Source of the DNA: Deltaproteobacteria bacterium | GTDB lineage: Bacteria > Bdellovibrionota_B > Oligoflexia > Oligoflexales > Bog-1112 | DNA length: 64,000 nt | Assembly: GCA_016186945.1 (NCBI GenBank) | Contig: JACPKR010000032.1 | Location: 10,198-74,197, forward strand | Direction of reading: 5' to 3' | In this document: positions 1-64,000 of the stretch, one piece after another | Layout of the letters: the number at the start of each line of letters is the position of its first letter | Position numbering within the stretch: position 1 is the stretch's first letter | The notes under the pieces: generated by a model | Told to the model about the DNA's origin: nothing | Seen by the model: only the letters and a program-made list of their open reading frames with translations | Databases searched by the model: none | Program-made: the position numbers and the translations under genes

Positions 1-994
<994 letters not shown>

Positions 995-1085
995 CTTGAA
1001 CTCCTTAAAAAATACAAAAATAGTGTTGCCAAAGGAATCTCGGCTAACGAATGACTTCATACCGCAAGATATCCTGCAAAGGAAA

Positions 1086-1113
1086 ACATAGGGTGAAAGA
1101 AAAAGTTGTCAAG
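1086..1113 (-). promoter_or_regulatory. Candidate heat-shock (sigma-32-like) or sigma-70 promoter of groES-groEL
   Basis: The minus strand reads CTTGACA-N13-CCCTATGT. This resembles sigma-32 CTTGAAA-N13-15-CCCCATNT, and can also be read as TTGACA-N16-TATGTT. It lies about 95 nt upstream of groES. No CIRCE palindrome was seen. Confidence 0.3.
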
Positions 1114-1117
1114 GGAA

Positions 1118-1136
1118 CGGAAAAAAATTTTTTCCG
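1118..1136 (-). terminator. A/T-rich perfect palindrome (CGGAAAAAAATTTTTTCCG) just after the stop of the 1141..1932 gene
   Basis: Read directly. The stem is weak (mostly A-T), so terminator function is uncertain. Confidence 0.3.
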
Positions 1137-1140
1137 CGTT

Positions 1141-1932
1141 TCAGAAGGAAAGAATAGCGCGACGTTCCCAGGGAAGACTTTCGCGGCTGGAATAAACTGG
1201 TTCCTGGAAGACTTTCACAACCTCCCTCAGGAAAAAACTCGGAGCTCTGATAACAGAATTTTCCCCAATCTCAATCTCAATCATTTCCTGATCTTTCCGT
1301 TCGGGTACGAAGACAAGAGACATTTCCCCTAATCCCGGGGGCGCACGGTGGACGATATAAAAGCTGTTCACGTCCTTCCACCTCAATGCGTAGCTTTTTG
1401 TCCTTGTCCGCACAAGGATTCCGTCGACCCCAATGGTCACATCCCGGATGGATCTGAAATAAGCTACGAAAATCACCACCCACGGAACTCCCACCAACAA
1501 CAAAAACAGCAGAAAAGAGATCAAGGGTGTGGTCAGGATAATGTATTTTCTGGCAAGGTTGGAGACAGAAAGAAAAATCGCACACCCTATAAGCCCCAAG
1601 AATGAGGCATTAATAACGTTCCGAGGATGTGCCAAAAAGCGCCTCGCTCCGGAAGGTAATAAATCGGTAAAATACTCACGCTCCCTTTCTTCAATAAATG
1701 ACTTGTGGAAAAAGAGCATGGCAGCCTCATCCTCGGGATCCACCTCAATGATCTTCCGCCACGTGCTGGCTTCGTCCTCAAACCTCCCCTGGCAGGAGTA
1801 CAAAAACGCCTTTAATTTCAAAGCTTCCAAATTTCGAGGGCCCAATTCAAGGATCCCGTCCAAACTTGTCTGGGCCTCCTCAAATTCGCCTCGATCGATC
1901 AAGGACCTTATGTCTTCAACGCGTTTAACCAT
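1141..1932 (-). CDS. TPR-like / two-TM membrane protein of unknown function (263 aa)
   Basis: ORF-track ORF 1141..2118 trimmed, because its first 62 codons (MGKPRGARRWFGGNCAAGSSKK...) are read-through of a MITE copy. MVKRVEDIRSLIDRGEFEEAQ starts at ATG 1932. It has N-terminal TPR-like helices and two hydrophobic helices (FLGLIGCAIFLSV, LISFLLFLLLVGVPWVVIFVAYF). Confidence 0.6.
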   Translation of the reverse strand: MVKRVEDIRSLIDRGEFEEAQTSLDGILELGPRNLEALKLKAFLYSCQGRFEDEASTWRKIIEVDPEDEAAMLFFHKSFIEEREREYFTDLLPSGARRFLAHPRNVINASFLGLIGCAIFLSVSNLARKYIILTTPLISFLLFLLLVGVPWVVIFVAYFRSIRDVTIGVDGILVRTRTKSYALRWKDVNSFYIVHRAPPGLGEMSLVFVPERKDQEMIEIEIGENSVIRAPSFFLREVVKVFQEPVYSSRESLPWERRAILSF

Positions 1933-1977
1933 CGCTCTACTGATCGGAAAAGAGAGAGGAAGATTGAGCTGGCGGAG

Positions 1978-2121
1978 GTAATGCGTAAGCCACTTGGGGC
2001 AAATAGGGAGAGGGGGGGTTGGGGGGGCGATGGAAGCGTCGCCTCCCCCGGATTTCTTGGAGGAACCAGCTGCGCAGTTTCCTCCAAACCACCTCCTTGC
2101 CCCACGTGGCTTACCCATTAC
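1978..2121 (-). mobile_element. MITE-like element, full copy (reverse orientation) with perfect 9-bp TSD CTGGCGGAG
   Basis: GTAATGCGTAAGCCACTTGGGGCAA...TTGCCCCACGTGGCTTACCCATTAC. CTGGCGGAG is present at 1969-1977 and again at 2122-2130. Confidence 0.85.
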
Positions 2122-2132
2122 CTGGCGGAGTT

Positions 2133-2173
2133 AAAAAAAAAGGCACCGCCGAGGTCAGAAAACCTTCGGCGGC
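2133..2173 (-). terminator. Rho-independent terminator of the 2201..2788 gene
   Basis: The minus strand reads GCCGCCGAAGG-TTTTCTGA-CCTCGGCGGTGCC followed by T9. This is about a 9-bp GC-rich stem with one bulge plus a U-tract, 28 nt after the stop codon. Confidence 0.7.
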
Positions 2174-2200
2174 TTCGGGGAGTTCAAGCCGGTGGGGAGC

Positions 2201-2788
2201 TTAACGCTGAAAGCGGTAGTGAAGGTATTGATCGGACTCAATCAAGGATCGGACGTAAAAAATAACCTCACTGCCCGCACCTTTGTGTTCCACATGCAAA
2301 AGCAATGTGAAAGGGTCAGCGTGGAGGATGCCGTCCAGCATGTCAGAAACCTTACGTTTGCAGTTGAGAAAGTTCTGACGTGCCAAAGTCTCAGCTTTTT
2401 CTGCTTCTGTCATTTCCTCATCGTCTTTCAACGTTACAGTCGGGAACGCCTTGCAGAAAGCCTGCGTTTTCATCTTTGACGGGAATAGCAGCTTCATGAC
2501 TTCCTCCCGGGAGCCTTTCTTTAACTCCTGATAGGAGAACGCGGAGACCGAAGCTTCCTGGCCTCCCTGGCTCACCCAATCTCCTTTCACTCGCTTGTAG
2601 GACGCTTCTTCTTTTCCGATGACGGCCTCGTCAACATTCATGACATCTGCGGCCGCGTCGGTCTTCACGACACTATCCCACCGATCTTTTAAATCCTGGA
2701 GGTCTCGGGGACTTGCTTGCGCCTGTAAAGCGCAGAAGGCGAGGAGAGAGACCATTGAGATTCCTGTCATTCCGATTTTGTGTTGCAT
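2201..2788 (-). CDS. Secreted hypothetical protein (195 aa)
   Basis: ORF 2201..2821 trimmed to ATG 2788, which has TAAGGAG 7 nt upstream. Signal-peptide-like MQHKIGMTGISMVSLLAFCALQAQA. No family recognised. Confidence 0.6.
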   Translation of the reverse strand: MQHKIGMTGISMVSLLAFCALQAQASPRDLQDLKDRWDSVVKTDAAADVMNVDEAVIGKEEASYKRVKGDWVSQGGQEASVSAFSYQELKKGSREEVMKLLFPSKMKTQAFCKAFPTVTLKDDEEMTEAEKAETLARQNFLNCKRKVSDMLDGILHADPFTLLLHVEHKGAGSEVIFYVRSLIESDQYLHYRFQR

Positions 2789-2882
2789 TGCAGTACTCCT
2801 TAAAATGAGATGATTAAACACAAAATCATCATGCGAAACTTAGGCTCGACGAGCCAATGACATTTGAGGGATCTTCAGACAA

Positions 2883-3029
2883 GTATTACGTAAGCCACTT
2901 GGGGCAAGGAGGTGGTTTGGAGGAAACTGCGCAGCTGGTTCCTCCAAGAAAAATCTATGGGGGAGCGACGGTTCCCTCTCCCCCCCAAACCCCCCTCTCC
3001 CTATTTGCCCCAAGTGGCTTACGCATTAC
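2883..3029 (+). mobile_element. MITE-like element, full copy abutting the tkt stop codon
   Basis: GTATTACGTAAGCCACTTGGGGCAAGGAGGTGGTTTGGAGGAAACTGCGCAGCTGGTTCCTCC...TTGCCCCAAGTGGCTTACGCATTAC. TCAGACAA(G) is found on both flanks (8-9 bp TSD). Confidence 0.85.
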
Positions 3030-4994
3030 TCAGACAAGAAAATATTCTTTGATTTTCTTGACGACGGATTCCACCGTAAAACCGAATTCCCTTTCAAGAT
3101 CACCGGCAGGTGCTGAAGCTCCAAAGTGGTCGATGCCCACCATAAGTCCTTCTTTTCCGACAAAGCGTTCCCAGCCCAGTGTTGCTCCTGCTTCCAAAGA
3201 TACTCGTTTCCAAGATTCAAAGTGCAAAACCTTGCGTTGGTACTCAGCGCTTTGCTCGAAGAAAAGTTCCCAACAGGGGACTGACACGACTCGTACCTTG
3301 AATTCCGACGAAACCTGCTCTGCCACCCGCAAGGCAAGATCCACTTCGCTACCTGTCGCGAAAAGGATGAGGTCGCAATGATCGTCTTCACCCTTCACGA
3401 TATATGCACCTTTCGTAGCTTCTTCGATATTCCGTCGCTCTAAGGGCAGGTAGGGCACTTTCTGTCTTGTCAGGCAGATACAAGAGGGAGCTTGAAGTGA
3501 AAGTGCATGGCGGAACAGAATTTCCGTCTCGAACGGATCAGCAGGCCGCATGACATACAAGTCGGGAATCGCACGCAGGCTCATCAAATGTTCGATCGGC
3601 TGGTGCGTCGGACCATCTTCTCCCAGGTAAAACGAATCATGCGTGAATTCATGAATGACCCGCACCTTCTGAATGGCCCCGAGACGAATCGCAGGGCGTG
3701 CGTAGTCTGAAAACACAAGAAAGGTTGCCGCGAAGGGGATCAAACCATCATGAAGCGCAATCCCATTGCTGATGGCAGCCATCGGAAATTCACGGACACC
3801 GAAGACGAGGTTGCGTCCCATACGATTCTGTGCGCTAAAGTCTCCCACCTTCTCCTTAAACCACTCTGTCATATTGGACGGCTCTAAGTCTGCACTTCCT
3901 CCGATAAGTTTCGGAAGCACACCGCACCAGCTTTCAAGAAGCTTTCCAAACGCATTGCGCGTCGCCATAGGTTTTGCCATGTCCCACGCAACGGGAGGAA
4001 GTTTTGCGATATCTTCTTCCCCAAAGTAACGGTCCCAGCTTTCGGCAAAGGAGCGATCGCTGCGTTTCTGAGCTAAGTGACTTGTCCATTTCTTGACTTC
4101 GGAACGTCGGGTTGTGAAATTTCTTTGAAAATGACGCTTCGCCTCTTCTGGCCAATAGAACACCTGGTCTGCAGGAAGCCCCAACTTTTCTTTCGTCTTC
4201 TTTAATTCGTCCTTGGGCAAAGGCGCTCCATGCGTTTCATGCTGCCCTTCCATCGTCGCGACTCCATGAGCCATTGTGGTTCGACCGATTATGATTGTGG
4301 GCCTCTCCTGTTCAGATCGAGCAGCCTCGATCGCCTTACGTATTGCCGCATGATCGTGGCCGTCGATGGACAGGACGTTCCACCCAAAGCCTTCGAAAAC
4401 TTTTTCTTCCTTGTCGGATGTTGTGCGAGATATGGAACCGGAAATTTGCTGCGCATTACGATCGTAGTACCAGACAAGATGGGAAAGCCTCAGGTGCCCC
4501 GCTAACGACGCTGAGGCCAAAGTCGGCCCCTCCTGCATACAACCATCGCCCATGATCACCCATGTTTTATGGGAGAAGAATTCCTTACCGAGCACCGCAC
4601 GCAAATGAGTCCCGGCCAGGGCAAAGCCGACGGACATCGCACAGCCCTGACCTAGTGGACCTGTCGTGCATTCCACGCCCGGGGTGAGTACATTTTCCGG
4701 ATGGCCTGGTGTTTGGGAATGGAGCTGGCGAAAACGTTTCAGTTCCTCCATACGCAAGTGCCCCATAGCGTGAAGGAGGGCATATTGCAGCATAGACTCA
4801 TGCCCAGCACTGAGGATGAAACGATCTCGGCCCAACCATTTTACATTGTCGGGATCAAAGCGGAGGTATTCTGTGAATAAGATGTAGGCGAAATCTATGC
4901 TGGAGAGTGCGCCCCCAGGATGGCCTGACTGTGCTTTGTCTACGCCATCGAGGATAATGCCTTTGAGGATATTGATGGTTTCTTGGTCCTTCAT
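3030..4994 (-). CDS. tkt: Transketolase
   Basis: Full-length match to the transketolase architecture (KAQSGHPGGALS TPP motif, GDGCMQEG, HEFTHDS...GEDGPTHQPIEHL). Start at ATG 4994 is preferred: GGAG lies 5 nt upstream, and 22 residues precede SGHPG as in E. coli TktA. ATG 5024 is the alternative. Confidence 0.93.
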   Translation of the reverse strand: MKDQETINILKGIILDGVDKAQSGHPGGALSSIDFAYILFTEYLRFDPDNVKWLGRDRFILSAGHESMLQYALLHAMGHLRMEELKRFRQLHSQTPGHPENVLTPGVECTTGPLGQGCAMSVGFALAGTHLRAVLGKEFFSHKTWVIMGDGCMQEGPTLASASLAGHLRLSHLVWYYDRNAQQISGSISRTTSDKEEKVFEGFGWNVLSIDGHDHAAIRKAIEAARSEQERPTIIIGRTTMAHGVATMEGQHETHGAPLPKDELKKTKEKLGLPADQVFYWPEEAKRHFQRNFTTRRSEVKKWTSHLAQKRSDRSFAESWDRYFGEEDIAKLPPVAWDMAKPMATRNAFGKLLESWCGVLPKLIGGSADLEPSNMTEWFKEKVGDFSAQNRMGRNLVFGVREFPMAAISNGIALHDGLIPFAATFLVFSDYARPAIRLGAIQKVRVIHEFTHDSFYLGEDGPTHQPIEHLMSLRAIPDLYVMRPADPFETEILFRHALSLQAPSCICLTRQKVPYLPLERRNIEEATKGAYIVKGEDDHCDLILFATGSEVDLALRVAEQVSSEFKVRVVSVPCWELFFEQSAEYQRKVLHFESWKRVSLEAGATLGWERFVGKEGLMVGIDHFGASAPAGDLEREFGFTVESVVKKIKEYFLV

Positions 4995-5026
4995 TCTTGC
5001 TCCGTCAAATTCTCCGGGAAACATTA

Positions 5027-5170
5027 CCTTGCGAAGCCGCTTGTGGCAAGGAGGTGGTTGGGAGGAAACTGCGCAGCTGGTTCCTCCCAGAAATCCGGGG
5101 GAGGCGACGCTTCCCTCGCCCCCCCAAACCCCCCTCTCCCTTTTTTGCTGCTCAAGGGGCTAAGCGAAGG
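5027..5170 (+). repeat. Degenerate MITE copy between tkt and the 5152..7008 gene
   Basis: Core GGAGGTGGTTGGGAGGAAACTGCGCAGCTGGTTCCTCCCAGAAATCCGGGGGAGGCGACGCTTCCCTCGCCCCCCCAAACCCCCCTCTCCC is intact. The terminal repeats are mutated (GCGAAGCCGCTTGTGGCAA / TTGCTGCTCAAGGGGCTAAGCGAAGG). Confidence 0.8.
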
Positions 5171-7008
5171 AAGGTTTCGTAACGCTTGTTGAGTTTTTTC
5201 TTGAGGACTGCGGTTTTGCTTTCGCCGACAAGTCTGGCTCCTTGGGTGCTAGCTGCATGAGCGATGAGGGCACTCAATAGAATCAGGGAGCCAAAGGTCC
5301 CCGCAGTCGAGATCGCCCCACGGATATTCAACGTGCGGGCTTCCGGAACTTGGCCTCCAAATTTCGTTCGGATGTCTTCTACAGAAGCTCGCTTTGCCAT
5401 CTCAGCATCGTAGACTCGCTGTTCTTCGGTAAACCTTGCCGTGTTATCTTGAATTGTCTGCTGCCTTTGCAGCACATCGGCGTCGTACTCTTGTCTTCTT
5501 AACTGTAAGCCTTGCTGGGCAGTAACAATCTCTCGTCCTAAGCGTTCCAGTTCCGCTGCGGCCTGTCTCCTCGTTTCCTCCGGCAGTTGAAGGTGCGCAT
5601 CTCGAAGAGTCGTGGCCTGGGCGCCCTCTGCTTGCATGCCGAGAATTTCGAAAGCTTCATAGGCTTTTCCCAGCTCATCGAGTTGCGGCTGCAATCGGGA
5701 TATTTCGTCTGCGGTTTTCCTCATAGTCCCATAAATCTCTCCTCGTTTCTCGTTTCTTTGCGCCGTTTCTTCTTGTGTCTCGCCACGGGGAACAAACCAG
5801 TACGATAAGTGCCATTTTGGCGACTCCAAACGTACAGCTTCTGTCTCAAGCCGAAATTTCTCTTCTTTGAGTCGGTTAATAGCATTCATTCGCGTTGTAT
5901 ATTCGGTATGCATGTGTTCGAACGTCCACTCCATCGGTTCTTTATGTTGTAACGTTGGGGCTGCTTGAAGAAACTGTCTCAAGGCTGTTGTAGCTGCCTG
6001 CTTGTATTGAGCTTCCAACCGGGGCAGGTTCTCCGGGCGCTGTATAAGTTGCCGCTCTCCTTGGATCCGTTGGACTGCTGCTTCCGCTTGTTCGATAGGC
6101 TGCCTGGATACCTCGGGGGGGGCGGGTTGGAGAACTGGTTCCACTGACTGCGTAGGGAGTTCCGCTATAGTCTTATGGTACTTCGCTACCTGTGCTGCCT
6201 CCATGAAGCTTTTCACTGATACCCCGGCGAGGACGAGTGCTGCGATGCCGAGGACTCCGAAGGCGAGAATCGTTGTAGCTCCGATGTTTTGCTTATCGTT
6301 TTGCTCGCCCTCTTCGCCAACGGTTTTAGCTACTTCTTTAGCTTCTCCTCTTTGCATAGCCTTGATGCAGACGATCTTACCCATTCCCACCTGGTTAGCG
6401 ACGACGGTGTCGGTAGCTTCGTCTCCCTCTTCAGGATTCTCCTGATAGTCTCTAAGGTCTTGCAGGACGCCGTCGCAGAGTTTGACGATTTGTTTCTGTC
6501 TTTCATAGTCTTCGACGAGTTGTTTTTCTCTTTCTGGGTCATTGTTTTCTTTTTGCAGGTAGGGGGCGCTTTCTTTCCAGGGGCCACAGTTGAAAAGTGG
6601 GTCTAGCGCGTGTTCTTCTTCGACGCAGGCCTGAACCGAGACTTGGATTTCACCTGACGGCGGGACGGGGTAGTCGAGCCAGTCCAGGTAACTTATGTCC
6701 GGACTGTTTTTCTTGGGTTGGCAAGATTGAGGCTCGCCAAGAGTGCAGATGTAAAACTGAACGTACTCTGCTCTTTCGTTTATTTCCACGGCTATACGAA
6801 GGGCTGCATGACCTTCGATATTTGTTTCTGAGAGTTTAATCTTTTGAATTTTCAATTGGCTGGCATCAACAGCAGATATTTCGGGAAGTACCTGGTCAGT
6901 AGCTGCATCGACTGTCTTGGTTGTACTGCCCCTGTGCCTGGCATCCTTTCTTTGAATCGGTAGGCAGGATGTGAGGAGAATGAATAAGGCAATACCGTAC
7001 GGTTTCAT
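5152..7008 (-). CDS. Large lipoprotein-like membrane protein with long coiled-coil region (618 aa), unknown function
   Basis: Lipobox-like MKPYGIALFILLTSC. Central TM helix (ATTILAFGVLGIAALVLAGVSV), about 300 aa of Q/E/R-rich helical sequence, and a second hydrophobic helix near the C-terminus. The last ~5 codons lie in the degenerate MITE end. Confidence 0.6.
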   Translation of the reverse strand: MKPYGIALFILLTSCLPIQRKDARHRGSTTKTVDAATDQVLPEISAVDASQLKIQKIKLSETNIEGHAALRIAVEINERAEYVQFYICTLGEPQSCQPKKNSPDISYLDWLDYPVPPSGEIQVSVQACVEEEHALDPLFNCGPWKESAPYLQKENNDPEREKQLVEDYERQKQIVKLCDGVLQDLRDYQENPEEGDEATDTVVANQVGMGKIVCIKAMQRGEAKEVAKTVGEEGEQNDKQNIGATTILAFGVLGIAALVLAGVSVKSFMEAAQVAKYHKTIAELPTQSVEPVLQPAPPEVSRQPIEQAEAAVQRIQGERQLIQRPENLPRLEAQYKQAATTALRQFLQAAPTLQHKEPMEWTFEHMHTEYTTRMNAINRLKEEKFRLETEAVRLESPKWHLSYWFVPRGETQEETAQRNEKRGEIYGTMRKTADEISRLQPQLDELGKAYEAFEILGMQAEGAQATTLRDAHLQLPEETRRQAAAELERLGREIVTAQQGLQLRRQEYDADVLQRQQTIQDNTARFTEEQRVYDAEMAKRASVEDIRTKFGGQVPEARTLNIRGAISTAGTFGSLILLSALIAHAASTQGARLVGESKTAVLKKKLNKRYETFLRLAP

Positions 7009-7047
7009 GGATGCTCCTTTGTAGTGTTTGTTTTACTTTATCAGGTA

Positions 7048-7192
7048 GGGCAATAGCAAGGAAGGGAGTTTGAGGGAAAACTTCGCAGATGGTTTCCCTC
7101 AAGGTAATTCTTGGAGGAACCAGCTGCGCAGTTTCCTCCAAACCACCTCCTTGCTCCAAGTGGCTGCTTGTGGCCCGCTTGCCCCAAGCGGG
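7048..7192 (-). repeat. MITE-derived variant (sub-family with GGGCAATAGCAAGGAAGGG module) plus two local hairpins
   Basis: It shares TTCTTGGAGGAACCAGCTGCGCAGTTTCCTCCAAACCACCTCCTTGC with the MITE core, and GGGCAATAGCAAGGAAGGG with the copy at 54953. It contains hairpins TTGAGGGAAAAC...GTTTCCCTCAA and CCCGCTTG-CCC-CAAGCGGG. Confidence 0.7.
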
Positions 7193-7228
7193 TATGTTAT
7201 TATGAACTGAAGGTCAACAGGAACAAAA

Positions 7229-8431
7229 ATGCTGAGCTTTATCCCCCCTCTAAGCAGCCTTTCTCTCATGGTTCTTGGAACCAGCTTTTTCATGACATTT
7301 ATTACCGTTCATTTGAAGCAGCAGATTGCTACTGACTTTGAAATCGGGGTGATCCACGCATCGTACTACGCTGGTATATTGGTCAGCTCGTTTTCTGTCA
7401 CTCGCATGATCCAGACTGTGGGGCACATTCGAGTGATTGCTGCTTTTTGTGGAGTTACGGTAACGGCTACTCTGTTACAGTCTTACCATTATGACGTCAT
7501 TCTTTGGTCAATATGTCGTTTTTTCGCAGGGTATAGTTTGGGGGCGTTTTATATTGGGACACAAAGTTGGATTACCGCAGCGACTGAGAACCACAACCGC
7601 GGCTTTGGTTTGGCTGTCTATACGCTTGTCATTTATTTGGCACAAGCCTTGAGTCAGGAGCTGCTGTTTATCCTGCCTGACGAATCACATGCGCCGTTTA
7701 TTTTAAGTGCGCTCATCGTGGGGCTTGCGGGTGTTCCCGCGTTGTTGATTCCCAGGAATGCTCCCTCTGCTTCTTTTGCAACGCCAGGCAAGTTTCGACA
7801 TTTCTTGAGAATTGAACCGTTTGGAACGAGCACGGCACTTGTTTCTGGGCTGGTATTGTCGGCGATTTACAGTTTCGGACCTGCCTATGCTTTCGTCAGC
7901 GGGGTCAGTGCTCCTCGTTTTATGGGAAGCTTGATCATCGGGGGTGCTGTTCTACAGTGGCCGATAGGAAAGTTGTCTGACAAGGTGCGCCGTCGTAAAG
8001 TTCTCTACGGGGTCATTTTGTTTTCACTGTTACCAGTCTTGTACCTGTTATTTGCGCCTTTAGCACATTGGTCGCTGTACCTTGCTGCTTTTTTTGCAGG
8101 AGGATTTATCGTCAGTTTATATCCGATCGGTGTTTCCATGGTCTATGACTATGTGAAACGGGATGACATTGTACCCTCCACCAGCGCTTTACTTTTTGCA
8201 TACGGGATAGGTTCAGTTGTGGGGCCGGTGATAACCTCGCACTTTACGGAACGGTCGGTAAACTTGCTGTTTTTATATTTGGCACTTTCATTACTCCTTC
8301 TCTTTGGCATTGGGCTGATAACCAGGGAACCAAAGTACTTTATCAATGAAAAGCCGGTAGATTTTATACCCGTCCCCCGTTCCCCCGTCGCGGTCGAGTT
8401 AGAATCACGTGTTTTTGAAGAAAAATTATGA
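7229..8431 (+). CDS. MFS transporter (400 aa, ~12 TM)
   Basis: Hydrophobic throughout with two 6-TM halves, YcaD/YfkF-like in appearance. Substrate unknown. Confidence 0.75.
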   Translation: MLSFIPPLSSLSLMVLGTSFFMTFITVHLKQQIATDFEIGVIHASYYAGILVSSFSVTRMIQTVGHIRVIAAFCGVTVTATLLQSYHYDVILWSICRFFAGYSLGAFYIGTQSWITAATENHNRGFGLAVYTLVIYLAQALSQELLFILPDESHAPFILSALIVGLAGVPALLIPRNAPSASFATPGKFRHFLRIEPFGTSTALVSGLVLSAIYSFGPAYAFVSGVSAPRFMGSLIIGGAVLQWPIGKLSDKVRRRKVLYGVILFSLLPVLYLLFAPLAHWSLYLAAFFAGGFIVSLYPIGVSMVYDYVKRDDIVPSTSALLFAYGIGSVVGPVITSHFTERSVNLLFLYLALSLLLLFGIGLITREPKYFINEKPVDFIPVPRSPVAVELESRVFEEKL

Positions 8432-8470
8432 TACGAAGATAGAGTCTGTAAACTAACGGGGAACATTGAC

Positions 8471-10558
8471 ATGTCGCGATCATTTGTGTTTTGTACTTTT
8501 CTTTTCTCAATGCAAGCATGCACCCACCTATGGGCAGAAACGACAGAAAACCGTGGACGGGTTCTCAATTGGGAGCTTCGTGCGGATCAGATAACGGAAA
8601 GCTGCAAGGCTGCGCAGACCCATTTGACGGGGCAGGCAAACTCTCTTCTTGCAGGAGAAACGCCCTCAGTTTCTGTGACGCTCCTTGGGATGGACCGCGC
8701 TCTTACGGAATTTTCAAACGAGATAAGTCCTCTCGATTTTTACCGCCATGTTCTGAAAGATGCCAAACTTCAGGAAGCGGCCAAGCAGTGTTACGAGGAA
8801 AGTGAGAAACTTATCCTAGACATTTTCTCACGTCAGGACTTTTATGATGGGTTGAAGGCAATCAAGAATGAAAAAATGGTCAAAGATCTCGTGCAAGAAC
8901 GCTTGTTGGAGAAGTTTCTCTACCAGCTGGAAGCAAACGGGATGGGTCTCAAGCTAGAAAAAAGACAAACGCTTTTGGCGTTGAAAGAAGAACTGATACA
9001 GATCACGTCAAGCTTCGAGCAGGTCCTCAATAACTGGGAGGATAAACTCCATTTTTCCAAGTCAGAGTTGGAAGGTTTGCCAACAAGTGTTTTAGAGGGA
9101 TTGGAAAAATCAGATCAGCCCGGCAAAGACTTCGTTGTGACCTTGCAGTACCCACATTATTTCCCCGTAATGAAGTATGTAAAAAATCCCAAAGTTCGTG
9201 AAGAGGTTTACCGACACTTCAACCTGAAAGGCGGGGTTGAAAATAGGGACCGACTGAAACAGGCGGTAAGCATCCGACTTCAAATCGCCAACTTGCTAGG
9301 CTACAAGAACTTTGCTGAATTTAGCCTCAAGCAAAAGATGGTAAGGGACCCTGAGACAGTCCTCAGCTTCTTGGATGAACTGAAGGGTAAGCTGAAAAGC
9401 AGAACGAAAAAAGAACTGGCAAAACTTGGAACCTATAAGAAGAAGGAACACGGCAAATCCGTCGAAGGCCAGAAACTAGACCCCTGGGATATAGCCTACT
9501 ACGACAACCAGCTTGTGGAAACTGAGTACAAGGTGAACGAGGAGGAAATCAAAACTTACTTCCCTGTCGAGGAAAGCATCGAGCGCATGCTCGACATTTA
9601 CCAGACACTCATGGGTGTTGATTTTGTGGATGCAAAGGATGAGAAGACCTGGCACCCCGACGTCCGCTCGTTTCAAGTCGTCGATCGTGAAACAAAGAAG
9701 ATTGTGGCAAAATTCCACATGGACCTTTTCCCCAGGGAAGGGAAATACGGTCACGCTGCTGCTTTCACCCTTATCTCTGGTTATAAGAAGGAAGACGGCA
9801 ACTACGAAATGCCAATATCGTCGATCGTTGCTAATTTCAACAAGCCTACCGCTGAGCAGCCCGCGCTTCTTACTCATGATCAGCTTGAGACGCTCTATCA
9901 CGAGTTTGGCCACATCATGCATCAAGTTCTTACAACCGCACCCTATGGTTCCCTCTCTGGGACCAGCGTGAAGCGTGATTTTGTGGAAGCCCCTTCGCAA
10001 ATGCTGGAAAATTGGGTATGGGAAAATGAAATTTTGGGAAAAATCAGCTCCCACTATAAAACCGGTAAGCCGATGCCCTCAGATTTGATGGATCGTCTCA
10101 TCAAAACCAGATATGTGAATAGGGGCATTTTCTACTCAAAGCAGATTTTCTATGGGTCGATTGATATGGCCTATCATACCTTGAAGGACACTGACAAACT
10201 TGACACCACGAAATTATATAGGGACCTCTACGAGCAAATCAATTTCACTAAGCTTCCGAAAGATATTTACCCAGAGGCGTCCTTCGGTCACATAATGGGG
10301 GGATACGAGGCAGGTTATTACGGTTACCTGTGGTCAGAAGTTTACGCCCAAGACATGTTCACACGGTTCGCAAAGGAAGGACTTTTAAACCCGCAGACCG
10401 GCAAGGACTATCGCAGAATTATTGTTGAGCTGGGAGATACGAAGGACCCTATGGACCTCATCGTGAGTTTTCTGGGTAGAAAACCGAACAACGAAGCGTT
10501 TCTCAGGCAGTTAGGTCAGTGGAAAAAGATTGGATACAAAGCAGGGAAGGGTTCGTAA
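8471..10558 (+). CDS. M3-family zinc oligopeptidase (thimet oligopeptidase / Dcp-like), secreted or periplasmic
   Basis: HEFGHIMH zinc motif with downstream EAPSQMLENW. Length and overall pattern are typical of peptidase family M3. N-terminal signal-like MSRSFVFCTFLFSMQACTHLWA. Confidence 0.88.
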   Translation: MSRSFVFCTFLFSMQACTHLWAETTENRGRVLNWELRADQITESCKAAQTHLTGQANSLLAGETPSVSVTLLGMDRALTEFSNEISPLDFYRHVLKDAKLQEAAKQCYEESEKLILDIFSRQDFYDGLKAIKNEKMVKDLVQERLLEKFLYQLEANGMGLKLEKRQTLLALKEELIQITSSFEQVLNNWEDKLHFSKSELEGLPTSVLEGLEKSDQPGKDFVVTLQYPHYFPVMKYVKNPKVREEVYRHFNLKGGVENRDRLKQAVSIRLQIANLLGYKNFAEFSLKQKMVRDPETVLSFLDELKGKLKSRTKKELAKLGTYKKKEHGKSVEGQKLDPWDIAYYDNQLVETEYKVNEEEIKTYFPVEESIERMLDIYQTLMGVDFVDAKDEKTWHPDVRSFQVVDRETKKIVAKFHMDLFPREGKYGHAAAFTLISGYKKEDGNYEMPISSIVANFNKPTAEQPALLTHDQLETLYHEFGHIMHQVLTTAPYGSLSGTSVKRDFVEAPSQMLENWVWENEILGKISSHYKTGKPMPSDLMDRLIKTRYVNRGIFYSKQIFYGSIDMAYHTLKDTDKLDTTKLYRDLYEQINFTKLPKDIYPEASFGHIMGGYEAGYYGYLWSEVYAQDMFTRFAKEGLLNPQTGKDYRRIIVELGDTKDPMDLIVSFLGRKPNNEAFLRQLGQWKKIGYKAGKGS

Positions 10559-10818
10559 TCCTGGAACTCTATGTTCAACCAGCGGCCAAACGAACGGAGT
10601 GGGCTGGTGAACATGGAGGACGTTTACGTGTTCGTGTCGCCAGCCCCCCTGTCGATGGTGCTGCGAATGAGGCACTGATCGCGTTTGTGGCAAAGACCTT
10701 CGGGATCAAAAAGCGGGAGGTGACGATTCGCAAAGGCGAGTCGGCTCGACAAAAGACTCTCGCGTTGGCATCTGTGACTATCGAAGAAGCATGGGAGTGC
10801 CTTCCACACCTTAAATAG
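10519..10818 (+). CDS. DUF167 / YggU-family protein
   Basis: LELYVQPAAKRTEWAGEHGGRLRVRVASPPVDGAANEALIAFVAKTFGIKKREVTIRKGESARQKTL matches the YggU pattern. The start is uncertain: GTG 10519 overlaps the end of the peptidase gene. Confidence 0.7.
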   Translation: MEKDWIQSREGFVILELYVQPAAKRTEWAGEHGGRLRVRVASPPVDGAANEALIAFVAKTFGIKKREVTIRKGESARQKTLALASVTIEEAWECLPHLK

Positions 10819-12526
10819 GTATGGATACAGCTTCCCTCTTCAAGATCTGACTGATAGGACCCATGGAAACAGTGATATTTGAGGCTGCTGTCAAATGGAG
10901 GAAGCGTTTGACATGCCTTTCCAGCTCATGACTGCTGACGACAATGGTGATTTGAATCCCATGTTCCGAAAGTTGCAGCACCCCGCTTCGTAACGCTGTT
11001 AATCCCGTGATGTCGAGCATGGCAACGTCCGTCAAGTCGAGGATGAGCACTTCCAGATCTTTCGACACTTGCCCCAGGGACGACATAGCTTTGTGTGCGG
11101 CTCCGAAAAACATCGGCCCGCTGACGTGATAAATCTGGTAACGCGGGGGGAGTGTTGGGTAACTTCGCTTGCCACCTTTTTCGAGAGCAATCCCACCGGA
11201 AGTTAAACTAACCATTCTTTTCATGAAGAGAAGTGTTGCAAGGCCAAAACCTGTCAGCACCCCGGCTGTCATATCAATGAATATGGTTAGAAGGAAACAA
11301 CAAAGAAAGACCAACTTGTCGTCTGCGGAACCAAGCTGCAATATGCTTTTGACGTGCTTAATCTCAGACATGTTGTAAGCCACGATCATGAGTAAGGCAG
11401 CAAGGGAAGCCATGGGGACTAAGGAAATGAACGGTGCCATATACAGCATGGCTAATAGTATAAATAGCCCATGGACGACCGTGGATAAGGGACTCTTCGC
11501 CCCGAAGCGAATATTCGTTGCCGTACGAGCGATGGCCCCTGTTGCAGGAATTCCCCCGGCAAAGGGACAAAGCATGTTGCCAATTCCCTGCGCTAGAAGT
11601 TCAGCATTCGGTTCATGTCTGGTTCGTGTCATCCCGTCTGCCACGACCGCAGAGAGAAGCGATTCAATGGCCCCCAAAAGCGCGATCGTCAAGGCGGCGG
11701 GGAAAATATGAGTGATCAAATCCATCGACACAAATTGTCCCCCAGGAAAAAGCCAGTCCAAGCGGAGCAAAGGAGGGCCTGAGGGAATCCCTGCGATCAG
11801 GGTGTCGCCAACCTGAGTGGAAAACCGATTGGCAATCGTGGCGACCTGTAAGTTTGGATTCCACCACTTCAGCCCTTCCACCAGAAGGGTTGCCAACGTC
11901 AGCCCAATGATCGGCCCGGGCGTCTTCTTTAAGTAGCGGTTGCACAGAAAAATAACCACGAGCGTGAAGAAACCCACCAGAAATTCAGCTACGTTCAACA
12001 GTGGCGAATATTCCGCCAGTCGAATAACTCGCTCCCAATAATAGTGAGGCATTGAAGGAATCGGCAGTCCCATGAAGTCTTTGATTTGTAGAGTGAAAAT
12101 AACAACTGCAATTCCTGCGGTAAACCCCGTCACAACCGGGTGAGGGAGGAACTCGATCACCTTTCCGAGGCGGAAAATACTGAAGAGAATGAGCAGGAAC
12201 CCCGACAAAAACCCCGCCAAAAACAAGCCTTCGATCCCAAAGCGTTGGACAATGGGCACAAGGATGACAACAAAAGCCGCAGTAGGCCCGGTCACCTGAA
12301 ATTTCGAACCACCAAGCAGCGCACAAATAATCCCCCCGATGATGCATGTATAAAGTCCATGCTGCGGCGGTAAGTTGATCGCCACCGAAAGGGCCATGCC
12401 GAGCGGGATCGCTACTAGCCCAACAATAAGGCCAGATTTCAAATCGTGGAGGAAATGACTCGTCCCATACCCTTTACGCAGACTCTCACGAAGCGCCCAA
12501 AACACCAGACCACTCGTTTTTTTCAT
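10811..12526 (-). CDS. SulP-family anion permease with C-terminal STAS domain
   Basis: Polytopic SulP core (QVTGPTAAFVVIL, GGIPATGAIARTATN) followed by a STAS-like C-terminus. ATG 12526 (MKKTSGLVFW) is preferred over TTG 12556. Confidence 0.88.
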   Translation of the reverse strand: MKKTSGLVFWALRESLRKGYGTSHFLHDLKSGLIVGLVAIPLGMALSVAINLPPQHGLYTCIIGGIICALLGGSKFQVTGPTAAFVVILVPIVQRFGIEGLFLAGFLSGFLLILFSIFRLGKVIEFLPHPVVTGFTAGIAVVIFTLQIKDFMGLPIPSMPHYYWERVIRLAEYSPLLNVAEFLVGFFTLVVIFLCNRYLKKTPGPIIGLTLATLLVEGLKWWNPNLQVATIANRFSTQVGDTLIAGIPSGPPLLRLDWLFPGGQFVSMDLITHIFPAALTIALLGAIESLLSAVVADGMTRTRHEPNAELLAQGIGNMLCPFAGGIPATGAIARTATNIRFGAKSPLSTVVHGLFILLAMLYMAPFISLVPMASLAALLMIVAYNMSEIKHVKSILQLGSADDKLVFLCCFLLTIFIDMTAGVLTGFGLATLLFMKRMVSLTSGGIALEKGGKRSYPTLPPRYQIYHVSGPMFFGAAHKAMSSLGQVSKDLEVLILDLTDVAMLDITGLTALRSGVLQLSEHGIQITIVVSSHELERHVKRFLHLTAASNITVSMGPISQILKREAVSIPI

Positions 12527-12700
12527 GGAAATTCCCGGGTAAGTTTTTCTACTCAAAAGGAAGTCAAACTTTTCATATCATACTCGCTGTATTTTTCTCT
12601 CCCCAAGGGTATTTTGGACGGCGAGGTTTAATTCCTTGCCACTAGTGTCTGGCGTGATAGATTGCCGGAAGAAATTTTCAAGTCATCTGCGGAGAAAGTC

Positions 12701-13237
12701 ATGCTTAGGTCATTGGTTATTTTCATTCTTTTTGTTTGTCCTGTTCAGGGTTTGGCGGTTCACGAACCCTGTAACACATGGGAAGATTGGCGAGCGTTAC
12801 TAATTGTTGGTGACTACGAGTTTGGAAGAGAAGCTGCAAGGCGTTTTTTGGACTCTCTTCCCGATCAACAACGGAGATGTGTCATTGAGTCAACGAGAGC
12901 AGCGTACGCCAGAGGCGCGGAGTCTGAGGAGACCGCGGAGGCTGATGAGGGTATTGCGGGACCTGTTGCTACGGAGGAGTTGAGGGAACAAATGCTCAAA
13001 GAGGGCTTTAAAGAAAAGACGTACAAGAGTCCTCAGGGAAGGATTTGCTCCTATTTCATGAAACTTGGGTTAAGACAATGGGTTTGCCCTTGCGGGAATA
13101 GCTATGACAGAGTGAACTCTTTTGAGTATCATATTCTTCGCCACTTGGATGAGCGTCCCTATCGGTGTCAATGGTGTGAAGATGCCTTTTTTCAGGATTG
13201 TGACCGCAGGCGACATGAAAAACGCCAGCATCCATGA
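12701..13237 (+). CDS. Secreted protein with two tandem eukaryote-like (Krueppel-type) C2H2 zinc fingers
   Basis: ATG 12701 with GGAG 6 nt upstream. Signal peptide MLRSLVIFILFVCPVQGLA. Finger 1 is C-P-C-x12-H-x3-H. The 7-residue linker LDERPYR resembles TGEKPYx. Finger 2 is C-x2-C-x12-H-x4-H (CQWCEDAFFQDCDRRRHEKRQH). Confidence 0.75.
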   Translation: MLRSLVIFILFVCPVQGLAVHEPCNTWEDWRALLIVGDYEFGREAARRFLDSLPDQQRRCVIESTRAAYARGAESEETAEADEGIAGPVATEELREQMLKEGFKEKTYKSPQGRICSYFMKLGLRQWVCPCGNSYDRVNSFEYHILRHLDERPYRCQWCEDAFFQDCDRRRHEKRQHP

Positions 13238-13291
13238 CCTATTTGTCTTCGAGCAGGGCCTGTTCATATGAGAAAAGGTTAAGAGAATTTC

Positions 13292-13396
13292 CGTCATTGC
13301 GAGCGAATGCGAAGCAATCCAGGCTGAAATTTTCCCACCTTGTAAGCGGCAGACAACCTGGATGCTTCGTCGGGCTTCGCCCTTCTCGCAATGACG
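13292..13396. repeat. Long compound hairpin (~105 nt) downstream of the zinc-finger gene
   Basis: CGTCATTGCGAG...CTCGCAATGACG (12-bp perfect outer stem), with inner pairings GCGAAGC/GCTTCGC and ATCCAGG/CCTGGAT. One copy in the window. It resembles a palindromic repeat motif I believe I have seen in other bacterial genomes (unverified recollection). Confidence 0.7.
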
Positions 13397-13451
13397 TTGT
13401 TTTTTCTCATTCCATTCTCGCATGAACATACCCTGGTCTTCGAGGCCTCGC

Positions 13452-14444
13452 TTATCGTGGTCCGGCAGAATCTATCTTGCTTGTGAGCATCGTTTGGGCC
13501 TCTGATAGCAATGTTCCTAGGCTCTTGCATCGTCCTATGAGCGTATTGACGGGGACACGAAAGTGTTGAGCCGTTCTCGTTAAGTTGCCACATGTCTCCA
13601 GAAGTCCGGACGCGATGACGACAGCTTCAAACTCCCGAAGAAAATTACGCAGACCTTGCTGCTCAATTCGGTAACGAAAAGGGCTTCCCAGGAAGTGTTC
13701 CAGAAACCAGAAGTCTAATCCAGCGGCCTCGCCTCGCACGGCCAGAACATCGGTTTTGTCGATATAGGAGCGCCCGTGTTCTCTTGCACGCCATAAGCTT
13801 TGCATGACACAGTCTGCCAGTTCGGAAAATTCACCTGGCCAGCGCACAGTTAGAAACACCTCCATTGCTTCGGATGTGCAGGTAAAGTGGCCCCGTTTCC
13901 ATAGGAGTGTTGATATGATCAGCCGAATATCCTCAGGCCGATGCTCAAGCGGGGGGATAGATAGATGTTTCTGAAAGACTCCCAAATTTTCTCCAAGAGA
14001 GCGAAATGAACGTGTGGTGGCCAGCACCCGGACATCGGATGCATTGGCAATGAGTTGGGGAAATCGGACCCTGACTTTCTCGGGCAGTTTTTCCAGATTC
14101 CTTATCAGCAGTCCACAGCCCTTAGCGCGACGGAGGTGAGCGATCAGTTCTTTCTCACTGTTCAGGTACTCACCGTAAAGCCCGAAGATGGGAAGCCTAG
14201 AGCCGGTCATCTTCTTCCATGCTTGGATGGCAAGCGTTGCTTTACCACACCCTTGAGGACCGCTCACCACAAGGTGTCGCGGCAAATACAGACTTGGTTC
14301 CCATGTCAGCCTTCGTAGATGTCTACGGATCCCCTCATTGCAGGTCAAAAACTCTGCGCGAAGATCGAAAAAACGAGGGTGTAAGTGATTTATTCCTCTT
14401 GCAGCTCCTTTTTCCATCCCTGCAAACTCCTTCCGAGGCCGCAA
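13452..14444 (-). CDS. NtrC-family AAA+ transcriptional regulator-like protein (no receiver domain, degenerate sigma-54 contact region) with C-terminal Fis-type HTH
   Basis: Walker A GPQGCGKATLA, IPPLEHRPEDI (cf. IPPLRERxEDI), WPGEFSEL (cf. WPGNVREL), C-terminal GNLTRTAQHFRVPVNTLIGRCKSLG. No GAFTGA motif seen. Confidence 0.65.
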   Translation of the reverse strand: MRPRKEFAGMEKGAARGINHLHPRFFDLRAEFLTCNEGIRRHLRRLTWEPSLYLPRHLVVSGPQGCGKATLAIQAWKKMTGSRLPIFGLYGEYLNSEKELIAHLRRAKGCGLLIRNLEKLPEKVRVRFPQLIANASDVRVLATTRSFRSLGENLGVFQKHLSIPPLEHRPEDIRLIISTLLWKRGHFTCTSEAMEVFLTVRWPGEFSELADCVMQSLWRAREHGRSYIDKTDVLAVRGEAAGLDFWFLEHFLGSPFRYRIEQQGLRNFLREFEAVVIASGLLETCGNLTRTAQHFRVPVNTLIGRCKSLGTLLSEAQTMLTSKIDSAGPR

Positions 14445-14495
14445 GGACTACGCTGAACCTGAAGCTGCGTGATTTGTTGAGCTTTGTCAAGGACT

Positions 14496-14664
14496 TACAG
14501 GCACCTCCCACTTGGGGCAAGGAGGTGGTTTGGAGGAAACTGCGCAGCTGGTTCCTCCAAGAAATCCCTTGGGGGAGCGACCCTTCGCTTTGCTCAGGGC
14601 AGGCTTTTCCCTCGCCCCCCCAAACCCCCCTCTCACTTTTTGCCCCAAGTGGCTTACGCATTAC
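14496..14664 (+). mobile_element. MITE copy, long sub-family (extra CCCTTCGCTTTGCTCAGGGCAGGCTTTTCC insert); left end degenerate
   Basis: The right TIR TTGCCCCAAGTGGCTTACGCATTAC is intact and contains the stop codon (TAA, 14661-14663) of the adjacent gene. Confidence 0.8.
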
Positions 14665-15947
14665 CCTTCACCTAAATCCTTCGGGACAAAGCTCAAATGC
14701 AAAGCTTTTGCCTGATCGAAGGCTTCCTTGAGAGAGGCGGGGTAGAGCGTTGGACAGAAACCGTCGCCTCCACCTGCGTAGTAGCTTTGCATGCACGATA
14801 AGCCTGCTTGTCTATGCAAGCCAATCTGTTTGTAGATGCGATAAGAGTTGAAATCATCCAAGAAGGGTAATGCCAATACCAAACCCAAACCCAATGCAAC
14901 AACCGTTTTTTGTATAGATCCGAACTTGATTTCCTTAACAAAGCCCCACAATAGAACCCAAAACGGCAGCATGAAAATGAAACCTATCTCACCGTACCGA
15001 GAAGATTTCAAACCCAAGCTTGCACGAGCCAACGAGATGGCCCCCAAACAGGCCGTGATTCCCAAAAGTAAGACCAAGCTTGCCACCCACTGCCTTTGCA
15101 ATTCAGGTCTTCGCAAAATGCTCAGGAAGCGATGGAGAGTAAGGGGGATGGCCATGAGAAAGATGATGGCGCCTGGCAGCACATTTTGCTCGGTGTACCC
15201 AAATCCAAGAGCTAAGGTGTTGAAGAAGTGTTCCCAAAAAGGCCACATCCAAGGCCATACGAAAGCAGGATGCCCGGGGTTTTTTTGAAATCCTTTGAAC
15301 CACAAAAGGGAAGCCGCAAAAATGCTCAGCGCAGTTAATGTAAAAAAAAGAAACTCCCTTACATTCCTCCTTGATTGCAGAGCCATAAGCACGGAAGCTC
15401 CGCCAACAGCCCAACTGCAAATGACTCCGGAGCTAAAACTATAGGCACTCAACACGGCAAAAGCTGGGGATAACCACCGCCACTTGTCTGTTCGCAGCAG
15501 AAACACAGTGCTTAAAACGAAGAATAAGAGAAACAGGTGAAACTGACTCTGGAAACCCCAGAAATGATTTTCATGAGGGATTGTCGAAGCAAAGAGACAA
15601 AGAATGATTCCGCAAGGCGCTCCCGTGAAGCGTTGCAGGGACAAGACACTCGTGCTTGCCAACAGTACGTAAAGGACGTAGTTCAAAGCAATTTGCAGGG
15701 AAACATTCCAATCAAAGAATTTGAACATCATCCAAGTAATAAGTTTGGTCAAAGGAATCCGATGTTCATTGTGAAGTGCAAACAACCAGTCCAAACTTAG
15801 GGGAGATTGAAAAATTGTCGAGCGCAAGGGTTCCCATTCATCCCCAGCCGGCACATTCACACTGAAGGTGACGATATTAACAAACTGAATGGCCATGAGA
15901 AGCCAAGCAATACCGTAGAGACTTCGATTAACTAACGAACTGTGCAT
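14661..15947 (-). CDS. Polytopic membrane protein of the O-antigen locus (possible polymerase or GT-C-type transferase)
   Basis: 428 aa with >=10 predicted TM helices. It sits in an operon with glycosyltransferase, wzt and wzm. The family is not recognised with certainty. Confidence 0.6.
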   Translation of the reverse strand: MHSSLVNRSLYGIAWLLMAIQFVNIVTFSVNVPAGDEWEPLRSTIFQSPLSLDWLFALHNEHRIPLTKLITWMMFKFFDWNVSLQIALNYVLYVLLASTSVLSLQRFTGAPCGIILCLFASTIPHENHFWGFQSQFHLFLLFFVLSTVFLLRTDKWRWLSPAFAVLSAYSFSSGVICSWAVGGASVLMALQSRRNVREFLFFTLTALSIFAASLLWFKGFQKNPGHPAFVWPWMWPFWEHFFNTLALGFGYTEQNVLPGAIIFLMAIPLTLHRFLSILRRPELQRQWVASLVLLLGITACLGAISLARASLGLKSSRYGEIGFIFMLPFWVLLWGFVKEIKFGSIQKTVVALGLGLVLALPFLDDFNSYRIYKQIGLHRQAGLSCMQSYYAGGGDGFCPTLYPASLKEAFDQAKALHLSFVPKDLGEG

Positions 15948-17892
15948 GTTGTTGCTGACTTTCGAATTGCCCCTGCTTGGACCTTTCCAGGCTCTCCTTA
16001 CATTTACAGGGGCTGCTTAAACTTTTGCTGACTGTTTCCTGTAGCTTACTTGCGAGGTAAGAACGGAAGAACTTGTTGTTCAAATCTAAGGTCCAAAATC
16101 TATGGCGAATGCCTTTCGCTCCATATGTATCCAAACGAGGATTGTTATAGCTATCTCTTGCAAGCTGGGTTTTGTACTGATCTTGCAGATAGAAGCGCTC
16201 GAATTCCTCGATGGAAGCCTTTCCTCTGCTTTTCGATTCATAATGCTTCAAAACAGCGAAGGGCGTGTAAAGGTTCGTCAATCCTCTTTGTCTCAGGCGC
16301 ATACAAAATTCAACATCGCCATACACATTCGGGAGAAAGACCTCATCAAGCCCGTTCAGCTTCTCAAATTTTTCCCTCGATACCATGAGGCAAGCAGCCG
16401 TCACGGCTTCTACATCTCTTACAGTATTGAGCATGTCGCAATGGATGCGGCTGTCAGCTTTCTGGAAGACGCCCTCATGGTCTGCAATATTCTCTATGGA
16501 AAGCGCGATGCCCGCATGCTGAATACTCAAATCGTCGGGGTAAAGAAGCTTGCCCCCTACAGCACCCACTTCGTCGAACTGCGCTAACTGCAACATTTCC
16601 TCAATCCAATCGGGAGTGATGACCTCGGTATCGTTATTGAGAAAGAGAAGATAATCACCTCTTGCACGTTTGGCTGCTGCATTGATTTGTCGGCAAAAAT
16701 TGAAGGGAAAGCTATCCTTCACCAGCTGAAACTGTTCCTTATACAGAGAACGAAGCGTGTCATAGTATCCAAGGCACTCTGGTGATTCAGAACCGTTGTC
16801 GGATATGATGATTTCAAAATTTTTATATGTTGAAGTCTTCCAGATCGAATCAAGACAGGTTTTTAATGTCTGGACGTATTCTTTGCTGGGAATGAGAATA
16901 CTGACTCTAGGCAGAAGTTTGGGCAATTCATAGCGGATACGGTAGTGAAAGGTTTTGGGATCATAACTAACTGTAGCGAGACGTCCTTTTCTTTCCAAGT
17001 GCTGTTTGACTGCCTTTTCTCCAGCAATGGCGGCGTAAGGCTTTGCAGAAATCGAACTGGCGGTACTCTGAGGGTGAGCGCGCCATTGGTAAAGGCAGAA
17101 AGGGATGTGAATCACATTCGCTGATGATGCCTCGACAGCCCTTAACATGAAATCATGGTCTTGTGAACCTTCCAAACCCTCGCGAAATCCACCAATCTCA
17201 TTTGCCAGCGTTGTGCGGTAAATCGAGAGGTGGGTTGTGTAGTTTACGCTTAAATGAAAGAAGGGTGACCAGTTGGGTTTATAAAACGGCATACCAATTC
17301 GTTCACCGTCTTCTCGAATCACTCGCTCATCACTGTAAAACACATCGGCTTGCGGATACACATTATGGTAACGGACAAACTCGGCTAATGCGTTGGGATA
17401 CAGTCTGTCATCGTGATCCAGAAGGGCGATAAACTGACCTTTCGCCATGCCGAGGCAAGAATTAAGAGTTCGTGAGATATGCTGGTTTGTTGAATGAGAA
17501 GAAAATTTTATCTTATTTGGAAACCGTTTTGCAAATGCTTCGACGACTTCAGCTATCCATGGCATACCTGAAGAATCATCGACTATGCAAAGTTCCCAAT
17601 TTCCGTAGATCTGGGCGCAAGCACTTTCCAGGCATTCTTCCAGGTGATGTCGTTGGGGGCGAAACACAGGAATCAAAATACTCACCAACGGCTTCCGAGG
17701 CCAATTGCCAACATATCCGGCGAGTGTCTGATAATAGGAATTTGCAAAACGGTTAGTTTCCCTTTCATTCACCGAGCGAATATAGGGCAGTACTCCGTAG
17801 AATTGCGTCGTATACTTATGTGCATGTTCGAGAAACTTAATGATGAGATAGACGCTCTTTCGTAAAAGCCGACCTAGAAACTCTGTTTCCAT
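15928..17892 (-). CDS. Bifunctional family-2 glycosyltransferase (two GT2 domains)
   Basis: Two GT-A modules: VSILIPVFRPQRHHLEECLESACAQIYGNWELCIVDDSS and VSILIPSKEYVQTLKTCLDSIWKTSTYKNFEIIISDNGSE. ATG 17892 (METEFLG) is preferred; 17955 would overlap wzt by 41 nt. Confidence 0.8.
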   Translation of the reverse strand: METEFLGRLLRKSVYLIIKFLEHAHKYTTQFYGVLPYIRSVNERETNRFANSYYQTLAGYVGNWPRKPLVSILIPVFRPQRHHLEECLESACAQIYGNWELCIVDDSSGMPWIAEVVEAFAKRFPNKIKFSSHSTNQHISRTLNSCLGMAKGQFIALLDHDDRLYPNALAEFVRYHNVYPQADVFYSDERVIREDGERIGMPFYKPNWSPFFHLSVNYTTHLSIYRTTLANEIGGFREGLEGSQDHDFMLRAVEASSANVIHIPFCLYQWRAHPQSTASSISAKPYAAIAGEKAVKQHLERKGRLATVSYDPKTFHYRIRYELPKLLPRVSILIPSKEYVQTLKTCLDSIWKTSTYKNFEIIISDNGSESPECLGYYDTLRSLYKEQFQLVKDSFPFNFCRQINAAAKRARGDYLLFLNNDTEVITPDWIEEMLQLAQFDEVGAVGGKLLYPDDLSIQHAGIALSIENIADHEGVFQKADSRIHCDMLNTVRDVEAVTAACLMVSREKFEKLNGLDEVFLPNVYGDVEFCMRLRQRGLTNLYTPFAVLKHYESKSRGKASIEEFERFYLQDQYKTQLARDSYNNPRLDTYGAKGIRHRFWTLDLNNKFFRSYLASKLQETVSKSLSSPCKCKESLERSKQGQFESQQQHAQFVS

Positions 17893-17914
17893 AACACGAA
17901 TTAACGTACGTTTG

Positions 17915-19288
17915 CTACTCAGCTTGATTTTGTGCAAGATCTGTTTTCTCCGCATTATTCTTCATAAGTGTAAATGTGTTATCCAGAACGTCTCTATGGC
18001 GAAATTCAATTGAGCGAATGTAATGAGCAAGGGAAATCAAATCTCGATCTTCATTTATCCCAAGTCGTGAATTTACGAACTTTATGTCTCCGAAATTCTT
18101 AATAAGAATGGAACGAGAAATCGACTGATCATGAACTCCCACATAAATTTTGTAAACACCTGCGCTAAGTTGCGGAACCCCATCGGGAAAATCAAATGAC
18201 GCCATGACAAGAATGGGTCTGTCAGAAAATTCCTTGACGGGAAAGGGAGTTTTTAACTGCACGTTATTGCATCCCCCTATGCGCCGACCATCTTCTGAAT
18301 GAATGCCGATGCCAATGCTCACTTCACCTTCAAACAGGTGTGCATCCTGAACTTTCAAAGTCACTTCAATCTTAAATCCGCTCGCTACATCCAGAACGGA
18401 GCTTGTGGCACCATGTTGAAGGAGGAGAAACTGGCTCTCAACGCAAGGTTTAGGCGCTTGACTTCCTTTGCTCTCCTCAGCTTTTAACTTCCTGACCCGG
18501 AGTATTTCAGCTCGCTCTTCTTCAGGAAGTGAGTTGAGGTGCCTTTCGTCCATGATACGCGCATGGACATGCAAACCTTCTGCCACAGGACCGTCATATT
18601 GGATCTGTCCCTTTGACAACACAATAGCTCGCTCGCAGAAACTGCGCACAGCGTTCTCGTCGTGCGACACCAGGAGAATGGTAGTCCCCAACTCCTGCAA
18701 AGCGTGAACCCGTGCAAGGCATTTTCTGCTGAAGTTAGAATCTCCAACGGCAAGAACCTCATCGACGAGCAAAACGTCAGGGTGTATAGCAGTTGCGCAA
18801 GCAAAACCCAGTCGAGCGTACATTCCGCTACTGTAGTTTTTCAATGGCAACTCTATGAAATCCTTTAGCTCGGAAAATTCAATGATCTGATCGAGGCAAC
18901 GATCAATTTCAGCCTTATCCAAGCCCATGAGCGTGCATGAAAGATAGATGTTCTCAATCCCACTCAGCTCTCCATCGAAGCCTGCCCCCAATTCGATCAA
19001 GGGAGCGACCCGCCCCTTAAGTTCTACACTTGCACCGTCTGCTATGATGATCCCTGCAATAGCTTTCAAAAGTGTCGACTTACCGCACCCGTTATGACCA
19101 AGTAGGGCTACTGCCTCACCTTTCCGAACATCGAAAGAGATATCTTTGAGCGCCTCGACAATTTGCACGGAGTTATCTCGACGATATTTCTGCAAAATCC
19201 ATTCTTTAAAAGAAGTGTAGGCATACTTTGACACTCGATATCGAACGGAAAGATTCTTGATTTGAATTGAAAAAGGTTTTTTATCCAT
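17915..19288 (-). CDS. wzt: O-antigen/polysaccharide export ABC transporter ATP-binding protein with C-terminal carbohydrate-binding extension
   Basis: Walker A GHNGCGKST, signature YSSGMYARLGFA, Walker B LLVDEVLAVGD, plus a ~200-aa C-terminal domain as in Wzt/TagH. Confidence 0.88.
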   Translation of the reverse strand: MDKKPFSIQIKNLSVRYRVSKYAYTSFKEWILQKYRRDNSVQIVEALKDISFDVRKGEAVALLGHNGCGKSTLLKAIAGIIIADGASVELKGRVAPLIELGAGFDGELSGIENIYLSCTLMGLDKAEIDRCLDQIIEFSELKDFIELPLKNYSSGMYARLGFACATAIHPDVLLVDEVLAVGDSNFSRKCLARVHALQELGTTILLVSHDENAVRSFCERAIVLSKGQIQYDGPVAEGLHVHARIMDERHLNSLPEEERAEILRVRKLKAEESKGSQAPKPCVESQFLLLQHGATSSVLDVASGFKIEVTLKVQDAHLFEGEVSIGIGIHSEDGRRIGGCNNVQLKTPFPVKEFSDRPILVMASFDFPDGVPQLSAGVYKIYVGVHDQSISRSILIKNFGDIKFVNSRLGINEDRDLISLAHYIRSIEFRHRDVLDNTFTLMKNNAEKTDLAQNQAE

Positions 19289-19310
19289 GCCTAACCAACG
19301 ATGGTCTCTT

Positions 19311-20087
19311 TTAAAGTTTAAATGCGATCATTGCTCGTTTCTTTTGAAACACTGTCAAACCTAACGCCAGGCTTATTACAGCCAGCACACTGATGCTGAT
19401 CAAAAAATGGTAATGAAAAGCATCAAAACGAAAGATCGTCTGTCGGAACATCTCGACGAACTGTGTGAAAGGGTTGAGACCAATGATCATCCGAATAGAT
19501 TCGGGAATCATAGGATGCTGGCGATCATAAATGATCGGGGTGGCGTAGAATGCCAGCTGTATCAAAGGCTCCAGAACATGAGCGACATCCCTGAAGAAAA
19601 CATTCATGGTGGAAAGTACCAGTGAAAGGCCTGCCAAAAACAAAGCATAAAGAAATAAAACGACCGGTAGAAAAACCACAGTCCACGGGATCATCACACC
19701 CTTAAAAAGCACAAATATTGTGTAGGGGATGAGGGCTAGAACCAAATTAGTTAAGGCAGACCCCAAGGGGACCAGAGCAAAAACCCAAATGGGTGTTTTT
19801 ACTTTCATAAGGAGACCAGCATTATTGACAAACGATGAGGTGCCCCCCGTTAAAGAATGCGCCGTCATATTCCAAAACAAAATCCCCGAAAGAACAAAAA
19901 TGTCGTAATTTTCGATCCCTCTGATAAGGCGACTGAAGACAAGAGAAATGATAATCATGAAAAAAAGAGGGTTGAGCATGCTCCAAAGGTAACCAAGGAC
20001 CGAGCCTCTGTACTTAAGCTTCAGTTCTCTATGAACGAGCAATTTGAGGAGTAGCCATGGTTTTTTTTCAAGTCTCATTTGTTTCAC
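19311..20087 (-). CDS. wzm: ABC-2 type polysaccharide export permease
   Basis: 258 aa, 6 TM, ABC-2 pattern. It lies immediately upstream of wzt. Its start overlaps the rfbD stop by 4 nt. Confidence 0.85.
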   Translation of the reverse strand: MKQMRLEKKPWLLLKLLVHRELKLKYRGSVLGYLWSMLNPLFFMIIISLVFSRLIRGIENYDIFVLSGILFWNMTAHSLTGGTSSFVNNAGLLMKVKTPIWVFALVPLGSALTNLVLALIPYTIFVLFKGVMIPWTVVFLPVVLFLYALFLAGLSLVLSTMNVFFRDVAHVLEPLIQLAFYATPIIYDRQHPMIPESIRMIIGLNPFTQFVEMFRQTIFRFDAFHYHFLISISVLAVISLALGLTVFQKKRAMIAFKL

Positions 20088-21061
20088 CCGCCTTCAGAGT
20101 CCTTTAAAGCAGAACTCATGCCGCAAAGTTCGCTCATGACGGGCCACAAGGCGTCTTCCCAGGGAAGGAGCCTGACACCGAAATGCTCCTCCAGGCGATC
20201 ACAGCACAGACGAGAATTCAAGGGTCGGCGTGCTGGTGTTGGGTATTGAGCGGTGGCAATAGGTTCGACGCGTTCTACCATGAGTTCAATTCCCAGTTCT
20301 TTGCAGTTTCTGAAAATCTTGTTTGCAAAATCTGCCCAACTTGTTTCCCCGCCACAGGCAGCGTGATAAACCCCGGAATGGAGTTGGGAGAAAGCTTCGC
20401 GATCCGAAAGATAAACTGACACAACGGAATTGATAGCTTTGTTAAGCTCAGCAACCGAGGTCGGCGCACCTATCTGGTCCGACACGACGCGAAGTTCCCT
20501 CTTTGTTTTTCCCAAGCGTATCATAGTTTTTACGAAGTTGCCTCCCACCGGGCTGAAAACCCAGGAGGTGCGAAGGATCACATAACGTCCTCCGACGGTT
20601 TCGACTTTTCTCTCACCGAGACGTTTGCTCACGCCATACTGGTTGAGCGGTTGTGGACTCTCGGTTTCTTTGCGTGGGGTTTCACCCGAGCCGTCAAACA
20701 CATAGTCTGTAGAGATATGAATGAGAAGGGCGTTCAGGACTGCCGCTTCTTCCGCAAGAACACTCGGAACTTCCGCATTCAATTCGTGACATAATTCCCT
20801 CTGCTCCTCGGCTGCATCAACAGCGGTAAAAGCTGCACAGTTGATGATGATTTCAGGCTTGATCTTTTGGATGAGTGATCGCAAGGAGCTTTTGTCCGTC
20901 AGGTCCAGTTGAAAGACAGGGGCACCTTCCACCTTCCAATCTTTTTCAATACATGTGCCAAACAGTTCAGCTTTTCCGACCCACGAGCGAAATACTTCCT
21001 GCCCCAACTGACCGCTTATTCCGGTTACGAAAATACGAGGGTTTAGAGAAGGCTTGGTCAT
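20084..21061 (-). CDS. rfbD: dTDP-4-dehydrorhamnose reductase
   Basis: N-terminal IFVTGISGQLG Rossmann motif, ISTDYVFDG, and RmlD-like length, in an rfb context. Confidence 0.88.
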   Translation of the reverse strand: MTKPSLNPRIFVTGISGQLGQEVFRSWVGKAELFGTCIEKDWKVEGAPVFQLDLTDKSSLRSLIQKIKPEIIINCAAFTAVDAAEEQRELCHELNAEVPSVLAEEAAVLNALLIHISTDYVFDGSGETPRKETESPQPLNQYGVSKRLGERKVETVGGRYVILRTSWVFSPVGGNFVKTMIRLGKTKRELRVVSDQIGAPTSVAELNKAINSVVSVYLSDREAFSQLHSGVYHAACGGETSWADFANKIFRNCKELGIELMVERVEPIATAQYPTPARRPLNSRLCCDRLEEHFGVRLLPWEDALWPVMSELCGMSSALKDSEGG

Positions 21062-21083
21062 CCTTGGACTCCGTTGTTTTTCC

Positions 21084-21647
21084 TTAGCTTCCCACTTGAT
21101 AAGCAGGCAATAACTGTGTCGACAATTCCTTCAGAGTTTTTCCTCGACGGTCTTTTTCTGCAAGTTGCGGATCAGAAATGGGCCATTCAATCCCCAATTC
21201 AGGGTCGCACCAAAGGAGGCTGTGTTCAAATTCCGGTCGGTAGTAGTCGGTGCATTTGTATGTAAAAAGGGCGGTTTCGCTTGTCACGCAAAAGCCATGA
21301 GCAAAGCCTGGGGGAACATACAATTGCCGTTTGTTATCTCCCGAAAGAATCACCGCCACGCTTTTACCAAAAGTCGGCGAGCCTCTTCTGATGTCGACTG
21401 TAACGTCATGAACTTCACCCTGCAGGACACAGATGAATTTCCCCTGCCCGTGCGGTTCCTGAAAATGTAGTCCGCGCAAGACCCCTCGTCGGGAAAAAGA
21501 AAGGTTGTCCTGAACAAAATTTGTGGTAAATCCAGCCTCTCGGTAACGCTTCTCGTTCCAGGTTTCGAGAAAAAAACCGCGATTGTCGCCAAATATTTTT
21601 GGTTCGAATACCAGGAGTTCTGGCAATTCGAGTGTATAGCTTTTCAC
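21084..21647 (-). CDS. rfbC: dTDP-4-dehydrorhamnose 3,5-epimerase
   Basis: FGDNRGFFLETW, RGLHFQ, PPGFAHGFCV; 187 aa. Typical RmlC. Confidence 0.93.
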   Translation of the reverse strand: MKSYTLELPELLVFEPKIFGDNRGFFLETWNEKRYREAGFTTNFVQDNLSFSRRGVLRGLHFQEPHGQGKFICVLQGEVHDVTVDIRRGSPTFGKSVAVILSGDNKRQLYVPPGFAHGFCVTSETALFTYKCTDYYRPEFEHSLLWCDPELGIEWPISDPQLAEKDRRGKTLKELSTQLLPAYQVGS

Positions 21648-21689
21648 CGATTGGCTCCATGTGTGAACTTATAGGATACCCGTTTCTTG

Positions 21690-21833
21690 GGTAATGCGTA
21701 AGCCACTTGGGGCAAGGAGGTGGTTTGGAGGAAACTGCGCAGCTGGTTCCTCCAAGAAATCCGGGGGAGGCGACGCTTCACTCGCCCCCCCAAACCCCCC
21801 TCTCCCTATTTGCCCCAAGTAGCTTACGCATTA
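21690..21833 (+). mobile_element. MITE-like element, reference full copy (144 bp) with 9-bp TSD GTTTCTTGG, inserted between rfbA and rfbC
   Basis: GTAATGCGTAAGCCACTTGGGGCAA-GGAGGTGGTTTGGAGGAAACTGCGCAGCTGGTTCCTCCAAGAAATCCGGGGGAGGCGACGCTTCACTCGCCCCCCCAAACCCCCCTCTCCCTA-TTTGCCCCAAGTAGCTTACGCATTAC. GTTTCTTGG is present on both flanks. Confidence 0.88.
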
Positions 21834-22730
21834 CGTTTCTTGGCTCTCTAAAAAGCAGGGTCCTGTTGTTAGCAAATCCTGCAGGTACTGCCCGTACTCG
21901 CTTTTAGATAAAGGATGCGCAAGTTCGAGCAATTGTTCGTTTGAAATATACCCTAAGCGCCAGGAGATTTCTTCGGGGCAGCCGATTTTCAACCCTTGCC
22001 GTTTTTCGACAGCATGGATGAAGTTGGTGGCATGGATCATGGATTCATGCGTTCCCGTGTCAAGCCAGGCGGAACCGCGCCCCAGTAGCTCAACGGTCAG
22101 CTTTTCCCGCCGGAGATACTCGTTATTCACAGCCGTGATTTCAAGCTCTCCACGCGCGGACGGTTTGACTTCTTTTGCGATCTCAACCACATCATTGTCG
22201 TAAAAATAAAGTCCCACCACAGCATAGTTGGACTTAGCTTTTCTCGGCTTCTCCTCGATCGACAGAACCTTGCCGGTCTTGTCGAACTCAACGACCCCAT
22301 ACCGCTCGGGGTCACTGACATAATATCCGAAAATCGTAGCTCCCTTACGCTGAGAGGTTCTCTTAAGTGACTTTTGCAGGCCATGTGAATAGAAAATGTT
22401 ATCCCCCAGGATGAGGCAGACCGCATCATTTCCGATAAATGTTTCGCCAATTATCATCGCCTGAGCAAGCCCTTCCGGTCTTGGCTGAACGGCATAGGAA
22501 AACTGGACACCCCATTTCTGGCCGTCCCCGAGCAGGCGTTGATAGAGGGCTAGATCGTCGGGTGTGCTGATAATCAAGATTTCCCTGATACCTGCCAGCA
22601 TGAGAACAGACAAGGGGTAATAGATCATGGGCTTGTCCCCGATGGGAAGCATTTGCTTGCTCACGCCGAGCGTAAGCGGATAGAGGCGCGTTCCAGATCC
22701 TCCCGCCAACACTATGCCTTTACGGTTCAC
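21831..22730 (-). CDS. rfbA: Glucose-1-phosphate thymidylyltransferase
   Basis: (M)[39 protein letters not shown] is the classic RmlA N-terminus. A GTG start at ~22730 overlaps the rfbB stop (GTGAACCGTAA) with a purine-rich AGGGAAGGGAAG upstream. The ORF-track version (to 22943) is over-extended. Confidence 0.9.
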
Positions 22731-23802
22731 CGGACTTCCCTTCCCTGTGGATTCCCAATCGTTCGCGGCGGTATGATCCGTCCTGAACTCGTTGGCACCA
22801 CCTATCTTGTTGTTCGACATACCAGGCGACTGTTTTGAAAATACCTGACTCGAAATTCTCCTGTGGACTCCAACCCAGCTCATATTGCAGCCGAGTTGCA
22901 TCAATGGCATAGCGCCTGTCATGCCCCGGTCTGTCTTGCACAAACTCGATCAGTTTTCTTCTAGGACCGATTCTCTCATCGGGAACCAGCTTGTCAAGCA
23001 CTTCGCAGATGCTGGTCACGACTTCCAAATTCGTCTTTTCGTTATTTCCGCCGACATTGTAGGTACGCCCTGATTGTCCTTTTTCAAAAACAGTCAACAA
23101 GGCCCGTGCATGATCGTCCACATAAAGCCAGTCGCGAACGTTTTGACCATCTCCGTATACAGGGAGTTTCTTTCCCTCAAGGGCGTTGAGTGTCACCAAG
23201 GGGATGAGTTTTTCGGGAAACTGGAAGGGTCCGTAATTGTTCGAGCAGTTCGTGATCAGTGTCGAAATCTTGTAGGTATGGCCCCAGGCGCTGACGAGAT
23301 GGTCGGAGGACGCTTTGCTTGCTGAGTAAGGCGAACGTGGATCGTAAGGCGTTGTTTCTGTAAAAAATCCATCCTCGGCAAGGGATCCGAATACCTCATC
23401 AGTCGAAACATGGTGGAAGCGAAACCGTTGCCTCTGGCTTGATTCAAGGGTGGCTAGGTAGGAACGGGCAGTTTCTAGTAGGCTAAACGTTCCGACGACG
23501 TTGGTCTGAAGGAAGTCGCCGGGGGCATCAATGGAGCGGTCCACGTGCGATTCTGCTGCCAAATGGATCACGCCGCTTGGCCTGTACGTGTCAAAAATCC
23601 TCTTCATCTCCTGGCGGTCGCAGATGTCCACATGCTCGAAATGGTAGAGAGGATGGGCTGACACCGCCTCCAAGGATTCCAGGTTCCCAGCGTAGGTAAG
23701 CTTGTCAACATTTACGACGGTGATGTCATCGCGTTCCCGAAGAATCAGGCGGATCAAGGCCGATCCTATGAATCCAGCTCCGCCAGTGATAATCAATGTC
23801 AT
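22720..23802 (-). CDS. rfbB: dTDP-glucose 4,6-dehydratase
   Basis: [29 protein letters not shown]. Full-length RmlB pattern. Confidence 0.93.
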
Positions 23803-23814
23803 GAAGGAATCCTA

Positions 23815-23943
23815 GTTAGTGGCAAGGAGGTGGTTTGGAGGAAACTGCGCAGCTGGTTCCTCCAAGAAATCCCCTGGGGAGGCGACTCTTCCCTCGCGCC
23901 CCCAACAAACCCACCTCTCCCTTTTTGCCACAAACAGCTCACG
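23815..23943 (+). repeat. Degenerate MITE copy (sub-family with right end TTGCCACAAACAGCTCACG) in the divergent rfbB / glycosyltransferase intergenic region
   Basis: The core GGCAAGGAGGTGGTTTGGAGGAAACTGCGCAGCTGGTTCCTCCAAGAAATCC is conserved. Both ends have diverged. Confidence 0.75.
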
Positions 23944-23944
23944 T

Positions 23945-25924
23945 ATGACTACCCCAGAAATATTTCCGATGCAACCGCCACATCTTTATGCCATACTCAC
24001 ATATCGCCGTCATCGCTGGGATCTTCAAGGAGACATGGAAATTTATTCGGATCTCTTTCGTAATCAAACGATCAACGAACTTTTTCATAAAGTCCCTTGG
24101 TGTCTGACTGGCACTTTGCAGCAGCCTGCCATGCTCCAGCGCACGCTGCTTGGTGAAAACGCACGTTTTTCATCGATGGAGCGGTCTCTCACCTTCTCGA
24201 TCGTCACACCTACATGGAATACAAAAGTCATATTCATCCGCGACTTGATCGATTCTTGCCTCTTGCAAAGTTGGCCTTTTTGGGAGTTGGTCCTGATCGA
24301 CAATGGCAGTACAGAGACGGCGCATATTGAACATATCAAGCAACGTGCGTGCAAAGACTCACGGATAAGGCTGGTAGAGAATAAGGCAAATTTGGGAATC
24401 GGTGGCGGGCGCAACGCAGGCATTGCCCATTCGCGGGGCGACGTCGTGTGTTTCCTTGACCATGACGATGTGATTCATCCGCAGTCGCTTGGAATTTTTG
24501 CCCGTCAATTTCTGACGTGCGAAGAGACGAATTTCATCTATACAAACGAAGTCAAGTTGACTGAAGATGCGTCTGCGATTGCTGACTTTTTTTGTAAGCC
24601 AGATTTTAGCCTCGCAGGGTTACGTCGAACCAATTACCTCTGCCATTTCGTGGGCATCCGTCGTTCCTTTCTTGACAACGTTAAAACGCCCGATGGAATG
24701 TGGTTCAAGCCAGAATTTGATGGGTGCGAAGATCATGACCTTTTTCTTCGTTTAGCGGTCAGTCAAGGATTCAGTCCGGTGCATGTTCCCGTTTTTGCCT
24801 ATTTCTGGAGGATATGCCGGGGCAGTACCGCATCAGCTGTCAGTGAGAAGCCTTACGTTTATGATCGCGCGTTCAAAATGCTCAAACACCATCTGGAGCA
24901 GCTTGGACTCGATGCAACGCAGATTGAAACCAAGCCCACATCCGCTTACCCAAGGCAGTTGTACAGTCTTCGCTTTCAACCCCGGAAAAAGGAAAAGGTG
25001 TCCGTAGTGATTCCTTTCCGAGACCGCTCGGATCTGACTGAACGCTGCTTGCGTGGACTGGCGAAACAGTCTTACCGTGCCCAATGCGATATTATACTCA
25101 TCAACAACCGCTCGGAGCAGGCCGCTACTGCCTCAGCAATGAAAAGGTTGATGGAGACGTACGCTCCTTCTTTCTCAACACTTCGCGTCGAATCATTTGA
25201 CGGACCCTTCAACTATGGAAAAATCCATAATTGGGCGATGGCGAACTTTGTCTCCAATCCTTACATACTGCTTCTGAATAACGATGTTGAATTGATCGAC
25301 ACGGATGCTGTAGGTGCCATGCTCGGTGAACTGGAAGCCCACAGCACAATTGGCTTCGTGGGTATTCGGCTCATGTATCCATCGCCTCCGAAAGTTCAAC
25401 ACGGTGGCATCAAAATCAGGTTGGAACACAAGAATCTCGGTATATTTCACCCCACTCACGTCAAGGATGACAACGACGAACTTCCTTATGACGAACGCAC
25501 CGCGCCTGCGGTAAGCTTTGCATGTGTGATGACAAGGAGACAGGTTCTAAGCGAATTGGGAGAACTCGACGAACTCTCCTTTCCTAACGGATTTGGAGAT
25601 GTCGACATGTGTCTGCGAGCGCATCAGAAAGGTTTCGAGTGCTTTTATCTCGGCACCGTTGCCGGGTATCATTATGAATCAGCGACGCGCGAGTGTTGCG
25701 ATGAATCCTTGGAGCAAGTTTATCTTTCCGACGCTTACGCAGCAAGCTTGTCGAACCTGAGCGTGCGAACCTTCTCTCACGATCACAACAAGACGATTGA
25801 TGATGCATTAGGGGACGGACGATTTTACCTTCCCCTTCGCTACAGGGTGGCGGATAACGTCAATAGCATTGCTAAAAAATTACTGGGGCCCGTTCATAGA
25901 TTTGCAAAAATTTTGCTAACATGA
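23945..25924 (+). CDS. Bifunctional family-2 glycosyltransferase (two GT2 domains)
   Basis: ORF 23819..25924 trimmed: the first 42 codons are MITE read-through from a GTG. ATG 23945 gives MTTPEIF. GT-A modules are FSIVTPTWNTKVIFIRDLIDSCLLQSWPFWELVLIDNGS and VSVVIPFRDRSDLTERCLRGLAKQSYRAQCDIILINNRSE. Confidence 0.8.
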   Translation: MTTPEIFPMQPPHLYAILTYRRHRWDLQGDMEIYSDLFRNQTINELFHKVPWCLTGTLQQPAMLQRTLLGENARFSSMERSLTFSIVTPTWNTKVIFIRDLIDSCLLQSWPFWELVLIDNGSTETAHIEHIKQRACKDSRIRLVENKANLGIGGGRNAGIAHSRGDVVCFLDHDDVIHPQSLGIFARQFLTCEETNFIYTNEVKLTEDASAIADFFCKPDFSLAGLRRTNYLCHFVGIRRSFLDNVKTPDGMWFKPEFDGCEDHDLFLRLAVSQGFSPVHVPVFAYFWRICRGSTASAVSEKPYVYDRAFKMLKHHLEQLGLDATQIETKPTSAYPRQLYSLRFQPRKKEKVSVVIPFRDRSDLTERCLRGLAKQSYRAQCDIILINNRSEQAATASAMKRLMETYAPSFSTLRVESFDGPFNYGKIHNWAMANFVSNPYILLLNNDVELIDTDAVGAMLGELEAHSTIGFVGIRLMYPSPPKVQHGGIKIRLEHKNLGIFHPTHVKDDNDELPYDERTAPAVSFACVMTRRQVLSELGELDELSFPNGFGDVDMCLRAHQKGFECFYLGTVAGYHYESATRECCDESLEQVYLSDAYAASLSNLSVRTFSHDHNKTIDDALGDGRFYLPLRYRVADNVNSIAKKLLGPVHRFAKILLT

Positions 25925-28206
25925 TGTCCAAGTTCAATCGGTTTTTAAGTTTTGTGTTCCTTGCCAGTGCCTGCATACCGCCAGGAGTTATTTTCTATAC
26001 TCTTCGTCAGCCAGGCATTAACGAGAATGTTGAAAGGTTACCCTTAGACCATCCTCAGCAGCTCTATGCAGTGGGATTTGAACCTAAGCAGGATGGGAAA
26101 GCTGAGTACTACAGTTTAGCTCTTAAGTCGGATCACCCTTTCGATACGAGTAAGCTGGGCAAGATCTCCTTTCAAGTCGGCACCTTTCATTCAACTCCAA
26201 GAATTGAACATTCGCAGCTTGTGATGAACTCAGGTCTTTGTGTTTTCGAGGGACCAAGTAAAGATGACCTTGAAGATAACGCCTGGGTGAGCTTTGTGAA
26301 AAGCGAGGCGTGTGAGCAAACGGACTCTTCTCCCGCATCGCTTGAAATCCGGTTTTACACCAAACAGCCGACTTCGTTAGCCCTTTGGAGCGTTGTGGAC
26401 CCCTTGCCAGAAGTGCCCCGATGGCAGTTCGAGCACGTTGACACAAAGCAAGCAGTGTGGCCCATGTTAGCGTTGTCCTTTGCGACTGGACATGAGGAAA
26501 GATCGAAGTGGCAGCTTTTGAACGTCATGTGGGGGTTTCCTCATGGCTCCCCTATTCTGTCCTGGCTTGCTATTTTGTCGTTTTGTTTCTACCTGGTCTT
26601 CGTCAGTGGCTTTGGCTTTTTGGTGTGGACAGGCCGAAACCTTTTCCCTCTGCCGATCGCTGTTTCTGGCTTTTTCTTAAGTATAGGATTGCTTTATTGT
26701 TTCGTTTTTCCTCCCTTTCAGGCGCCCGACGAGCCTGATCACTTTCTGGGATTTCTAAGAGACCAGGGTATTTCTGATGCCGAGCCGCAATCGCTTGCCC
26801 TGGCTTCCAAGGGGCATTTTGCGAGGATCAGGCAAAATCCAGAGCAACGTTTTGCGGTAGGCGATGCGTTCACCCCAGGCCAAATGGAGTGGGGCAACAG
26901 AGATGTCACTGAGATTGCAGAAACTGCTATGCACGATCGAGCGCCAGTAACGCAGGCGTATTGGAGTCTATGGGGCTACGTGAGCAGCTCCTTCAAGGAC
27001 AATGTGAGCGTCCAGTTAATGAGCTTGCGACTCTTGAACATATTCCTGGTTACCCTCTCATTCTTTTTATTTCTATTTGCATCAGCAAAATATCTGGGAT
27101 CTTCGAATGTTTTGGCTCTTGTTTTTCTCAACTTCATGTCATCCTTGAGTGTTCCGTTTTTCGCGATGGGAGTTTCCAATTACCCTTCGATGATCGCGAC
27201 TTTTTTTCTTTGTCTGGCCTCGATTTTTTGTGAAGCTCGGAAGTCGCTAAGTAGAGTTCTCTTGTCTTTTGTTTTCGGGATTAACATAGCCTTACACTTG
27301 GGATGCGGTCGAACGGCAGTTTTTACGGTTCCTTTCCTGCTTGGCGCGTTTGTATGGGTGAGGGCGAAACAGATCCAGAAGCTTGTTCAACTCAACGAAC
27401 TGATTGTCCAGATTATCTTTCTGCTTGCTAGTGTCTATTCCACCCTCCATCTTGTAGGTTTCCCATCAGGTCCACTCTTCCATTCATTTTTGTCATCTTT
27501 CTTCCCTTCCTTGTTTCCGTCCGGCGCGGATCCCATCGGATGGTTTTCGTTCGCAGCAAGTGTTTTCTTGTTGCTCGTTGGCGCTTCATCGTACGGATTG
27601 AGACGGCTTGTATTCTCCGGCGGGCAGAGCTTTGCAAAGTATGCCTTGCTGGGTTTGGGAGCCTCCGTTTTCCTTTTGCCTTTTTTTTCGTTGAATTTTG
27701 CAATGCCAAACATTGAACTTGGTCGCTCGCTGACTATGTTTGAATATGCGTGGCGTGCTGTGATGGTATTTTTTCTTGGACCGTCACCGTGGGCGAGTGA
27801 CTTCTATGTGCTAAGGACATTCTGGGTTGGCTTCGGTTGGTTGGATGTTCCTGTTGCCGAACATGTATTTCGTCTGATGAAGTTTCTTCCTTTTGGGGGA
27901 CTGTTTGCGTTGGCCTTCTGTGGCAAGGATCGTGTGGAGGCTCTTAGCGGAGTTCTATTTTTTGCTTTTTTAATTGCTGTTGGACTCATGGTGCTTAGTC
28001 TAGCCAATCATTTTGTAGCGATCAACCTTCACGGACGCTATCTACTGACGACCTACCTAGCTGCGCTCAGTATACCCTTCTTTTTCAACTACACCCGGGC
28101 CAAACCCCGGGGAACTTTGATAATTTCCTCGACTGTTCAAGCTGTACTGATCTTGTATATGTTGAAGGTCACAGCTCTCGCTATTATAGAACGCTATCTG
28201 GGATAA
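25921..28206 (+). CDS. Large polytopic membrane protein of the O-antigen locus (761 aa; GT-C/DUF2142-like guess)
   Basis: ATGA start/stop overlap with the preceding glycosyltransferase. N-terminal soluble ~200 aa, then >=12 TM helices. Family assignment is tentative. Confidence 0.6.
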   Translation: MMSKFNRFLSFVFLASACIPPGVIFYTLRQPGINENVERLPLDHPQQLYAVGFEPKQDGKAEYYSLALKSDHPFDTSKLGKISFQVGTFHSTPRIEHSQLVMNSGLCVFEGPSKDDLEDNAWVSFVKSEACEQTDSSPASLEIRFYTKQPTSLALWSVVDPLPEVPRWQFEHVDTKQAVWPMLALSFATGHEERSKWQLLNVMWGFPHGSPILSWLAILSFCFYLVFVSGFGFLVWTGRNLFPLPIAVSGFFLSIGLLYCFVFPPFQAPDEPDHFLGFLRDQGISDAEPQSLALASKGHFARIRQNPEQRFAVGDAFTPGQMEWGNRDVTEIAETAMHDRAPVTQAYWSLWGYVSSSFKDNVSVQLMSLRLLNIFLVTLSFFLFLFASAKYLGSSNVLALVFLNFMSSLSVPFFAMGVSNYPSMIATFFLCLASIFCEARKSLSRVLLSFVFGINIALHLGCGRTAVFTVPFLLGAFVWVRAKQIQKLVQLNELIVQIIFLLASVYSTLHLVGFPSGPLFHSFLSSFFPSLFPSGADPIGWFSFAASVFLLLVGASSYGLRRLVFSGGQSFAKYALLGLGASVFLLPFFSLNFAMPNIELGRSLTMFEYAWRAVMVFFLGPSPWASDFYVLRTFWVGFGWLDVPVAEHVFRLMKFLPFGGLFALAFCGKDRVEALSGVLFFAFLIAVGLMVLSLANHFVAINLHGRYLLTTYLAALSIPFFFNYTRAKPRGTLIISSTVQAVLILYMLKVTALAIIERYLG

Positions 28207-28239
28207 TTTGATGAATATCCAGTTCTGTTAAAAAAACCG

Positions 28240-29220
28240 TCATTTATTGGCACGAAGGTGAGGGCATTCCTGAACAACGCCAGCCTCAATGTTTGCCAAC
28301 ACTTGGTACGTATGCCGCGCAATGGTATCAAGCATGTTCTGGACGGAAAAAGAGGAGTCTAGCCCATACCGTTTGATGAGGTGCGCATCTGCTGCCATGT
28401 CGAATTCCTGGTCTTTCAAAATAGACTTAATGATCTCCTCTTGGAGAAGGCTAAAGGGTTGGCTGGAGATGAATAAAAGGGGTCTGTTCTTCAGCAGACT
28501 CGCATGTTTCTGAAGGAGGTCTCGAATTGTATCTTCCGTTCTCGCTCTTGCCTGCCCTGCTGGGGCGAGGGTATTGAGGATCAAAGGTTTCGGCCATTGA
28601 GGGGGAAGAGCGGCATGTTTGAAAAGGTAAGCCCAGGCTTCCGCTTCCGTTTTGGGAAGGCTCTCGTCTGCGTTCCGTTGTGTCGTCAGCAGCGGGGGCA
28701 GGAGAAAATTTGTCAGAGTTTCTTTTGATTCAAATTTCGGATCAAGAGGTCTATCGCTTCCGAGTGCAAGCAAAGCATCGAACGACAAGCCGGAATTATG
28801 AAGAGTAAGCAGATTTGCTAATCTGTCCGCATTGTTTGTAAAGGTTGAACCTAGAAGAACTACCGTCCCATACTTTCTGCTTGGCGGAACCACAGGATCG
28901 AGGTAACTTGAGTAGGTTTTTAGCAGCTCAGAAACTTTCTTATAATTTCGCCCGTCCTCTTTTATGTGAAGCCTTTCGCTTTTCCGCAGAAGGTGCGTTT
29001 GAAAGCAAGCATTTAATTCGCGAAGATTGTCTCCACATGAGATTTCCAAGTGTTCACGAAGCTCGTCAATTTCACTCCGAAACGCTTGGCAAGACGGACT
29101 GGACAGTATCTTCCCTATCTGTTCGCCAATTACACTTTTTCCTGCCGAAAAAGCTTTTGTGCCAGACAGAAACAGTACCGCAATAATTAGTTTATTCAGT
29201 GGTTTCAAAGACTTACCCAA
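28240..29220 (-). CDS. Secreted hypothetical protein (326 aa)
   Basis: Signal peptide MGKSLKPLNKLIIAVLFLSGTKAFSA. No confident family. Confidence 0.55.
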   Translation of the reverse strand: MGKSLKPLNKLIIAVLFLSGTKAFSAGKSVIGEQIGKILSSPSCQAFRSEIDELREHLEISCGDNLRELNACFQTHLLRKSERLHIKEDGRNYKKVSELLKTYSSYLDPVVPPSRKYGTVVLLGSTFTNNADRLANLLTLHNSGLSFDALLALGSDRPLDPKFESKETLTNFLLPPLLTTQRNADESLPKTEAEAWAYLFKHAALPPQWPKPLILNTLAPAGQARARTEDTIRDLLQKHASLLKNRPLLFISSQPFSLLQEEIIKSILKDQEFDMAADAHLIKRYGLDSSFSVQNMLDTIARHTYQVLANIEAGVVQECPHLRANK

Positions 29221-29382
29221 TGATGATAAAGGTGATGAAGCAAATGGGGAAATGAATAGCAGAAAAGGGAAAAGGAGGCCACTGCAATAGTCTTCTTGAA
29301 AAATAGATTTTTCTTGTTAGTTCCCCATCGATCAGATAAAGAGGTCAGAATCGAAAACCTACAGCTTGGAAAGGAGTCTAAA

Positions 29383-29406
29383 ATGGGCGACTCAATGGCA
29401 AATTAA
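29383..29406 (+). CDS. mccA: Microcin C-like heptapeptide precursor, MGDSMAN (7 codons + stop)
   Basis: ATG GGC GAC TCA ATG GCA AAT TAA, preceded by AAGGAG (29371-29376) with a 6-nt spacer. It ends in Asn as E. coli MccA (MRTGNAN) does. It lies 90 nt upstream of an MccB-like gene. It is too short to appear in the ORF track. Confidence 0.7.
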   Translation: MGDSMAN

Positions 29407-29496
29407 AAACAATGGCGGAACCATGGGTTTTTGGAGACCTTTAGCTCCGCCAACCTCTTATTACTAAAAAAAACCAATTTTAACGGCCTACACTAC

Positions 29497-30519
29497 ATGA
29501 AATTCAAGTTAGCACCTTATGTGCGAATAGGGTTCCAAAAAGAAGAACTTCATTTTGGATTCGGTTCGATTCAAAAAATTGTAAAAGAAAAAGAGCTGCA
29601 AGAAGCTTTGATCTCGTCTGCAAAATTCTTGAATTCTTATGAATCTTTGCAGAGTTTGGAATCCCATTTGAAGAATGAAGGATTCCAAGATGAGATTATT
29701 AAAAAGAACGTCCATATTATGGAAAAAAACAGGCTACTGATTTCTGAAAATATTTGGCAAAAAAATGATCGCCATAGTCGAACAAAGCTATTTCTTAATA
29801 TGTATACAGACCAAGTTGATAAAACTCTAAAAGCGATACAATTTAGACATATTGGTATTGTTGGGTGTGGAGGAATCGGTAATATTGTAAGCGTAAATTT
29901 GGCGACCATTGGGGTAACTAAATTCACACTCGTCGACGACGACTCTATTGAAGAAAGCAATCTTTCAAGACAATTTTTATTTAAAGAATCTGATTGTCAA
30001 AAATCAAAGGCCAAAACTCTTGCGAATGCATTAAAAGAAAGATCTCACAACGTAGACATAGATATTGTTGATTGTGCGATAACTGAAAAAAACGTAAATT
30101 TGCTATCTAATTGCGACTTTATTGTTCTTTCTGGTGACAGCAAAAATTTACCTTTTATCATTAACAAATTTGCAGTTGAGAGGAAGATACCCTTCATCAA
30201 TGTTGGATATATTCAAGATATCGCGGTATGGGGCCCTCTTGTGGTGCCAGGAGAAACAGGTTGCCTCGAATGTGGAAAGGGTAATTTTACTGAACAAAGT
30301 GATCTGCGAATTACAAAGATCAATGGTAACTATCAGGCTCCATCGATTGGTCCGGTTAACATGATTGCCGCCTCCCACGCGTCATTAGATATTATCAAAT
30401 TCATCGGAGGCTTTGGCGAAGTAAAAAGCTTAAATAAACGGGTTGGAATTTGGACTCATAACCTGACAATACAGGAACAGATTTTTTCTAAAAACAGTGA
30501 ATGCAGAGTATGCCATTAA
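29497..30519 (+). CDS. mccB: MccB-like ThiF/E1-family peptide adenylyl(nucleotidyl)transferase
   Basis: ATG 29497 (MKFKLAPYVRIG...; TTG 29431 in the track is probably over-extended). N-terminal ~125-aa non-E1 domain (a peptide-clamp/RRE-like position). IGIVGCGGIGNIVSVNLATIG, EESNLSRQFLF, PFINVGYIQDIAVWGPLVVPGETGCLEC and the C-terminal ECRVCH second Cys pair. By-eye collinear with E. coli MccB as I recall it (not a computed alignment). Confidence 0.85.
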   Translation: MKFKLAPYVRIGFQKEELHFGFGSIQKIVKEKELQEALISSAKFLNSYESLQSLESHLKNEGFQDEIIKKNVHIMEKNRLLISENIWQKNDRHSRTKLFLNMYTDQVDKTLKAIQFRHIGIVGCGGIGNIVSVNLATIGVTKFTLVDDDSIEESNLSRQFLFKESDCQKSKAKTLANALKERSHNVDIDIVDCAITEKNVNLLSNCDFIVLSGDSKNLPFIINKFAVERKIPFINVGYIQDIAVWGPLVVPGETGCLECGKGNFTEQSDLRITKINGNYQAPSIGPVNMIAASHASLDIIKFIGGFGEVKSLNKRVGIWTHNLTIQEQIFSKNSECRVCH

Positions 30520-31712
30520 ACTTAAAATTATTACTCATTGGCAATAGCTTGTTTGAAGGAGGCAGATTGTCCGTAGGGGCTATTAGTGTACTGTTTTTGC
30601 TTGATAAGGGTTTGAGCCTATCTGATTGCGCTTCGTTAAAGTTAGTTCAAGTTGCTACATTCCTAACCTGTGACATCCCCTTGGGACTATTTTTAAACAA
30701 GATAGGTCCATTAAAATCAATGAAATGGGCCTTAGTCCTAGCAATTACAGGGTGTTTAGGCTATCTGTTATCTCAATCGTTTCTGGGGTTTCTTATTGCC
30801 GAGTTTTTTACTGCCCTATCCATTTCTATTTGGCCTGCCGCATCATCTGCTTATGGCATGGACGCACTGGAAGGTGGAAGCTATTCCAAAAATACATTCT
30901 TTCACCAAGCCAGTTCAGCCGCCTCTCTTTCTACCTTTCTATTTGGTGTAGCTGGTGGTCTTATTTATATCGTTCAGATACAACTACCTTATTTTCTCAT
31001 TCTTATTGCGATGTCTGTCGGTCTCCTGATAACGCTTAAGTTAAAATCAGAGGTAAAATCCGATGTAAAATCAGTTGTTATAAGCCCCAGAAATTTTCAT
31101 ATTAAACATATAACGAAATATTTCAAATTATGGCCCGTTGTAAGCGTCTTGATTATCATTCAGTTTTTTTCACAAATGCAATTACATTACTGGCAACCTT
31201 TATTAAGAGATCTCAACTTGAATGGACCTCAATGGATATTTTCAGCAGCGTTTGGATGTATCACGCTTATAATGGCATTTTCATCTTACCTCTATTCCAG
31301 GGTCTGTGAAAAAGAAGCCATGAAGAATATGAGAACAAATCTATTTCTGTTGCTAATTTTGGGGATATCGGCGTCTTTGTTGTTTTACACGTATACGTAC
31401 GTCTCGGCTTTTTTACTTATAGGGCTTCTTTATTCAGTGTCGAAGATAGCAAGCACGTCAGTGTCCGTTCAGATCCAAGAAAGCATCGATTCAAATGAGA
31501 GATTGGCCGTTATTAAAACAGTATCTTGGGCAGCACGATTAGGAATGGTCCTCTCCCTCAGTATTATCTCTATTTTATTAGACAAGTTTTCAGTTAAAGA
31601 AATATTCGTCATATTTGGCCTAATAATGATCGTCTTTTCGATGATTTATTTGTTGACAATTAGCCTTGATGTTGGCATCAACCACAAAGAAAATGTAAGG
31701 ATCTTTAAATGA
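30501..31712 (+). CDS. mccC: MFS efflux transporter, MccC-like position
   Basis: 403 aa with ~12 TM. Its start overlaps the mccB-like 3' end (ATG 30501 or 30510). Same order and size as the MccC exporter. Confidence 0.75.
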   Translation: MQSMPLNLKLLLIGNSLFEGGRLSVGAISVLFLLDKGLSLSDCASLKLVQVATFLTCDIPLGLFLNKIGPLKSMKWALVLAITGCLGYLLSQSFLGFLIAEFFTALSISIWPAASSAYGMDALEGGSYSKNTFFHQASSAASLSTFLFGVAGGLIYIVQIQLPYFLILIAMSVGLLITLKLKSEVKSDVKSVVISPRNFHIKHITKYFKLWPVVSVLIIIQFFSQMQLHYWQPLLRDLNLNGPQWIFSAAFGCITLIMAFSSYLYSRVCEKEAMKNMRTNLFLLLILGISASLLFYTYTYVSAFLLIGLLYSVSKIASTSVSVQIQESIDSNERLAVIKTVSWAARLGMVLSLSIISILLDKFSVKEIFVIFGLIMIVFSMIYLLTISLDVGINHKENVRIFK

Positions 31713-32263
31713 AAGTTGTCATTTTATGTATATTGCAGTCTCTATTTTTAACTTCAATAGGTTTTGGATCTGAAATGTATATTGAACTCAGAAACTTCGA
31801 GGAACGCGACTTGCCGGATTTTTATGAATGGGCGTCTGATCCCGATGTGACCCAGTTTTTAATGTGGGATAATTATAAAAACAAAGAAAGCGCCAGGGAA
31901 TTTTTGGTTAGGGTAGCGATACCTCATCCATGGTTGAAGGCAATCGTTTGTGACGGAAAAGTGGTTGGTTCTATCTCCTTAGAACCAGGAAAAGGTTCTA
32001 AACAAAAAGTAGCTGAAGTCGGTTATGTTATTGCGAAGAAATATTGGAGTCGGGGTATTGGGACAGCTGCTCTCAAGGCAGCATTAAAAACTGGTTTTGA
32101 CGATTTAGATCTTGTCAGAATCGAAGCGTACGTGGATCCATGCAATCTGGCATCCATCAAAGTTATTGAAAAAAGTGGTATGACGCGGGAAGGATACCTT
32201 AGAAAGTGCATTCTGCAAAAAGGAGTTATAAAAGACAGATTGCTCTACGCTTTGACCCGTTAG
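31709..32263 (+). CDS. RimJ/RimL-type GNAT N-acetyltransferase (MccE C-terminal-domain-like self-immunity candidate)
   Basis: ATGA overlap with the MFS gene. GNAT core VVGSISLEPGKGSKQKVAEVGYVIAKKYWSRGIGTAALKAAL...RIEAYVDPCNLASIKVIEKSGMTREG. The true start may be MYIELRNFEE (31775). Confidence 0.8.
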   Translation: MKVVILCILQSLFLTSIGFGSEMYIELRNFEERDLPDFYEWASDPDVTQFLMWDNYKNKESAREFLVRVAIPHPWLKAIVCDGKVVGSISLEPGKGSKQKVAEVGYVIAKKYWSRGIGTAALKAALKTGFDDLDLVRIEAYVDPCNLASIKVIEKSGMTREGYLRKCILQKGVIKDRLLYALTR

Positions 32264-32289
32264 GGTTGGTGTCGCGAGTTCTGCTAAGA

Positions 32290-33615
32290 TTATCCAGTTT
32301 TTTGCAAGTTCTGAATGAGACCGAGAGTGGTACGGACTTCATGGTATGAGACGGTCTTTTCTTTGAAGTGAGCGAGAAGGATTTCCTGCTCTTCTTTGCC
32401 CACCTGAAGCTGTTCGAAGATGTTGCGAATATGAAGTTTCATGTGTCCTTTTTGAATTCCGGATGTGATGAGCGAATTGACTGCGGAAAAATTCTGCGAC
32501 AATCCCACTGACGCTACGATCGCCATCAATTCCTTGGCGGAAGGGTTCCGTAAAAGTTCCATAGATATCTGCACAAGTGGATGGTTGCGGGTTAGGCCGC
32601 CGATTGTTCCAAGAGCGAGTGGTATTTCAAGTTCGTAATGAAACTCACGATTTTCCACAAAAACCGTTGTTAATGCTTGGTAGCTCCCTTTCCTGCAGGC
32701 GTATGCATGGCCACAGGCTTCCACACTGCGGAAGTCATTCCCCGTTGCCAGGATGACGGCATCAATGCCGTTAAAGATACCTTTGTTATGAGTTACGGCA
32801 CGGTCTGGGGTGATATTGGCAATCTTGACAGCGAAATTAAATTTCTCGCAGTACTCGTGCTCAGTAAGGGTAGGGTCGAATCTGAGTTCTTCGATGGGAC
32901 AGCTGATTTTCGCTTTCACGAGACACTCGGGGGTATAGTTTGACAAAATCGCCATGACGATTTGGATATCGTGCCCCCCTTGGTCAAATTTGGGCCAAGT
33001 GCTTGCTTTTTCCTTAAATTTGAGCGCATAGGTTTCCAAGAGTGAGTTTATAAAATTGGCGCCCATTGCATCACACGTGTCGACCTCGAATCGAATTTGG
33101 TAGTAATGCTCGATCTTAGCCGATGTGTCGACCAGATGAATCCGACGGATACCTCCCCCTCGACGTTCCATCTTTTCTGTGAGGGGGCTCATCTCCCCAA
33201 CAATAGCATTTCTGCTTGTCTCAAAAAATTCAGACAACATTGCGAATGGTGCTGAGGACTTCAAATGCACGTGGCCTACTTTCAATGTGTTGACAATCTC
33301 AGCTTGGAAGCCCCCTCGCTCGGCCCATAGCTTCGCACCCTTTGAAGCTGCCGCGACGACGGAACTTTCCTCGGTGACCATCGGTACGTGATAAACCTGT
33401 CCGTTGATTAGAAAGTTAGGTGCAATACTGTACGGAAGATAAAAACTCGATAGAACATTCTCGCTTATACGATCAATCGACGATTGGATCGTGTCATCCT
33501 CATGTCTGAACTTCCGGAGACGCTCCTTGAGTTCATCCGAAAGGCTAGTGTCGCGTGACAGGGTTTCGACTTTTTCCTGCCAACTAAGCTTCGAAAAATT
33601 TCTAAGAATGTTCAT
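32290..33615 (-). CDS. mvaA: Class II (bacterial-type) HMG-CoA reductase
   Basis: 441 aa with TEESSVVAAASKGAKLW, DAMGANFINS, NKGIFNGIDAVILATGND, GTIGG. Pattern of class II HMGR. Confidence 0.85.
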   Translation of the reverse strand: MNILRNFSKLSWQEKVETLSRDTSLSDELKERLRKFRHEDDTIQSSIDRISENVLSSFYLPYSIAPNFLINGQVYHVPMVTEESSVVAAASKGAKLWAERGGFQAEIVNTLKVGHVHLKSSAPFAMLSEFFETSRNAIVGEMSPLTEKMERRGGGIRRIHLVDTSAKIEHYYQIRFEVDTCDAMGANFINSLLETYALKFKEKASTWPKFDQGGHDIQIVMAILSNYTPECLVKAKISCPIEELRFDPTLTEHEYCEKFNFAVKIANITPDRAVTHNKGIFNGIDAVILATGNDFRSVEACGHAYACRKGSYQALTTVFVENREFHYELEIPLALGTIGGLTRNHPLVQISMELLRNPSAKELMAIVASVGLSQNFSAVNSLITSGIQKGHMKLHIRNIFEQLQVGKEEQEILLAHFKEKTVSYHEVRTTLGLIQNLQKTG

Positions 33616-33788
33616 TTTTCAAAAAACTCATCCTTCCCGACATATTTATAACGTCGGTTGTCTCAAGAGAAAAATTTAATACTCCATATTTAACGTTTAA
33701 ATTCAATATGTTGTAAAAAACAACTCAACCCACATTGCCTTCCTCCGAACATGGCTCCGATCAACCAATTCACTAGCAGGAGTCAAAA

Positions 33789-34757
33789 ATGGCAGCACCC
33801 GCTTTGAAATTCCAAAAACTGCCGGAAGGTCTCATTGATTGGAAAGAACTCATCGACCGTTTTAACTTTGCCCGTTCGAAACTTTTCGGCCAGATAGGAA
33901 GAAGAAAGGACTATCTTTGGAACTGGGTATTCACAGCTGCCAAAACAACACAAATGAGATCCCCCAAAAAGTCTCTTGACCCTAGCCTGGACGAAATAGC
34001 AAACACGGCTAAAACTATCGGGGTTATGTGGGATGTCTTCATGGATGACATCGCGGACGAGTATCTTCCGACCGAACGAGCGGAGCTGATGCTTGATGTC
34101 GCTTTCAACAAGGCTAGCAATAAAAGACTGTCTGCAAACGAGCAGGCGTACCTGCGTGAATGTGAAAATTGCCATAAACTGGTCTTTGAGCTTGCACGAA
34201 AACTTCCCGGCTACAAAAGACACGCTTTGGCTCTCCGACGCGAATATATGCAGATTAGAAAGTGCTTTTCTTATTCGTTGGAGACAAGGCAGAATTTTCA
34301 GGCAATAGACTTTACCAAGTACGTTCAAATCATGTCAAACAATATGCATATGATTGCAAATGGTGTTATTGACTTGATGAAGCTCGACTATAAGGAAACG
34401 TTTTTCGACAATCCTCTGTTACGAAAAATGTTCGTCTTTGGACAAAGGATGGGCCGCATTGGAAATGCTACGACAACATATGAGTACGAAATAGAGAGGG
34501 GTGACTACACAAGTGAAATATTTGCCCTGGCCATAAGTCTGGGTCTATTGGATAGCGATTCTTTTGAAGATCCTAAGCGCGTTTTAGCCTCAGTTTATAA
34601 TGCTGATCTGGAAGCAGTTCTTTGGACTTTCTGGAAGGGCTACCGTTTTCAATTAATGGAACTGGCTCCGTCCCTCCCTTCCCTGGACATCAAGTCATAT
34701 GTCGCGGGGTTGGAAAAACTTCGCTTGCTTCATCTTGGAAGTCGAGGAAAAAAATAG
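33789..34757 (+). CDS. Class I terpene-synthase-like protein (DDxxD + NSE-type metal-binding motifs)
   Basis: 322 aa, all-helical in appearance. DDIAD at aa 86-90 and N226-x3-T230-x3-E234 (GNATTTYEYE) are 140 aa apart, the canonical spacing of the two Mg-binding motifs of class I terpene cyclases. Divergent from mvaA. Confidence 0.5.
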   Translation: MAAPALKFQKLPEGLIDWKELIDRFNFARSKLFGQIGRRKDYLWNWVFTAAKTTQMRSPKKSLDPSLDEIANTAKTIGVMWDVFMDDIADEYLPTERAELMLDVAFNKASNKRLSANEQAYLRECENCHKLVFELARKLPGYKRHALALRREYMQIRKCFSYSLETRQNFQAIDFTKYVQIMSNNMHMIANGVIDLMKLDYKETFFDNPLLRKMFVFGQRMGRIGNATTTYEYEIERGDYTSEIFALAISLGLLDSDSFEDPKRVLASVYNADLEAVLWTFWKGYRFQLMELAPSLPSLDIKSYVAGLEKLRLLHLGSRGKK

Positions 34758-34768
34758 GCCCGTCATTT

Positions 34769-36031
34769 TTACGAAAAAGCGGAAGGGAGTTGGATGGTGA
34801 TTTCAGTCCCGTGGTCGGTCGTTTCAGGGGTCTGCTGCTTAGACTGAATGATTAGGTTACCCCCGTAGAGCGTGACGAAATTGCGAGCGAGTGTCATACC
34901 GAAGCCAAGGCCCTCTTCTCCGTCAGTCCCGACTCGGACGTAATTGCCGTGTCCTTCTCTTATTTGTTTCATGATTTCATCTGGCATACCTATTCCTGTG
35001 TCTTTGACCTTGATCGTAACGCCACTATCTGATCGGCAGGCTTCGATATTAATGCAGCCTTGTTTTGTGAATTTAATCGCGTTGAATACAAGGTTAGCGA
35101 TGACTTGATTTTTTAAGGTTTTTTCTTCCGCAATGCAGAAAAGTTCGGTCTCCTTGTTGAGAAGAAGCTTCAGTTGCAGCCCTTTGCGTTCTGCTTCGTC
35201 GTGAAATCTGTCGTGTATTTTTTCGAGTACTTCGACGACGCTTACAGGTTTGAGTTCTACTTGAAGATTATTGAGGCCATAGCGTTCAAGGAGGCGAACG
35301 CTGACAAGCATTTCATTGATCGAGTCCGCACCTTCTCGAACTCTTCTCAAAAAGACGTCAGCACCCTCTCCTTGCAAGCGGGAGACGAGTTTATCAGCCG
35401 AAATCATGATAACCATGAGTGGGTTGACTATGTCATGGCACAGGACTTTGACAAGAAGTTTGCGTTCCTGGAATAACTCATCTGTTCGATCCAGGTTTGC
35501 TTGAAGTTTCGTTTCATACCGGATCAGCGCTGCTTTGAAAAGAATCATGCTACCTATGAGGGCGCATGCCGCGATGAATATGCTTATGAAGCTGAGGACA
35601 TGTAATAAGCCTGTGTCTAATGCTGTGTAGAGGGGTGTTGCTTTATCGAAGTTAATGGCAATGGTGCTATATGCCCCCCAAATCGCGAGACCCAACAAAA
35701 TGTGTTTTCTCTCGTACAACTCAAAGATCAGCAGGGGTAAAGTCGATAGGCAGACGTGGAGGATGAGGATGTTTGATTCCAGCCCGAACGTAAGAATGTT
35801 GAAAGTGGTTGCACTATATATGATGAAGAGCAGAGCGTACTTAGCCGTAGTTGTAAATCCAAATTCGCTGATGGGGATGGGTAGAATGAAGATCGTAGCG
35901 AAGATTGCAGGTTGATACCATGCCCAGTGGATGTCGAATAGATAGAAGCAAAGACTCACGACATAGCCGAGTAAGCTGAGGTAGATCGTGATGATCTTAA
36001 GGAGTTCCTTCGTATCTAGTTTCTTCTCCAC
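34769..36031 (-). CDS. Membrane-bound sensor histidine kinase (orphan)
   Basis: Six N-terminal TM helices. H-box LVKVLCHDIVNPL, N-box VIANLVFNAIKFT, G-boxes DTGIGMP and GLGFGMTLA. Confidence 0.85.
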   Translation of the reverse strand: MEKKLDTKELLKIITIYLSLLGYVVSLCFYLFDIHWAWYQPAIFATIFILPIPISEFGFTTTAKYALLFIIYSATTFNILTFGLESNILILHVCLSTLPLLIFELYERKHILLGLAIWGAYSTIAINFDKATPLYTALDTGLLHVLSFISIFIAACALIGSMILFKAALIRYETKLQANLDRTDELFQERKLLVKVLCHDIVNPLMVIMISADKLVSRLQGEGADVFLRRVREGADSINEMLVSVRLLERYGLNNLQVELKPVSVVEVLEKIHDRFHDEAERKGLQLKLLLNKETELFCIAEEKTLKNQVIANLVFNAIKFTKQGCINIEACRSDSGVTIKVKDTGIGMPDEIMKQIREGHGNYVRVGTDGEEGLGFGMTLARNFVTLYGGNLIIQSKQQTPETTDHGTEITIQLPSAFS

Positions 36032-36098
36032 AGACCTCCCACAAGTGTTCAGACCCCCTTTTTTAAGATTCGGAAAATTGTGGGAAAAAGATTAGCTA

Positions 36099-36233
36099 TT
36101 CTTGGAGGAACCAGCTGCGCAGTTTCCTCCAAACCACCTCCTTGCTGGGGGGGCGCAGTTTCCTCCAAACCACCTCCTTGCTGGGGGCGCAGTTTCCTCC
36201 AAACCACCTCCTTGCCACGAGCGGCTTACTGAG
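36099..36233 (-). repeat. MITE-derived fragment with its half-core tandemly triplicated (~36-bp unit x3)
   Basis: CGCAGTTTCCTCCAAACCACCTCCTTGCTGGGGG repeated three times after TTCTTGGAGGAACCAGCTG. It ends in a degenerate TIR (CCACGAGCGGCTTACTGAGG). Confidence 0.8.
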
Positions 36234-36391
36234 GCAGAGCTTTTTCCAGTCAAGCCTGGGGCTTGGAGATTTTTTGAAAAATGGTTAAAGTCTGGAGGGA
36301 GAATTGACGTTTAGAAAATTAAGACATCAGAGGAAACTCGCTTCTTGGTTTCAGGGACATTAGAGAGCATTTGAGACAACAAGGGGGGCGT

Positions 36392-36940
36392 ATGAAAACA
36401 ATAAATACGGTGCTGGCGGTCCTGCTAGCGTTTTTTGTCCATCAGGATTTGCTAGGCAAAAAAAATACAATGTACGTCAGTTTCGAGAATGCGAGTTGCT
36501 TCAATGCAGACTTTTCTCAATACCCTGCTCAGATAAGGTATTTCGGTAGCGACGAAGTTCGACTTGTCCCCTTTGGCCCCGCAGTGATCAACTGGACAGT
36601 GACGTTAGCATTCACACCGATCGGGATTCAATTTGTTGAGGGTGCATTCGTTTATACGTTCAGGAGTGGCAACCAAATAAGCGGGAACTACACAGGAGCG
36701 ACCGTAAATCCGTTCACCGGGGAGTACACTTTGGAATGGACCTTTACTGAAGGGTCCGGTGGTGTTTTTGAGATAGTCGATGAGGGTGTGGGAGAGACTG
36801 CTGGGATCGTCGACTTATTCAGTTTTTGTGCGGAGTATCGGTTCTCAGGGACGCTTGACAAGGATCCCAAGGATGGTGGAGAGTTTGCCCAAGCTGCCAG
36901 ACGAGCAGCAAAGGCAGTTGCTGCATCGCTGAAAAAGTAG
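36392..36940 (+). CDS. Secreted hypothetical protein (182 aa)
   Basis: ATG 36392 gives MKTINTVLAVLLAFFVHQDLLG (signal-like). No family recognised. Confidence 0.55.
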   Translation: MKTINTVLAVLLAFFVHQDLLGKKNTMYVSFENASCFNADFSQYPAQIRYFGSDEVRLVPFGPAVINWTVTLAFTPIGIQFVEGAFVYTFRSGNQISGNYTGATVNPFTGEYTLEWTFTEGSGGVFEIVDEGVGETAGIVDLFSFCAEYRFSGTLDKDPKDGGEFAQAARRAAKAVAASLKK

Positions 36941-36950
36941 CTGTGGTCGA

Positions 36951-39095
36951 TTACCAAGTGTTTTCATCGTAAAGCGAGATGCGGTAAAAGAAGGACTCTT
37001 TCCCAAGTTGACCAACGCTTTTTTCCATCTGATAGCCTTCGATCTTTAGTAGGAGAGCCTGAAGCACGTCCACCGGTTTTCGGTAGGCTACCATTTCCCG
37101 ATAGCTTACTCTTCGGGCAAATTTTAGGTCGACATTGTAAAACTCCTCAACCATTTGATTTGCCAACGAGGTGTCCAGTCCTTCAAAGACGATTCCTGAT
37201 TCACTGTTAATATTTCTGCTACGAGGGTCAAGATTATAGGAACCGATCAAGGCGAGTTTACGATCCACGAGCATGAATTTTGAATGATTTGTACCTTGTT
37301 CCAGGATCCCGTCCTGGTCGATGTCGCCGGTCCATTCGTAAATTTCGATCTGCTTTGTTTGCTTCTTTTGTCCCGCTCGCTGGTAAGTATAGTCGGCAAA
37401 CTCTTTGAAGCGATGACGCGAAAGCAAGGCAACGGGAGGAACGTCGTTTGTTTCAAAGGCGTTTGTTATTATTTTGACCTCAACGCCTCTCTTCGCTGCC
37501 CGCCGGAGGCTTTTCATTACAGGCTCGGAGGGGATGAAGTAGGCATTTTCGATCAAAATCTCACTCGTTGCGTTGTTGATAAGGTTCAAATAGGCGTCTT
37601 CTATGTGCAATTCACCCAGTTTGGGCCGATTATGAACAATGCGAGCACTGTGCAATGGATAAAATTCGGGAGTCAAATGTTCAGCCTGGTCCCGCAGATC
37701 TCTCTCTATCTGCTGGATAGCGGCGCGAGCATAGGCGGTGAAATCCTGTTTGCTTTCCCTTATCCTGCGAATCTTGTATTGCTCGAAATGGGCGAGGAAA
37801 AACTTCTGATATTCTATAGCTTGCTTGATGGGGTCATAGGGATTGAAGCAGGAATCTTTGCGTGGGTTGAGGAAATTAGCGTTGTATGAGGCTACGTTAC
37901 TTTCAAAGACATTCACAAGATCTTGAACGATTTCCTTTCCCTCGACAATGATGTCCTGGTCCCGCCAATAGTGGAACCCGGGCCTGTTGACACGAAAATA
38001 CTCGTTACCGATATTCATCCCCCCCAGGACGGCTTTTTGACCATTTACGATCCAAAGTTTTTCATGGGGGCGCTGATCCAGTAGATTCTTGTCGATATTC
38101 TGGCCTTGATGCCACTGTTCCAAGAGATGATGAGATTCACACCGGTAGCCATGCACGGGGATGCCGGCTGCCATGAGGTTTCCGTACATTTTCTTCGTGT
38201 TTTCTCGTCTAGCTCCCTCTCGAATATCTGCAAAGGGCGTCAGAGCGTCGATCACGACTTCTACACGCACTCCATCCTGGGCTTTCCGAATCAGCGTGTC
38301 GGCAAGTCGCAAGCCGGCTTCATCCCCGGCAAAAGACAGACTCTGAATCAGAATGCTGTCACCTGGTTTGCTTGTGTCCTCTGAAGTCCTTAGCCGCATG
38401 GCTAGCGACTGATTTCCATCAAGAAGAGCAGCCTTCATAGTTGGGTCATCGTCGTAATACCTGACCAGACGGCCCCCAGGTTTGCTGGCTTCCGGCACCC
38501 TTAGCACCTCTATAGCTACTTCCTCTTCTTTCTCTAACTCTCGAAAAGCGGAGTATCGTTGGTGGCAAAGGGGGATGAGACGGTTGAGGAGAAGAAACGC
38601 CTGATCACGTTCCTTCTCGTCCTTGAAATACAGCTCAGGAAGGTGACCATCTGCCCTGCCTAACTCAAGCTGCCAGGCTAAACTTTGTCCCTCGACAAAG
38701 GGAGATCGTTTCACGGTGGTCGTTTTGCGCAGGTCGATGGGGCCTTCTTCAACCTTCACCAAGGTTTCATGTTCGTCGTAAACCTCGTTAGCGGCACTTA
38801 CAAAGCAGTTTTCGGCCAACATGAACTTGTTGATTGAGTAGTGTAGTTCCCCTTGTAACACCTGTGGGGAATCCGACCCGCTGGATTTGAACCTAACCTT
38901 GTACGCTTTGTGACCCTTGAGTGTCTCGCGATCCCCAAGTTTGCTATAAGCATCCTCAAATTTGCGAATCTGTTTTTCCAGGTATTCCATCTTTTGCTGA
39001 AGGTAAATCTTTCGCCCGTCACTGGTTTGGGCGTGGGAGTTGTGAGATACGAGAACCAGAAGGGAAACGAACCATTTTTTTCGAAAAAAAATCAT
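36951..39095 (-). CDS. Secreted phospholipase D-superfamily protein (two HKD motifs)
   Basis: Signal peptide MIFFRKKWFVSLLVLVSHNSHA. HKD-1 is HEKLWIVNGQKAVLGGMNIGNEY (Asn replaces the Asp). HKD-2 is HSKFMLVDRKLALIGSYNLDPRS. Confidence 0.85.
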   Translation of the reverse strand: MIFFRKKWFVSLLVLVSHNSHAQTSDGRKIYLQQKMEYLEKQIRKFEDAYSKLGDRETLKGHKAYKVRFKSSGSDSPQVLQGELHYSINKFMLAENCFVSAANEVYDEHETLVKVEEGPIDLRKTTTVKRSPFVEGQSLAWQLELGRADGHLPELYFKDEKERDQAFLLLNRLIPLCHQRYSAFRELEKEEEVAIEVLRVPEASKPGGRLVRYYDDDPTMKAALLDGNQSLAMRLRTSEDTSKPGDSILIQSLSFAGDEAGLRLADTLIRKAQDGVRVEVVIDALTPFADIREGARRENTKKMYGNLMAAGIPVHGYRCESHHLLEQWHQGQNIDKNLLDQRPHEKLWIVNGQKAVLGGMNIGNEYFRVNRPGFHYWRDQDIIVEGKEIVQDLVNVFESNVASYNANFLNPRKDSCFNPYDPIKQAIEYQKFFLAHFEQYKIRRIRESKQDFTAYARAAIQQIERDLRDQAEHLTPEFYPLHSARIVHNRPKLGELHIEDAYLNLINNATSEILIENAYFIPSEPVMKSLRRAAKRGVEVKIITNAFETNDVPPVALLSRHRFKEFADYTYQRAGQKKQTKQIEIYEWTGDIDQDGILEQGTNHSKFMLVDRKLALIGSYNLDPRSRNINSESGIVFEGLDTSLANQMVEEFYNVDLKFARRVSYREMVAYRKPVDVLQALLLKIEGYQMEKSVGQLGKESFFYRISLYDENTW

Positions 39096-39254
39096 GAGTT
39101 TTTCTTCCAAAAATCAGTTTTTGCCTCATCACAAATATCGAAAATCTGCATTTTTATCAATACAATAAGTGAGTTATAAAAAAACACATGCTTTTCCTAA
39201 AATTCAGTAAAGATAGGCCGGTATTCTACCGATCAGTATTGTGATTTTGAGTTT

Positions 39255-39578
39255 ATGAGGGCCGAAATGGAAGAGCGGAGACAATTCGATCGTTTGGAGC
39301 TGGAAAGCCTTTCGGCAAGATTGATCCTTGTGAAAGAAGATAGGGAGGTGGATTACTTTCCCATCAACGTTTCCCGCCGCGGCATCAACGTCTTCACATC
39401 ATCGCCGCTTCCTGTGGATGAGAAACTGCTTCTGGAATTGGACACCGGAGCGGTAGAATTAACCGTTCGCTGGTGCAAGGCTAAGCCCGACGATCCGGCC
39501 TTCTACCGTTGTGGTCTTGAGGTCGTCAACGATGAGCATCTGGACGAGTTGGTCCAGGATCACCTGAGAGCTGCCTAA
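39255..39578 (+). CDS. PilZ-domain (c-di-GMP-binding) protein
   Basis: RRQFDR (RRxxxR) and NVSRRG ((D/N)xSxxG) motifs at canonical spacing; 107 aa. Confidence 0.8.
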   Translation: MRAEMEERRQFDRLELESLSARLILVKEDREVDYFPINVSRRGINVFTSSPLPVDEKLLLELDTGAVELTVRWCKAKPDDPAFYRCGLEVVNDEHLDELVQDHLRAA

Positions 39579-39584
39579 TTTTTC

Positions 39585-40478
39585 ATGACACAAACCTGTA
39601 CGAATTTATCCGTGCCCTACGCCGAAGAATGGCTGCTTGCCTTTGTTAACACCGTACGAGTTGACTGGCTAAGTCCCATCGTTCACGGAATTACATTTAT
39701 CGGCGATGCCGAATTTTATGTACTCTTCTTTGCGATTGGGTTCGCGACAGGGAAACGCTTCAATTTTTACCACCTGGGATTTCTTCTACTGACCTCCGCA
39801 TTGATCAATCAATGGGCGAAAGACCTCGTGCTGGCATGCCGTCCTTTGTCTGTGACCCCTCTGATAACAATCGAAACGGGGGATCTGTCGTTCCCCAGTG
39901 GTCATGCCCAGATTTCGGCAGCCTTCTGGGGCTATTTGGCACTTGTGTCCAAGAAAACGCGGTGGAGACTGGCTGCTATTTCAACTCTTCTCCTCATAGC
40001 GCTGTCTCGACCGTATTTGGGTGTGCATTATTTTCATGACATAGCCGCAGGGCTTGTTTTAGGCGGGCTTTTGGCCTTTGTTTTTTACTATTGGAACCGG
40101 GCAATTGATAGATGGCTGACATCATGGATCCATGCCATCATCGTGTTTGGCGGCAGCCTTTTTGTCTGTCTGCTCATCCCGACTCAATCTTTTAGCGCAT
40201 ATCAGTATTGGGGAGCCTTGCTTGGCCTAGGTCTTGGATACATCTATAACGACAGACTTCTGAAGCTCCCTCAGGATTCTCCGCCCAGGCGCAAATGGCC
40301 TATGCTCATATATTCCTTGGCAGGCGTCCTTTGTTTCTACTTCGGCCTTGAGAAGCTTTTTAATTTATGGGGAGTTCACCCAGCAGTTTCTTACTCTCTT
40401 CGCTTTTTTCTTTTAACAGTTTGGGTCACCGTGGGTGTACGCTGGATTCGTTCTTTTCACTCGAGAATAGCAAATTGA
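39585..40478 (+). CDS. PAP2-family membrane phosphatase
   Basis: KDLVLACRP (KxxxxxxRP), PSGH, and SRPYLGVHYFHD (SRxxxxxHxxxD). It starts 6 nt after the PilZ gene, so an operon is likely. Confidence 0.85.
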   Translation: MTQTCTNLSVPYAEEWLLAFVNTVRVDWLSPIVHGITFIGDAEFYVLFFAIGFATGKRFNFYHLGFLLLTSALINQWAKDLVLACRPLSVTPLITIETGDLSFPSGHAQISAAFWGYLALVSKKTRWRLAAISTLLLIALSRPYLGVHYFHDIAAGLVLGGLLAFVFYYWNRAIDRWLTSWIHAIIVFGGSLFVCLLIPTQSFSAYQYWGALLGLGLGYIYNDRLLKLPQDSPPRRKWPMLIYSLAGVLCFYFGLEKLFNLWGVHPAVSYSLRFFLLTVWVTVGVRWIRSFHSRIAN

Positions 40479-40487
40479 GGCCAGAGA

Positions 40488-40661
40488 TTAGGTTCTGATT
40501 TTCACTTTATGTTTGTATAAATAATGATGGACCCAATAGAAATCCCTAAATGGAGTAGCGCCTACAAACTTTCCGTGGTTGAAAAACTTATAGAGGGCCA
40601 GATACTTCTTGTACATCTCGACGATCTTATTAAACTCTTCTCGTCGAGATTCCATCATCAT
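40488..40661 (-). CDS. Possible small basic protein (57 aa)
   Basis: The minus strand has GAGGTGA-ttt-ATGATGATGGAA..., encoding MMMESRREEFNKIVEMYKKYLALYKFFNHGKFVGATPFRDFYWVHHYLYKHKVKIRT. It competes with the SD-less plus-strand ORF 40524..40760. Below the ORF-track size cut-off. Confidence 0.35.
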   Translation of the reverse strand: MMMESRREEFNKIVEMYKKYLALYKFFNHGKFVGATPFRDFYWVHHYLYKHKVKIRT

Positions 40662-40776
40662 AAATCACCTCTTCAAATGTTAAATAACGGTATAATGAGG
40701 GATAAACTTGAAAATAGAATGAATTCTCTCTTTTTTCTCAGGGCTTATAACGGTTATTAAATAGGAAGGAGCGCCC

Positions 40777-41175
40777 ATGTTCAGACATTTTCTTGCCCTA
40801 GCCTTTTTCCTCAGTTCCTTTGCTGCCTTTGCTGAAAACGTTACTTTAGAGGTTAAAGAATCATGGGAAAACAACAGGTTAACCTTGCGTTTTACGGTTC
40901 ACCACAAGCAAGGAACCAAGCTTAACCTCGACGCCCCATGGAAGCTTCTGATCGAGGGAGAAGCCGCTGGATGTTTTCCAGAAAGGCAACTTGGCCGCCA
41001 GCAATTCTCAAGTGACTTGCCAGGTTTTGTTTTGACGTCTGGTCCTTTGTCAGGACCGTCTCTTAAAGTACCATACAAACTGATGGCTTATTCGTGCCTC
41101 TTAGATGGATCTTCGTGTTTCCGCGATGTCGTTGCGGGGGAATTTATCGCCACAAAGCCATCATTAAATAGGTAG
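40777..41175 (+). CDS. Secreted hypothetical protein (132 aa; DsbD-N-terminal-like guess)
   Basis: GGAAGGAG upstream. Signal peptide MFRHFLALAFFLSSFAAFA. The C-terminal YSCLLDGSSCF pair of Cys residues is reminiscent of the DsbD alpha-domain (weak). Confidence 0.55.
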   Translation: MFRHFLALAFFLSSFAAFAENVTLEVKESWENNRLTLRFTVHHKQGTKLNLDAPWKLLIEGEAAGCFPERQLGRQQFSSDLPGFVLTSGPLSGPSLKVPYKLMAYSCLLDGSSCFRDVVAGEFIATKPSLNR

Positions 41176-41349
41176 TTCTTCATGGTAACGAATTGTCTGT
41201 GGGAAGTTTCAAATGTTTACTGATTCACAGATCCACAATTCGATTTTCATCAGAGAAAACAAGGGCTTCAGATTTTGGAACGGCGCTTGCATCTAAGTTA
41301 TTAGAAAAAAAGAAAAACTTGCAGCTTACAGACACGGCCAGGAGGCACC

Positions 41350-42024
41350 CTAGTTCTCGAAAAGACTAGCAAGGCGGTGACCCAGTTGGGTGTATTTCGT
41401 CTTCAGATAGTCTTGGTTGTGGGGTGTTAAGGTTCCTAGGGAGGGGACTATTTCGCAGACTTCAATCCCACGGCGTATCAGCTCTTCCACCTTCCTTGGG
41501 TTGTTGGTATTGAGGCGGATTTTTTTAATGCCCAGGGTTTTCAGAATTTCAGCTGCGGTTGAGAATTGGCGCATATCGTCGGGAAAACCAAGGGCGTGAT
41601 TTGCGGACAGGGTGTCATGCCCCTCATTTTGTAAATTGTACGCTCGGATTTTATTTCCGAGTCCTATTCCCCGTCCTTCGTGATTGCGCAGGTAGATGAT
41701 CATCCCCCGCCCTTTTTCAGCGATTTTCGCCAAAGCCATGTCAAGTTGCGTTTTGCAATCGCATTTAAGGGAGGAAAAAACCTCGCCAGTCATGCATTCC
41801 GAATGCACTCTGAGAAAGACTGGCTCGTTATTTTCCACATCACCTTTTTTGACGACGACATGCTCTGTCGCGTCGAGGGATGTACGGAATACAAGCAAAT
41901 CAAAGTCGCCAAAGATCAGGGGAATTTTCGATTCGGCATATTTCCAAACCTTCACAACAGGTTCACTAGATTGGCTTGAGGATCGGTTCATGGGGGTAAA
42001 TGTCTCACAACTGAAATTTTTCAT
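41350..42024 (-). CDS. ribA: GTP cyclohydrolase II
   Basis: RVHSECMTGEVFSSLKCDCKTQL, HEGRGIGLGNKIRAYNLQNEGHDT, NNPRK. Confidence 0.92.
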   Translation of the reverse strand: MKNFSCETFTPMNRSSSQSSEPVVKVWKYAESKIPLIFGDFDLLVFRTSLDATEHVVVKKGDVENNEPVFLRVHSECMTGEVFSSLKCDCKTQLDMALAKIAEKGRGMIIYLRNHEGRGIGLGNKIRAYNLQNEGHDTLSANHALGFPDDMRQFSTAAEILKTLGIKKIRLNTNNPRKVEELIRRGIEVCEIVPSLGTLTPHNQDYLKTKYTQLGHRLASLFEN

Positions 42025-42060
42025 TATTTATCACATCTGGAAATGGCGGCAACCGATAAG

Positions 42061-42456
42061 CTATGAAAATGAGTTTTGTTTCCAATCTCGAATGTTCAAT
42101 ATAATTGAGAGGATCACCGCCGCAATCAGAATGGCCACAGAGAGGACGTTGATCTGTAAATCGGAGAGTACAACTCCGAAGAGATGCTGAACAAAATAGG
42201 CAATGTAACTGTTGGGCAGTTCCGTTTCGCCAAGCTGATGTTTAATCGCCCAGTGCAGGTCAGTGACGAAGCAATAGCCAATACCGTACCATATGCCAAG
42301 CACCACCCAAGAAAACACAACTAAAGCTACAGATAATAAATGGATCTTTCGGGTCTTTCTGAAAGCCCATCCTATCGTCACGAATATCATGAAACAGGCG
42401 TGAAAGGCATCGAGGAAGAAATCACTGAGCTGAAGGACAAGGTGCGAGGTTTCCAA
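42061..42456 (-). CDS. Small 4-TM membrane protein (DUF2784-like guess)
   Basis: 131 aa, four hydrophobic helices. Family name is tentative. Confidence 0.55.
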   Translation of the reverse strand: METSHLVLQLSDFFLDAFHACFMIFVTIGWAFRKTRKIHLLSVALVVFSWVVLGIWYGIGYCFVTDLHWAIKHQLGETELPNSYIAYFVQHLFGVVLSDLQINVLSVAILIAAVILSIILNIRDWKQNSFS

Positions 42457-42509
42457 TGCTTACCTTTCAATTTGGGGACAAACTTTTTGAAAAAAGTTAT
42501 TTCCCCAAC

Positions 42510-42618
42510 CCCCTTTTCAAAAACTTCAGTATCTAAAGTTTTTTGGGGGGAGGTGTGGAGGGGAACTTTTTTTCAAAAAAGGTCCTCTCCACAAATTCTT
42601 TTTCCCAAAAAACTATAG
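42510..42618 (-). repeat. Repeat family R2, copy 1 (~109 bp, long hairpin GTGGAG(A/G)GGA(C/A)C-T6-7/A6-7-...CTCCAC)
   Basis: Near-identical, inverted copy of 53404-53511. It lies immediately downstream of the 42621..43100 gene. A related extra hairpin TTGGGGACAAACTTTTTGAAAAAAGTTATTTCCCCAA sits at ~42470-42508. Confidence 0.8.
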
Positions 42619-42620
42619 TT

Positions 42621-43100
42621 TCACGACGACTCTCGCGCTAGCTCTGCCTTCACATGCTGGCTTAAGTGCCGGCTCTGTAAGGTAAGAATTTCCTCGTCTT
42701 GCGCCCAAAGGCTTGCAACCGTCCTTAGCACCTTTAAAAACCCTGCTATGTCTCCCCGATCCTCTTTTGGAAATTCGATTCCCCCGTAAAAAGGATCGCC
42801 GTTTGGGGTGAGGAAGAGGTTAAGCGGCCATCCGTGCGCTCCTGTCATGGCGAAGAGAGCAGCCGTATAGAACTGTTCGACTTCGGGCTTCTGATTGTGA
42901 TCGAGCCTGATCGGGACAAAATGTTCATTTACGAAGGAAACGATGTCCGCATCTTCGAAGCACTCACGCTCCCACCCTTCACACGCGTCGTGATGGGGCA
43001 TGCGGATGTACAAATAAACTGGCTTATTGCCCTCCCGGGCCTTCCCTAAGGTCAGGTTTCCCCAGGGAAGCCAGCGAATCGCTTCTTGCTCCTGCTTCAT
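42621..43100 (-). CDS. Thioredoxin-fold DUF255-type protein, stand-alone N-terminal domain
   Basis: KPVYLYIRMPHHDACEGWERECFEDADIVSFVNEHFVPIRLDHNQKPEVEQFYTAALFAMTGAHGWPLNLFLTPNGDPFYGG follows the DUF255/YyaL N-domain pattern, but with HHDAC in place of the usual CxxC. ATG 43100 with AAGGA upstream. Confidence 0.7.
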   Translation of the reverse strand: MKQEQEAIRWLPWGNLTLGKAREGNKPVYLYIRMPHHDACEGWERECFEDADIVSFVNEHFVPIRLDHNQKPEVEQFYTAALFAMTGAHGWPLNLFLTPNGDPFYGGIEFPKEDRGDIAGFLKVLRTVASLWAQDEEILTLQSRHLSQHVKAELARESS

Positions 43101-43185
43101 GGTTATCCTTGTCAAAGCTCGCGAGGCACGTTAAGTTCCCGTCTTTTACATGAGTTTTCTGGAGTCAACCAGTAGGAAATCTACG
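43098..43185 (-). repeat. Repeat family R3, copy 1: ~88-bp 5' leader/promoter block including SD and ATG
   Basis: Gene-sense sequence GTAGATTTCCTACTGGTTGACTCCAGAAAACTCATGTAAAAGACGGGAACTTAACGTGCCTCGCGAGCTTTGACAAGGATAACCATG. Duplicated at 45716-45801. Confidence 0.8.
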
Positions 43186-43190
43186 TTCGG

Positions 43191-43336
43191 GTAATGCGTA
43201 AGCCACTTGGGGCAAATAGGGAGAGGGGGGTTTGGGGGGGCGAGGGAACCGTCGCTCCCCCAAGGGATTTCTTGGAGGAACCAGCTGCGCAGTTTCCTCC
43301 GAACCACCTCCTTGCCCCAAGTGGCTTACGCATTAC
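43191..43336 (-). mobile_element. MITE-like element, full copy with both 25-bp TIRs intact
   Basis: GTAATGCGTAAGCCACTTGGGGCAA...TTGCCCCAAGTGGCTTACGCATTAC. Flanks are ACGTTCGG / ACGTTCAGG (an imperfect 8-9 bp TSD). Confidence 0.88.
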
Positions 43337-43354
43337 ACGTTCAGGCTAGCAGAG

Positions 43355-44215
43355 CTACATTAGTTCTTCAGTAGAAACGAGTTGAGGGTCCTCTATATAG
43401 AAATCTGCGGCGAGTTTATTTCCAGGTTCGCATGCATAATGCGAAAAATTGTCAACTCCTTGCGTGCGTAGAAAATCTTCATCCACAAGAGTTTGACCTG
43501 TGACCTTGCCCTGGGTGTTGGTGAAGAGCGCGTAAGCTGCATCTGCCACAATTTCAGGTGTGCGGCAATGACGCCGAGCTTCTTTCCCTGCTATCCATTC
43601 TATAGCCGCTGTATCAATGACTGTCTTGGGCCAGAGGGAGTTGACGGCAATCTTCTTTGCACGAAATTCGTCAGCCATTCCCAAAGTGCAAAGGCTCATT
43701 CCGTATTTTGAAATTGTGTAGGCCAGTCGTCCCTTCAACCATTTGGGATCCCACGACAAGGGCGGGGAAAGGTTCAGGATATGAGCCTGAGAGGACTTTT
43801 CCAGATAGGGAAGACAAGCCCGGGCGCAGAGAAACGCAGATCTGACGTTGATGCCGTTGACAAGATCGAAGATTTTCGGACTCGTCTCTGCGACGGGCAC
43901 CATTTTCAAGGCGCCTGCATTATTGACGAGGATGTCAATGCCCCCAAAGGTTTTTACAGCCTGTGCTACCATCGCATCAATCTGCTCGTAGTCTCGCACG
44001 TCAACCCCGAGGGGAAGCGCACGACCTCCCGCCTTTTCCACTTCCTTAGCAACGGAAGTCACCGTGCCCTGAAGTTTGGGGTGAGGCTGCACCGATTTTG
44101 CAGCAAGCACAAGGTTCGCACCCCCTTTCGCACAACGCAACGCAATCGCACGACCAATCCCGCGACTCGCACCTGTCACAAGAACTGTTTTTCCCTTGAG
44201 AGCTTGATCTGCCAT
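43355..44215 (-). CDS. Short-chain dehydrogenase/reductase (SDR) family oxidoreductase
   Basis: TGASRGIGRAIA cofactor motif, NNAG, and YTISKYG (YxxxK). Confidence 0.88.
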   Translation of the reverse strand: MADQALKGKTVLVTGASRGIGRAIALRCAKGGANLVLAAKSVQPHPKLQGTVTSVAKEVEKAGGRALPLGVDVRDYEQIDAMVAQAVKTFGGIDILVNNAGALKMVPVAETSPKIFDLVNGINVRSAFLCARACLPYLEKSSQAHILNLSPPLSWDPKWLKGRLAYTISKYGMSLCTLGMADEFRAKKIAVNSLWPKTVIDTAAIEWIAGKEARRHCRTPEIVADAAYALFTNTQGKVTGQTLVDEDFLRTQGVDNFSHYACEPGNKLAADFYIEDPQLVSTEELM

Positions 44216-44225
44216 AGATTCTTCC

Positions 44226-44603
44226 CTAGTTGGTCACCGTTTCGTAAATCAGTGTACCACCCCAGGCGAGGCCCAACAAAGCAGCAAGTGCCCCCGCACC
44301 GATGAACACCCCCATTCCCACACTTCTGCAAGTGTTTTTGAGATCTTCATGGTTGCGATCGTAACTGCTATGCCCGTAACAGAAGCTACCAAGACCGACG
44401 CAACTGAGAGTCAGACTTCCGAGTGCTCCTATTCCAAAGTAATGGTAATGACCCAGCCACCAGTCCCCTACTTGGGAAGCTGTCAAGATTTCACCAGGTT
44501 CTGCTGAGTCGCTCACTGTCGTATTGTTAGCAAAGGTACTTGAAGAGAGCGTTCCGAAACTTAGAGATAGCGTCAGGACAATTTGCATACATTTTTTCAC
44601 CAT
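44226..44603 (-). CDS. Small secreted/membrane protein with glycine-zipper-like helices
   Basis: Signal-like N-terminus MQIVLTLSLSFGTLSSSTFA. Gly-rich hydrophobic segments. Tightly packed between hemH and the SDR gene. Confidence 0.5.
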   Translation of the reverse strand: MVKKCMQIVLTLSLSFGTLSSSTFANNTTVSDSAEPGEILTASQVGDWWLGHYHYFGIGALGSLTLSCVGLGSFCYGHSSYDRNHEDLKNTCRSVGMGVFIGAGALAALLGLAWGGTLIYETVTN

Positions 44604-44605
44604 AA

Positions 44606-45634
44606 TTAACTCCTAGCTAGGCTTAGATCACGAACCATTCGTCCTGCTGCTCTAACCCAAAGCGGATCATCATTCAAGCTGGGAAGAAGTGAGAGGCTCT
44701 CTCCTCCCCATTGTTTCCATGACTCCGTTGCTCGGATCCCAATCTCTTCCAAGGTCTCCAGACAGTCGGCAACAAATGAAGGACAAACGATACCAAGTTT
44801 GCGAATATGGCGAGCAGCAAGTTCCTCAATCACTTTATCCGTAAAGGGTTGTATCCAGGGCGTTCGCCCCAATCTGGATTGGAAGGAGATCGAGACATTT
44901 CTCTGAATCCCCACTTTTTCCGTCAACAGCCTTACGGACTCATAACATTGCGCACGGTAGCAGTAGTCCGGTTCAGAAAGGCATTTACTACTCTGCTCCT
45001 TCGTTAACTCAGGATGACGAAGCTGGCACCCACTTTTTGTAAGATGTCTTAGCGGCAGGCCATGAAAGCTGAAGAGTACGTGATCAAATTCTTTATCGAG
45101 GAATTCCCTAACTCTGTCCGCCATAACTTCCAGGTAGGCATCGGCATTGTAAAATGGCGGAACTAAGTGAATAGGAGGGATGTTCCATCGGCCACTTAAT
45201 TCTCTCAGGACCTTAGCCACGGCACTGCCCCAAGATGAAGCGGCATAGTGGGGGAACAAGGGAAAGACAATCAGAGGTGAACAATGTTCGAGTGTTTGCA
45301 TTGCTTGCTTTATGGAAGGACTGCCATACTGCATACCGACACTTACGCAATAAGTGTCACCAAGCTCCTCGTGTAAGGAGTGGGCGAATTTCAAACTATG
45401 GTTCATCAGTGGAGAACCATGTTCTGTCCAAACCTTCGCATACGCCTTCGCAGACGCTCGCGATCGAAAGGGGACGATGACTCCGTTGACAAGAATAAAC
45501 CTCGCCCAGACAGGAATATCGACCACTCGTGGGTCAGACAAAAACTCGCGAAGATAGCTCCCTACAGCCCGTACCGTTGGTGCATCTGGTGTTCCTGTGT
45601 TCATAAGAAGAACACCTGTCTGTTTGGGCGGCAT
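44606..45634 (-). CDS. hemH: Ferrochelatase
   Basis: GVLLMNTGTPDAP N-terminus, FSFHGLP, and CPSFVADCLETLEEI. Full-length HemH pattern. Confidence 0.92.
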   Translation of the reverse strand: MPPKQTGVLLMNTGTPDAPTVRAVGSYLREFLSDPRVVDIPVWARFILVNGVIVPFRSRASAKAYAKVWTEHGSPLMNHSLKFAHSLHEELGDTYCVSVGMQYGSPSIKQAMQTLEHCSPLIVFPLFPHYAASSWGSAVAKVLRELSGRWNIPPIHLVPPFYNADAYLEVMADRVREFLDKEFDHVLFSFHGLPLRHLTKSGCQLRHPELTKEQSSKCLSEPDYCYRAQCYESVRLLTEKVGIQRNVSISFQSRLGRTPWIQPFTDKVIEELAARHIRKLGIVCPSFVADCLETLEEIGIRATESWKQWGGESLSLLPSLNDDPLWVRAAGRMVRDLSLARS

Positions 45635-45715
45635 ACGTCTCCTTTTCGCCAGGCTTGGTGACCACGAATTTCCCCAGTACGCCCGCCAGACGCCTTCGTC
45701 TCGACTTCATTCGAG

Positions 45716-45801
45716 CATGGTTATCCTTGTCAAAACCCGCGAGGCACGTTAAGTTCCCGTCTTTTACGTGAATTTTCTGGAGTCAACCAGTAGGAAATCT
45801 A
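45716..45801 (-). repeat. Repeat family R3, copy 2, upstream of hemH (its ATG now opens only a 3-codon ORF, MLE-stop)
   Basis: Differs from copy 1 at only a few positions by eye. Located 82 nt upstream of the hemH ATG. Confidence 0.8.
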
Positions 45802-45826
45802 CCTTGAGCGTCCCTCGCTGCGAAAA

Positions 45827-46219
45827 TTAGACATGGCGACCGTTAGAGATGCGATGAGTCTGGGGACCATTGCGATGTACCTCGCTAATGTCAGTGAGAT
45901 TTGGGGGCGAGTAAACAGTTAGAATTTTCATTGATAGCAGCGGCGAGGATGGGAGTGCATCGAGATACCCTTCGGCGCTGGGCCAATGCTCGTAGTTAAT
46001 GCCTCGCTTTTGACCCGGAGTCTTTGATGAAGTTCTATATACATCAGCCCAAGTCATTTTTTCGATTTTGTTGATTGTTGCCTGGACAGAGTCCAATTCA
46101 GAATCTGCAATTTTCTCTAAGTCGTTAAGAAAGCCGGGAAAGTCAGTATCGACGACTACCAACTCATTTTGTGTTGATAATGGCTTCCGATGGGTTGTTT
46201 TTTTGGATTGTTTAACCAC
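45827..46219 (-). CDS. Hypothetical protein (130 aa)
   Basis: The GTG start overlaps the stop of the upstream small reading frame (GTGGTTAA), an arrangement typical of two-gene cassettes. No family recognised. Confidence 0.4.
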   Translation of the reverse strand: MVKQSKKTTHRKPLSTQNELVVVDTDFPGFLNDLEKIADSELDSVQATINKIEKMTWADVYRTSSKTPGQKRGINYEHWPSAEGYLDALPSSPLLSMKILTVYSPPNLTDISEVHRNGPQTHRISNGRHV

Positions 46220-46405
46220 GTTTTCGCGCTTTCAGCTTGGCGCGTAGATCGTTATTTGGCTTCGCCCTAGGTGGGTTTTCTTTTTCCCACTGATCAAATT
46301 TAGCGGGAAATTTCTCTATTAAAATTTCTCGACCGGCAAACTCCTTACCGATGCTATTTGACCGTTATTGCCAACGGTTGCTAATTTTTTTATTGGCTCA
46401 CCCAT
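46212..46405 (-). pseudogene. Small gene apparently split by a frameshift (AbrB/MazE-like antitoxin guess)
   Basis: GGAGG-caaat-ATG opens MGEPIKKLATVGNNGQIASVRSLPVEKF-stop-stop. A second frame continues IEKFPAKFDQWEKENPPRAKPNNDLRAKLKARKRG and overlaps the next gene's start. GAGAAATTT is repeated at the junction. Confidence 0.3.
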
Positions 46406-46470
46406 ATTTGCCTCCATCTCTAAAAATACCAGAATATTGAAAATATGTAAATTTGAATGATTCTAACTTA

Positions 46471-46547
46471 CGTAATGCGTAAGCCACTTGGGGCAAATAC
46501 GCAGTTTCCTCCAAACCACCTCCTTGCCCCAAGTGGCTTACGCATTA
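46471..46547 (-). mobile_element. Internally deleted MITE derivative (77 bp; both TIRs, half core)
   Basis: GTAATGCGTAAGCCACTTGGGGCAAATA|CGCAGTTTCCTCCAAACCACCTCCTTGCCCCAAGTGGCTTACGCATTAC. Confidence 0.85.
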
Positions 46548-46636
46548 CCAAGAAGGCCCTTGAAGGCTTGACTTATCGTTAGATAAAGTAAAATATGAAC
46601 TACAATGCTCCAGGTTAACTAAACTAGGGGATTTTT

Positions 46637-47077
46637 ATGATTTATCATTTAAGGCGAGCATTCGTACTTGGCGTATGTCTATTAGCCAAATTGAGCTGCG
46701 GACACATGGAAAAAAGTAAATCCGTTGTAGACTGTGGATTCAGCTACCCCGGAACTTGTGGTGGGTACGCCGCGACGGGTTATTGTACTTTAGAGGTTGG
46801 TAAACCATTTACCCTAGCTCCTGATGATAAGTACGGCCCAATTAATGGATTTGTAGCATCCTCAAAGGCAACTACAAAGCAAGAAGATGGTTCCCTGGTT
46901 TCCAGCGAGCTTCCCCCCGGACTTTCTCTCAACGGTGATACCGGAGTCATCAGTGGAACTCCTACTTCTGCTCCTTATAAGGAATACGCATCCCTAATCA
47001 CTGCAAATTGCGGCGGTGGCGGTACACTTAGCACTCCTGTTACGTTTTTTTTCTGGCTCTCCCAACCTCCAGACTAG
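46637..47077 (+). CDS. Putative lipoprotein with He_PIG/cadherin-like Ig motif
   Basis: Signal/lipobox-like MIYHLRRAFVLGVCLLAKLSC. LPPGLSLNGDTGVISGTPTS is the hallmark of the putative-Ig (He_PIG) domain. Confidence 0.6.
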   Translation: MIYHLRRAFVLGVCLLAKLSCGHMEKSKSVVDCGFSYPGTCGGYAATGYCTLEVGKPFTLAPDDKYGPINGFVASSKATTKQEDGSLVSSELPPGLSLNGDTGVISGTPTSAPYKEYASLITANCGGGGTLSTPVTFFFWLSQPPD

Positions 47078-47423
47078 CGTTCCAAAAATTTCAGGACTGC
47101 ATACGAAATACCCAGGAACAAGAGGAAGCTCTGTTTTATACCGGATATGGTCAAACAGAAGTTGATATTGTTGCGCTGGTTTATTACCGCTATGAACGGA
47201 TTGTGCAGGATTTTGCGGCCTACTGTGAGCAGCTTCTCTTGAGCGACGAAGGAGGCGAAGACCGCCCCAATAGCCTGCGCCAAATTGCCGAACAATTCCT
47301 CCCCGGTGACGTGATCGACATGGCCTACCGCGCTGAAAAGCACCTCCCATCCGAACTTCAGCACCTTGAAGAACAAGCGCTTTCCGAGCACCGCCTCATA
47401 GGCAGTTGCTAAACCTAACTTAA

Positions 47424-48005
47424 CTAGGGAGACGCTTCAAGCGTCACGCGAGCGATCCACTGATCTGCATCCCTCTGCCAACGGCCAGCGGAGGGAAAGT
47501 AATGTTGTTGGGTGTAGTCGGGAAACTTGAGCAGGTCGTCTCGTCGGTACACAGGTTGGAAAAGTTTGGGGGCGTGGGGCTTGCTGAGAAACCAAAAGCG
47601 ACACTTACCGAGGTGGGACCATTCTGCGACGACGAAAAGAGGGAAGCGTAGGAGGAGAACTCCGTGAAGCTCTTGAACCCGGTGGTCTCTTAGCAGTGTT
47701 GCAAAACGAAAGGGAGGCTGAGAACCGAGCTGCTGGGAAAGGGCTGTTGTAAGGCAGATCCAGCTCTGCAGGATGGATTTACTGAGGCAATAGCGCTGCC
47801 AGAAAGCGAGACGATCACGGGTCTGTTTGCATTGCGGGATCGCACGGATCAAGTGAAAAAACGTGGGGACTGCATCCTCGGGAGGCAGAATTTCGGAGGA
47901 CGGCAGCAGGGACGCGCATGCGTTTTCCAGCGCTAGGGTCACGGACTCAAATTGGGGTGCTGCAACGGAATTGCCGTCGGTAAGCGCCTTGAGGAAACCA
48001 CTCAT
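47424..48005 (-). CDS. 193-aa protein of unknown function, third gene of the MotA/MotB-like module (possible minimal EH-signature/ZorC-like domain)
   Basis: ATGA overlap with the upstream OmpA-domain gene. Motifs RLAFWQRY, VVAEWSHLGKCRFWF and QQHYFPSAGRWQ. The EH-signature resemblance is from memory only. Confidence 0.6.
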   Translation of the reverse strand: MSGFLKALTDGNSVAAPQFESVTLALENACASLLPSSEILPPEDAVPTFFHLIRAIPQCKQTRDRLAFWQRYCLSKSILQSWICLTTALSQQLGSQPPFRFATLLRDHRVQELHGVLLLRFPLFVVAEWSHLGKCRFWFLSKPHAPKLFQPVYRRDDLLKFPDYTQQHYFPSAGRWQRDADQWIARVTLEASP

Positions 48006-48811
48006 GGTTCCTCCATGCCGGATGGGCTGTCAAAGCTCATGAGGAAGCGGATGTCGATCCGTCTATTGCGAGGGTCGTTAGGGTCCTCGGCAACTATGGG
48101 ACGCAAGTACGAATAGCCGCTCGCAGCAAGGAGGGGGTGCCCTCGTTTATTGCTAAGGCCGTCGAGTTCGTTTCGGCAACTTTTCAAAACACGTAACACC
48201 GTTGTCGCACGTGAGGCTGATAACGACAGATTGTCTCGAAACATCAAGCCAGGTTTAAGAGGCATGGCGTCGGTATGTCCTTCGACAAGGATTGTATCGA
48301 GGCTTCCCCGGCTTTGAGACGGGCATGTGCTTGGGGGGATCTCTTTCTGTGAACACCAGGCAGGGGGAGCCTCACCAGTAGCTTCGCTGCCTGGCTGGTG
48401 ACTGAAACACGGAAGGACCGACTGGAGAACGTTCGCAAGTTTCGCAAGATTTTCCAGTTGCTCTTTGTACGGCATCGCCTGGCCAATGGGGAAGGCGATT
48501 GTTTTTTCTGTCAGACGCAAGATGCCTTCCTTGACAAGGACCTGGGCTTCGAGACCTTCCTGGTTCAAAAGGGCCTGAACTTTTTCCAGAATGTTCTGGC
48601 GCAGCGTGAGCGGGTGTTGAAGCTTCTCTTTCTCTCTCAGCAGTTTTTCCTGCTCGGTCTTGAGTGCAAGGGAATGGATAACGAGGATGAGAAGGAACAC
48701 AAAAACCATGCTTGCGAGCAGGTCGGTGATCCAGAGATTAAATGAGGCTTGAGGATTTTTTCGCAAGGGTTTCTGTCCCCTTTGGACTTTTTTTCGGCAA
48801 ATTTCCAACAA
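48002..48811 (-). CDS. MotB/ZorB-like protein: N-terminal TM with conserved Asp plus C-terminal OmpA-like peptidoglycan-binding domain
   Basis: NLWITDLLASMVFVFLLILVI (Asp at the TM entrance, as in the MotB/ExbD/TolR plug-TM). C-terminal ILVEGHTDAMP...LSLSASRATTVLRVL...NRRIDIRFL. The start is uncertain (ATG 48811 or TTG 48766; either overlaps the upstream gene). Confidence 0.8.
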   Translation of the reverse strand: MLEICRKKVQRGQKPLRKNPQASFNLWITDLLASMVFVFLLILVIHSLALKTEQEKLLREKEKLQHPLTLRQNILEKVQALLNQEGLEAQVLVKEGILRLTEKTIAFPIGQAMPYKEQLENLAKLANVLQSVLPCFSHQPGSEATGEAPPAWCSQKEIPPSTCPSQSRGSLDTILVEGHTDAMPLKPGLMFRDNLSLSASRATTVLRVLKSCRNELDGLSNKRGHPLLAASGYSYLRPIVAEDPNDPRNRRIDIRFLMSFDSPSGMEEP

Positions 48812-50075
48812 CTTGCTGAAGGTCGCCTATGGCTCCTGCTAGAGAATGCATACCTCGGCTCATATGTTTGTCGAACTCACGCGTCAAGTTTTTGAACTTA
48901 TCCGTGTAGGCCAAGATGCTGTCGTTCGTGTTTTGAAAGGCGGCGGCCAGGCTCTTGTCTACACCTTCGAAGCGTGTGCAGTAGTTTTCCCACTGTTGGC
49001 TGACTTTGTTTTGCACGTCTCGGATTTCTGTCACTGTGCTGTGCAAATTTTGGGAGATGGATACCCACTGACCGCAGAGCACCTGCGTTGTTTCCAGGGA
49101 GCGAGCAAGGGTTTCCATTTTCGTCAGGAAGCTTGCGAAGTTCTTTAGGACGTCTTTTTGTTCTGCCAGCAATGCCAGCACATTTTCTTTATCGGAATAT
49201 ATGTTTCGCATAGCGTCTTGCATCGACTTGATTTCGTTCCAGGATGTTTTGAACAGTGCTGTGCGGAACGATTCCATAGCTTGCTGCACCCATTCGCTCA
49301 GTGCCAGTTCTTTTTCTTGTCGACTATGCGCCAGATGTTCTTGGATTTGCTTAAGGACCACCTGGGATTCTTGTGACAGAAGCATCTGACTATGGGTCAA
49401 TTGCGAGGACGAAACTACATCGACCCGGTTGCGTAAAAGCGTATTCATCCTCTTGATCAAAGCTTGGATTGTCTCGATTTGCGCTTTTTCCAGTTTTGCA
49501 AAACACAGGCCACTCGCCATTCCCACAATGGAGGTCCAGAAAGCCAGTGAGGATCCCCCGAGAAGCTGATAAAGAGACGCCTGCAGCTGATTCAAGTCTC
49601 CGCCAGCAAAACCCGTTCGAGCAACGTAGACACCGCTTGCCAATCCGCAGAATGTTCCCAAAATTCCCAGACCTCCTAGTTGAGTGGGAATCATCCCATA
49701 GGTTTGGGAACTTAGCGTCGGTTCGATCAGTCGCTCCTCATTAAAGCATGCATCGGGGGGAGTGAAGGAGATTTTGGTCGGGCGAGGGGTCTCTGTAAAA
49801 GCGAGCTGGTTTACGAAGTCTTGCCAAGGGGTCCGCAATTTCGCCAACATCATGACTTTGGCGTCGACGTCAACAAATCGTTCTGCAAACGCTTTGGGGG
49901 ACGAAAAACCTTTGATAATTCGCAGAGCCTCCCACAACTGACTTTTTAAGTTAGCCCCTTCCCAGTAAAGCGAAAGTCCCCAATAAAAAGCATAGAGAAG
50001 CGTTGCCACACACCAAAGCCACACAAAGGTGGGTGACACGAAAAACGTTATGATTTGTTCGAGGGAAACTCCCAT
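48738..50075 (-). CDS. MotA/ExbB/TolQ-family proton-channel protein with ~250-aa C-terminal helical tail (ZorA-like architecture)
   Basis: TM1 at the N-terminus. The MotA_ExbB signature helices are MIPTQLGGLGILGTFCGLASGV and LGGSSLAFWTSIVGMASGLCFA. A long Q/E/K/L-rich helical tail follows to the C-terminus. Confidence 0.8.
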   Translation of the reverse strand: MGVSLEQIITFFVSPTFVWLWCVATLLYAFYWGLSLYWEGANLKSQLWEALRIIKGFSSPKAFAERFVDVDAKVMMLAKLRTPWQDFVNQLAFTETPRPTKISFTPPDACFNEERLIEPTLSSQTYGMIPTQLGGLGILGTFCGLASGVYVARTGFAGGDLNQLQASLYQLLGGSSLAFWTSIVGMASGLCFAKLEKAQIETIQALIKRMNTLLRNRVDVVSSSQLTHSQMLLSQESQVVLKQIQEHLAHSRQEKELALSEWVQQAMESFRTALFKTSWNEIKSMQDAMRNIYSDKENVLALLAEQKDVLKNFASFLTKMETLARSLETTQVLCGQWVSISQNLHSTVTEIRDVQNKVSQQWENYCTRFEGVDKSLAAAFQNTNDSILAYTDKFKNLTREFDKHMSRGMHSLAGAIGDLQQVVGNLPKKSPKGTETLAKKSSSLI

Positions 50076-50289
50076 GCTCCTTTTATCATAAGTCTGCTTG
50101 CCTTAGATGGCTGACTGAAGAAATTTCCTAGTCTAAGTCCATGTGGGGAAACGAAGCATCGACTTCGCGTGGGGCAGATTTTTCCCTCGCCGACCCAGGT
50201 CCTCCTTCTCTCTCTTTCTTTGCCAGCGCCAGGCAAAAAAAGTTTGCTTTCTTTTCTTTGGGAAAAATATTTGGTAGACCATGGGGAAC

Positions 50290-50376
50290 GCTGGAGTGGC
50301 GGAATTGGTAGACGCGCTGGACTCAAAATCCAGTGGGGGCAACCCCGTGAGAGTTCGATTCTCTCCCCCAGCACCA
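50290..50376 (+). tRNA. tRNA-Leu (anticodon CAA)
   Basis: Hand-folded cloverleaf: acceptor GCTGGAG/CCCCAGC (A6:C67 mismatch), D-arm GCG-AATTGGTAGA-CGC, anticodon arm CTGGA-CTCAAAA-TCCAG, long variable arm GGGG-CAA-CCCC, T-arm GAGAG-TTCGATT-CTCTC, encoded CCA. Confidence 0.9.
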
Positions 50377-50383
50377 TGGGATT

Positions 50384-50471
50384 GCTCAGGTGGCGGAATT
50401 TGGTAGACGCGCTGGACTCAGAATCCAGTGGGGGTAACCCCGTGAGAGTTCAAGTCTCTCCCCGAGCACCA
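50384..50471 (+). tRNA. tRNA-Leu (anticodon CAG)
   Basis: Same architecture: acceptor GCTCAGG/CCCGAGC (A5:C68 mismatch), anticodon loop CTCAGAA, variable arm GGGG-TAA-CCCC, T-arm GAGAG-TTCAAGT-CTCTC, encoded CCA. Confidence 0.9.
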
Positions 50472-50665
50472 AGCACTGGTTGCAGACGCAGAAGCTTCCC
50501 TTGTGCTTGAGGAGCTTCGTTTTCCTGAAGCTTTCTTGCAAAAGTCTCGACTCGCTTCGCAAGTTCCAGAAAATCATCTTTCAGCAGATTGACAGTAATG
50601 TTTCCGAAATTAAGGTGCACGCAACCATTGGGGCACTGATGAAAAACCAGATTCATATTTCCCAT
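50450..50665 (-). CDS. Small hypothetical protein (71 aa) with CxxxC motif
   Basis: GGAGG lies 5 nt upstream of ATG 50665. Sequence is MGNMNLVFHQCPNGCVHLNFGNITVNLLKDDFLELAKRVETFARKLQ.... The 3' end overlaps tRNA-Leu(CAG) antisense by ~22 nt, so the C-terminal part may be fortuitous read-through. Confidence 0.45.
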   Translation of the reverse strand: MGNMNLVFHQCPNGCVHLNFGNITVNLLKDDFLELAKRVETFARKLQENEAPQAQGKLLRLQPVLGARGET

Positions 50666-50852
50666 TTTTTCCTCCAACTACTGATAATGAGTACAATTCT
50701 CAATTTAAAAAGTGTTTTTTGTCAATAAGATCATCTCGGCGACAAGTCTTTCCCCTGGCAAATTCCGCTTGCCAAGAGCCAAGATACTCGTAAGGTAGGC
50801 CCTACCCTGGAATTCGGATCCTCTTTTCAGTCAAGCGTATTGACCCCAAAAA

Positions 50853-50990
50853 GTAATGCGTAAGCCACTTGGGGCAAATAGGGAGAGGGGGGTTTGGGGG
50901 GGCGAGTGAAGCGTCGCCTCCCCCGGATTTCTTGGAGGAACCAGCTGCGCAGTTTCCTCCAAACCACCTCCTTGCCCCAAGTGGCTTACG
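50853..50990 (-). mobile_element. MITE-like element, right TIR truncated; 9-bp TSD CCCCAAAAA
   Basis: CCCCAAAAA is directly left of GTAATGCGTAAGCC and directly right of ...GTGGCTTACG. Confidence 0.85.
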
Positions 50991-51009
50991 CCCCAAAAAA
51001 AGGTTATCT

Positions 51010-53409
51010 ATGAGAAAAACGATCGCTCGGGCAGTGATACTGGGATTTGTTCTCTTGGGAGTATTGATACTAGGCTTTGGGTATTATTTGCGTTCCAAGC
51101 AGCCTAAGAGAGACGGGGAGTTAACGCTTCCAGGGCTTCAAGACTCTGTCGAGGTTTTATACGACAAATGGGCTATTCCCCACATCTATGCGAAACATGA
51201 CCGAGATGCTTATTTTGCTCTTGGTTATCTCCATGCCCAGGACCGCCTTTTCCAGATGGAGATGTTGAGGCGTCTGGCTCGTGGAGAGCTTTCGGAAATT
51301 CTAGGCACAGACACTCTTAAATTTGACAAAATTTTCCGTACCTTAGGGGTAAGGCAGATAGCCCAAGCCTCACTTGAAAAAGTTGACAGAAACTCCCCGG
51401 GTTTTCGCGATTTGGAGGGGTATGTCGAAGGGATCAATCACTTCATTAGGGAAGGTGGAACACCAGTTGAATTCGATATCCTGGGTATTCCCAAGCGACC
51501 ATTTGATTTGGTGGATCCGTTCTGCATTTCTGGATATATGGCTTTCAGCTTTGTGAAGGCATTAACGACGGATCCGATGTTGACCTATGTTGGATTGACA
51601 TTGGGTGTCGAGTATCTTCTAGATTTGGATCCTGACTTTGATCCTGCAGCAATCGAAAGTTCCAGGGCGCACGCAGATCAACTTATGCGCGGTGCCTGGA
51701 AGTTGGCAGAAAGTTGGGAGACTATACGTCAGCCTTTCGGCCTTTTCGATGGTTCCAACGCCTGGGTGATTGCGGGATCGCGAACGAGGTCGGGAAAGCC
51801 TATTTTAGCAAATGATCCTCACATTAATTTCTCGGCTCCCTCGGTTTGGTTTGAGGCCTATTTGAACACTCCCAGCCTTTCCCTTTATGGCCACCACATT
51901 GCCGGAGTTCCCATCGCTCTCCTTGGGAACAACGAATACCATGCGTGGGGCCTGACGATGTTGCAAAATGACGGGATGGATTTTTTCAGGGAAAAGTTGA
52001 ATCCTGACAATCCTGATCAGGTTTGGTTCCAAGATCACTGGGAAACCTTCAGCAAAAGAACCGAGCTTATTAAAATCAAGGGGTCGGACGATCTTGTTTG
52101 GGAGGTACAATCAACGAGGCATGGCCCGATTGTAAACGAGGTGGTTGAGGGATTCCAGCAGTACGACGACCCGATTTCTGCTTGGTGGGATTACGCAAGT
52201 GAAGAGAACAATGTGTTTATGGGTTTCTATGACCTTGCCCGTTCTCATGGAATGATCGAGGCAGAAAAGGCGGTTTCTAAAATCCACTCCCCAGGTCTAA
52301 ATGTTGTCTATGCGAATGCTGACGGTGATATTGCGTGGTGGACGGCTGCTCGTTTTCCCATTCATGCACCTGGCACCTATTCGACGATCCTTCTTGATGG
52401 ATCCTCGGGTAAGGATGAATTTCTAGGTTTCTACCCGTTCTCTTCCAATCCGTCTCAGAAAAACCCCTCGAAAGGATTCATTGCCTCGGCCAATCAAGAT
52501 ACCTTTGTGAATCACTCTTTTCGCGTCCCTGGATATTTCAATCCGCCTGACCGTTTCTACCTGATCGAAAAGCATTTGGAGGAAAAATCCTCAGATTGGA
52601 CGTCGGAAGATGTCAAGGCCCTTCATTTGAACACCGAACACTCAAGTTACCGACATCTTCTGGATGAGTTTCTTGTAATCCTGGCAGACCAGGTGCGCAC
52701 GTCCTCGGAATTATCACAGAAGGCGTATGCCCTTCTTGTGGATTGGGATTTGCAACACCGACTCAATTCTCAGGGAGCTACAGTTTTCCATGAATTCCTG
52801 GCAAACCTCATTCGTTTGGTCTTTCATGAAAAATTGACTGATGTTTATTACGATGGGTTTCTAAAATCGCATCTCATTCATACGACCCTTGATCGCGTAT
52901 TCACCAACCCAGATTCTCCATGGTGGAATGACGGAGAGGGGCGAAGTCAGCGGGATGCCTGGATTCAGAAAGCCTGGGAAGAGACCGTAGCGGGTCTTGA
53001 GGTCAAGTTAGGCTCAGACCCTCAGACCTGGCTTTGGAGCCGTGTGCATGATGTGGAGCACAAGCATATCTTGGGAAAGCTGAAGCCGCTTGACTGGTTT
53101 TTCAACGTTGGTCCGTTTGTCGTCGAAGGTTCAACGGAAGTGGTCAACAATTTCCTCTTCAAGTTCTCCACGGGGCACAAGGACGTTTTCGCAGGCCCTT
53201 CCACAAGGCGCATTATTGATTTTGGCAATCCAACGCATTCGCTGGGGATCAATCCGACAGGACAGTCGGGATACTTCGCCAACCACCATTACAGGGACCA
53301 AGCAGCCATGTTTCACCAAGGCGAATATCGCCTGCAATTGATGGACAGGGCTGACCTTGAACGGGGTGAAATGAAACGTCTGTGGCTTCGTCCCGCTAAA
53401 AAGCTATAG
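51010..53409 (+). CDS. Penicillin amidase / acyl-homoserine-lactone acylase family Ntn-hydrolase
   Basis: ORF 50869..53409 trimmed: the first 47 codons are MITE read-through. MRKTIARAVILGFVLLGVLILGF is a signal/anchor. The autoprocessing/nucleophile region is FDGSNAWVIAGSRTRSGKPILANDPH. Confidence 0.88.
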   Translation: MRKTIARAVILGFVLLGVLILGFGYYLRSKQPKRDGELTLPGLQDSVEVLYDKWAIPHIYAKHDRDAYFALGYLHAQDRLFQMEMLRRLARGELSEILGTDTLKFDKIFRTLGVRQIAQASLEKVDRNSPGFRDLEGYVEGINHFIREGGTPVEFDILGIPKRPFDLVDPFCISGYMAFSFVKALTTDPMLTYVGLTLGVEYLLDLDPDFDPAAIESSRAHADQLMRGAWKLAESWETIRQPFGLFDGSNAWVIAGSRTRSGKPILANDPHINFSAPSVWFEAYLNTPSLSLYGHHIAGVPIALLGNNEYHAWGLTMLQNDGMDFFREKLNPDNPDQVWFQDHWETFSKRTELIKIKGSDDLVWEVQSTRHGPIVNEVVEGFQQYDDPISAWWDYASEENNVFMGFYDLARSHGMIEAEKAVSKIHSPGLNVVYANADGDIAWWTAARFPIHAPGTYSTILLDGSSGKDEFLGFYPFSSNPSQKNPSKGFIASANQDTFVNHSFRVPGYFNPPDRFYLIEKHLEEKSSDWTSEDVKALHLNTEHSSYRHLLDEFLVILADQVRTSSELSQKAYALLVDWDLQHRLNSQGATVFHEFLANLIRLVFHEKLTDVYYDGFLKSHLIHTTLDRVFTNPDSPWWNDGEGRSQRDAWIQKAWEETVAGLEVKLGSDPQTWLWSRVHDVEHKHILGKLKPLDWFFNVGPFVVEGSTEVVNNFLFKFSTGHKDVFAGPSTRRIIDFGNPTHSLGINPTGQSGYFANHHYRDQAAMFHQGEYRLQLMDRADLERGEMKRLWLRPAKKL

Positions 53410-53511
53410 TATTTGAGAAAAAGAATTTGTGGAGAGGACCTTTTTTGAAAAAAAGTTCCCCTCCACACCTCCCCCCAAAAAACTTTAGATATTGAAGTTT
53501 TTGAAAAGGGG
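53404..53511 (+). repeat. Repeat family R2, copy 2, between the acylase stop and thiI start
   Basis: Reverse complement of 42510-42618, with only a few differences by eye. Same orientation relative to the upstream gene as copy 1, so a terminator-like role is plausible. Confidence 0.8.
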
Positions 53512-53515
53512 TTTT

Positions 53516-54952
53516 ATGCACTTACTCGTACGTTTATCTGGTGAGATTTTCCTAAAGTCGACAAGGGTCAGCAGGCGCTTTCAAAAACAGCTAAGCTCCA
53601 ATCTTAAAGCAGCATTTCGCCAGGAAAAGATCGCTTACCGTCTACGCGAAGAATGGACGCGCCTCTGGGTGCATTCTGATGACGAACGGGTGCTGGGCCT
53701 AGTCCAGAGGATTTTTGGAATTCAGGCCATTTCCCTGATTGAGCATGAATGTCAGGCTGATCTTGACGAAATTGTTCGAGAGGGATCGGCGTTTTACCTT
53801 CCTCTCATACAAGGAAAACGCTTTGCGGTCAGCGCTCGCAGGGGAGGAACGCACTCGTTTAACTCGATGGATATCTGCCGCAGATTGGGACAAGCACTGA
53901 ACAGTCCCAACACGGCTTCGATGGTCGATCTTAGCAACCCGGAACTTACCGTTTGCGTCGACATCAAGGACGATCGCGCCTATTTTTACCGCACAACAAC
54001 GAAAGGTCCGGGCGGCCTTCCCCTGGGAACAGGCGGACATTGTGTGAGTCTTATTTCAGGGGGCTTTGACTCTGTCGTGGCTTCGTGGATGTTGCAGAAA
54101 AGGGGAGTCACTCTCGAATTTCTATTCTGTGACTTAGTGGGAGACCCTTTTCGAACGGATGTGATAGGCATCGTGAAGCGACTGGCGCAAACTTGGAGTT
54201 TTGGATATACCCCCCGCCTTCATATCATCGACTTTCGTCCCCTGGTGAAGGATATTCAAACTCACGTCACCCCTGCTTACTCCCAAGTGATTCTCAAACG
54301 TTTATTCTATCGCGCAGCGTCCATGTTAGGACAAACAGTTGAGGCGAACGGTATTGTGACGGGGGAAGCATTAGGGCAAGTATCCTCCCAAACTTTGAAA
54401 AACCTTCAAGCCATCTCAAGCGCCGTGAACGTGCCCATTTTGCGTCCCCTAGTCGCATTCGACAAACCGGAAATTATTACAATGAGCCGTAAGATCGGCC
54501 TCTATGAACTTTCCTCCCGGGTTAAGGAATTCTGTCAAATCGTCCCGCAAAAACCTGTGACAGCTTGTTCGCCTGAGCGGGCAGAACAGGAAGAATTCAA
54601 GCTTGACATGCTTCTGCTGGAGACGCTCTTTGCGGGGCGAGAAATCATCGAACTCGCATCCATTGAGAATGGTAAACAGGATAACCCTTTCTTCATAGAT
54701 AAGGTTCCGCGAAACGCTGTTGTGATCGACTGCCAGTCGGAAGAAGCGTTTCAAAAGTGGCATCATGAAACTGCTCAGCATTGGGAGTTTCATGACTTGC
54801 TCTCAGCCTACCCCGCTTTCTCGAAGGAAAAGACATACGTTGTTTATTGTACGTTTGGCACTCAGAGTGCTGTTGCTGTCCAACAAATGCGAAATAGCGG
54901 GTTTCATGCTTTCAGTGTGAAGGGAGGGGTGAAAACCCTCGCTCGCCACTAA
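53516..54952 (+). CDS. thiI: tRNA 4-thiouridine synthase ThiI with C-terminal rhodanese domain
   Basis: MHLLVRLSGEIFLKS start (AGGGG upstream; TTG 53492 is over-extended). PP-loop LISGGFDS. Rhodanese-like C-terminus with VVYCTFGTQS. Confidence 0.9.
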   Translation: MHLLVRLSGEIFLKSTRVSRRFQKQLSSNLKAAFRQEKIAYRLREEWTRLWVHSDDERVLGLVQRIFGIQAISLIEHECQADLDEIVREGSAFYLPLIQGKRFAVSARRGGTHSFNSMDICRRLGQALNSPNTASMVDLSNPELTVCVDIKDDRAYFYRTTTKGPGGLPLGTGGHCVSLISGGFDSVVASWMLQKRGVTLEFLFCDLVGDPFRTDVIGIVKRLAQTWSFGYTPRLHIIDFRPLVKDIQTHVTPAYSQVILKRLFYRAASMLGQTVEANGIVTGEALGQVSSQTLKNLQAISSAVNVPILRPLVAFDKPEIITMSRKIGLYELSSRVKEFCQIVPQKPVTACSPERAEQEEFKLDMLLLETLFAGREIIELASIENGKQDNPFFIDKVPRNAVVIDCQSEEAFQKWHHETAQHWEFHDLLSAYPAFSKEKTYVVYCTFGTQSAVAVQQMRNSGFHAFSVKGGVKTLARH

Positions 54953-55110
54953 GGGCAATAGCAAGGAAGGGTAATTCTTGGAGGAACCAGCTGCGCAGTT
55001 TCCTCCAAACCACCTCCTTGCCCTTGAGGGAAAACCTTGCCCTTGAGGGAAAACCTTGCCCTTGAGGGAAAACCTTGCCCTTGAGGGAAAACCTTGCCCC
55101 AAGTGAAATC
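54953..55110 (-). repeat. MITE-derived variant (GGGCAATAGCAAGGAAGGG sub-family) starting right after the thiI stop
   Basis: GGGCAATAGCAAGGAAGGGTAATTCTTGGAGGAACCAGCTGCGCAGTTTCCTCCAAACCACCTCCTTGC, followed by a 19-bp tandem array and a degenerate TIR (CCCCAAGTGAAATCACTTG). Confidence 0.8.
55016..55100. repeat. 19-bp tandem repeat, ~4.4 units (CCTTGCCCTTGAGGGAAAA)
   Basis: Read directly; the units are perfect. The TTGAGGGAAAAC motif also occurs as a hairpin in the related copy at ~7070-7104. Confidence 0.9.
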
Positions 55111-55148
55111 ACTTGTGTTTTTAGGGCATTAAAGTAAAATGTCAGAGT

Positions 55149-56573
55149 ATGCTCATCTCCGCGAGGCTACCTGTGTCAAGACCTGCTGCCTTACTACTGG
55201 TGATTTTTTTCGCGCAGATAGCCTATTCCCTGGATCAAGCTTGCCTCTCCGTTTTCAAATCAAAACCTATTTTCTCGTTATACTTCCACATGGAAGACTT
55301 CATCGCAGGTGACGAACTGCCCTTGTCGATCGCCGACGTCGACCACGAGAAGGTGGAGCGCATTTGGCGAATTTTCACACCGATGCTTGTTGAAAATCAT
55401 GGGGTAAGCCTGGAGGATGTGGAGCGTAGCCTCGCATTTATCCAAAAAGCGAGGGGGAAAGTCGATGCATTACTGGACGAACAATGTAGTGTTTATGTTC
55501 ACACAGATCAGACGTATTTGAAACTCCCTGTCTTATTCACAAAATCGGGGCATATTTACCTGCTTCTTGATCAGCTTGATAGAAAGCGTCCCAAAGGAGG
55601 TTTCAAGCAATTTTCTCGAGGCATAGAACTTGATACAGAAAGGGTCGTAGCCCATCTAGCTTCTTTCCCGAAGAACAAGGCAGAGCAATTCACCTTACGT
55701 GAATTGTCGGTTTTGGAGGCAGTCAAGGGGAGCATGGTGGCACCTGACTTATGGGACTGGGAAATTTATCCGGCCATTGTTGACGGCACCATGGTCCCTA
55801 CCTATGCGTTTCAAACCGAACTTTTTCATGAAGACCTGCGTTCCGCTAGTCGTCACATCATTTCGGAACAAACTTATGCACTGTTGCTGCGCCAGGCTTT
55901 GGAAGCCTTACTCAATCTACACGAGAAAGGATATATTCACGGTGACGTCAAACCCGGGAACTTTCTTGTGAACGAGGATCTTTCCCGACTGGTTCTCATC
56001 GACTTTGGACTTTCTCACGCAGTCGGATCGAGCCAGTTTGGGATGAGTCTGGAAGGTACGAAAGGATTTCTCGCTCCTGAGTTGTGTGTCAATTTCTATG
56101 AAGATGGTCGCGCGTATGTGACAGAGTCAGAAGCTAAAAAAGCAGAGATATTTTCGCTCGGTATGAGTTTTCTTGAACTATTGAAAGGCCCAAAATATCC
56201 TCTTTATGTTGCCATACGCTCGTTTAACCGCATGATCCTGGGCAAGGGGACAAAAGTAAAGCTGGATCCCGATGCCTTTTACTCTTCTCTGGGTCAGCTG
56301 TCGGTGATCTATCGGGAAGCGGTTCGCGGGGAAGAGCCTGGAACTCTTAGCTCGCTTCTTCTAGAGCTGGTGAATATTGAGGCAGACTTACGACCCGACC
56401 TTGTGGCAAGAAGGTGGTTTGGAGGAAACTGCACAGCTGGTTCCTCCAAGAATTTCCTTGGGGGAGCGACCCTTCGATTTCGCTCAGGGCAGGCTTTTCC
56501 CTCGTCCCCCGAACCCCCCTCTCCCTTTTTGCCACAAACAGCTCACGGATTCCCTTACTTTTGCAAGTTATGA
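55149..56573 (+). CDS. Eukaryotic-like (Hanks-type) Ser/Thr protein kinase with N-terminal signal/anchor; C-terminal ~60 codons are MITE-encoded
   Basis: Catalytic loop YIHGDVKPGNFLV, IDFGLS (DFG), GTKGFLAPE (APE). N-terminus MLISARLPVSRPAALLLVIFFAQIAYS. From ~56386 the frame reads ARRWFGGNCTAGSSKNFLGGATLRF..., the same peptide seen in spurious MITE ORFs elsewhere. Confidence 0.8.
   Translation: MLISARLPVSRPAALLLVIFFAQIAYSLDQACLSVFKSKPIFSLYFHMEDFIAGDELPLSIADVDHEKVERIWRIFTPMLVENHGVSLEDVERSLAFIQKARGKVDALLDEQCSVYVHTDQTYLKLPVLFTKSGHIYLLLDQLDRKRPKGGFKQFSRGIELDTERVVAHLASFPKNKAEQFTLRELSVLEAVKGSMVAPDLWDWEIYPAIVDGTMVPTYAFQTELFHEDLRSASRHIISEQTYALLLRQALEALLNLHEKGYIHGDVKPGNFLVNEDLSRLVLIDFGLSHAVGSSQFGMSLEGTKGFLAPELCVNFYEDGRAYVTESEAKKAEIFSLGMSFLELLKGPKYPLYVAIRSFNRMILGKGTKVKLDPDAFYSSLGQLSVIYREAVRGEEPGTLSSLLLELVNIEADLRPDLVARRWFGGNCTAGSSKNFLGGATLRFRSGQAFPSSPEPPSPFLPQTAHGFPYFCKL
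56386..56547 (+). mobile_element. MITE copy (long sub-family, ends degenerate) embedded in the 3' end of the kinase ORF
   Basis: CTTACGACCCGACCTTGTGGCAAGAAGGTGGTTTGGAGGAAACTGCACAGCTGGTTCCTCC...CCCTTCGATTTCGCTCAGGGCAGGCTTTTCC...TTGCCACAAACAGCTCACG. Confidence 0.8.
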
Positions 56574-56827
56574 TAGACGATATAAATGATCGCAGGGATC
56601 GCGAGCACGGCAAACACTGTTAGAATCGGACCTGAAAATGCAGTCATAATGCCAAAACTTGCCAATGTGCCTAGCCATATTTCGTAAATGCGAGAGTCCG
56701 GACCTGCGTAAATCGCTAAAGCTGCAAAAATTCCTATCACACAGGCAATCGTTGCCAGCAAGAGCACTACATTGCGGGGTTTGAAACGCCGCGGCTTTAA
56801 GCCTTCTACTTTTTTTCCCATAGCCAT
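56555..56827 (-). CDS. Small 3-TM membrane protein (90 aa)
   Basis: GGGGGGAG immediately upstream. Three hydrophobic helices. Convergent with the kinase and overlapping it by ~19 nt. Confidence 0.5.
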   Translation of the reverse strand: MAMGKKVEGLKPRRFKPRNVVLLLATIACVIGIFAALAIYAGPDSRIYEIWLGTLASFGIMTAFSGPILTVFAVLAIPAIIYIVYHNLQK

Positions 56828-57016
56828 CTCCCCCCTTACTTGAATTTAATTTCGACACAATCGTTTCCTTCATTGAGAAGAAAAGAAGGCTGAAGCCAAC
56901 CGCCTAAAACGCCCGTTAAATTTACACAAAGTGCTATCTTTTTTTCTGCGAATATGGCATAAATTTCCTTAAGAATCACAAAATTTGGGAACATCTTTTT
57001 ACTTGAGGCTTGGATA

Positions 57017-57694
57017 ATGAACGAAAAGCCACGGGTTTGTGTAATTGATGAAAATCCGTTAGTAAAAACTGGATGGGAGCGGTCCCTAGGACGTCCCGTT
57101 GACCTTTATTTTTTTCAGGATCACTATAAGTTGTTTGCGCAGGCGGAAAAGGACAGCAGGTTAATTCCGTCGTTTCAGTGCATCATTCTTGGCCGTATGT
57201 TCCCGCATGTTGGACTGGACATAGTGTCGTGCGATGTTCCTGGTCGCATCAAGCGGCTTGCGACGGGACCCCTCTTTCTCAATTGGCAGGGTTATGTGGC
57301 AAAGGGCGATTTGGATCGTGCCTTTGATGGCAAGATTTTCCATCGCTATGGTATCAAGTGGAACACGTTGCGATTACGCATTCAGAAGGTTGACAAGAGA
57401 AAGCATGCCTGGCCCGAGTCGGTCGCCCCCTTACGTGTCAACATCGGCATGAACGTAAGTCGTTCGCAGAAGTGCCGGGAACTTTTACGTTCGATGGCTT
57501 CTCGTGCGGAGGGGAGGCACAAGCGTCGCATTGAGTATTATGCGAAAAACGACCCTCAGACTGGGATCAAGCTGCTTGAGGCGATTTACAACAAACTTTT
57601 GATAGAGAAGGATCGCCCACCGGACTGTCCAAGTCGCTACATCAATTCATCCCCTATCATCGCCGCCCGTATCTTGCGTGACGTCTTGAACTAA
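57017..57694 (+). CDS. Hypothetical protein (225 aa; degenerate receiver-like N-terminus guess)
   Basis: Clean ORF with plausible composition. RVCVIDENPLV resembles the start of a receiver domain, but no phospho-acceptor pattern is recognised. Confidence 0.5.
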   Translation: MNEKPRVCVIDENPLVKTGWERSLGRPVDLYFFQDHYKLFAQAEKDSRLIPSFQCIILGRMFPHVGLDIVSCDVPGRIKRLATGPLFLNWQGYVAKGDLDRAFDGKIFHRYGIKWNTLRLRIQKVDKRKHAWPESVAPLRVNIGMNVSRSQKCRELLRSMASRAEGRHKRRIEYYAKNDPQTGIKLLEAIYNKLLIEKDRPPDCPSRYINSSPIIAARILRDVLN

Positions 57695-57786
57695 TTGTGG
57701 CATGAGCAAAGAGCTTTTCGAGAAAAAAAGTCGCGGATGTTTCCGCCAAACCACCTTCTTGCGCACCTGTTCTAAGGAAGTCTGTC

Positions 57787-59598
57787 ATGGAAGAAAGAAG
57801 CAACCCAGAACTTTACGCTATTCGTCATTCGTTGGCTCATGTTTTAGCCCAGGCTGTTCAGCAACAGTTCAGCGGGGTCACCTTGGGATTTGGTCCTCCT
57901 ACGGAAACAGGTTTCTACTACGATTTTGACTTCCGGGGGCGGTCGGTCAGTGAGAAAGATTTTCCCGCGATCGAAAAAGGGATGCGGCGTATTATTCAGG
58001 AGAAACAGGTTTACAATCGAACTGACTGCTCCTTCGAAGAGGCTTTGGCTAAAGCAGAAACGTTAGGCGAGCCTTACAAAGTCATGAACATAAAAATGTT
58101 GAAAGAGAGGGGGGTTCAACATTTCTCCTTCTACAGCAACGACAAATTCGAAGACCTGTGCGAGGGGCCTCATGTTTCAGACACCGGAGTTTTGCCAGCG
58201 AAAGCATTCAAGCTGGATCGTGTAGCGGGAGCTTATTGGCTGGGTGATGAGCGCAATATTATGCTTACCCGGATTTACGCCCTAGCTTTCGAGACAGAGG
58301 AGGAGCTAAAGGACTTCCTGAGGCGGCGTGAAATTGCAGAAACATACGACCATAAGAAGTTGGGAAAGGAACTCGGTATCTTCCACTTCGATGACTTGGT
58401 GGGAAAGGGCCTGCCTCTCTGGCTTCCTGCTGGGACGGTCATTCGCGATGAGGTCGAAACTTACGCCAAGGAGATGGAATTCAAGGCGGGGTATCAGCGA
58501 GTCAGCACGCCGAACATAGCCAAGAAGCAACTTTACTTGATGAGTAAGCATCTGCCTGCCTATGAAGATTCGATGTTTCCCCCCATGATTTGCCACCATG
58601 AGGATACCGGGTATGAGGAACATTTCTATCTGAGGCCGATGAACTGCCCGCATCACCATTTGATCTTCAAGAGTGTACAAAGGAGTTATCGCGACCTACC
58701 GCTACGTCTGGCTGAATATGGGACTACGTTCCGCTATGAGCAGTCGGGAGAACTATCGGGGCTACTCCGTGTGCGAGGCATGACTTTAAACGATGCTCAC
58801 CTTTACCTTCGTCTTGAGCAGGTGGGGGAGGAAGTGCGCCAGATGCTCGGAATGTACATGGCCATGTACAAGACTTTTAAATTCCAGGATTACCGGTTCC
58901 GCCTTTCCCTAAGGGATCCCGACGGGGCGGGGAAATATCAAGGCAGCAGGGAAATGTGGGAAAAAGCTGAGTCCATGCTGACGAAACTCATGGACGGCAC
59001 CGGATTGCCTTATCAAAAAGGCGTGGGAGAAGCGGCGTTCTACGGTCCGAAAATAGATATCCAGTTTAAAAATCTGATGGGACGCGAGGAGACCGTTTCG
59101 ACCATTCAACTTGACTTCCTGGCTCCTGAAAACTTCGACCTCCACTATACTGACGAGGATGGCAAAGACCAGCGGCCGGTGGTCATTCATCGGGCACCCC
59201 TGTCCACTCACGAGCGTTTCGTGAGCTACCTCCTGGAGTATTACGGCGGCGCTCTGCCGACATGGCTTTCCCCCGTGCAAGTAGTCCTGATCCCCGTCAA
59301 TGAAGATTGTCATGACTTCTGCGAAGATTTGGCCGAACATCTGCATGGGAAATTCGTACGTGCTGAACTTGATTTCTCGCACGAGAGTTTCAACAAGAAA
59401 ATACGCACCCACACACTGAAGAAAGTTCCGCTTCTTCTCATCATTGGCAACAAGGAAGTACAGGAAGATTCCGTCACCGTGCGTCGCTTTGGAGTCAAGG
59501 AGCAGCAGACCCTCAAACGCGGTGTTTTTGTCGCTGAATTGCTGGAAGAAATCAGAGAGCGGAAGAATTTCCGTGAGCCGATCACCTCTATCGTCTAA
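57787..59598 (+). CDS. thrS: Threonyl-tRNA synthetase (short form without N-terminal TGS domain)
   Basis: Starts at the editing-domain HxxxH (IRHSLAHVLAQAV). Class II core motifs (FYLRPMNCPHH, RVRGMTLNDAH, GEAAFYGPKID) and an anticodon-binding domain. 603 aa. Confidence 0.92.
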   Translation: MEERSNPELYAIRHSLAHVLAQAVQQQFSGVTLGFGPPTETGFYYDFDFRGRSVSEKDFPAIEKGMRRIIQEKQVYNRTDCSFEEALAKAETLGEPYKVMNIKMLKERGVQHFSFYSNDKFEDLCEGPHVSDTGVLPAKAFKLDRVAGAYWLGDERNIMLTRIYALAFETEEELKDFLRRREIAETYDHKKLGKELGIFHFDDLVGKGLPLWLPAGTVIRDEVETYAKEMEFKAGYQRVSTPNIAKKQLYLMSKHLPAYEDSMFPPMICHHEDTGYEEHFYLRPMNCPHHHLIFKSVQRSYRDLPLRLAEYGTTFRYEQSGELSGLLRVRGMTLNDAHLYLRLEQVGEEVRQMLGMYMAMYKTFKFQDYRFRLSLRDPDGAGKYQGSREMWEKAESMLTKLMDGTGLPYQKGVGEAAFYGPKIDIQFKNLMGREETVSTIQLDFLAPENFDLHYTDEDGKDQRPVVIHRAPLSTHERFVSYLLEYYGGALPTWLSPVQVVLIPVNEDCHDFCEDLAEHLHGKFVRAELDFSHESFNKKIRTHTLKKVPLLLIIGNKEVQEDSVTVRRFGVKEQQTLKRGVFVAELLEEIRERKNFREPITSIV

Positions 59599-59613
59599 TA
59601 TAGAGTAGTGTAG

Positions 59614-59740
59614 GTAATGCTTTAGCACGTGGGGCAGAAAAGGGAGAGGGGGGTTTGGGGGGGCGAGGGAAGCGTCGCCTCCCCCGGATTTCTTGGAGGA
59701 ACCAGCTGCGCAGTTTCCTCCAAACCACCTCCTTGCCACA
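59614..59740 (-). repeat. MITE copy with diverged ends, between thrS and lgt
   Basis: GTAATGCTTTAGCACGTGGGGCAGAAAAGGGAGAGGGGGGTTTGGGGGGGCGAGGGAAGCGTCGCCTCCCCCGGATTTCTTGGAGGAACCAGCTGCGCAGTTTCCTCCAAACCACCTCCTTGCC. Confidence 0.8.
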
Positions 59741-59755
59741 ACAAGGGAGGATCTG

Positions 59756-60565
59756 TTGAGCAAGTATTTTACATGGGACATTGAACGCGAGATTTTTCAC
59801 ATCTATGGCCCGCTCAGTTTGCGGTGGTACAGCCTTCTTTTTATCGCGGGCATACTGGTAGGTAATTTGATTTTCGTGGGAATGGTGAAGAGGGAAGGCA
59901 AGCCTGTACAATTGTGCGAGTCTCTTCTTTACTATGTGGTCATAGGGCTTGTGGTCGGTGCACGACTCGGGCACTGCCTTTTCTACGACCCTCTTCATTA
60001 CCTGAGTAGGCCCTGGGAAATCCTTCAAGTGTGGGAAGGAGGCCTCGCAAGTCATGGGGGTTACCTGGGCTTGATCATTGCCTGTTACCTTTTTTCCCGT
60101 AAACATAAGGAAATGAGTTTCCTATGGATCATGGATCGCATGGCGATGATGGGCATTTTTGCAGGGGCGTTTATTCGTCTGGGAAATTTTTTCAACTCGG
60201 AAATCGTCGGTAGAGTCACGAACGTTCCCTGGGCTATCGTCTTTGCGCGTGTCGATGGTTACCCACGGCACCCGGCACAACTTTATGAGTCCCTGGGTTA
60301 CCTGACCATAAGCATGGGCCTCTATCTCCTTCACCGAACCACAAAAATTGGGAATCTTCCTGGAAGGCTGTTAGGGCTTGCCTGTGTGCTTGCATTCTCG
60401 TTCAGGACCTTCATAGAAATGTTCAAGGAGAACCAGGCAGCTTTTGAAAGTTCCCTGCCCTTCAACATGGGACAGCTTCTGAGTATTCCGTTTATTTTTG
60501 TAGGTATTCTTCTCATCCTTGGCGTTCACTCACGCTCGTCGTTGACTAAGAGCTTCCACAGCTAG
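59756..60565 (+). CDS. lgt: Prolipoprotein diacylglyceryl transferase
   Basis: GPLSLRWYSLLFIAGI, WEGGLASHGGYLG, and the GNFFNSEIVG..PWA pattern of Lgt. The proposed TTG start at 59756 has GGGAGG 5 nt upstream. ORF-track start 59693 (TTG) lies inside the MITE. Confidence 0.85.
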   Translation: MSKYFTWDIEREIFHIYGPLSLRWYSLLFIAGILVGNLIFVGMVKREGKPVQLCESLLYYVVIGLVVGARLGHCLFYDPLHYLSRPWEILQVWEGGLASHGGYLGLIIACYLFSRKHKEMSFLWIMDRMAMMGIFAGAFIRLGNFFNSEIVGRVTNVPWAIVFARVDGYPRHPAQLYESLGYLTISMGLYLLHRTTKIGNLPGRLLGLACVLAFSFRTFIEMFKENQAAFESSLPFNMGQLLSIPFIFVGILLILGVHSRSSLTKSFHS

Positions 60566-60576
60566 ATTGTGCCCCT

Positions 60577-61179
60577 ATGATTGACAACTTTATACGCGAA
60601 CGATTGCCGCCTTTTGTGAGTCCCCTTTTAAAACTATATAAAAGGTGGAATGTCCACCCTTGCACTCTTTCCCTCCTGGGGTTGGCTGTAACTGTCGTGT
60701 CCGCGTTTGCGATTGTGCAGGGCTTTTTTGTTACCGCCCTTTTTCTTTGGTATCTCAGTCGCATTTTTGACGGGACAGACGGTTTATGGGCCAGGGAGTC
60801 GGGGAGGGAATCTGCGTTTGGGTCTTACCTTGATTTCGTTTGCGACATGACAGCTTACTCACTGATAGTCGTCGCATTCTATGTACGGATCCCCGAGCTG
60901 ACACCCTACTGGATGGCCATGCTGTTTCTCTACATTGTATGTACGACAAGTGCGCTAACGCTTGGTTCCCAGGAGCAGCGTTTGGGCCTTTCTCCGCGCG
61001 ACAATCGCGGGCTTCGCCTCGGTGCGGGGCTTGCCGAAGCGGGGGAAGCGTCGATCGCTTACACACTCCTTCTTTTATTCCCGCAGTTCATGAAACCTAT
61101 CGCTACGGGATGGCTTCTCGTCCTCGGACTGACTGTGATCTTGCGAACATTGCTAGCCTACAAGACCCTCCCGCGTTGA
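60577..61179 (+). CDS. CDP-alcohol phosphatidyltransferase family protein
   Basis: DGTDGLWARESGRESAFGSYLDFVCD fits D-G-x2-A-R-x8-G-x3-D-x3-D. 200 aa, multi-TM. Confidence 0.85.
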   Translation: MIDNFIRERLPPFVSPLLKLYKRWNVHPCTLSLLGLAVTVVSAFAIVQGFFVTALFLWYLSRIFDGTDGLWARESGRESAFGSYLDFVCDMTAYSLIVVAFYVRIPELTPYWMAMLFLYIVCTTSALTLGSQEQRLGLSPRDNRGLRLGAGLAEAGEASIAYTLLLLFPQFMKPIATGWLLVLGLTVILRTLLAYKTLPR

Positions 61180-61198
61180 AGATGTTACAATTATTTTT

Positions 61199-61355
61199 GT
61201 AATACGTAACCCGCTTGTGGCAAGGAGGTGGTTTGGAGGAAACTGCGCAGCTGGTTCCTCCAAGAAATCCCTTGGGGGGGCGACCCTTCGCTTTGCTCAG
61301 GGCAGGCTTTTCCCTCGCCCCCCCAAACCCCCCTCTCCCTTTTCACAAACAGCTA
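61199..61355 (+). repeat. MITE copy (long sub-family, diverged ends)
   Basis: GTAATACGTAACCCGCTTGTGGCAAGGAGGTGGTTTGGAGGAAACTGCGCAGCTGGTTCCTCC...CCCTTCGCTTTGCTCAGGGCAGGCTTTTCC...TTTCACAAACAGCTATTGG. Confidence 0.8.
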
Positions 61356-61366
61356 TTGGGTGTTCT

Positions 61367-64000: not shown

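Follow-up and report, generated by a model that had tools for sequence, protein, structure and literature searches.

The 64-kb stretch of DNA analysed here (the window) holds, at positions 29371-32263 on the plus strand, four genes in the order mccA - mccB - mccC - GNAT, which we are confident represent a microcin C-type operon in a horizontally acquired low-GC island of about 3 kb. The island (29221-32289) encloses the whole cassette; on its left it borders the start of a minus-strand gene (28240-29220), on its right the stop of an HMG-CoA reductase gene (32290-33615, minus strand). None of the four cassette ORFs is interrupted, their junctions overlap or are coupled, and the cassette, mini-ORF included, is identical in contigs of three sequencing runs, i.e. 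in three independent assemblies. The gene coordinates, overlaps and motifs listed in an earlier note on this DNA were all recovered from the sequence. The note had also judged the roughly 3-kb block A/T-rich by eye, and windowed computation bears this out, with a GC of 0.375 for the cluster compared to 0.486 +/- 0.019 in other 2.9-kb windows (z = -5.8); in addition, GC3 is 0.32-0.38 in the cluster genes versus 0.46-0.58 in neighbouring genes. In GenBank the proteins of the three larger genes carry generic names only, and the mini-ORF is not among the Logan gene calls. The microcin C reading is based on the anatomy of the locus, the fold and residue conservation of the MccB-like enzyme, the anomalous composition, and the fact that relatives repeat the heptapeptide ORF, the hairpin, the MFS gene and the GNAT gene. 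From these we infer expression, the chemistry of the product, the nucleotide choice, what the compound targets and what the GNAT does. Judged from its sequence, the four-gene cassette very probably converts MGDSMAN to a peptide-nucleotide "Trojan-horse" antibiotic of the microcin C type.

The mccA-like precursor gene (29383-29406, plus strand; ATG GGC GAC TCA ATG GCA AAT TAA) comprises seven codons and a stop, encodes MGDSMAN and is preceded at a distance of 6 nt by a Shine-Dalgarno sequence, AAGGAG (29371-29376, plus strand), read directly from the DNA. It is the sole 7-codon ATG...Asn-stop ORF in the window, counting both strands (128 kb). The uncalled, Asn-ended heptapeptide ORF that had been claimed is hence present, and exceeds what chance would provide: across 49 related loci (468 kb), 43 of the 44 Shine-Dalgarno-preceded 7-codon Asn-terminal ORFs adjoin an mccB homologue, and 18 related loci show a Shine-Dalgarno-like motif ahead of their heptapeptide ORF. 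The mini-ORFs of relatives retain exactly seven codons and the C-terminal Asn while their internal residues vary, in agreement with a published rule by which this MccB clade is recognised by its M...N heptapeptides (PMC6495379). Moreover, two close relatives (L004 and L005) encode the same heptapeptide with four synonymous and no non-synonymous changes between diverged flanks. This combination of constant length and terminus, variable interior and synonymous-only change fits an enzyme substrate rather than a chance or purely regulatory ORF. Every other precursor of the clade has Asn or Asp as its second residue, where MGDSMAN has Gly.

The 90-nt spacer between mccA and mccB contains a stem-loop (29413-29452, plus strand; -18 kcal/mol, z = -2.5 versus shuffles) that begins 7 nt after the mini-ORF stop and is a candidate attenuating terminator and transcript stabiliser. 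A consensus terminator scan did not call this hairpin, whose U-tract is weak; however, of 19 related loci examined for it, about 17 have a hairpin starting a few nucleotides past the mini-ORF stop, and the counterpart in Escherichia coli and Helicobacter pylori has been demonstrated to be a ribosome-controlled terminator (PMC4231749).

The mccB-like gene (29497-30519, plus strand) starts 90 nt downstream of the mini-ORF, at an ATG that the N-termini of homologues favour over the TTG at 29431 used in GenBank. Its 340-residue product is composed of an N-terminal peptide clamp of about 108 residues and an E1/ThiF adenylation domain, as assigned by phmmer and Foldseek. Pfam ThiF matches residues 109-337 only, and the portion before it, the extra N-terminal domain described previously, has no Pfam match; the GCGGIGN (122-128) and NLSRQ (155-159) motifs and the two Cys pairs (C256-LE-C259 and C336-RV-C339) were likewise found as reported. 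Among PDB sequences, phmmer ranks MccB first (3e-51, residues 20-339), ahead of Uba1 (1e-13), MoeB (3e-11) and PaaA (8e-7), and the NCBIfam ThiF and MoeB models all score far under their cut-offs. The AF2 model (pLDDT 93.3) superposes on E. coli MccB with a TM of 0.88-0.91 over about 345 columns, clamp included, compared to 0.69 for PaaA and 0.62 for MoeB/ThiF. Sequence search and structure model thus both side with the proposed MccB with a clamp, and support assignment of the enzyme to the MccB group rather than to ThiF, MoeB or PaaA. Could the enzyme instead act on some other substrate, such as a longer peptide, a protein C-terminus in the manner of PaaA or ThiF/MoeB, or a TOMM-type precursor, with the 7-codon ORF being fortuitous or a purely regulatory uORF? 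Pfam and NCBIfam recognise ThiF-type domains only, some relatives are annotated as 'TOMM precursor leader peptide-binding protein', and mini-ORFs can serve as leader peptides. Nevertheless, MccB is by far the better full-length match in fold and sequence, sulfur-carrier, YcaO or cyclodehydratase genes were not found nearby, and the mini-ORF is constrained in relatives as described above, leaving such a substrate very improbable.

For residue-level comparison, the roles of MccB residues were taken from PMC6385645. The G-loop, S212, D214, the Zn-binding Cys4 set and the formyl-pocket residues G23, I239 and I242 are all kept. Two departures concern peptide binding. Gln occupies both peptide-contact positions that are Tyr14 and Glu26 in E. 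coli MccB, and the crossover loop, which lines the peptide pocket in the E. coli enzyme, is 6 residues shorter than there and has a 5-residue deletion absent from all 26 aligned relatives, the chlamydial-type enzymes among them. Because of the shortened loop and the two substitutions, activity on MGDSMAN is plausible but not assured. It is possible, though unlikely, that the cassette is genuine but silent or crippled in its host and yields no antibiotic, either since the shortened loop spoils peptide binding or for want of a working promoter. Beyond the deletion and the paired Gln residues, this would be in line with the failure to find a convincing sigma-70 promoter upstream of mccA or a clear Shine-Dalgarno sequence upstream of mccB, with a composition not ameliorated to the host, which suggests recent arrival, and with the in-frame stop in mccB of Parachlamydiaceae HS-T3, which indicates that such cassettes do decay. 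Against this, the four ORFs with their coupled junctions and all catalytic and Zn-binding residues are preserved, the sequence is the same in all three runs, and the model is confident throughout, with an ordered crossover-loop region (pLDDT of about 77-87). An in-frame deletion in a specificity loop is equally well explained by co-adaptation to the unusual Gly2 peptide.

The mccC-like gene (30510-31712, plus strand) overlaps the end of mccB and encodes a 400-residue MFS exporter (Pfam MFS_1, E = 4.7e-12); an alternative ATG at 30501 would yield 403 residues. It aligns in register with E. coli MccC (22% identity over 227 residues, E = 2e-8), and about 10 related loci (L004-L009, L012, L029, L041 and L049) have an MFS homologue as the gene directly 3' of mccB. 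The last gene (31709-32263, plus strand), joined to the MFS stop through an ATGA overlap, encodes a RimJ/RimL-type GNAT (Pfam Acetyltransf_3, E = 4.7e-28) and is a putative self-immunity gene. Both junctions are as previously claimed, as is the MFS identity, with about 11-12 hydrophobic segments where 12 transmembrane helices had been counted. The true GNAT start is possibly Met23 (31775), as residues 1-22 are non-conserved and of low confidence in the AF2 model (pLDDT 86), for which 3fbu is the top fold match, followed by SpeG, RimJ and RimL. The earlier note had likened this protein to the MccE C-terminal domain, which holds in part: it is RimL-type, linked to mccB, and its S149 aligns with the catalytic Ser553 of MccE. 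It is not an MccE orthologue, the kinship being weak (29% over 85 residues); MccE is missing from its top sequence and fold matches, and many unrelated RimJ, RimL or SpeG-type GNATs are equally near. As the protein is a generic RimJ/RimL-type GNAT, we infer an immunity role from conserved linkage, GNAT homologues of 44-51% identity being located 3' of mccB-MFS in 7 related loci. That RimL-type GNATs detoxify processed McC is known from experiments (Kazakov 2014 and Novikova 2010, as cited in PMC4363471).

The window encodes neither MccD nor an MccE N-domain nor MccF, as had been noted, and the lack of the first two is the reason why no aminopropyl group is expected. The MccB-like protein ends one residue past the second CxxC and has no C-terminal methyltransferase domain, and an MccS gene is absent too. 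All known cytidylating MccBs have such a domain and co-occur with MccS (PMC8323819). Whether the nucleotide is AMP or CMP had been considered impossible to tell from the sequence; we find it partly decidable, with AMP favoured over CMP since methyltransferase domain and MccS are both missing. Together with the absence of MccD, the MccE N-domain and MccF, this leads us to predict an undecorated peptidyl-adenylate. The choice of nucleotide follows an association rule and not known specificity determinants. There is a modest chance, higher than that of a silent cassette, that the product is no plain adenylate, i.e. that it carries CMP, GMP or UMP, or that the GNAT acetylates the product as a tailoring enzyme rather than conferring immunity. 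MccBs are NTP-promiscuous in vitro, the E. coli enzyme taking all four NTPs (PMC8323819); among plasmid-borne sequences, tblastn matches best to the MccB homologue of Yersinia pseudotuberculosis (33.6% identity), the product of which is a cytidylate; and the GNAT is not an MccE orthologue and may be extended at its N-terminus by about 22 hydrophobic-type residues. However, E. coli MccB is an equal or better match to this enzyme, the two components present in every known cytidylating system are lacking, and the reported detoxification by RimL-type GNATs and the conserved equivalent of the catalytic Ser speak for immunity.

For the favoured peptidyl-adenylate, we propose the following mechanism. 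The 7-codon gene would give rise to formyl-MGDSMAN, with the hairpin probably terminating or stabilising an mccA transcript that is short and abundant, which would supply more peptide than enzyme. The formyl-peptide would be held by the N-terminal clamp of the MccB-like dimer, which, at the cost of two NTPs, would turn the C-terminal Asn via a succinimide intermediate into an N-P-linked isoasparaginyl-nucleotide. AMP is the most likely nucleotide, and the product would lack further decoration, with predicted monoisotopic masses of 1081.30 Da formylated and 1053.30 Da desformyl. Export would take place via the MFS pump. In target cells, peptide transporters would import the compound and peptidases remove the peptide, leaving a non-hydrolysable mimic of aspartyl-adenylate as an inhibitor of aspartyl-tRNA synthetase. 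The GNAT most likely shields the producer through acetylation of the alpha-amino group of processed compound accumulating inside the cell.

The cassette is a new instance of the known microcin C system rather than a system of a new type, and Zukher 2019 Table S1 already lists many such clusters, chlamydial relatives included. The plasmid-borne E. coli mccABCDEF cluster for microcin C7 (read from NZ_CP081012.1 as L053) likewise features a Shine-Dalgarno sequence and a 7-codon Asn-ended precursor, a hairpin-containing spacer before mccB (74-90 nt in the two loci), an MFS exporter directly 3' of and overlapping mccB, and a RimL-type GNAT inside the operon. Its MccB shares 36% identity with our enzyme at a TM of about 0.9, with clamp, E1 domain, Zn Cys4 and formyl pocket kept. 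In contrast, the present cluster is chromosomal in a non-enterobacterial host, its GNAT is free-standing, its peptide is MGDSMAN instead of MRTGNAN, and MccD, the MccE N-domain and MccF have no counterparts. The minimal mccABC clusters validated in vitro from H. pylori, Streptococcus thermophilus, Lactobacillus johnsonii and Bartonella washoensis (Bantysh 2014, PMC4010828) share heptapeptide, MccB, pump and the predicted undecorated peptidyl-adenylate; the intergenic terminator is conserved in H. pylori (PMC4231749), the MccB of which is about 30% identical to ours. The locus described here differs in adding a GNAT and in its peptide, where Gly2, followed by Asp3, takes the place of a basic second residue. 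For the B. washoensis compound, processing in E. coli was slower owing to an acidic residue close to the N-terminus. The cytidylate clusters of Bacillus amyloliquefaciens and Y. pseudotuberculosis also combine an MccB-family enzyme with an Asn-ended precursor, and the latter has a GNAT-type immunity gene; however, their MccBs depend on MccS and end in a carboxymethyltransferase domain (PMC8323819), neither of which is found in this locus.

Previously, horizontal acquisition had been suggested by A/T-richness. This is now backed by the GC and GC3 anomaly, by a phylogenetic mismatch and by flanking genes, none of which was found in any related mcc locus, and on these sequence grounds transfer of the roughly 3-kb island is supported. 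The host, a 'Deltaproteobacteria' MAG according to its GenBank entry, probably belongs with Oligoflexia-like bacteria; its ThrRS is nearest to Oligoflexales, whereas the MccB-like enzyme is nearest to chlamydial homologues, which form its sister group in a neighbour-joining tree without bootstrap. Chlamydiales SCGC AG-110-P3 (MDTVTTN) and Parachlamydiaceae HS-T3 are among the predicted mcc-like clusters (Zukher 2019 Table S1). The match in gene order put forward earlier extends to relatives, as Asn-ended heptapeptides, the mccA-mccB hairpin and mccB-linked MFS and GNAT genes recur in related loci. The chlamydial-type loci (L004-L009, L012 and L049), which contain the nearest MccBs (45-50% identity), share the order mccA-hairpin-mccB-MFS-GNAT and a low GC, with 31-33% identity for the MFS and 46-51% for the GNAT. 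They differ from the present locus in their chlamydial hosts, in peptides with an M-N/D start (MNTISKN, MNTITTN and so on), and in matched mccB, MFS and GNAT regions lying about 70-100 nt apart, where the genes overlap here.

Based on the gene content of the locus at 29371-32263 and on comparisons to related loci, we propose that it is very probably a genuine microcin C-like (mcc-like) biosynthetic cluster, as an earlier note had put forward from the sequence alone. Every defining feature of such clusters that is testable here is present: an MccB-type enzyme with a peptide clamp and the catalytic residues, an Asn-terminal heptapeptide, a hairpin in the spacer between the two genes, and a pump. 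From 2014 onwards, mcc-like clusters have been predicted across many phyla, and several have been validated in vitro (PMC4010828).

The precursor is encoded on the plus strand by a 7-codon ORF missed by gene callers (29383-29406; ATG GGC GAC TCA ATG GCA AAT TAA), which translates to MGDSMAN and is preceded by a Shine-Dalgarno sequence, AAGGAG (29371-29376), with a 6-nt spacer to the ATG. All of these coordinates, first read in the earlier note, were reproduced on re-reading the sequence. With its N-terminal Met, its C-terminal Asn and its position adjoining the mccB-like gene, MGDSMAN has the make-up of the short precursor of such clusters, in which the terminal Asn is obligatory and a length of 7 codons is typical. 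No other ATG ORF of 7 codons with Asn before the stop is found on either strand of the whole 64-kb window, and the cassette sequence is identical across contigs assembled independently from three sequencing runs. The string MGDSMAN was found neither in the literature searched nor in Table S1 of Zukher 2019.

Further support comes from 49 loci in which a relative of the E1-like protein is encoded, taken as one genome per species and scanned on both strands (468 kb). They hold 44 Shine-Dalgarno-preceded 7-codon ORFs with a terminal Asn codon, 43 of which adjoin the E1-like gene; most of the loci devoid of a heptapeptide ORF are truncated by a contig end. In 18 of these loci, all non-actinobacterial, the ORF precedes the mccB homologue by 48-250 nt on the same strand, with peptides such as MNTISKN, MNTITTN, MNTITKN, MNIITMN, MDDEASN, MNTDTSN, MNCELRN and MNDQSWN, and further MDITSGN, MNTVPGN, MNTTPRN, MNSTARN, MNTTLGN, MDDLIRN, MNFIVRN and MNGFSSN. 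MGDSMAN is alone in the clade in having Gly, rather than Asn or Asp, at position 2. L004 and L005, both chlamydial, encode an identical MNTISKN: four synonymous substitutions separate the two ORFs and non-synonymous ones are absent, whereas identity in the flanking 40 nt is only 20-42%; selection therefore acts on the sequence of this peptide.

A different arrangement is found in the actinobacterial branch of this MccB clade (Nocardiopsis, Thermobifida, Murinocardiopsis and Salinactinospora), where the heptapeptide gene, often with a GTG start and encoding MNDDGNN, MNGDGSN and others, is found on the opposite strand some 600 nt past mccB (loci L015, L017, L019-L027, L030, L031, L033-L035, L037-L040, L043, L045-L047, L050 and L051). 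This convergent downstream placement represents an operon logic unlike that of an upstream, co-directional mccA with a terminator, and the peptides are in agreement with those published for Nocardiopsis, Thermobifida and related genera (Zukher 2019, Table S1). The same table lists two chlamydial MccB homologues of the clade studied here, one with a predicted MDTVTTN and that of Parachlamydiaceae bacterium HS-T3 with no precursor predicted. In the HS-T3 locus (L005, BBPT01000001.1) we note a Shine-Dalgarno-preceded MNTISKN ORF at 4918-4941, 60 nt upstream of mccB, and an in-frame stop within mccB at about 5637 (…ILISGD*ENV…); this mccB may be a pseudogene, or the stop may be a sequencing error.

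The 90-nt spacer that separates the mini-ORF from the mccB-like gene harbours a plus-strand stem-loop (29413-29452) starting 7 nt after the mini-ORF stop, with a folding energy of -18 kcal/mol (z = -2.5 versus shuffles), and a similar hairpin is found a few nucleotides past the mini-ORF in about 17 of 19 related loci. Its placement agrees with that of the intrinsic terminator in the mccA-mccB spacers of E. coli (74 nt) and H. pylori (84 nt), where a ribosome bound to mccA triggers termination and confers stability on a short mccA RNA of high abundance (PMC4231749). The U-tract after the stem-loop is weak and the hairpin received no call in a consensus terminator scan. The long spacer and its terminator-like hairpin are shared with known systems, and a terminator function is predicted. 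No convincing sigma-70-type promoter was detected in 29221-29382; the nearest plus-strand match, GTGCCA-17-AATAAT, lies at 29159-29187, and the count of such sites is below shuffle expectation.

The mccB-like gene (ATG 29497-30519, plus strand) encodes a 340-aa E1-like protein, in which the motifs listed in the earlier note were located at residues 122-128 (GCGGIGN), 155-159 (NLSRQ), 256-259 (CLEC) and 336-339 (CRVC). GenBank (MBI2602732.1) instead starts the protein at TTG 29431 (362 aa), inside the mccA-mccB hairpin; the N-termini of 26 aligned homologues support the ATG at 29497 as the probable start. Pfam recognizes a ThiF domain on residues 109-337 only, compatible with the extra N-terminal domain that had been noticed, as about 108 residues remain free of any Pfam match. 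A ThiF/MoeB-type sulfur-carrier adenylyltransferase, to which this domain would also fit, is rejected on several grounds. The protein falls far short of the curated cut-offs of every NCBIfam model for ThiF or MoeB (e.g. 92.7 versus 275 bits), and no gene for a ThiS or MoaD partner is found near the cassette. A phmmer search of the full PDB places three E. coli MccB sequences first (E ~3e-51, query residues 8/20-339), with Uba1 (1e-13), MoeB (3e-11) and PaaA (8e-7) following at much weaker values, so that the protein groups with MccB. In addition, AlphaFold2, supplied with 27 homologues, yields a model of high confidence throughout, including the N-terminal domain (pLDDT 93.3, pTM 0.89). Foldseek aligns this model with E. 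coli MccB at a TM score of 0.88-0.91 across about 345 columns; PaaA scores 0.69, and MoeB/ThiF (about 0.62) cover only the C-terminal ~250 residues, the adenylation domain. This full-length match, which extends across the clamp, shows an N-terminal peptide-clamp (RRE-like) domain to be present, and the modelled protein has the architecture of an MccB-type enzyme, combining a peptide clamp with an E1/ThiF adenylation domain.

When aligned globally with the E. coli MccB of an annotated plasmid, the protein shows 36% identity, and the alignment pairs the G-loop, S212, D214 and the zinc-binding cysteines C256, C259, C336 and C339 with their E. coli counterparts, all of these being invariant or nearly so in 27 homologues (residue roles according to Dong 2019, PMC6385645). 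Residues of the formyl pocket are also kept, namely Gly23, Ile239 (Val240 in E. coli) and Ile242 (Ile243 in E. coli). The differences concentrate at sites of peptide recognition: the peptide contacts Tyr14 and Glu26 of the E. coli enzyme are both replaced by Gln, and the crossover loop (E. coli 262-271) is short of 5 residues that are present in 26 of 26 aligned relatives. The altered contacts and the shortened loop are compatible with a different peptide specificity, and the loop deletion and the Gly2 peptide, two minor peculiarities of this cluster, may be linked by co-adaptation; equally, the deletion may weaken the enzyme. No simple rule of co-variation between MccB residue 26 and peptide position 2 emerged from the aligned N-termini.

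Overlapping the 3' end of the mccB-like gene, as had been seen, is a mccC-like MFS gene (ATG 30501 or 30510 to 31712, plus strand), whose product has about 11-12 hydrophobic segments, close to the 12 transmembrane helices initially counted. It matches Pfam MFS_1 (E = 4.7e-12) and is distantly homologous to the E. coli exporter MccC (in register over 227 aa with 22% identity, E = 2e-8). The operon hence includes a pump gene, with a predicted role in export.

The start of the fourth gene (31709-32263, plus strand) overlaps the MFS stop as ATGA, and its product is, as proposed, a RimL-type GNAT (Pfam Acetyltransf_3, RimJ/RimL-type, E = 4.7e-28). The structural model (pLDDT 86) is closest to an uncharacterised GNAT of B. 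anthracis (3fbu), followed by SpeG, RimJ and RimL (Foldseek TM 0.74 for RimL 1s7n and 0.70-0.72 for RimJ). Ser149, invariant in seven homologues, aligns with the catalytic Ser553 of MccE (Ser141 of RimL), and the invariant aromatics W41, W53 and W75 are candidates for the adenine sandwich formed by Trp453 and Phe466 in MccE. The protein therefore has a fold of the RimJ/RimL subfamily and an equivalent of the catalytic serine. Its likening to the MccE C-terminal domain holds to that extent, but it is not closer to MccE than other GNATs are: neither a phmmer search of the PDB (E <= 1e-3) nor the 50 best Foldseek matches include MccE, and the pairwise alignment is confined to 29% identity over 85 aa, with the N-terminal half not aligning. 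We thus reject an assignment as MccE orthologue. RimL-type GNATs are described as acetylating processed McC in work cited in PMC4363471, and homologues with 44-51% identity are encoded downstream of mccB-MFS in seven loci (L004-L008, L041 and L049, mostly from Chlamydiae and relatives); because of this activity and this linkage, we lean towards the GNAT as putative immunity determinant. Residues 1-22 (31709-31774), the hydrophobic MKVVILCILQSLFLTSIGFGSE, are not conserved in the homologues and have a pLDDT below 50. They may constitute a membrane-anchor or signal-like extension, or else translation may in fact begin at Met23 (31775); the Shine-Dalgarno sequence at 31709 is the better of the two. 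A 172-aa homologue with 43% identity (P0246) is recorded from a 118-Mb sequence of Cichorium intybus (chicory); it may be a plant member of the subfamily, or the chicory assembly may contain bacterial contamination or a transferred gene.

Besides these two genes and the mccA- and mccB-like genes, the cluster holds nothing else. Homologues of MccD, the MccE N-terminal domain and MccF, reported missing in the earlier note, were also not detected anywhere in the window: tblastn with E. coli MccD, MccE and MccF (E <= 1) gave no hit, in contrast to MccC, which matched. An aminopropylated compound of the E. coli type is not expected, as MccD, a SAM-dependent transferase, and the N-terminal decarboxylase domain of MccE are absent from the window. 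The choice between AMP and CMP, which had been regarded as undecidable from the sequence, can be narrowed. A carboxymethyltransferase domain at the C-terminus is common to all MccBs known to cytidylate in vivo, as is a cluster gene for MccS, a cxSAM synthase (2021 review, PMC8323819). Here, the MccB-like protein ends one residue after C339 and MccS is lacking, setting it apart from this cytidylating subclass and making an undecorated peptidyl-adenylate the better prediction. By this rule, which is one of association rather than mechanism, AMP is the probable nucleotide. The AMP product would have monoisotopic masses of 1081.30 Da (formyl) and 1053.30 Da (desformyl), computed with arithmetic that reproduces the published 1,119 and 1,091 Da of the E. 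coli product. By analogy, the compound is predicted to carry an N-P-linked nucleotide and to inhibit aspartyl-tRNA synthetase after processing.

The cluster appears to be of foreign origin. The A/T-richness perceived by eye is borne out by windowed GC, which is 0.375 in the 2.9-kb cluster versus 0.486 +/- 0.019 in other windows of the same size (z = -5.8), and GC3 is 0.32-0.38 in the three larger cluster genes versus 0.46-0.58 in neighbours. MccB is closest to homologues from Chlamydiae MAGs and from Parachlamydiaceae HS-T3 (45-50% identity) and branches beside the chlamydial clade in a neighbour-joining tree computed without bootstrap support. These affinities could indicate a chlamydial host, which we reject, since the threonyl-tRNA synthetase encoded in the window, although 70% identical to metagenomic proteins, has Oligoflexales/Oligoflexus as its nearest named relatives (60-64%), and since the E1, MFS and GNAT proteins of the cluster occur exactly in GenBank under a 'Deltaproteobacteria bacterium' MAG. 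In conjunction with the observation that the flanking genes of the window occur in none of the related mcc loci, the GC anomaly and the chlamydial-like MccB in an Oligoflexia-like host thus support horizontal acquisition of a mobile four-gene cassette, as suggested earlier. An empty site was sought by a metagenome scan with the neighbouring HMG-CoA reductase, which returned 80 loci, all with <=54% identity and none with the upstream gene or other flanking genes of the window, and thus yielded no such site. No Oligoflexia or 'Deltaproteobacteria' host of an mcc cluster was found in the literature searched or in Table S1 of Zukher 2019.

A more far-reaching scenario, which we consider unlikely, is that the cassette reflects the exchange of a microcin C-type weapon between environmental Chlamydiae and an Oligoflexia-like bacterium, perhaps in a shared protist or host-associated niche, and that enzyme and substrate have diverged together, arriving at a new mode of recognition. 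In such a mode, the crossover loop shortened by 5 residues would act together with Gln14 and Gln26 on the only Gly2 precursor of the clade. If true, the pair could widen the substrate rules of MccB and give a compound with another spectrum of uptake and processing.

With this locus, the microcin C family gains a new scaffold, MGDSMAN, and a precursor gene, now correctly delimited, that had not been called before; the three larger genes of the locus bear the generic GenBank names "ThiF family", "MFS" and "GNAT". The range of the family now includes an Oligoflexia-like lineage. Among environmental Chlamydiae and in other phyla the four-gene cassette is likewise in circulation, in every case with an Asn-ending heptapeptide. 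The understanding of microcin C-type systems as such is unchanged by this cluster. As MccB enzymes are under development as ATP-driven tools for modification of protein C-termini (PMC11118369, PMC13255007), a natural variant whose specificity loop is shortened and whose cognate peptide differs could serve as a helpful point of comparison for engineering.

The surroundings of the cassette are marked by an interspersed repeat of about 100 nt, with a core, GCGCAGTTTCCTCCAAACCACCTCCTTGC, with conserved flanks and, internally, with the inverted repeat GGAGGAAC...GTTTCCTCC. The core is present in 17 copies in the 64-kb window versus 0 expected by chance, mostly at gene ends (2072, 2932, 5074, 7126, 14545, 21740, 23850, 36117/36153/36187 as a tandem of three, 43287, 46499, 50947, 54993, 56434, 59708 and 61248). 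The repeat matches no Rfam family and looks like a REP- or MITE-like element of the lineage. It evidently breaks short-read assemblies, because the Logan contig L001 (12,277 bp) spans exactly the interval between two copies. A perfect 47-nt inverted repeat at 23822-23868 and 36099-36145 was considered as a border of the low-GC island and rejected, as its core recurs 17 times across the window as part of a genome-wide interspersed element. Two direct-repeat pairs, D2 and D3 (two copies each, 22-23 nt, 86-87% identical, in coding regions), were taken as chance.

Directly beside the cassette, the interval 32290-34757 holds a minus-strand gene for a class II (degradative-type, NAD-dependent) HMG-CoA reductase and a gene for a 322-aa protein with a weak match to a terpene synthase C-terminal domain (E = 1.2e-3); the two may form an isoprenoid-related pair, which is placed outside the island because its GC content is normal. 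On the other side, two proteins devoid of Pfam and NCBIfam matches are encoded: one of 326 aa (28240-29220, minus strand), whose N-terminus resembles a signal peptide, and a polytopic membrane protein of 761 aa (25921-28206, plus strand). The latter follows two regions rich in GT2 glycosyltransferases and may be part of a cell-envelope glycan locus. An Rfam scan of the window returned nothing inside the cluster and two tRNA-Leu genes only, arranged in tandem at 50290-50471, 8 nt apart, with anticodons CAA and CAG.

Follow-up and report, generated by a model that had tools for sequence, protein, structure and literature searches.

Genes A, B and C of the 64-kb stretch of DNA analysed here (the window) encode proteins of the type I Zorya family and not of the Mot, Tol or Exb systems, as established by PADLOC and Pfam profiles, PDB sequence searches and Foldseek. 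The module (Table 1) has no ZorD, lacks the N-terminal two-thirds of ZorC and carries no other cis-encoded effector. Its reduced state is ancient, monophyletic, vertically inherited and kept by selection. We put the odds at roughly one in two that the module is functional and derives by reduction from type I Zorya, with an output that does not involve a cis-encoded nuclease; homology suggests an anti-phage role. No description of a Zorya variant that lacks ZorD or has a short ZorC was found in the literature searched.

Table 1. Positions of the module, of key elements of A and of neighbouring features in the window.
Feature	Position	Strand	Remarks
A, zorA-like gene	48738-50075	(-)	445 aa ORF
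B, zorB-like gene	48002-48811	(-)	269 aa from first TTG (48811)
C, mini-zorC	47424-48005	(-)	193 aa ORF
A, TM2-loop-TM3	49530-49655	(-)	ion-filter residues, T141 (49653-49655) to S182 (49530-49532)
A, tail tip	48804-49034	(-)	residues ~348-424, best-conserved tail part
Two tRNA-Leu genes	50290-50376, 50384-50471		
He_PIG lipoprotein gene	46637-47077		
Palindromic repeats	46472-46548, 50853-50991		either side of module

Gene layout and setting of the module

Re-reading of the ORFs and junctions bears out the original prediction of three translationally coupled minus-strand genes, which lie in the order A-B-C. The tetranucleotide ATGA at 48002-48005 comprises the B stop and the C start, and the A stop (48738-48740) places the end of A within B. 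The ribosome-binding sites are strong, with GGAGGA ahead of the C start and AAGGAG ahead of the A start. For B, the predicted ORF of 269 residues does exist from the first TTG, but the start is more probably the TTG at 48766, which has an AGGGGA ribosome-binding site, gives a protein of 254 residues with a 29 nt overlap with A and is the start picked by gene callers on Logan contigs. The motifs quoted earlier (GGLGILGTFCGLASGV, SLAFWTSIVGMASGLCFA, WITDLLASMVFVF, RLAFWQRY, AEWSHLGKCRFWF and HYFPSAGRWQ) were all found again. A scan for promoters and terminators gave counts no better than those for shuffled sequence.

The tRNA-Leu pair, the lipoprotein gene and the MITE-like copies that had been described near the module were likewise located. 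The palindromic repeats that bracket it were considered as the ends of a mobile unit and rejected, since the element is dispersed at seven sites of the window. A 105-aa ORF past C (47074-47391) was also rejected as a gene of the module; it has no Pfam or PADLOC match and no homologue at related loci. Flagellar, Tol and TonB genes are absent from the whole 64-kb window, as had been predicted, and so are paralogues of A or B.

The ZorA- and ZorB-like proteins

Protein A is built from TM1, a membrane-proximal cytoplasmic domain with a β-hairpin, the TM2 and TM3 helices and a helical tail. It matches the PADLOC ZorA1 profile (2e-23) and, by phmmer against the PDB, the chains 8vvn_C and EcZorA 8qyd_A. 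Foldseek identifies ZorA chains as the best fold matches of its AF2 model (pLDDT 77) [8qyd_A, E = 9e-10; 8vvn_C, r.m.s.d. 2.9 Å], whereas ExbB and TolQ match with E ~2e-3, about six orders of magnitude more weakly. A is divergent and short-tailed and stays below the NCBIfam cut-offs for ZorA (NF033914, 88.6 bits versus 190; NF041794, 40 versus 750). Residue-level alignment equates the ion-filter residues T141 and S182 with Thr147 and Ser184 of EcZorA. The Ca2+ site, E/E in type I Zorya, is half kept, with D86 and N89 aligned to E86 and E89 of EcZorA.

The tail after TM3 comprises ~245 residues, about half of the ~507 residues in E. coli, and is shorter than that of all 35 canonical ZorA proteins compared (291-546 residues, median 419). 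The profile and fold matches, together with this tail, confirm A as the short-tailed ZorA that had been proposed. Conservation within the tail is highest at its tip; residues 348-422 match the tail-tip positions 545-619 of 639 in the PADLOC ZorA1 profile, and W362, R368, F369, D373, L376 and D402 are invariant among 19 homologues.

The only TM of protein B carries Asp30 (codon 48722-48724), which is D15 when numbered on the 254-residue form, and the C-terminal part of the protein is a peptidoglycan-binding domain of the OmpA/MotB type. B matches the PADLOC ZorB1 profile PDLC00610 over its full length (3e-56) and Shewanella ZorB (PDB: 8vvn_B) with 6.6e-15; D30 aligns to D24 of the latter and has D26 of EcZorB as its counterpart. 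The assignment of B as a ZorB-like protein with a transmembrane Asp therefore stands. With Pfam OmpA the score is 20.9 bits, under the gathering score of 27.2, and OmpA-like motifs are legible in the sequence (GHTD...NLSLSASRA...RNRRIDIRF). The MotB and MotD models of NCBIfam match B weakly, all far under their cut-offs.

A and B together have all the parts of a ZorA5B2-type, proton-driven, peptidoglycan-anchoring motor: three TMs, the Thr/Ser filter, the Asp and the OmpA-like domain. MotAB, PomAB, ExbBD and TolQR share the expected 5:2-type architecture, the ion-conducting Asp of the B subunit and the OmpA-like anchor, but they lack both the long cytoplasmic tail and an EH partner, their third components are TonB, TolA or the flagellar rotor, and their likeness to the module in sequence and fold is far lower. 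In Zorya types II (ZorABE) and III (ZorABFG) a ZorAB core likewise goes with soluble partners that differ and are fewer in number, which shows that the motor is modular. Unlike these systems, A and B score best on type I profiles and their partner is a fragment of ZorC, which is specific to type I.

The short ZorC and the absent ZorD

Protein C is basic (pI ~9) and consists of ~40 poorly ordered N-terminal residues followed by an EH-signature subdomain (residues 44-190). It scores 37.9 bits against Pfam PF15611 (EH_Signature), over the gathering score of 27.5, at profile positions 273-379 of 423. Since C passes Pfam's own threshold, the likeness to the EH signature that had been proposed was right. 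C is not a partner of the TolA, TonB or TolR type, an outcome that would have refuted the original prediction had C been one. The PADLOC ZorC1 profile is matched with 1.7e-23, only at positions 311-455 of 462. EcZorC (PDB: 8r68) is the sole significant fold match of the AF2 model (pLDDT 80) in the PDB by Foldseek; a single-sequence phmmer search of the PDB gave no match, so that profile and fold searches were needed. Against viral structures Foldseek found no significant match, and hence no hint of a phage decoy.

The EH network comprises R65, W69, E128 (codon 47622-47624), H168 (codon 47502-47504) and W183. By profile alignment E128 corresponds to E400, R65 to R335 and W69 to W339 of EcZorC, and D332 of EcZorC is replaced by T62; H168, by its spacing alone, would correspond to H443. 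The first 40 residues of C gave no convincing alignment with the N-terminal helices of long ZorC. C is a free-standing C-terminal EH-motif subdomain of ZorC, about its last third. Its 193 residues compare with 460-560 in the ZorC of type I systems; C lacks two-thirds of the ZorC core, on the N-terminal side, as well as the C-terminal globular domain of E. coli ZorC.

Relics of ZorD and of the ZorC N-terminus were sought by tblastn (E ≤ 0.05) with 17 ZorD and ~20 long ZorC proteins as queries; none was found in the window or in six short-form loci, and the long ZorC queries align to the short form only over their residues ~295-470. No ORF in the window exceeds 846 aa. ZorD follows the long ZorC in 44 of 46 canonical loci and the short C in 0 of the 11 loci whose downstream sequence is long enough to tell. 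The predicted absence of a helicase or nuclease effector holds in that the window yields no trace of ZorD, whether intact or as a relic. PADLOC run on the three genes gives matches to ZorA, ZorB and ZorC exclusively, and none of the type II and III partners ZorE (HNH), ZorF (DUF3348) and ZorG (DUF2894) lies beside A and B. All-against-all BLAST of the neighbours at short-form loci revealed no conserved fourth gene, only the synteny of the lineage (GDSL-lipase, PNP, TACO1, or a receiver protein with PfkB).

With the type I reference systems of E. coli NCTC9026 and Shewanella ANA-3 (PMC11946911, PMC11890865; PDB: 8qyd, 8vvn, 8r68) the module shares the A-B-C order, the three-TM ZorA fold with its β-hairpin cytoplasmic domain, the Thr/Ser ion filter, the conserved tail tip, the ZorB TM Asp and peptidoglycan-binding domain, and a third protein with the EH network (E, H, R, W, W). 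Apart from the truncations of A and C, it differs from type I in the lack of ZorD, the housekeeping setting and the vertical inheritance.

The short-C family and its interpretation

Modules with a short C occur at at least 13 loci, in Oligoflexales and 'Deltaproteobacteria' MAGs and in metagenomes, where the family proteins are annotated merely as hypothetical. Three genes are present at L004 (GCA_020635195.1), L010, L011, L032, L077 and L079-L081, the last being three further loci with the architecture of the window module; ZorD is absent from all of these. Assemblies that carry short-C modules include the HYW48 MAG, GCA_020635195.1, JBGCDR01, JABSRF01 and a 1-Mb contig of ERZ25074695. Nine C homologues of 176-219 aa have invariant motifs, with 26 positions invariant among the nine, and ~15-20 of 1195 EH-domain cluster representatives are short. 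The short form groups as a single clade for C (bootstrap 100/100), B (100/100), the A motor (99/100) and the A tail (100/100). The suggestion of a possible new subtype is upheld to the extent that the short form is a conserved, monophyletic and recurrent architecture. L039 was rejected as a member, since it carries a canonical zorC split in two ORFs, as does L044.

In the closest relatives (L007-L009) ZorB is lost and the channel helices have decayed. Tails measure ~245-264 aa in the window and in the ZorB-less loci and ~340-361 aa in the other short-C loci; the ZorA proteins of the other ZorB-bearing loci have 556-613 aa, and the window tail is the shortest among members that retain ZorB. The Thr/Ser pair of A is kept in all eight short-C loci with ZorB and lost in all three without it, and the TM2 and TM3 motifs are near identical across the ZorB-bearing loci. 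Channel motifs are thus kept exactly where ZorB is kept, which shows that selection acts on the motor wherever it is whole, the window included. Where ZorB is missing, the tail tip is the best-scoring part of A.

Penicillin amidase, ThiI, ferrochelatase, dihydroorotase and PfkB are among the housekeeping genes that flank copies of the module. One flank is common to L008, L077 and L079, and another to L011 and L080; these conserved chromosomal positions among housekeeping genes point to vertical inheritance and selection. Proteins in the flanks shared by the window and L008 are 53-76% identical, compared with 32% for A, and at this divergence an unselected ORF of 1.3 kb would probably not have stayed open. 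None of the homologous triplets lies within a motility or uptake operon; the original prediction had named a constant setting of that kind as grounds for its refutation. No association with a defence island, which it had also raised, was found, the flanks being housekeeping genes.

A functional module would work as follows. Upon envelope perturbation ZorB would anchor to peptidoglycan, as in canonical Zorya, and proton flow would turn ZorA and its tail. The conserved tail tip would then recruit or activate the basic EH-domain protein at the membrane, and this protein could engage incoming nucleic acid or hand over to a factor encoded elsewhere. The canonical nuclease step would be supplied in trans or would not be part of the output. 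It is possible, as a tentative extension, that the lineage as a whole has a ZorD-independent Zorya, with the tail tip and EH subdomain as the minimal core that receives the signal. Instead of DNA degradation encoded in cis, the output would then be to block or mark incoming DNA directly, or to signal the state of the envelope in a domesticated role.

Several observations count against a functional reduced Zorya. The E. coli system needs all four genes and the full tail for defence, and its ZorA tail truncations all abolish defence, one of them leaving a ZorA of similar length (PMC11946911). [quoted passage not shown] Further points are the half-kept Ca2+ site, the lack of conservation at EcZorC D332, the housekeeping flanks, and the loss of ZorB with channel decay in L007-L009.

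It is doubtful that the module has been domesticated for a non-defence role, with the Zorya motor and EH domain serving as a housekeeping sensor of the envelope or peptidoglycan that signals to cellular targets. Vertical inheritance at conserved positions between housekeeping genes fits such a role but is also possible for defence systems. Receiver-domain genes adjoin several copies (L004, L011, L080 and L009); they are, however, of varying type and orientation and occur frequently in these genomes, and no conserved partner gene was found among the short-form neighbours. There is no nuclease or helicase nearby, the flanks examined showed no defence genes, and the A-C pair survives without its motor partner in three lineages; on the other hand, all characterised relatives are anti-phage systems, and the EH network, essential for DNA binding by EcZorC, is conserved.

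That the module is a non-functional, slowly eroding relic of type I Zorya, with the ZorB-less relatives as a later stage, is unlikely. The stepwise reductions (ZorD gone, ZorC trimmed, tails shortened), the loss of ZorB with decay of the channel motifs and the fast evolution of A are what erosion would leave, but all three reading frames remain unbroken in many genomes despite divergence to 30-50% identity, and truly disrupted zorC genes look different, being split as in L039 and L044. The invariant positions of C, the near-identical TM2 and TM3 motifs and the preserved coupling and ribosome-binding sites also speak against decay.

It is more improbable still that the canonical mechanism operates with a ZorD-like Snf2 or another nuclease that is encoded elsewhere in the genome and recruited by the mini-ZorC. 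Motor, tail tip and EH motif are all conserved, and the sequence inspected comprised a 64-kb part of the genome and, for each relative, a surrounding stretch of no more than 21 kb. Against this, the adjacency of ZorD and ZorC in canonical loci makes a separation unusual, no ZorD relic occurs in any of the seven sequences searched, and the N-terminal 300 residues of ZorC, lost along with ZorD, plausibly face ZorD.

That the module is simply a stator of the Mot, Tol or Exb kind plus an unrelated third gene is effectively refuted: A and B do belong to the MotA/ExbB/TolQ and MotB/OmpA superfamilies, and the sub-cut-off MotB and MotD matches of B might be cited in its favour, but the ZorA- and ZorB-specific profiles score far better, the fold of A matches ZorA far better than ExbB or TolQ, C is an EH-signature protein, and no flagellar or Tol genes are nearby.

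Taken as a reduced type I Zorya, the clade represents a natural minimal system, in which ZorD, two-thirds of ZorC and half of the tail are gone but motor residues, tail tip and EH network are conserved. The work on E. coli and Shewanella Zorya showed the four proteins and an unshortened tail to be indispensable and left open how ZorC and ZorD read out the rotation of the tail. The pattern in this clade suggests that the conserved coupling interface lies at the tail tip and the EH subdomain, and the joint loss of ZorD and the ZorC N-terminal region suggests that this region is tied to ZorD. With three small genes the module is an easier target for structural and genetic dissection of signal transfer. 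Should the ZorD-independent reading be true, the ZorB-less relatives would show that the tail and EH pair can work without a proton motor; should the module not serve defence, it would illustrate how an immune motor can be domesticated for cell physiology. Rule-based surveys restricted to the canonical zorABCD order in RefSeq genomes would, according to the filters they state, have excluded this variant (PMC11946911), and the diversity of Zorya in uncultured phyla may therefore be under-counted.

Genes of the module and their surroundings

The three minus-strand ORFs, zorA-like (A), zorB-like (B) and mini-zorC (C), were recovered by ORF calling with exactly the coordinates and lengths of the original prediction (see table), and reading the junctions bore out both the A/B overlap and the ATGA shared by the B stop and C start at 48002-48005. 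Ribosome-binding sites lie 5' of the C start (GGAGGA) and of the A start (AAGGAG). For B, the TTG at 48766 is the most likely start (29-nt overlap with A); it has an AGGGGA ribosome-binding site and is also the choice of gene callers on identical Logan contigs. A further ORF called on the Logan contigs begins 33 nt past the zorC stop; it has no Pfam or PADLOC match, related loci contain no homologue of it, and it is probably spurious or an orphan.

A palindromic, MITE-like element bounded by terminal inverted repeats (core GCGTAAGCCACTTGGGGCAA) is dispersed in the window, with 13 matches at seven sites against a chance expectation of 0; a complete copy measures ~135 nt. Two copies flank the zor module, the tRNAs and a lipoprotein gene, with which the element has no specific association. 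The listed TTG start of the penicillin-amidase ORF falls inside one copy; translation probably begins further downstream, at the ATG of MRKTIARAV. Two small ORFs between ferrochelatase and the lipoprotein gene, near a lower-GC patch (46000-46900), have no significant Pfam match; the 125-aa one resembles a secreted or membrane protein.

Features of the window and of the comparison loci (L numbers, from genomes and metagenomes)
Feature	Location	Strand	Description
zorA-like (A)	48738-50075	-	ORF, 445 aa
zorB-like (B)	48002-48811	-	ORF, 269 aa; 254 aa from probable TTG start
mini-zorC (C)	47424-48005	-	ORF, 193 aa
tRNA-Leu genes	50290-50471		two, upstream of module
ORF past zorC	47074-47391	-	105 aa
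Small ORF	45827-46219	-	130 aa
Small ORF	44226-44603	-	125 aa
Penicillin-amidase ORF	50869-53409	+	846 aa
MITE-like element	1983-2116, 2888-3024, 21696-21829, 43196-43331, 50853-50991		
MITE-like element	46472-46548		shortened
MITE-like element	14640-14659		solo end
ZorA-like gene, then short EH gene	L007:1794-3791, L008:6543-8373, L009:3055-4955		no ZorB
Split zorC	L039:838-2259		two ORFs, 273+180 aa
Split zorC	L044:3-1139		two ORFs, 196+165 aa
ORF with EH match	L031:8282-10558		758 aa, directly after ZorA
ZorC	L041, around 8001-8471		463 aa
Receiver-domain genes	L004:4612-6327, L011:8927-9316, L080:13273-13656, L009:5930-7812		adjoin short-C modules

A divergent ZorA, a ZorB and the EH subdomain of ZorC

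A matches the PADLOC profile ZorA1 (2e-23) over the N-terminal 360 profile positions and, separately, at the tail tip; as it scores far below the cut-offs of the matching NCBIfam ZorA models, A is a divergent ZorA. Its sequence also matches ZorA of Shewanella (8vvn) and of E. coli (8qyd). The AF2 monomer model (pLDDT 77) comprises TM1, a cytoplasmic domain with a β-hairpin, TM2, TM3 and ~200 helical residues. Its fold matches 8qyd_A (E = 9e-10) and 8vvn_C (r.m.s.d. 2.9 Å) but ExbB/TolQ at just ~2e-3. An ordinary Mot/Tol/Exb system is excluded. Defence in E. coli requires a ZorA tail that is intact over its full length, ZorB Asp26, ZorA Thr147 and Ser184, and two Ca2+ ligands, Glu86 and Glu89 (Hu et al., PMC11946911). 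T141 and S182 of A align with Thr147 and Ser184; the Ca2+ site is half kept, with D86 and N89 in place of the two glutamates. The tail, predicted to be short, measures 245 aa after TM3, against 291-546 aa (median 419) in 35 canonical (type I) ZorA proteins; it is 244-264 aa in loci without ZorB and 340-361 aa in the other short-form loci, relatives with a short EH protein in place of long ZorC. Its tip is the best-conserved part (W362, R368, F369, D373, L376 and D402 invariant in 19 homologues). B matches ZorB1 over its full length (3e-56, PADLOC) and, in a PDB sequence search, Shewanella ZorB, whose D24 aligns with D30. Judged from sequence, all parts of a putative ZorA5B2-type proton motor anchored to peptidoglycan are present and conserved.

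C matches ZorC1 (1.7e-23, PADLOC) only at profile positions 311-455 of 462, and its originally suggested likeness to the EH signature holds in Pfam (EH_Signature, 37.9 bits; gathering score 27.5). The sole significant PDB fold match of its AF2 monomer model (pLDDT 80) is EcZorC 8r68 (probability 1.0; query TM-score 0.53). The residues that matter in EcZorC form its EH network, Glu400 and His443 with Asp332, Arg335, Trp339 and Trp458 (PMC11946911). Profile alignment equates E128 with E400, R65 with R335 and W69 with W339, and places T62 at D332, which is not kept; from spacing alone, H168 and W183 would correspond to H443 and W458. C represents the contiguous C-terminal ~170 residues of long ZorC, starting just past the conserved GDPR motif, with a short lineage-specific peptide at its N-terminus, and is basic (pI 9.1; family range 8.4-9.6). 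The module's third protein consists of the EH subdomain on its own; in E. coli, ZorC also requires its N-terminal helices and its globular domain at the C-terminus (PMC11946911).

A short-form family and the distribution of ZorD

A word-indexed search returned nine C homologues, all of 176-219 aa, in which 26 positions never vary (among them those in R..FW, AEWSH.GKCR.W and QQHYF....WQ). When 1.84 billion representatives were searched exhaustively with a profile, 1195 EH-domain proteins came up; the ~15-20 short ones have the highest scores, and the remainder, ~460-490 aa, match at their C-termini. Genome, metagenome and exact-match look-ups of locus context revealed two architectures among the loci compared: canonical loci encode ZorA, ZorB, ZorC (~470 aa) and ZorD (~950-1300 aa); short-form loci encode ZorA (423-613 aa), short C (185-220 aa) and, in most cases, ZorB (250-284 aa), but never ZorD. 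The proposed absence of a helicase or nuclease effector stands, none being encoded in cis. Among informative loci, long ZorC has ZorD after it in 44 of 46 and short C in 0 of 11. Relics of ZorD or of the N-terminal part of ZorC were detectable neither in the window nor in six short-form loci. Short C is not a one-off truncation.

In unrooted neighbour-joining trees of short alignments, the short-form members fall into one clade with 99-100% bootstrap for B, for C and for A, whose motor and tail were treated separately. Where hosts have a name, they are MAGs of Oligoflexales or of 'Deltaproteobacteria bacterium', one of them with the label BDEL_B, pointing to a Bdellovibrionota/Oligoflexia-type lineage. 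The much higher score of B with one ZorB1 sub-profile (188 bits versus 20-140 bits with others, PADLOC) suggests that the clade sits inside the diversity of type I and so would have arisen by reduction. Two loci carry canonical-type zorC split in two ORFs; these superficial mimics of short EH proteins are disrupted copies outside the short-C clade. L031 (no recognisable ZorD) and L041 (no recognisable ZorA, ZorB or ZorD), with EH matches of canonical length, may be further variants.

Conserved position, motor integrity and proposed mechanism

On the A side, the window and L008, a relative without ZorB, have flanking genes in common, in conserved order (protein identity 53% for penicillin amidase, 56% for ThiI, 68% and 76% for two more genes; just 32% for A itself and 48% for C). 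On the C side, L008, L077 and L079 have a common flank (GDSL lipase, PNP or TACO1), and L011 and L080 both have dihydroorotase upstream and a receiver protein and PfkB downstream. The module has therefore held conserved chromosomal positions through deep divergence; ORFs still intact after such divergence suggest purifying selection. Its neighbours are housekeeping genes, with no recognisable defence island in the flanks examined. Vertical inheritance and these flanks favour domestication as a non-defence envelope sensor, a reading we consider doubtful but of some weight. Receiver-domain genes (an RR-TPR protein, CheY-like single-domain proteins, a LytTR regulator with histidine kinase) adjoin several short-C modules; as types and orientations vary, this may be coincidence.

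In L007-L009 C comes directly after A, no ZorB occurs anywhere in 9-14 kb, and here only is the TM2/TM3 ion-filter motif degenerate (TS to PV, VG or PI; L008 ZorA has a loop deleted as well), with TM1, tail tip and C motifs still conserved. GILGTFCGL...LAFWTSI is almost invariant in 8/8 ZorB-containing loci, window included. Confinement of motif decay to loci without ZorB argues that the motor is under selection where complete, and the synteny of L008 with the window that ZorB was lost secondarily; loci with an incomplete motor still retain the tail tip and C. Progressive reductions and the loss of ZorB in relatives could indicate slow decay of the module, but its ORFs are intact and coupled and its motifs invariant, making this improbable. 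Supply of ZorD in trans is unlikely.

Three Zorya types are recognised, I (CD), II (E) and III (FG) (PMC11890865, PMC8565338), and the large surveys, going by the methods in PMC11946911, were confined to RefSeq genomes and, within these, to canonical gene orders. The Zorya literature searched yielded no description of a ZorD-less, short-ZorC clade, whose members are named hypothetical proteins at most, where named at all. The module differs from type I Zorya in missing full-length ZorC, ZorD and the long tail, but we infer that it works like, and descends from, that system: envelope perturbation would lead ZorB to anchor to peptidoglycan, proton flow would rotate ZorA and its tail, and the tail tip would recruit or activate the basic EH protein, which may bind nucleic acid or hand the signal on to a factor encoded elsewhere.
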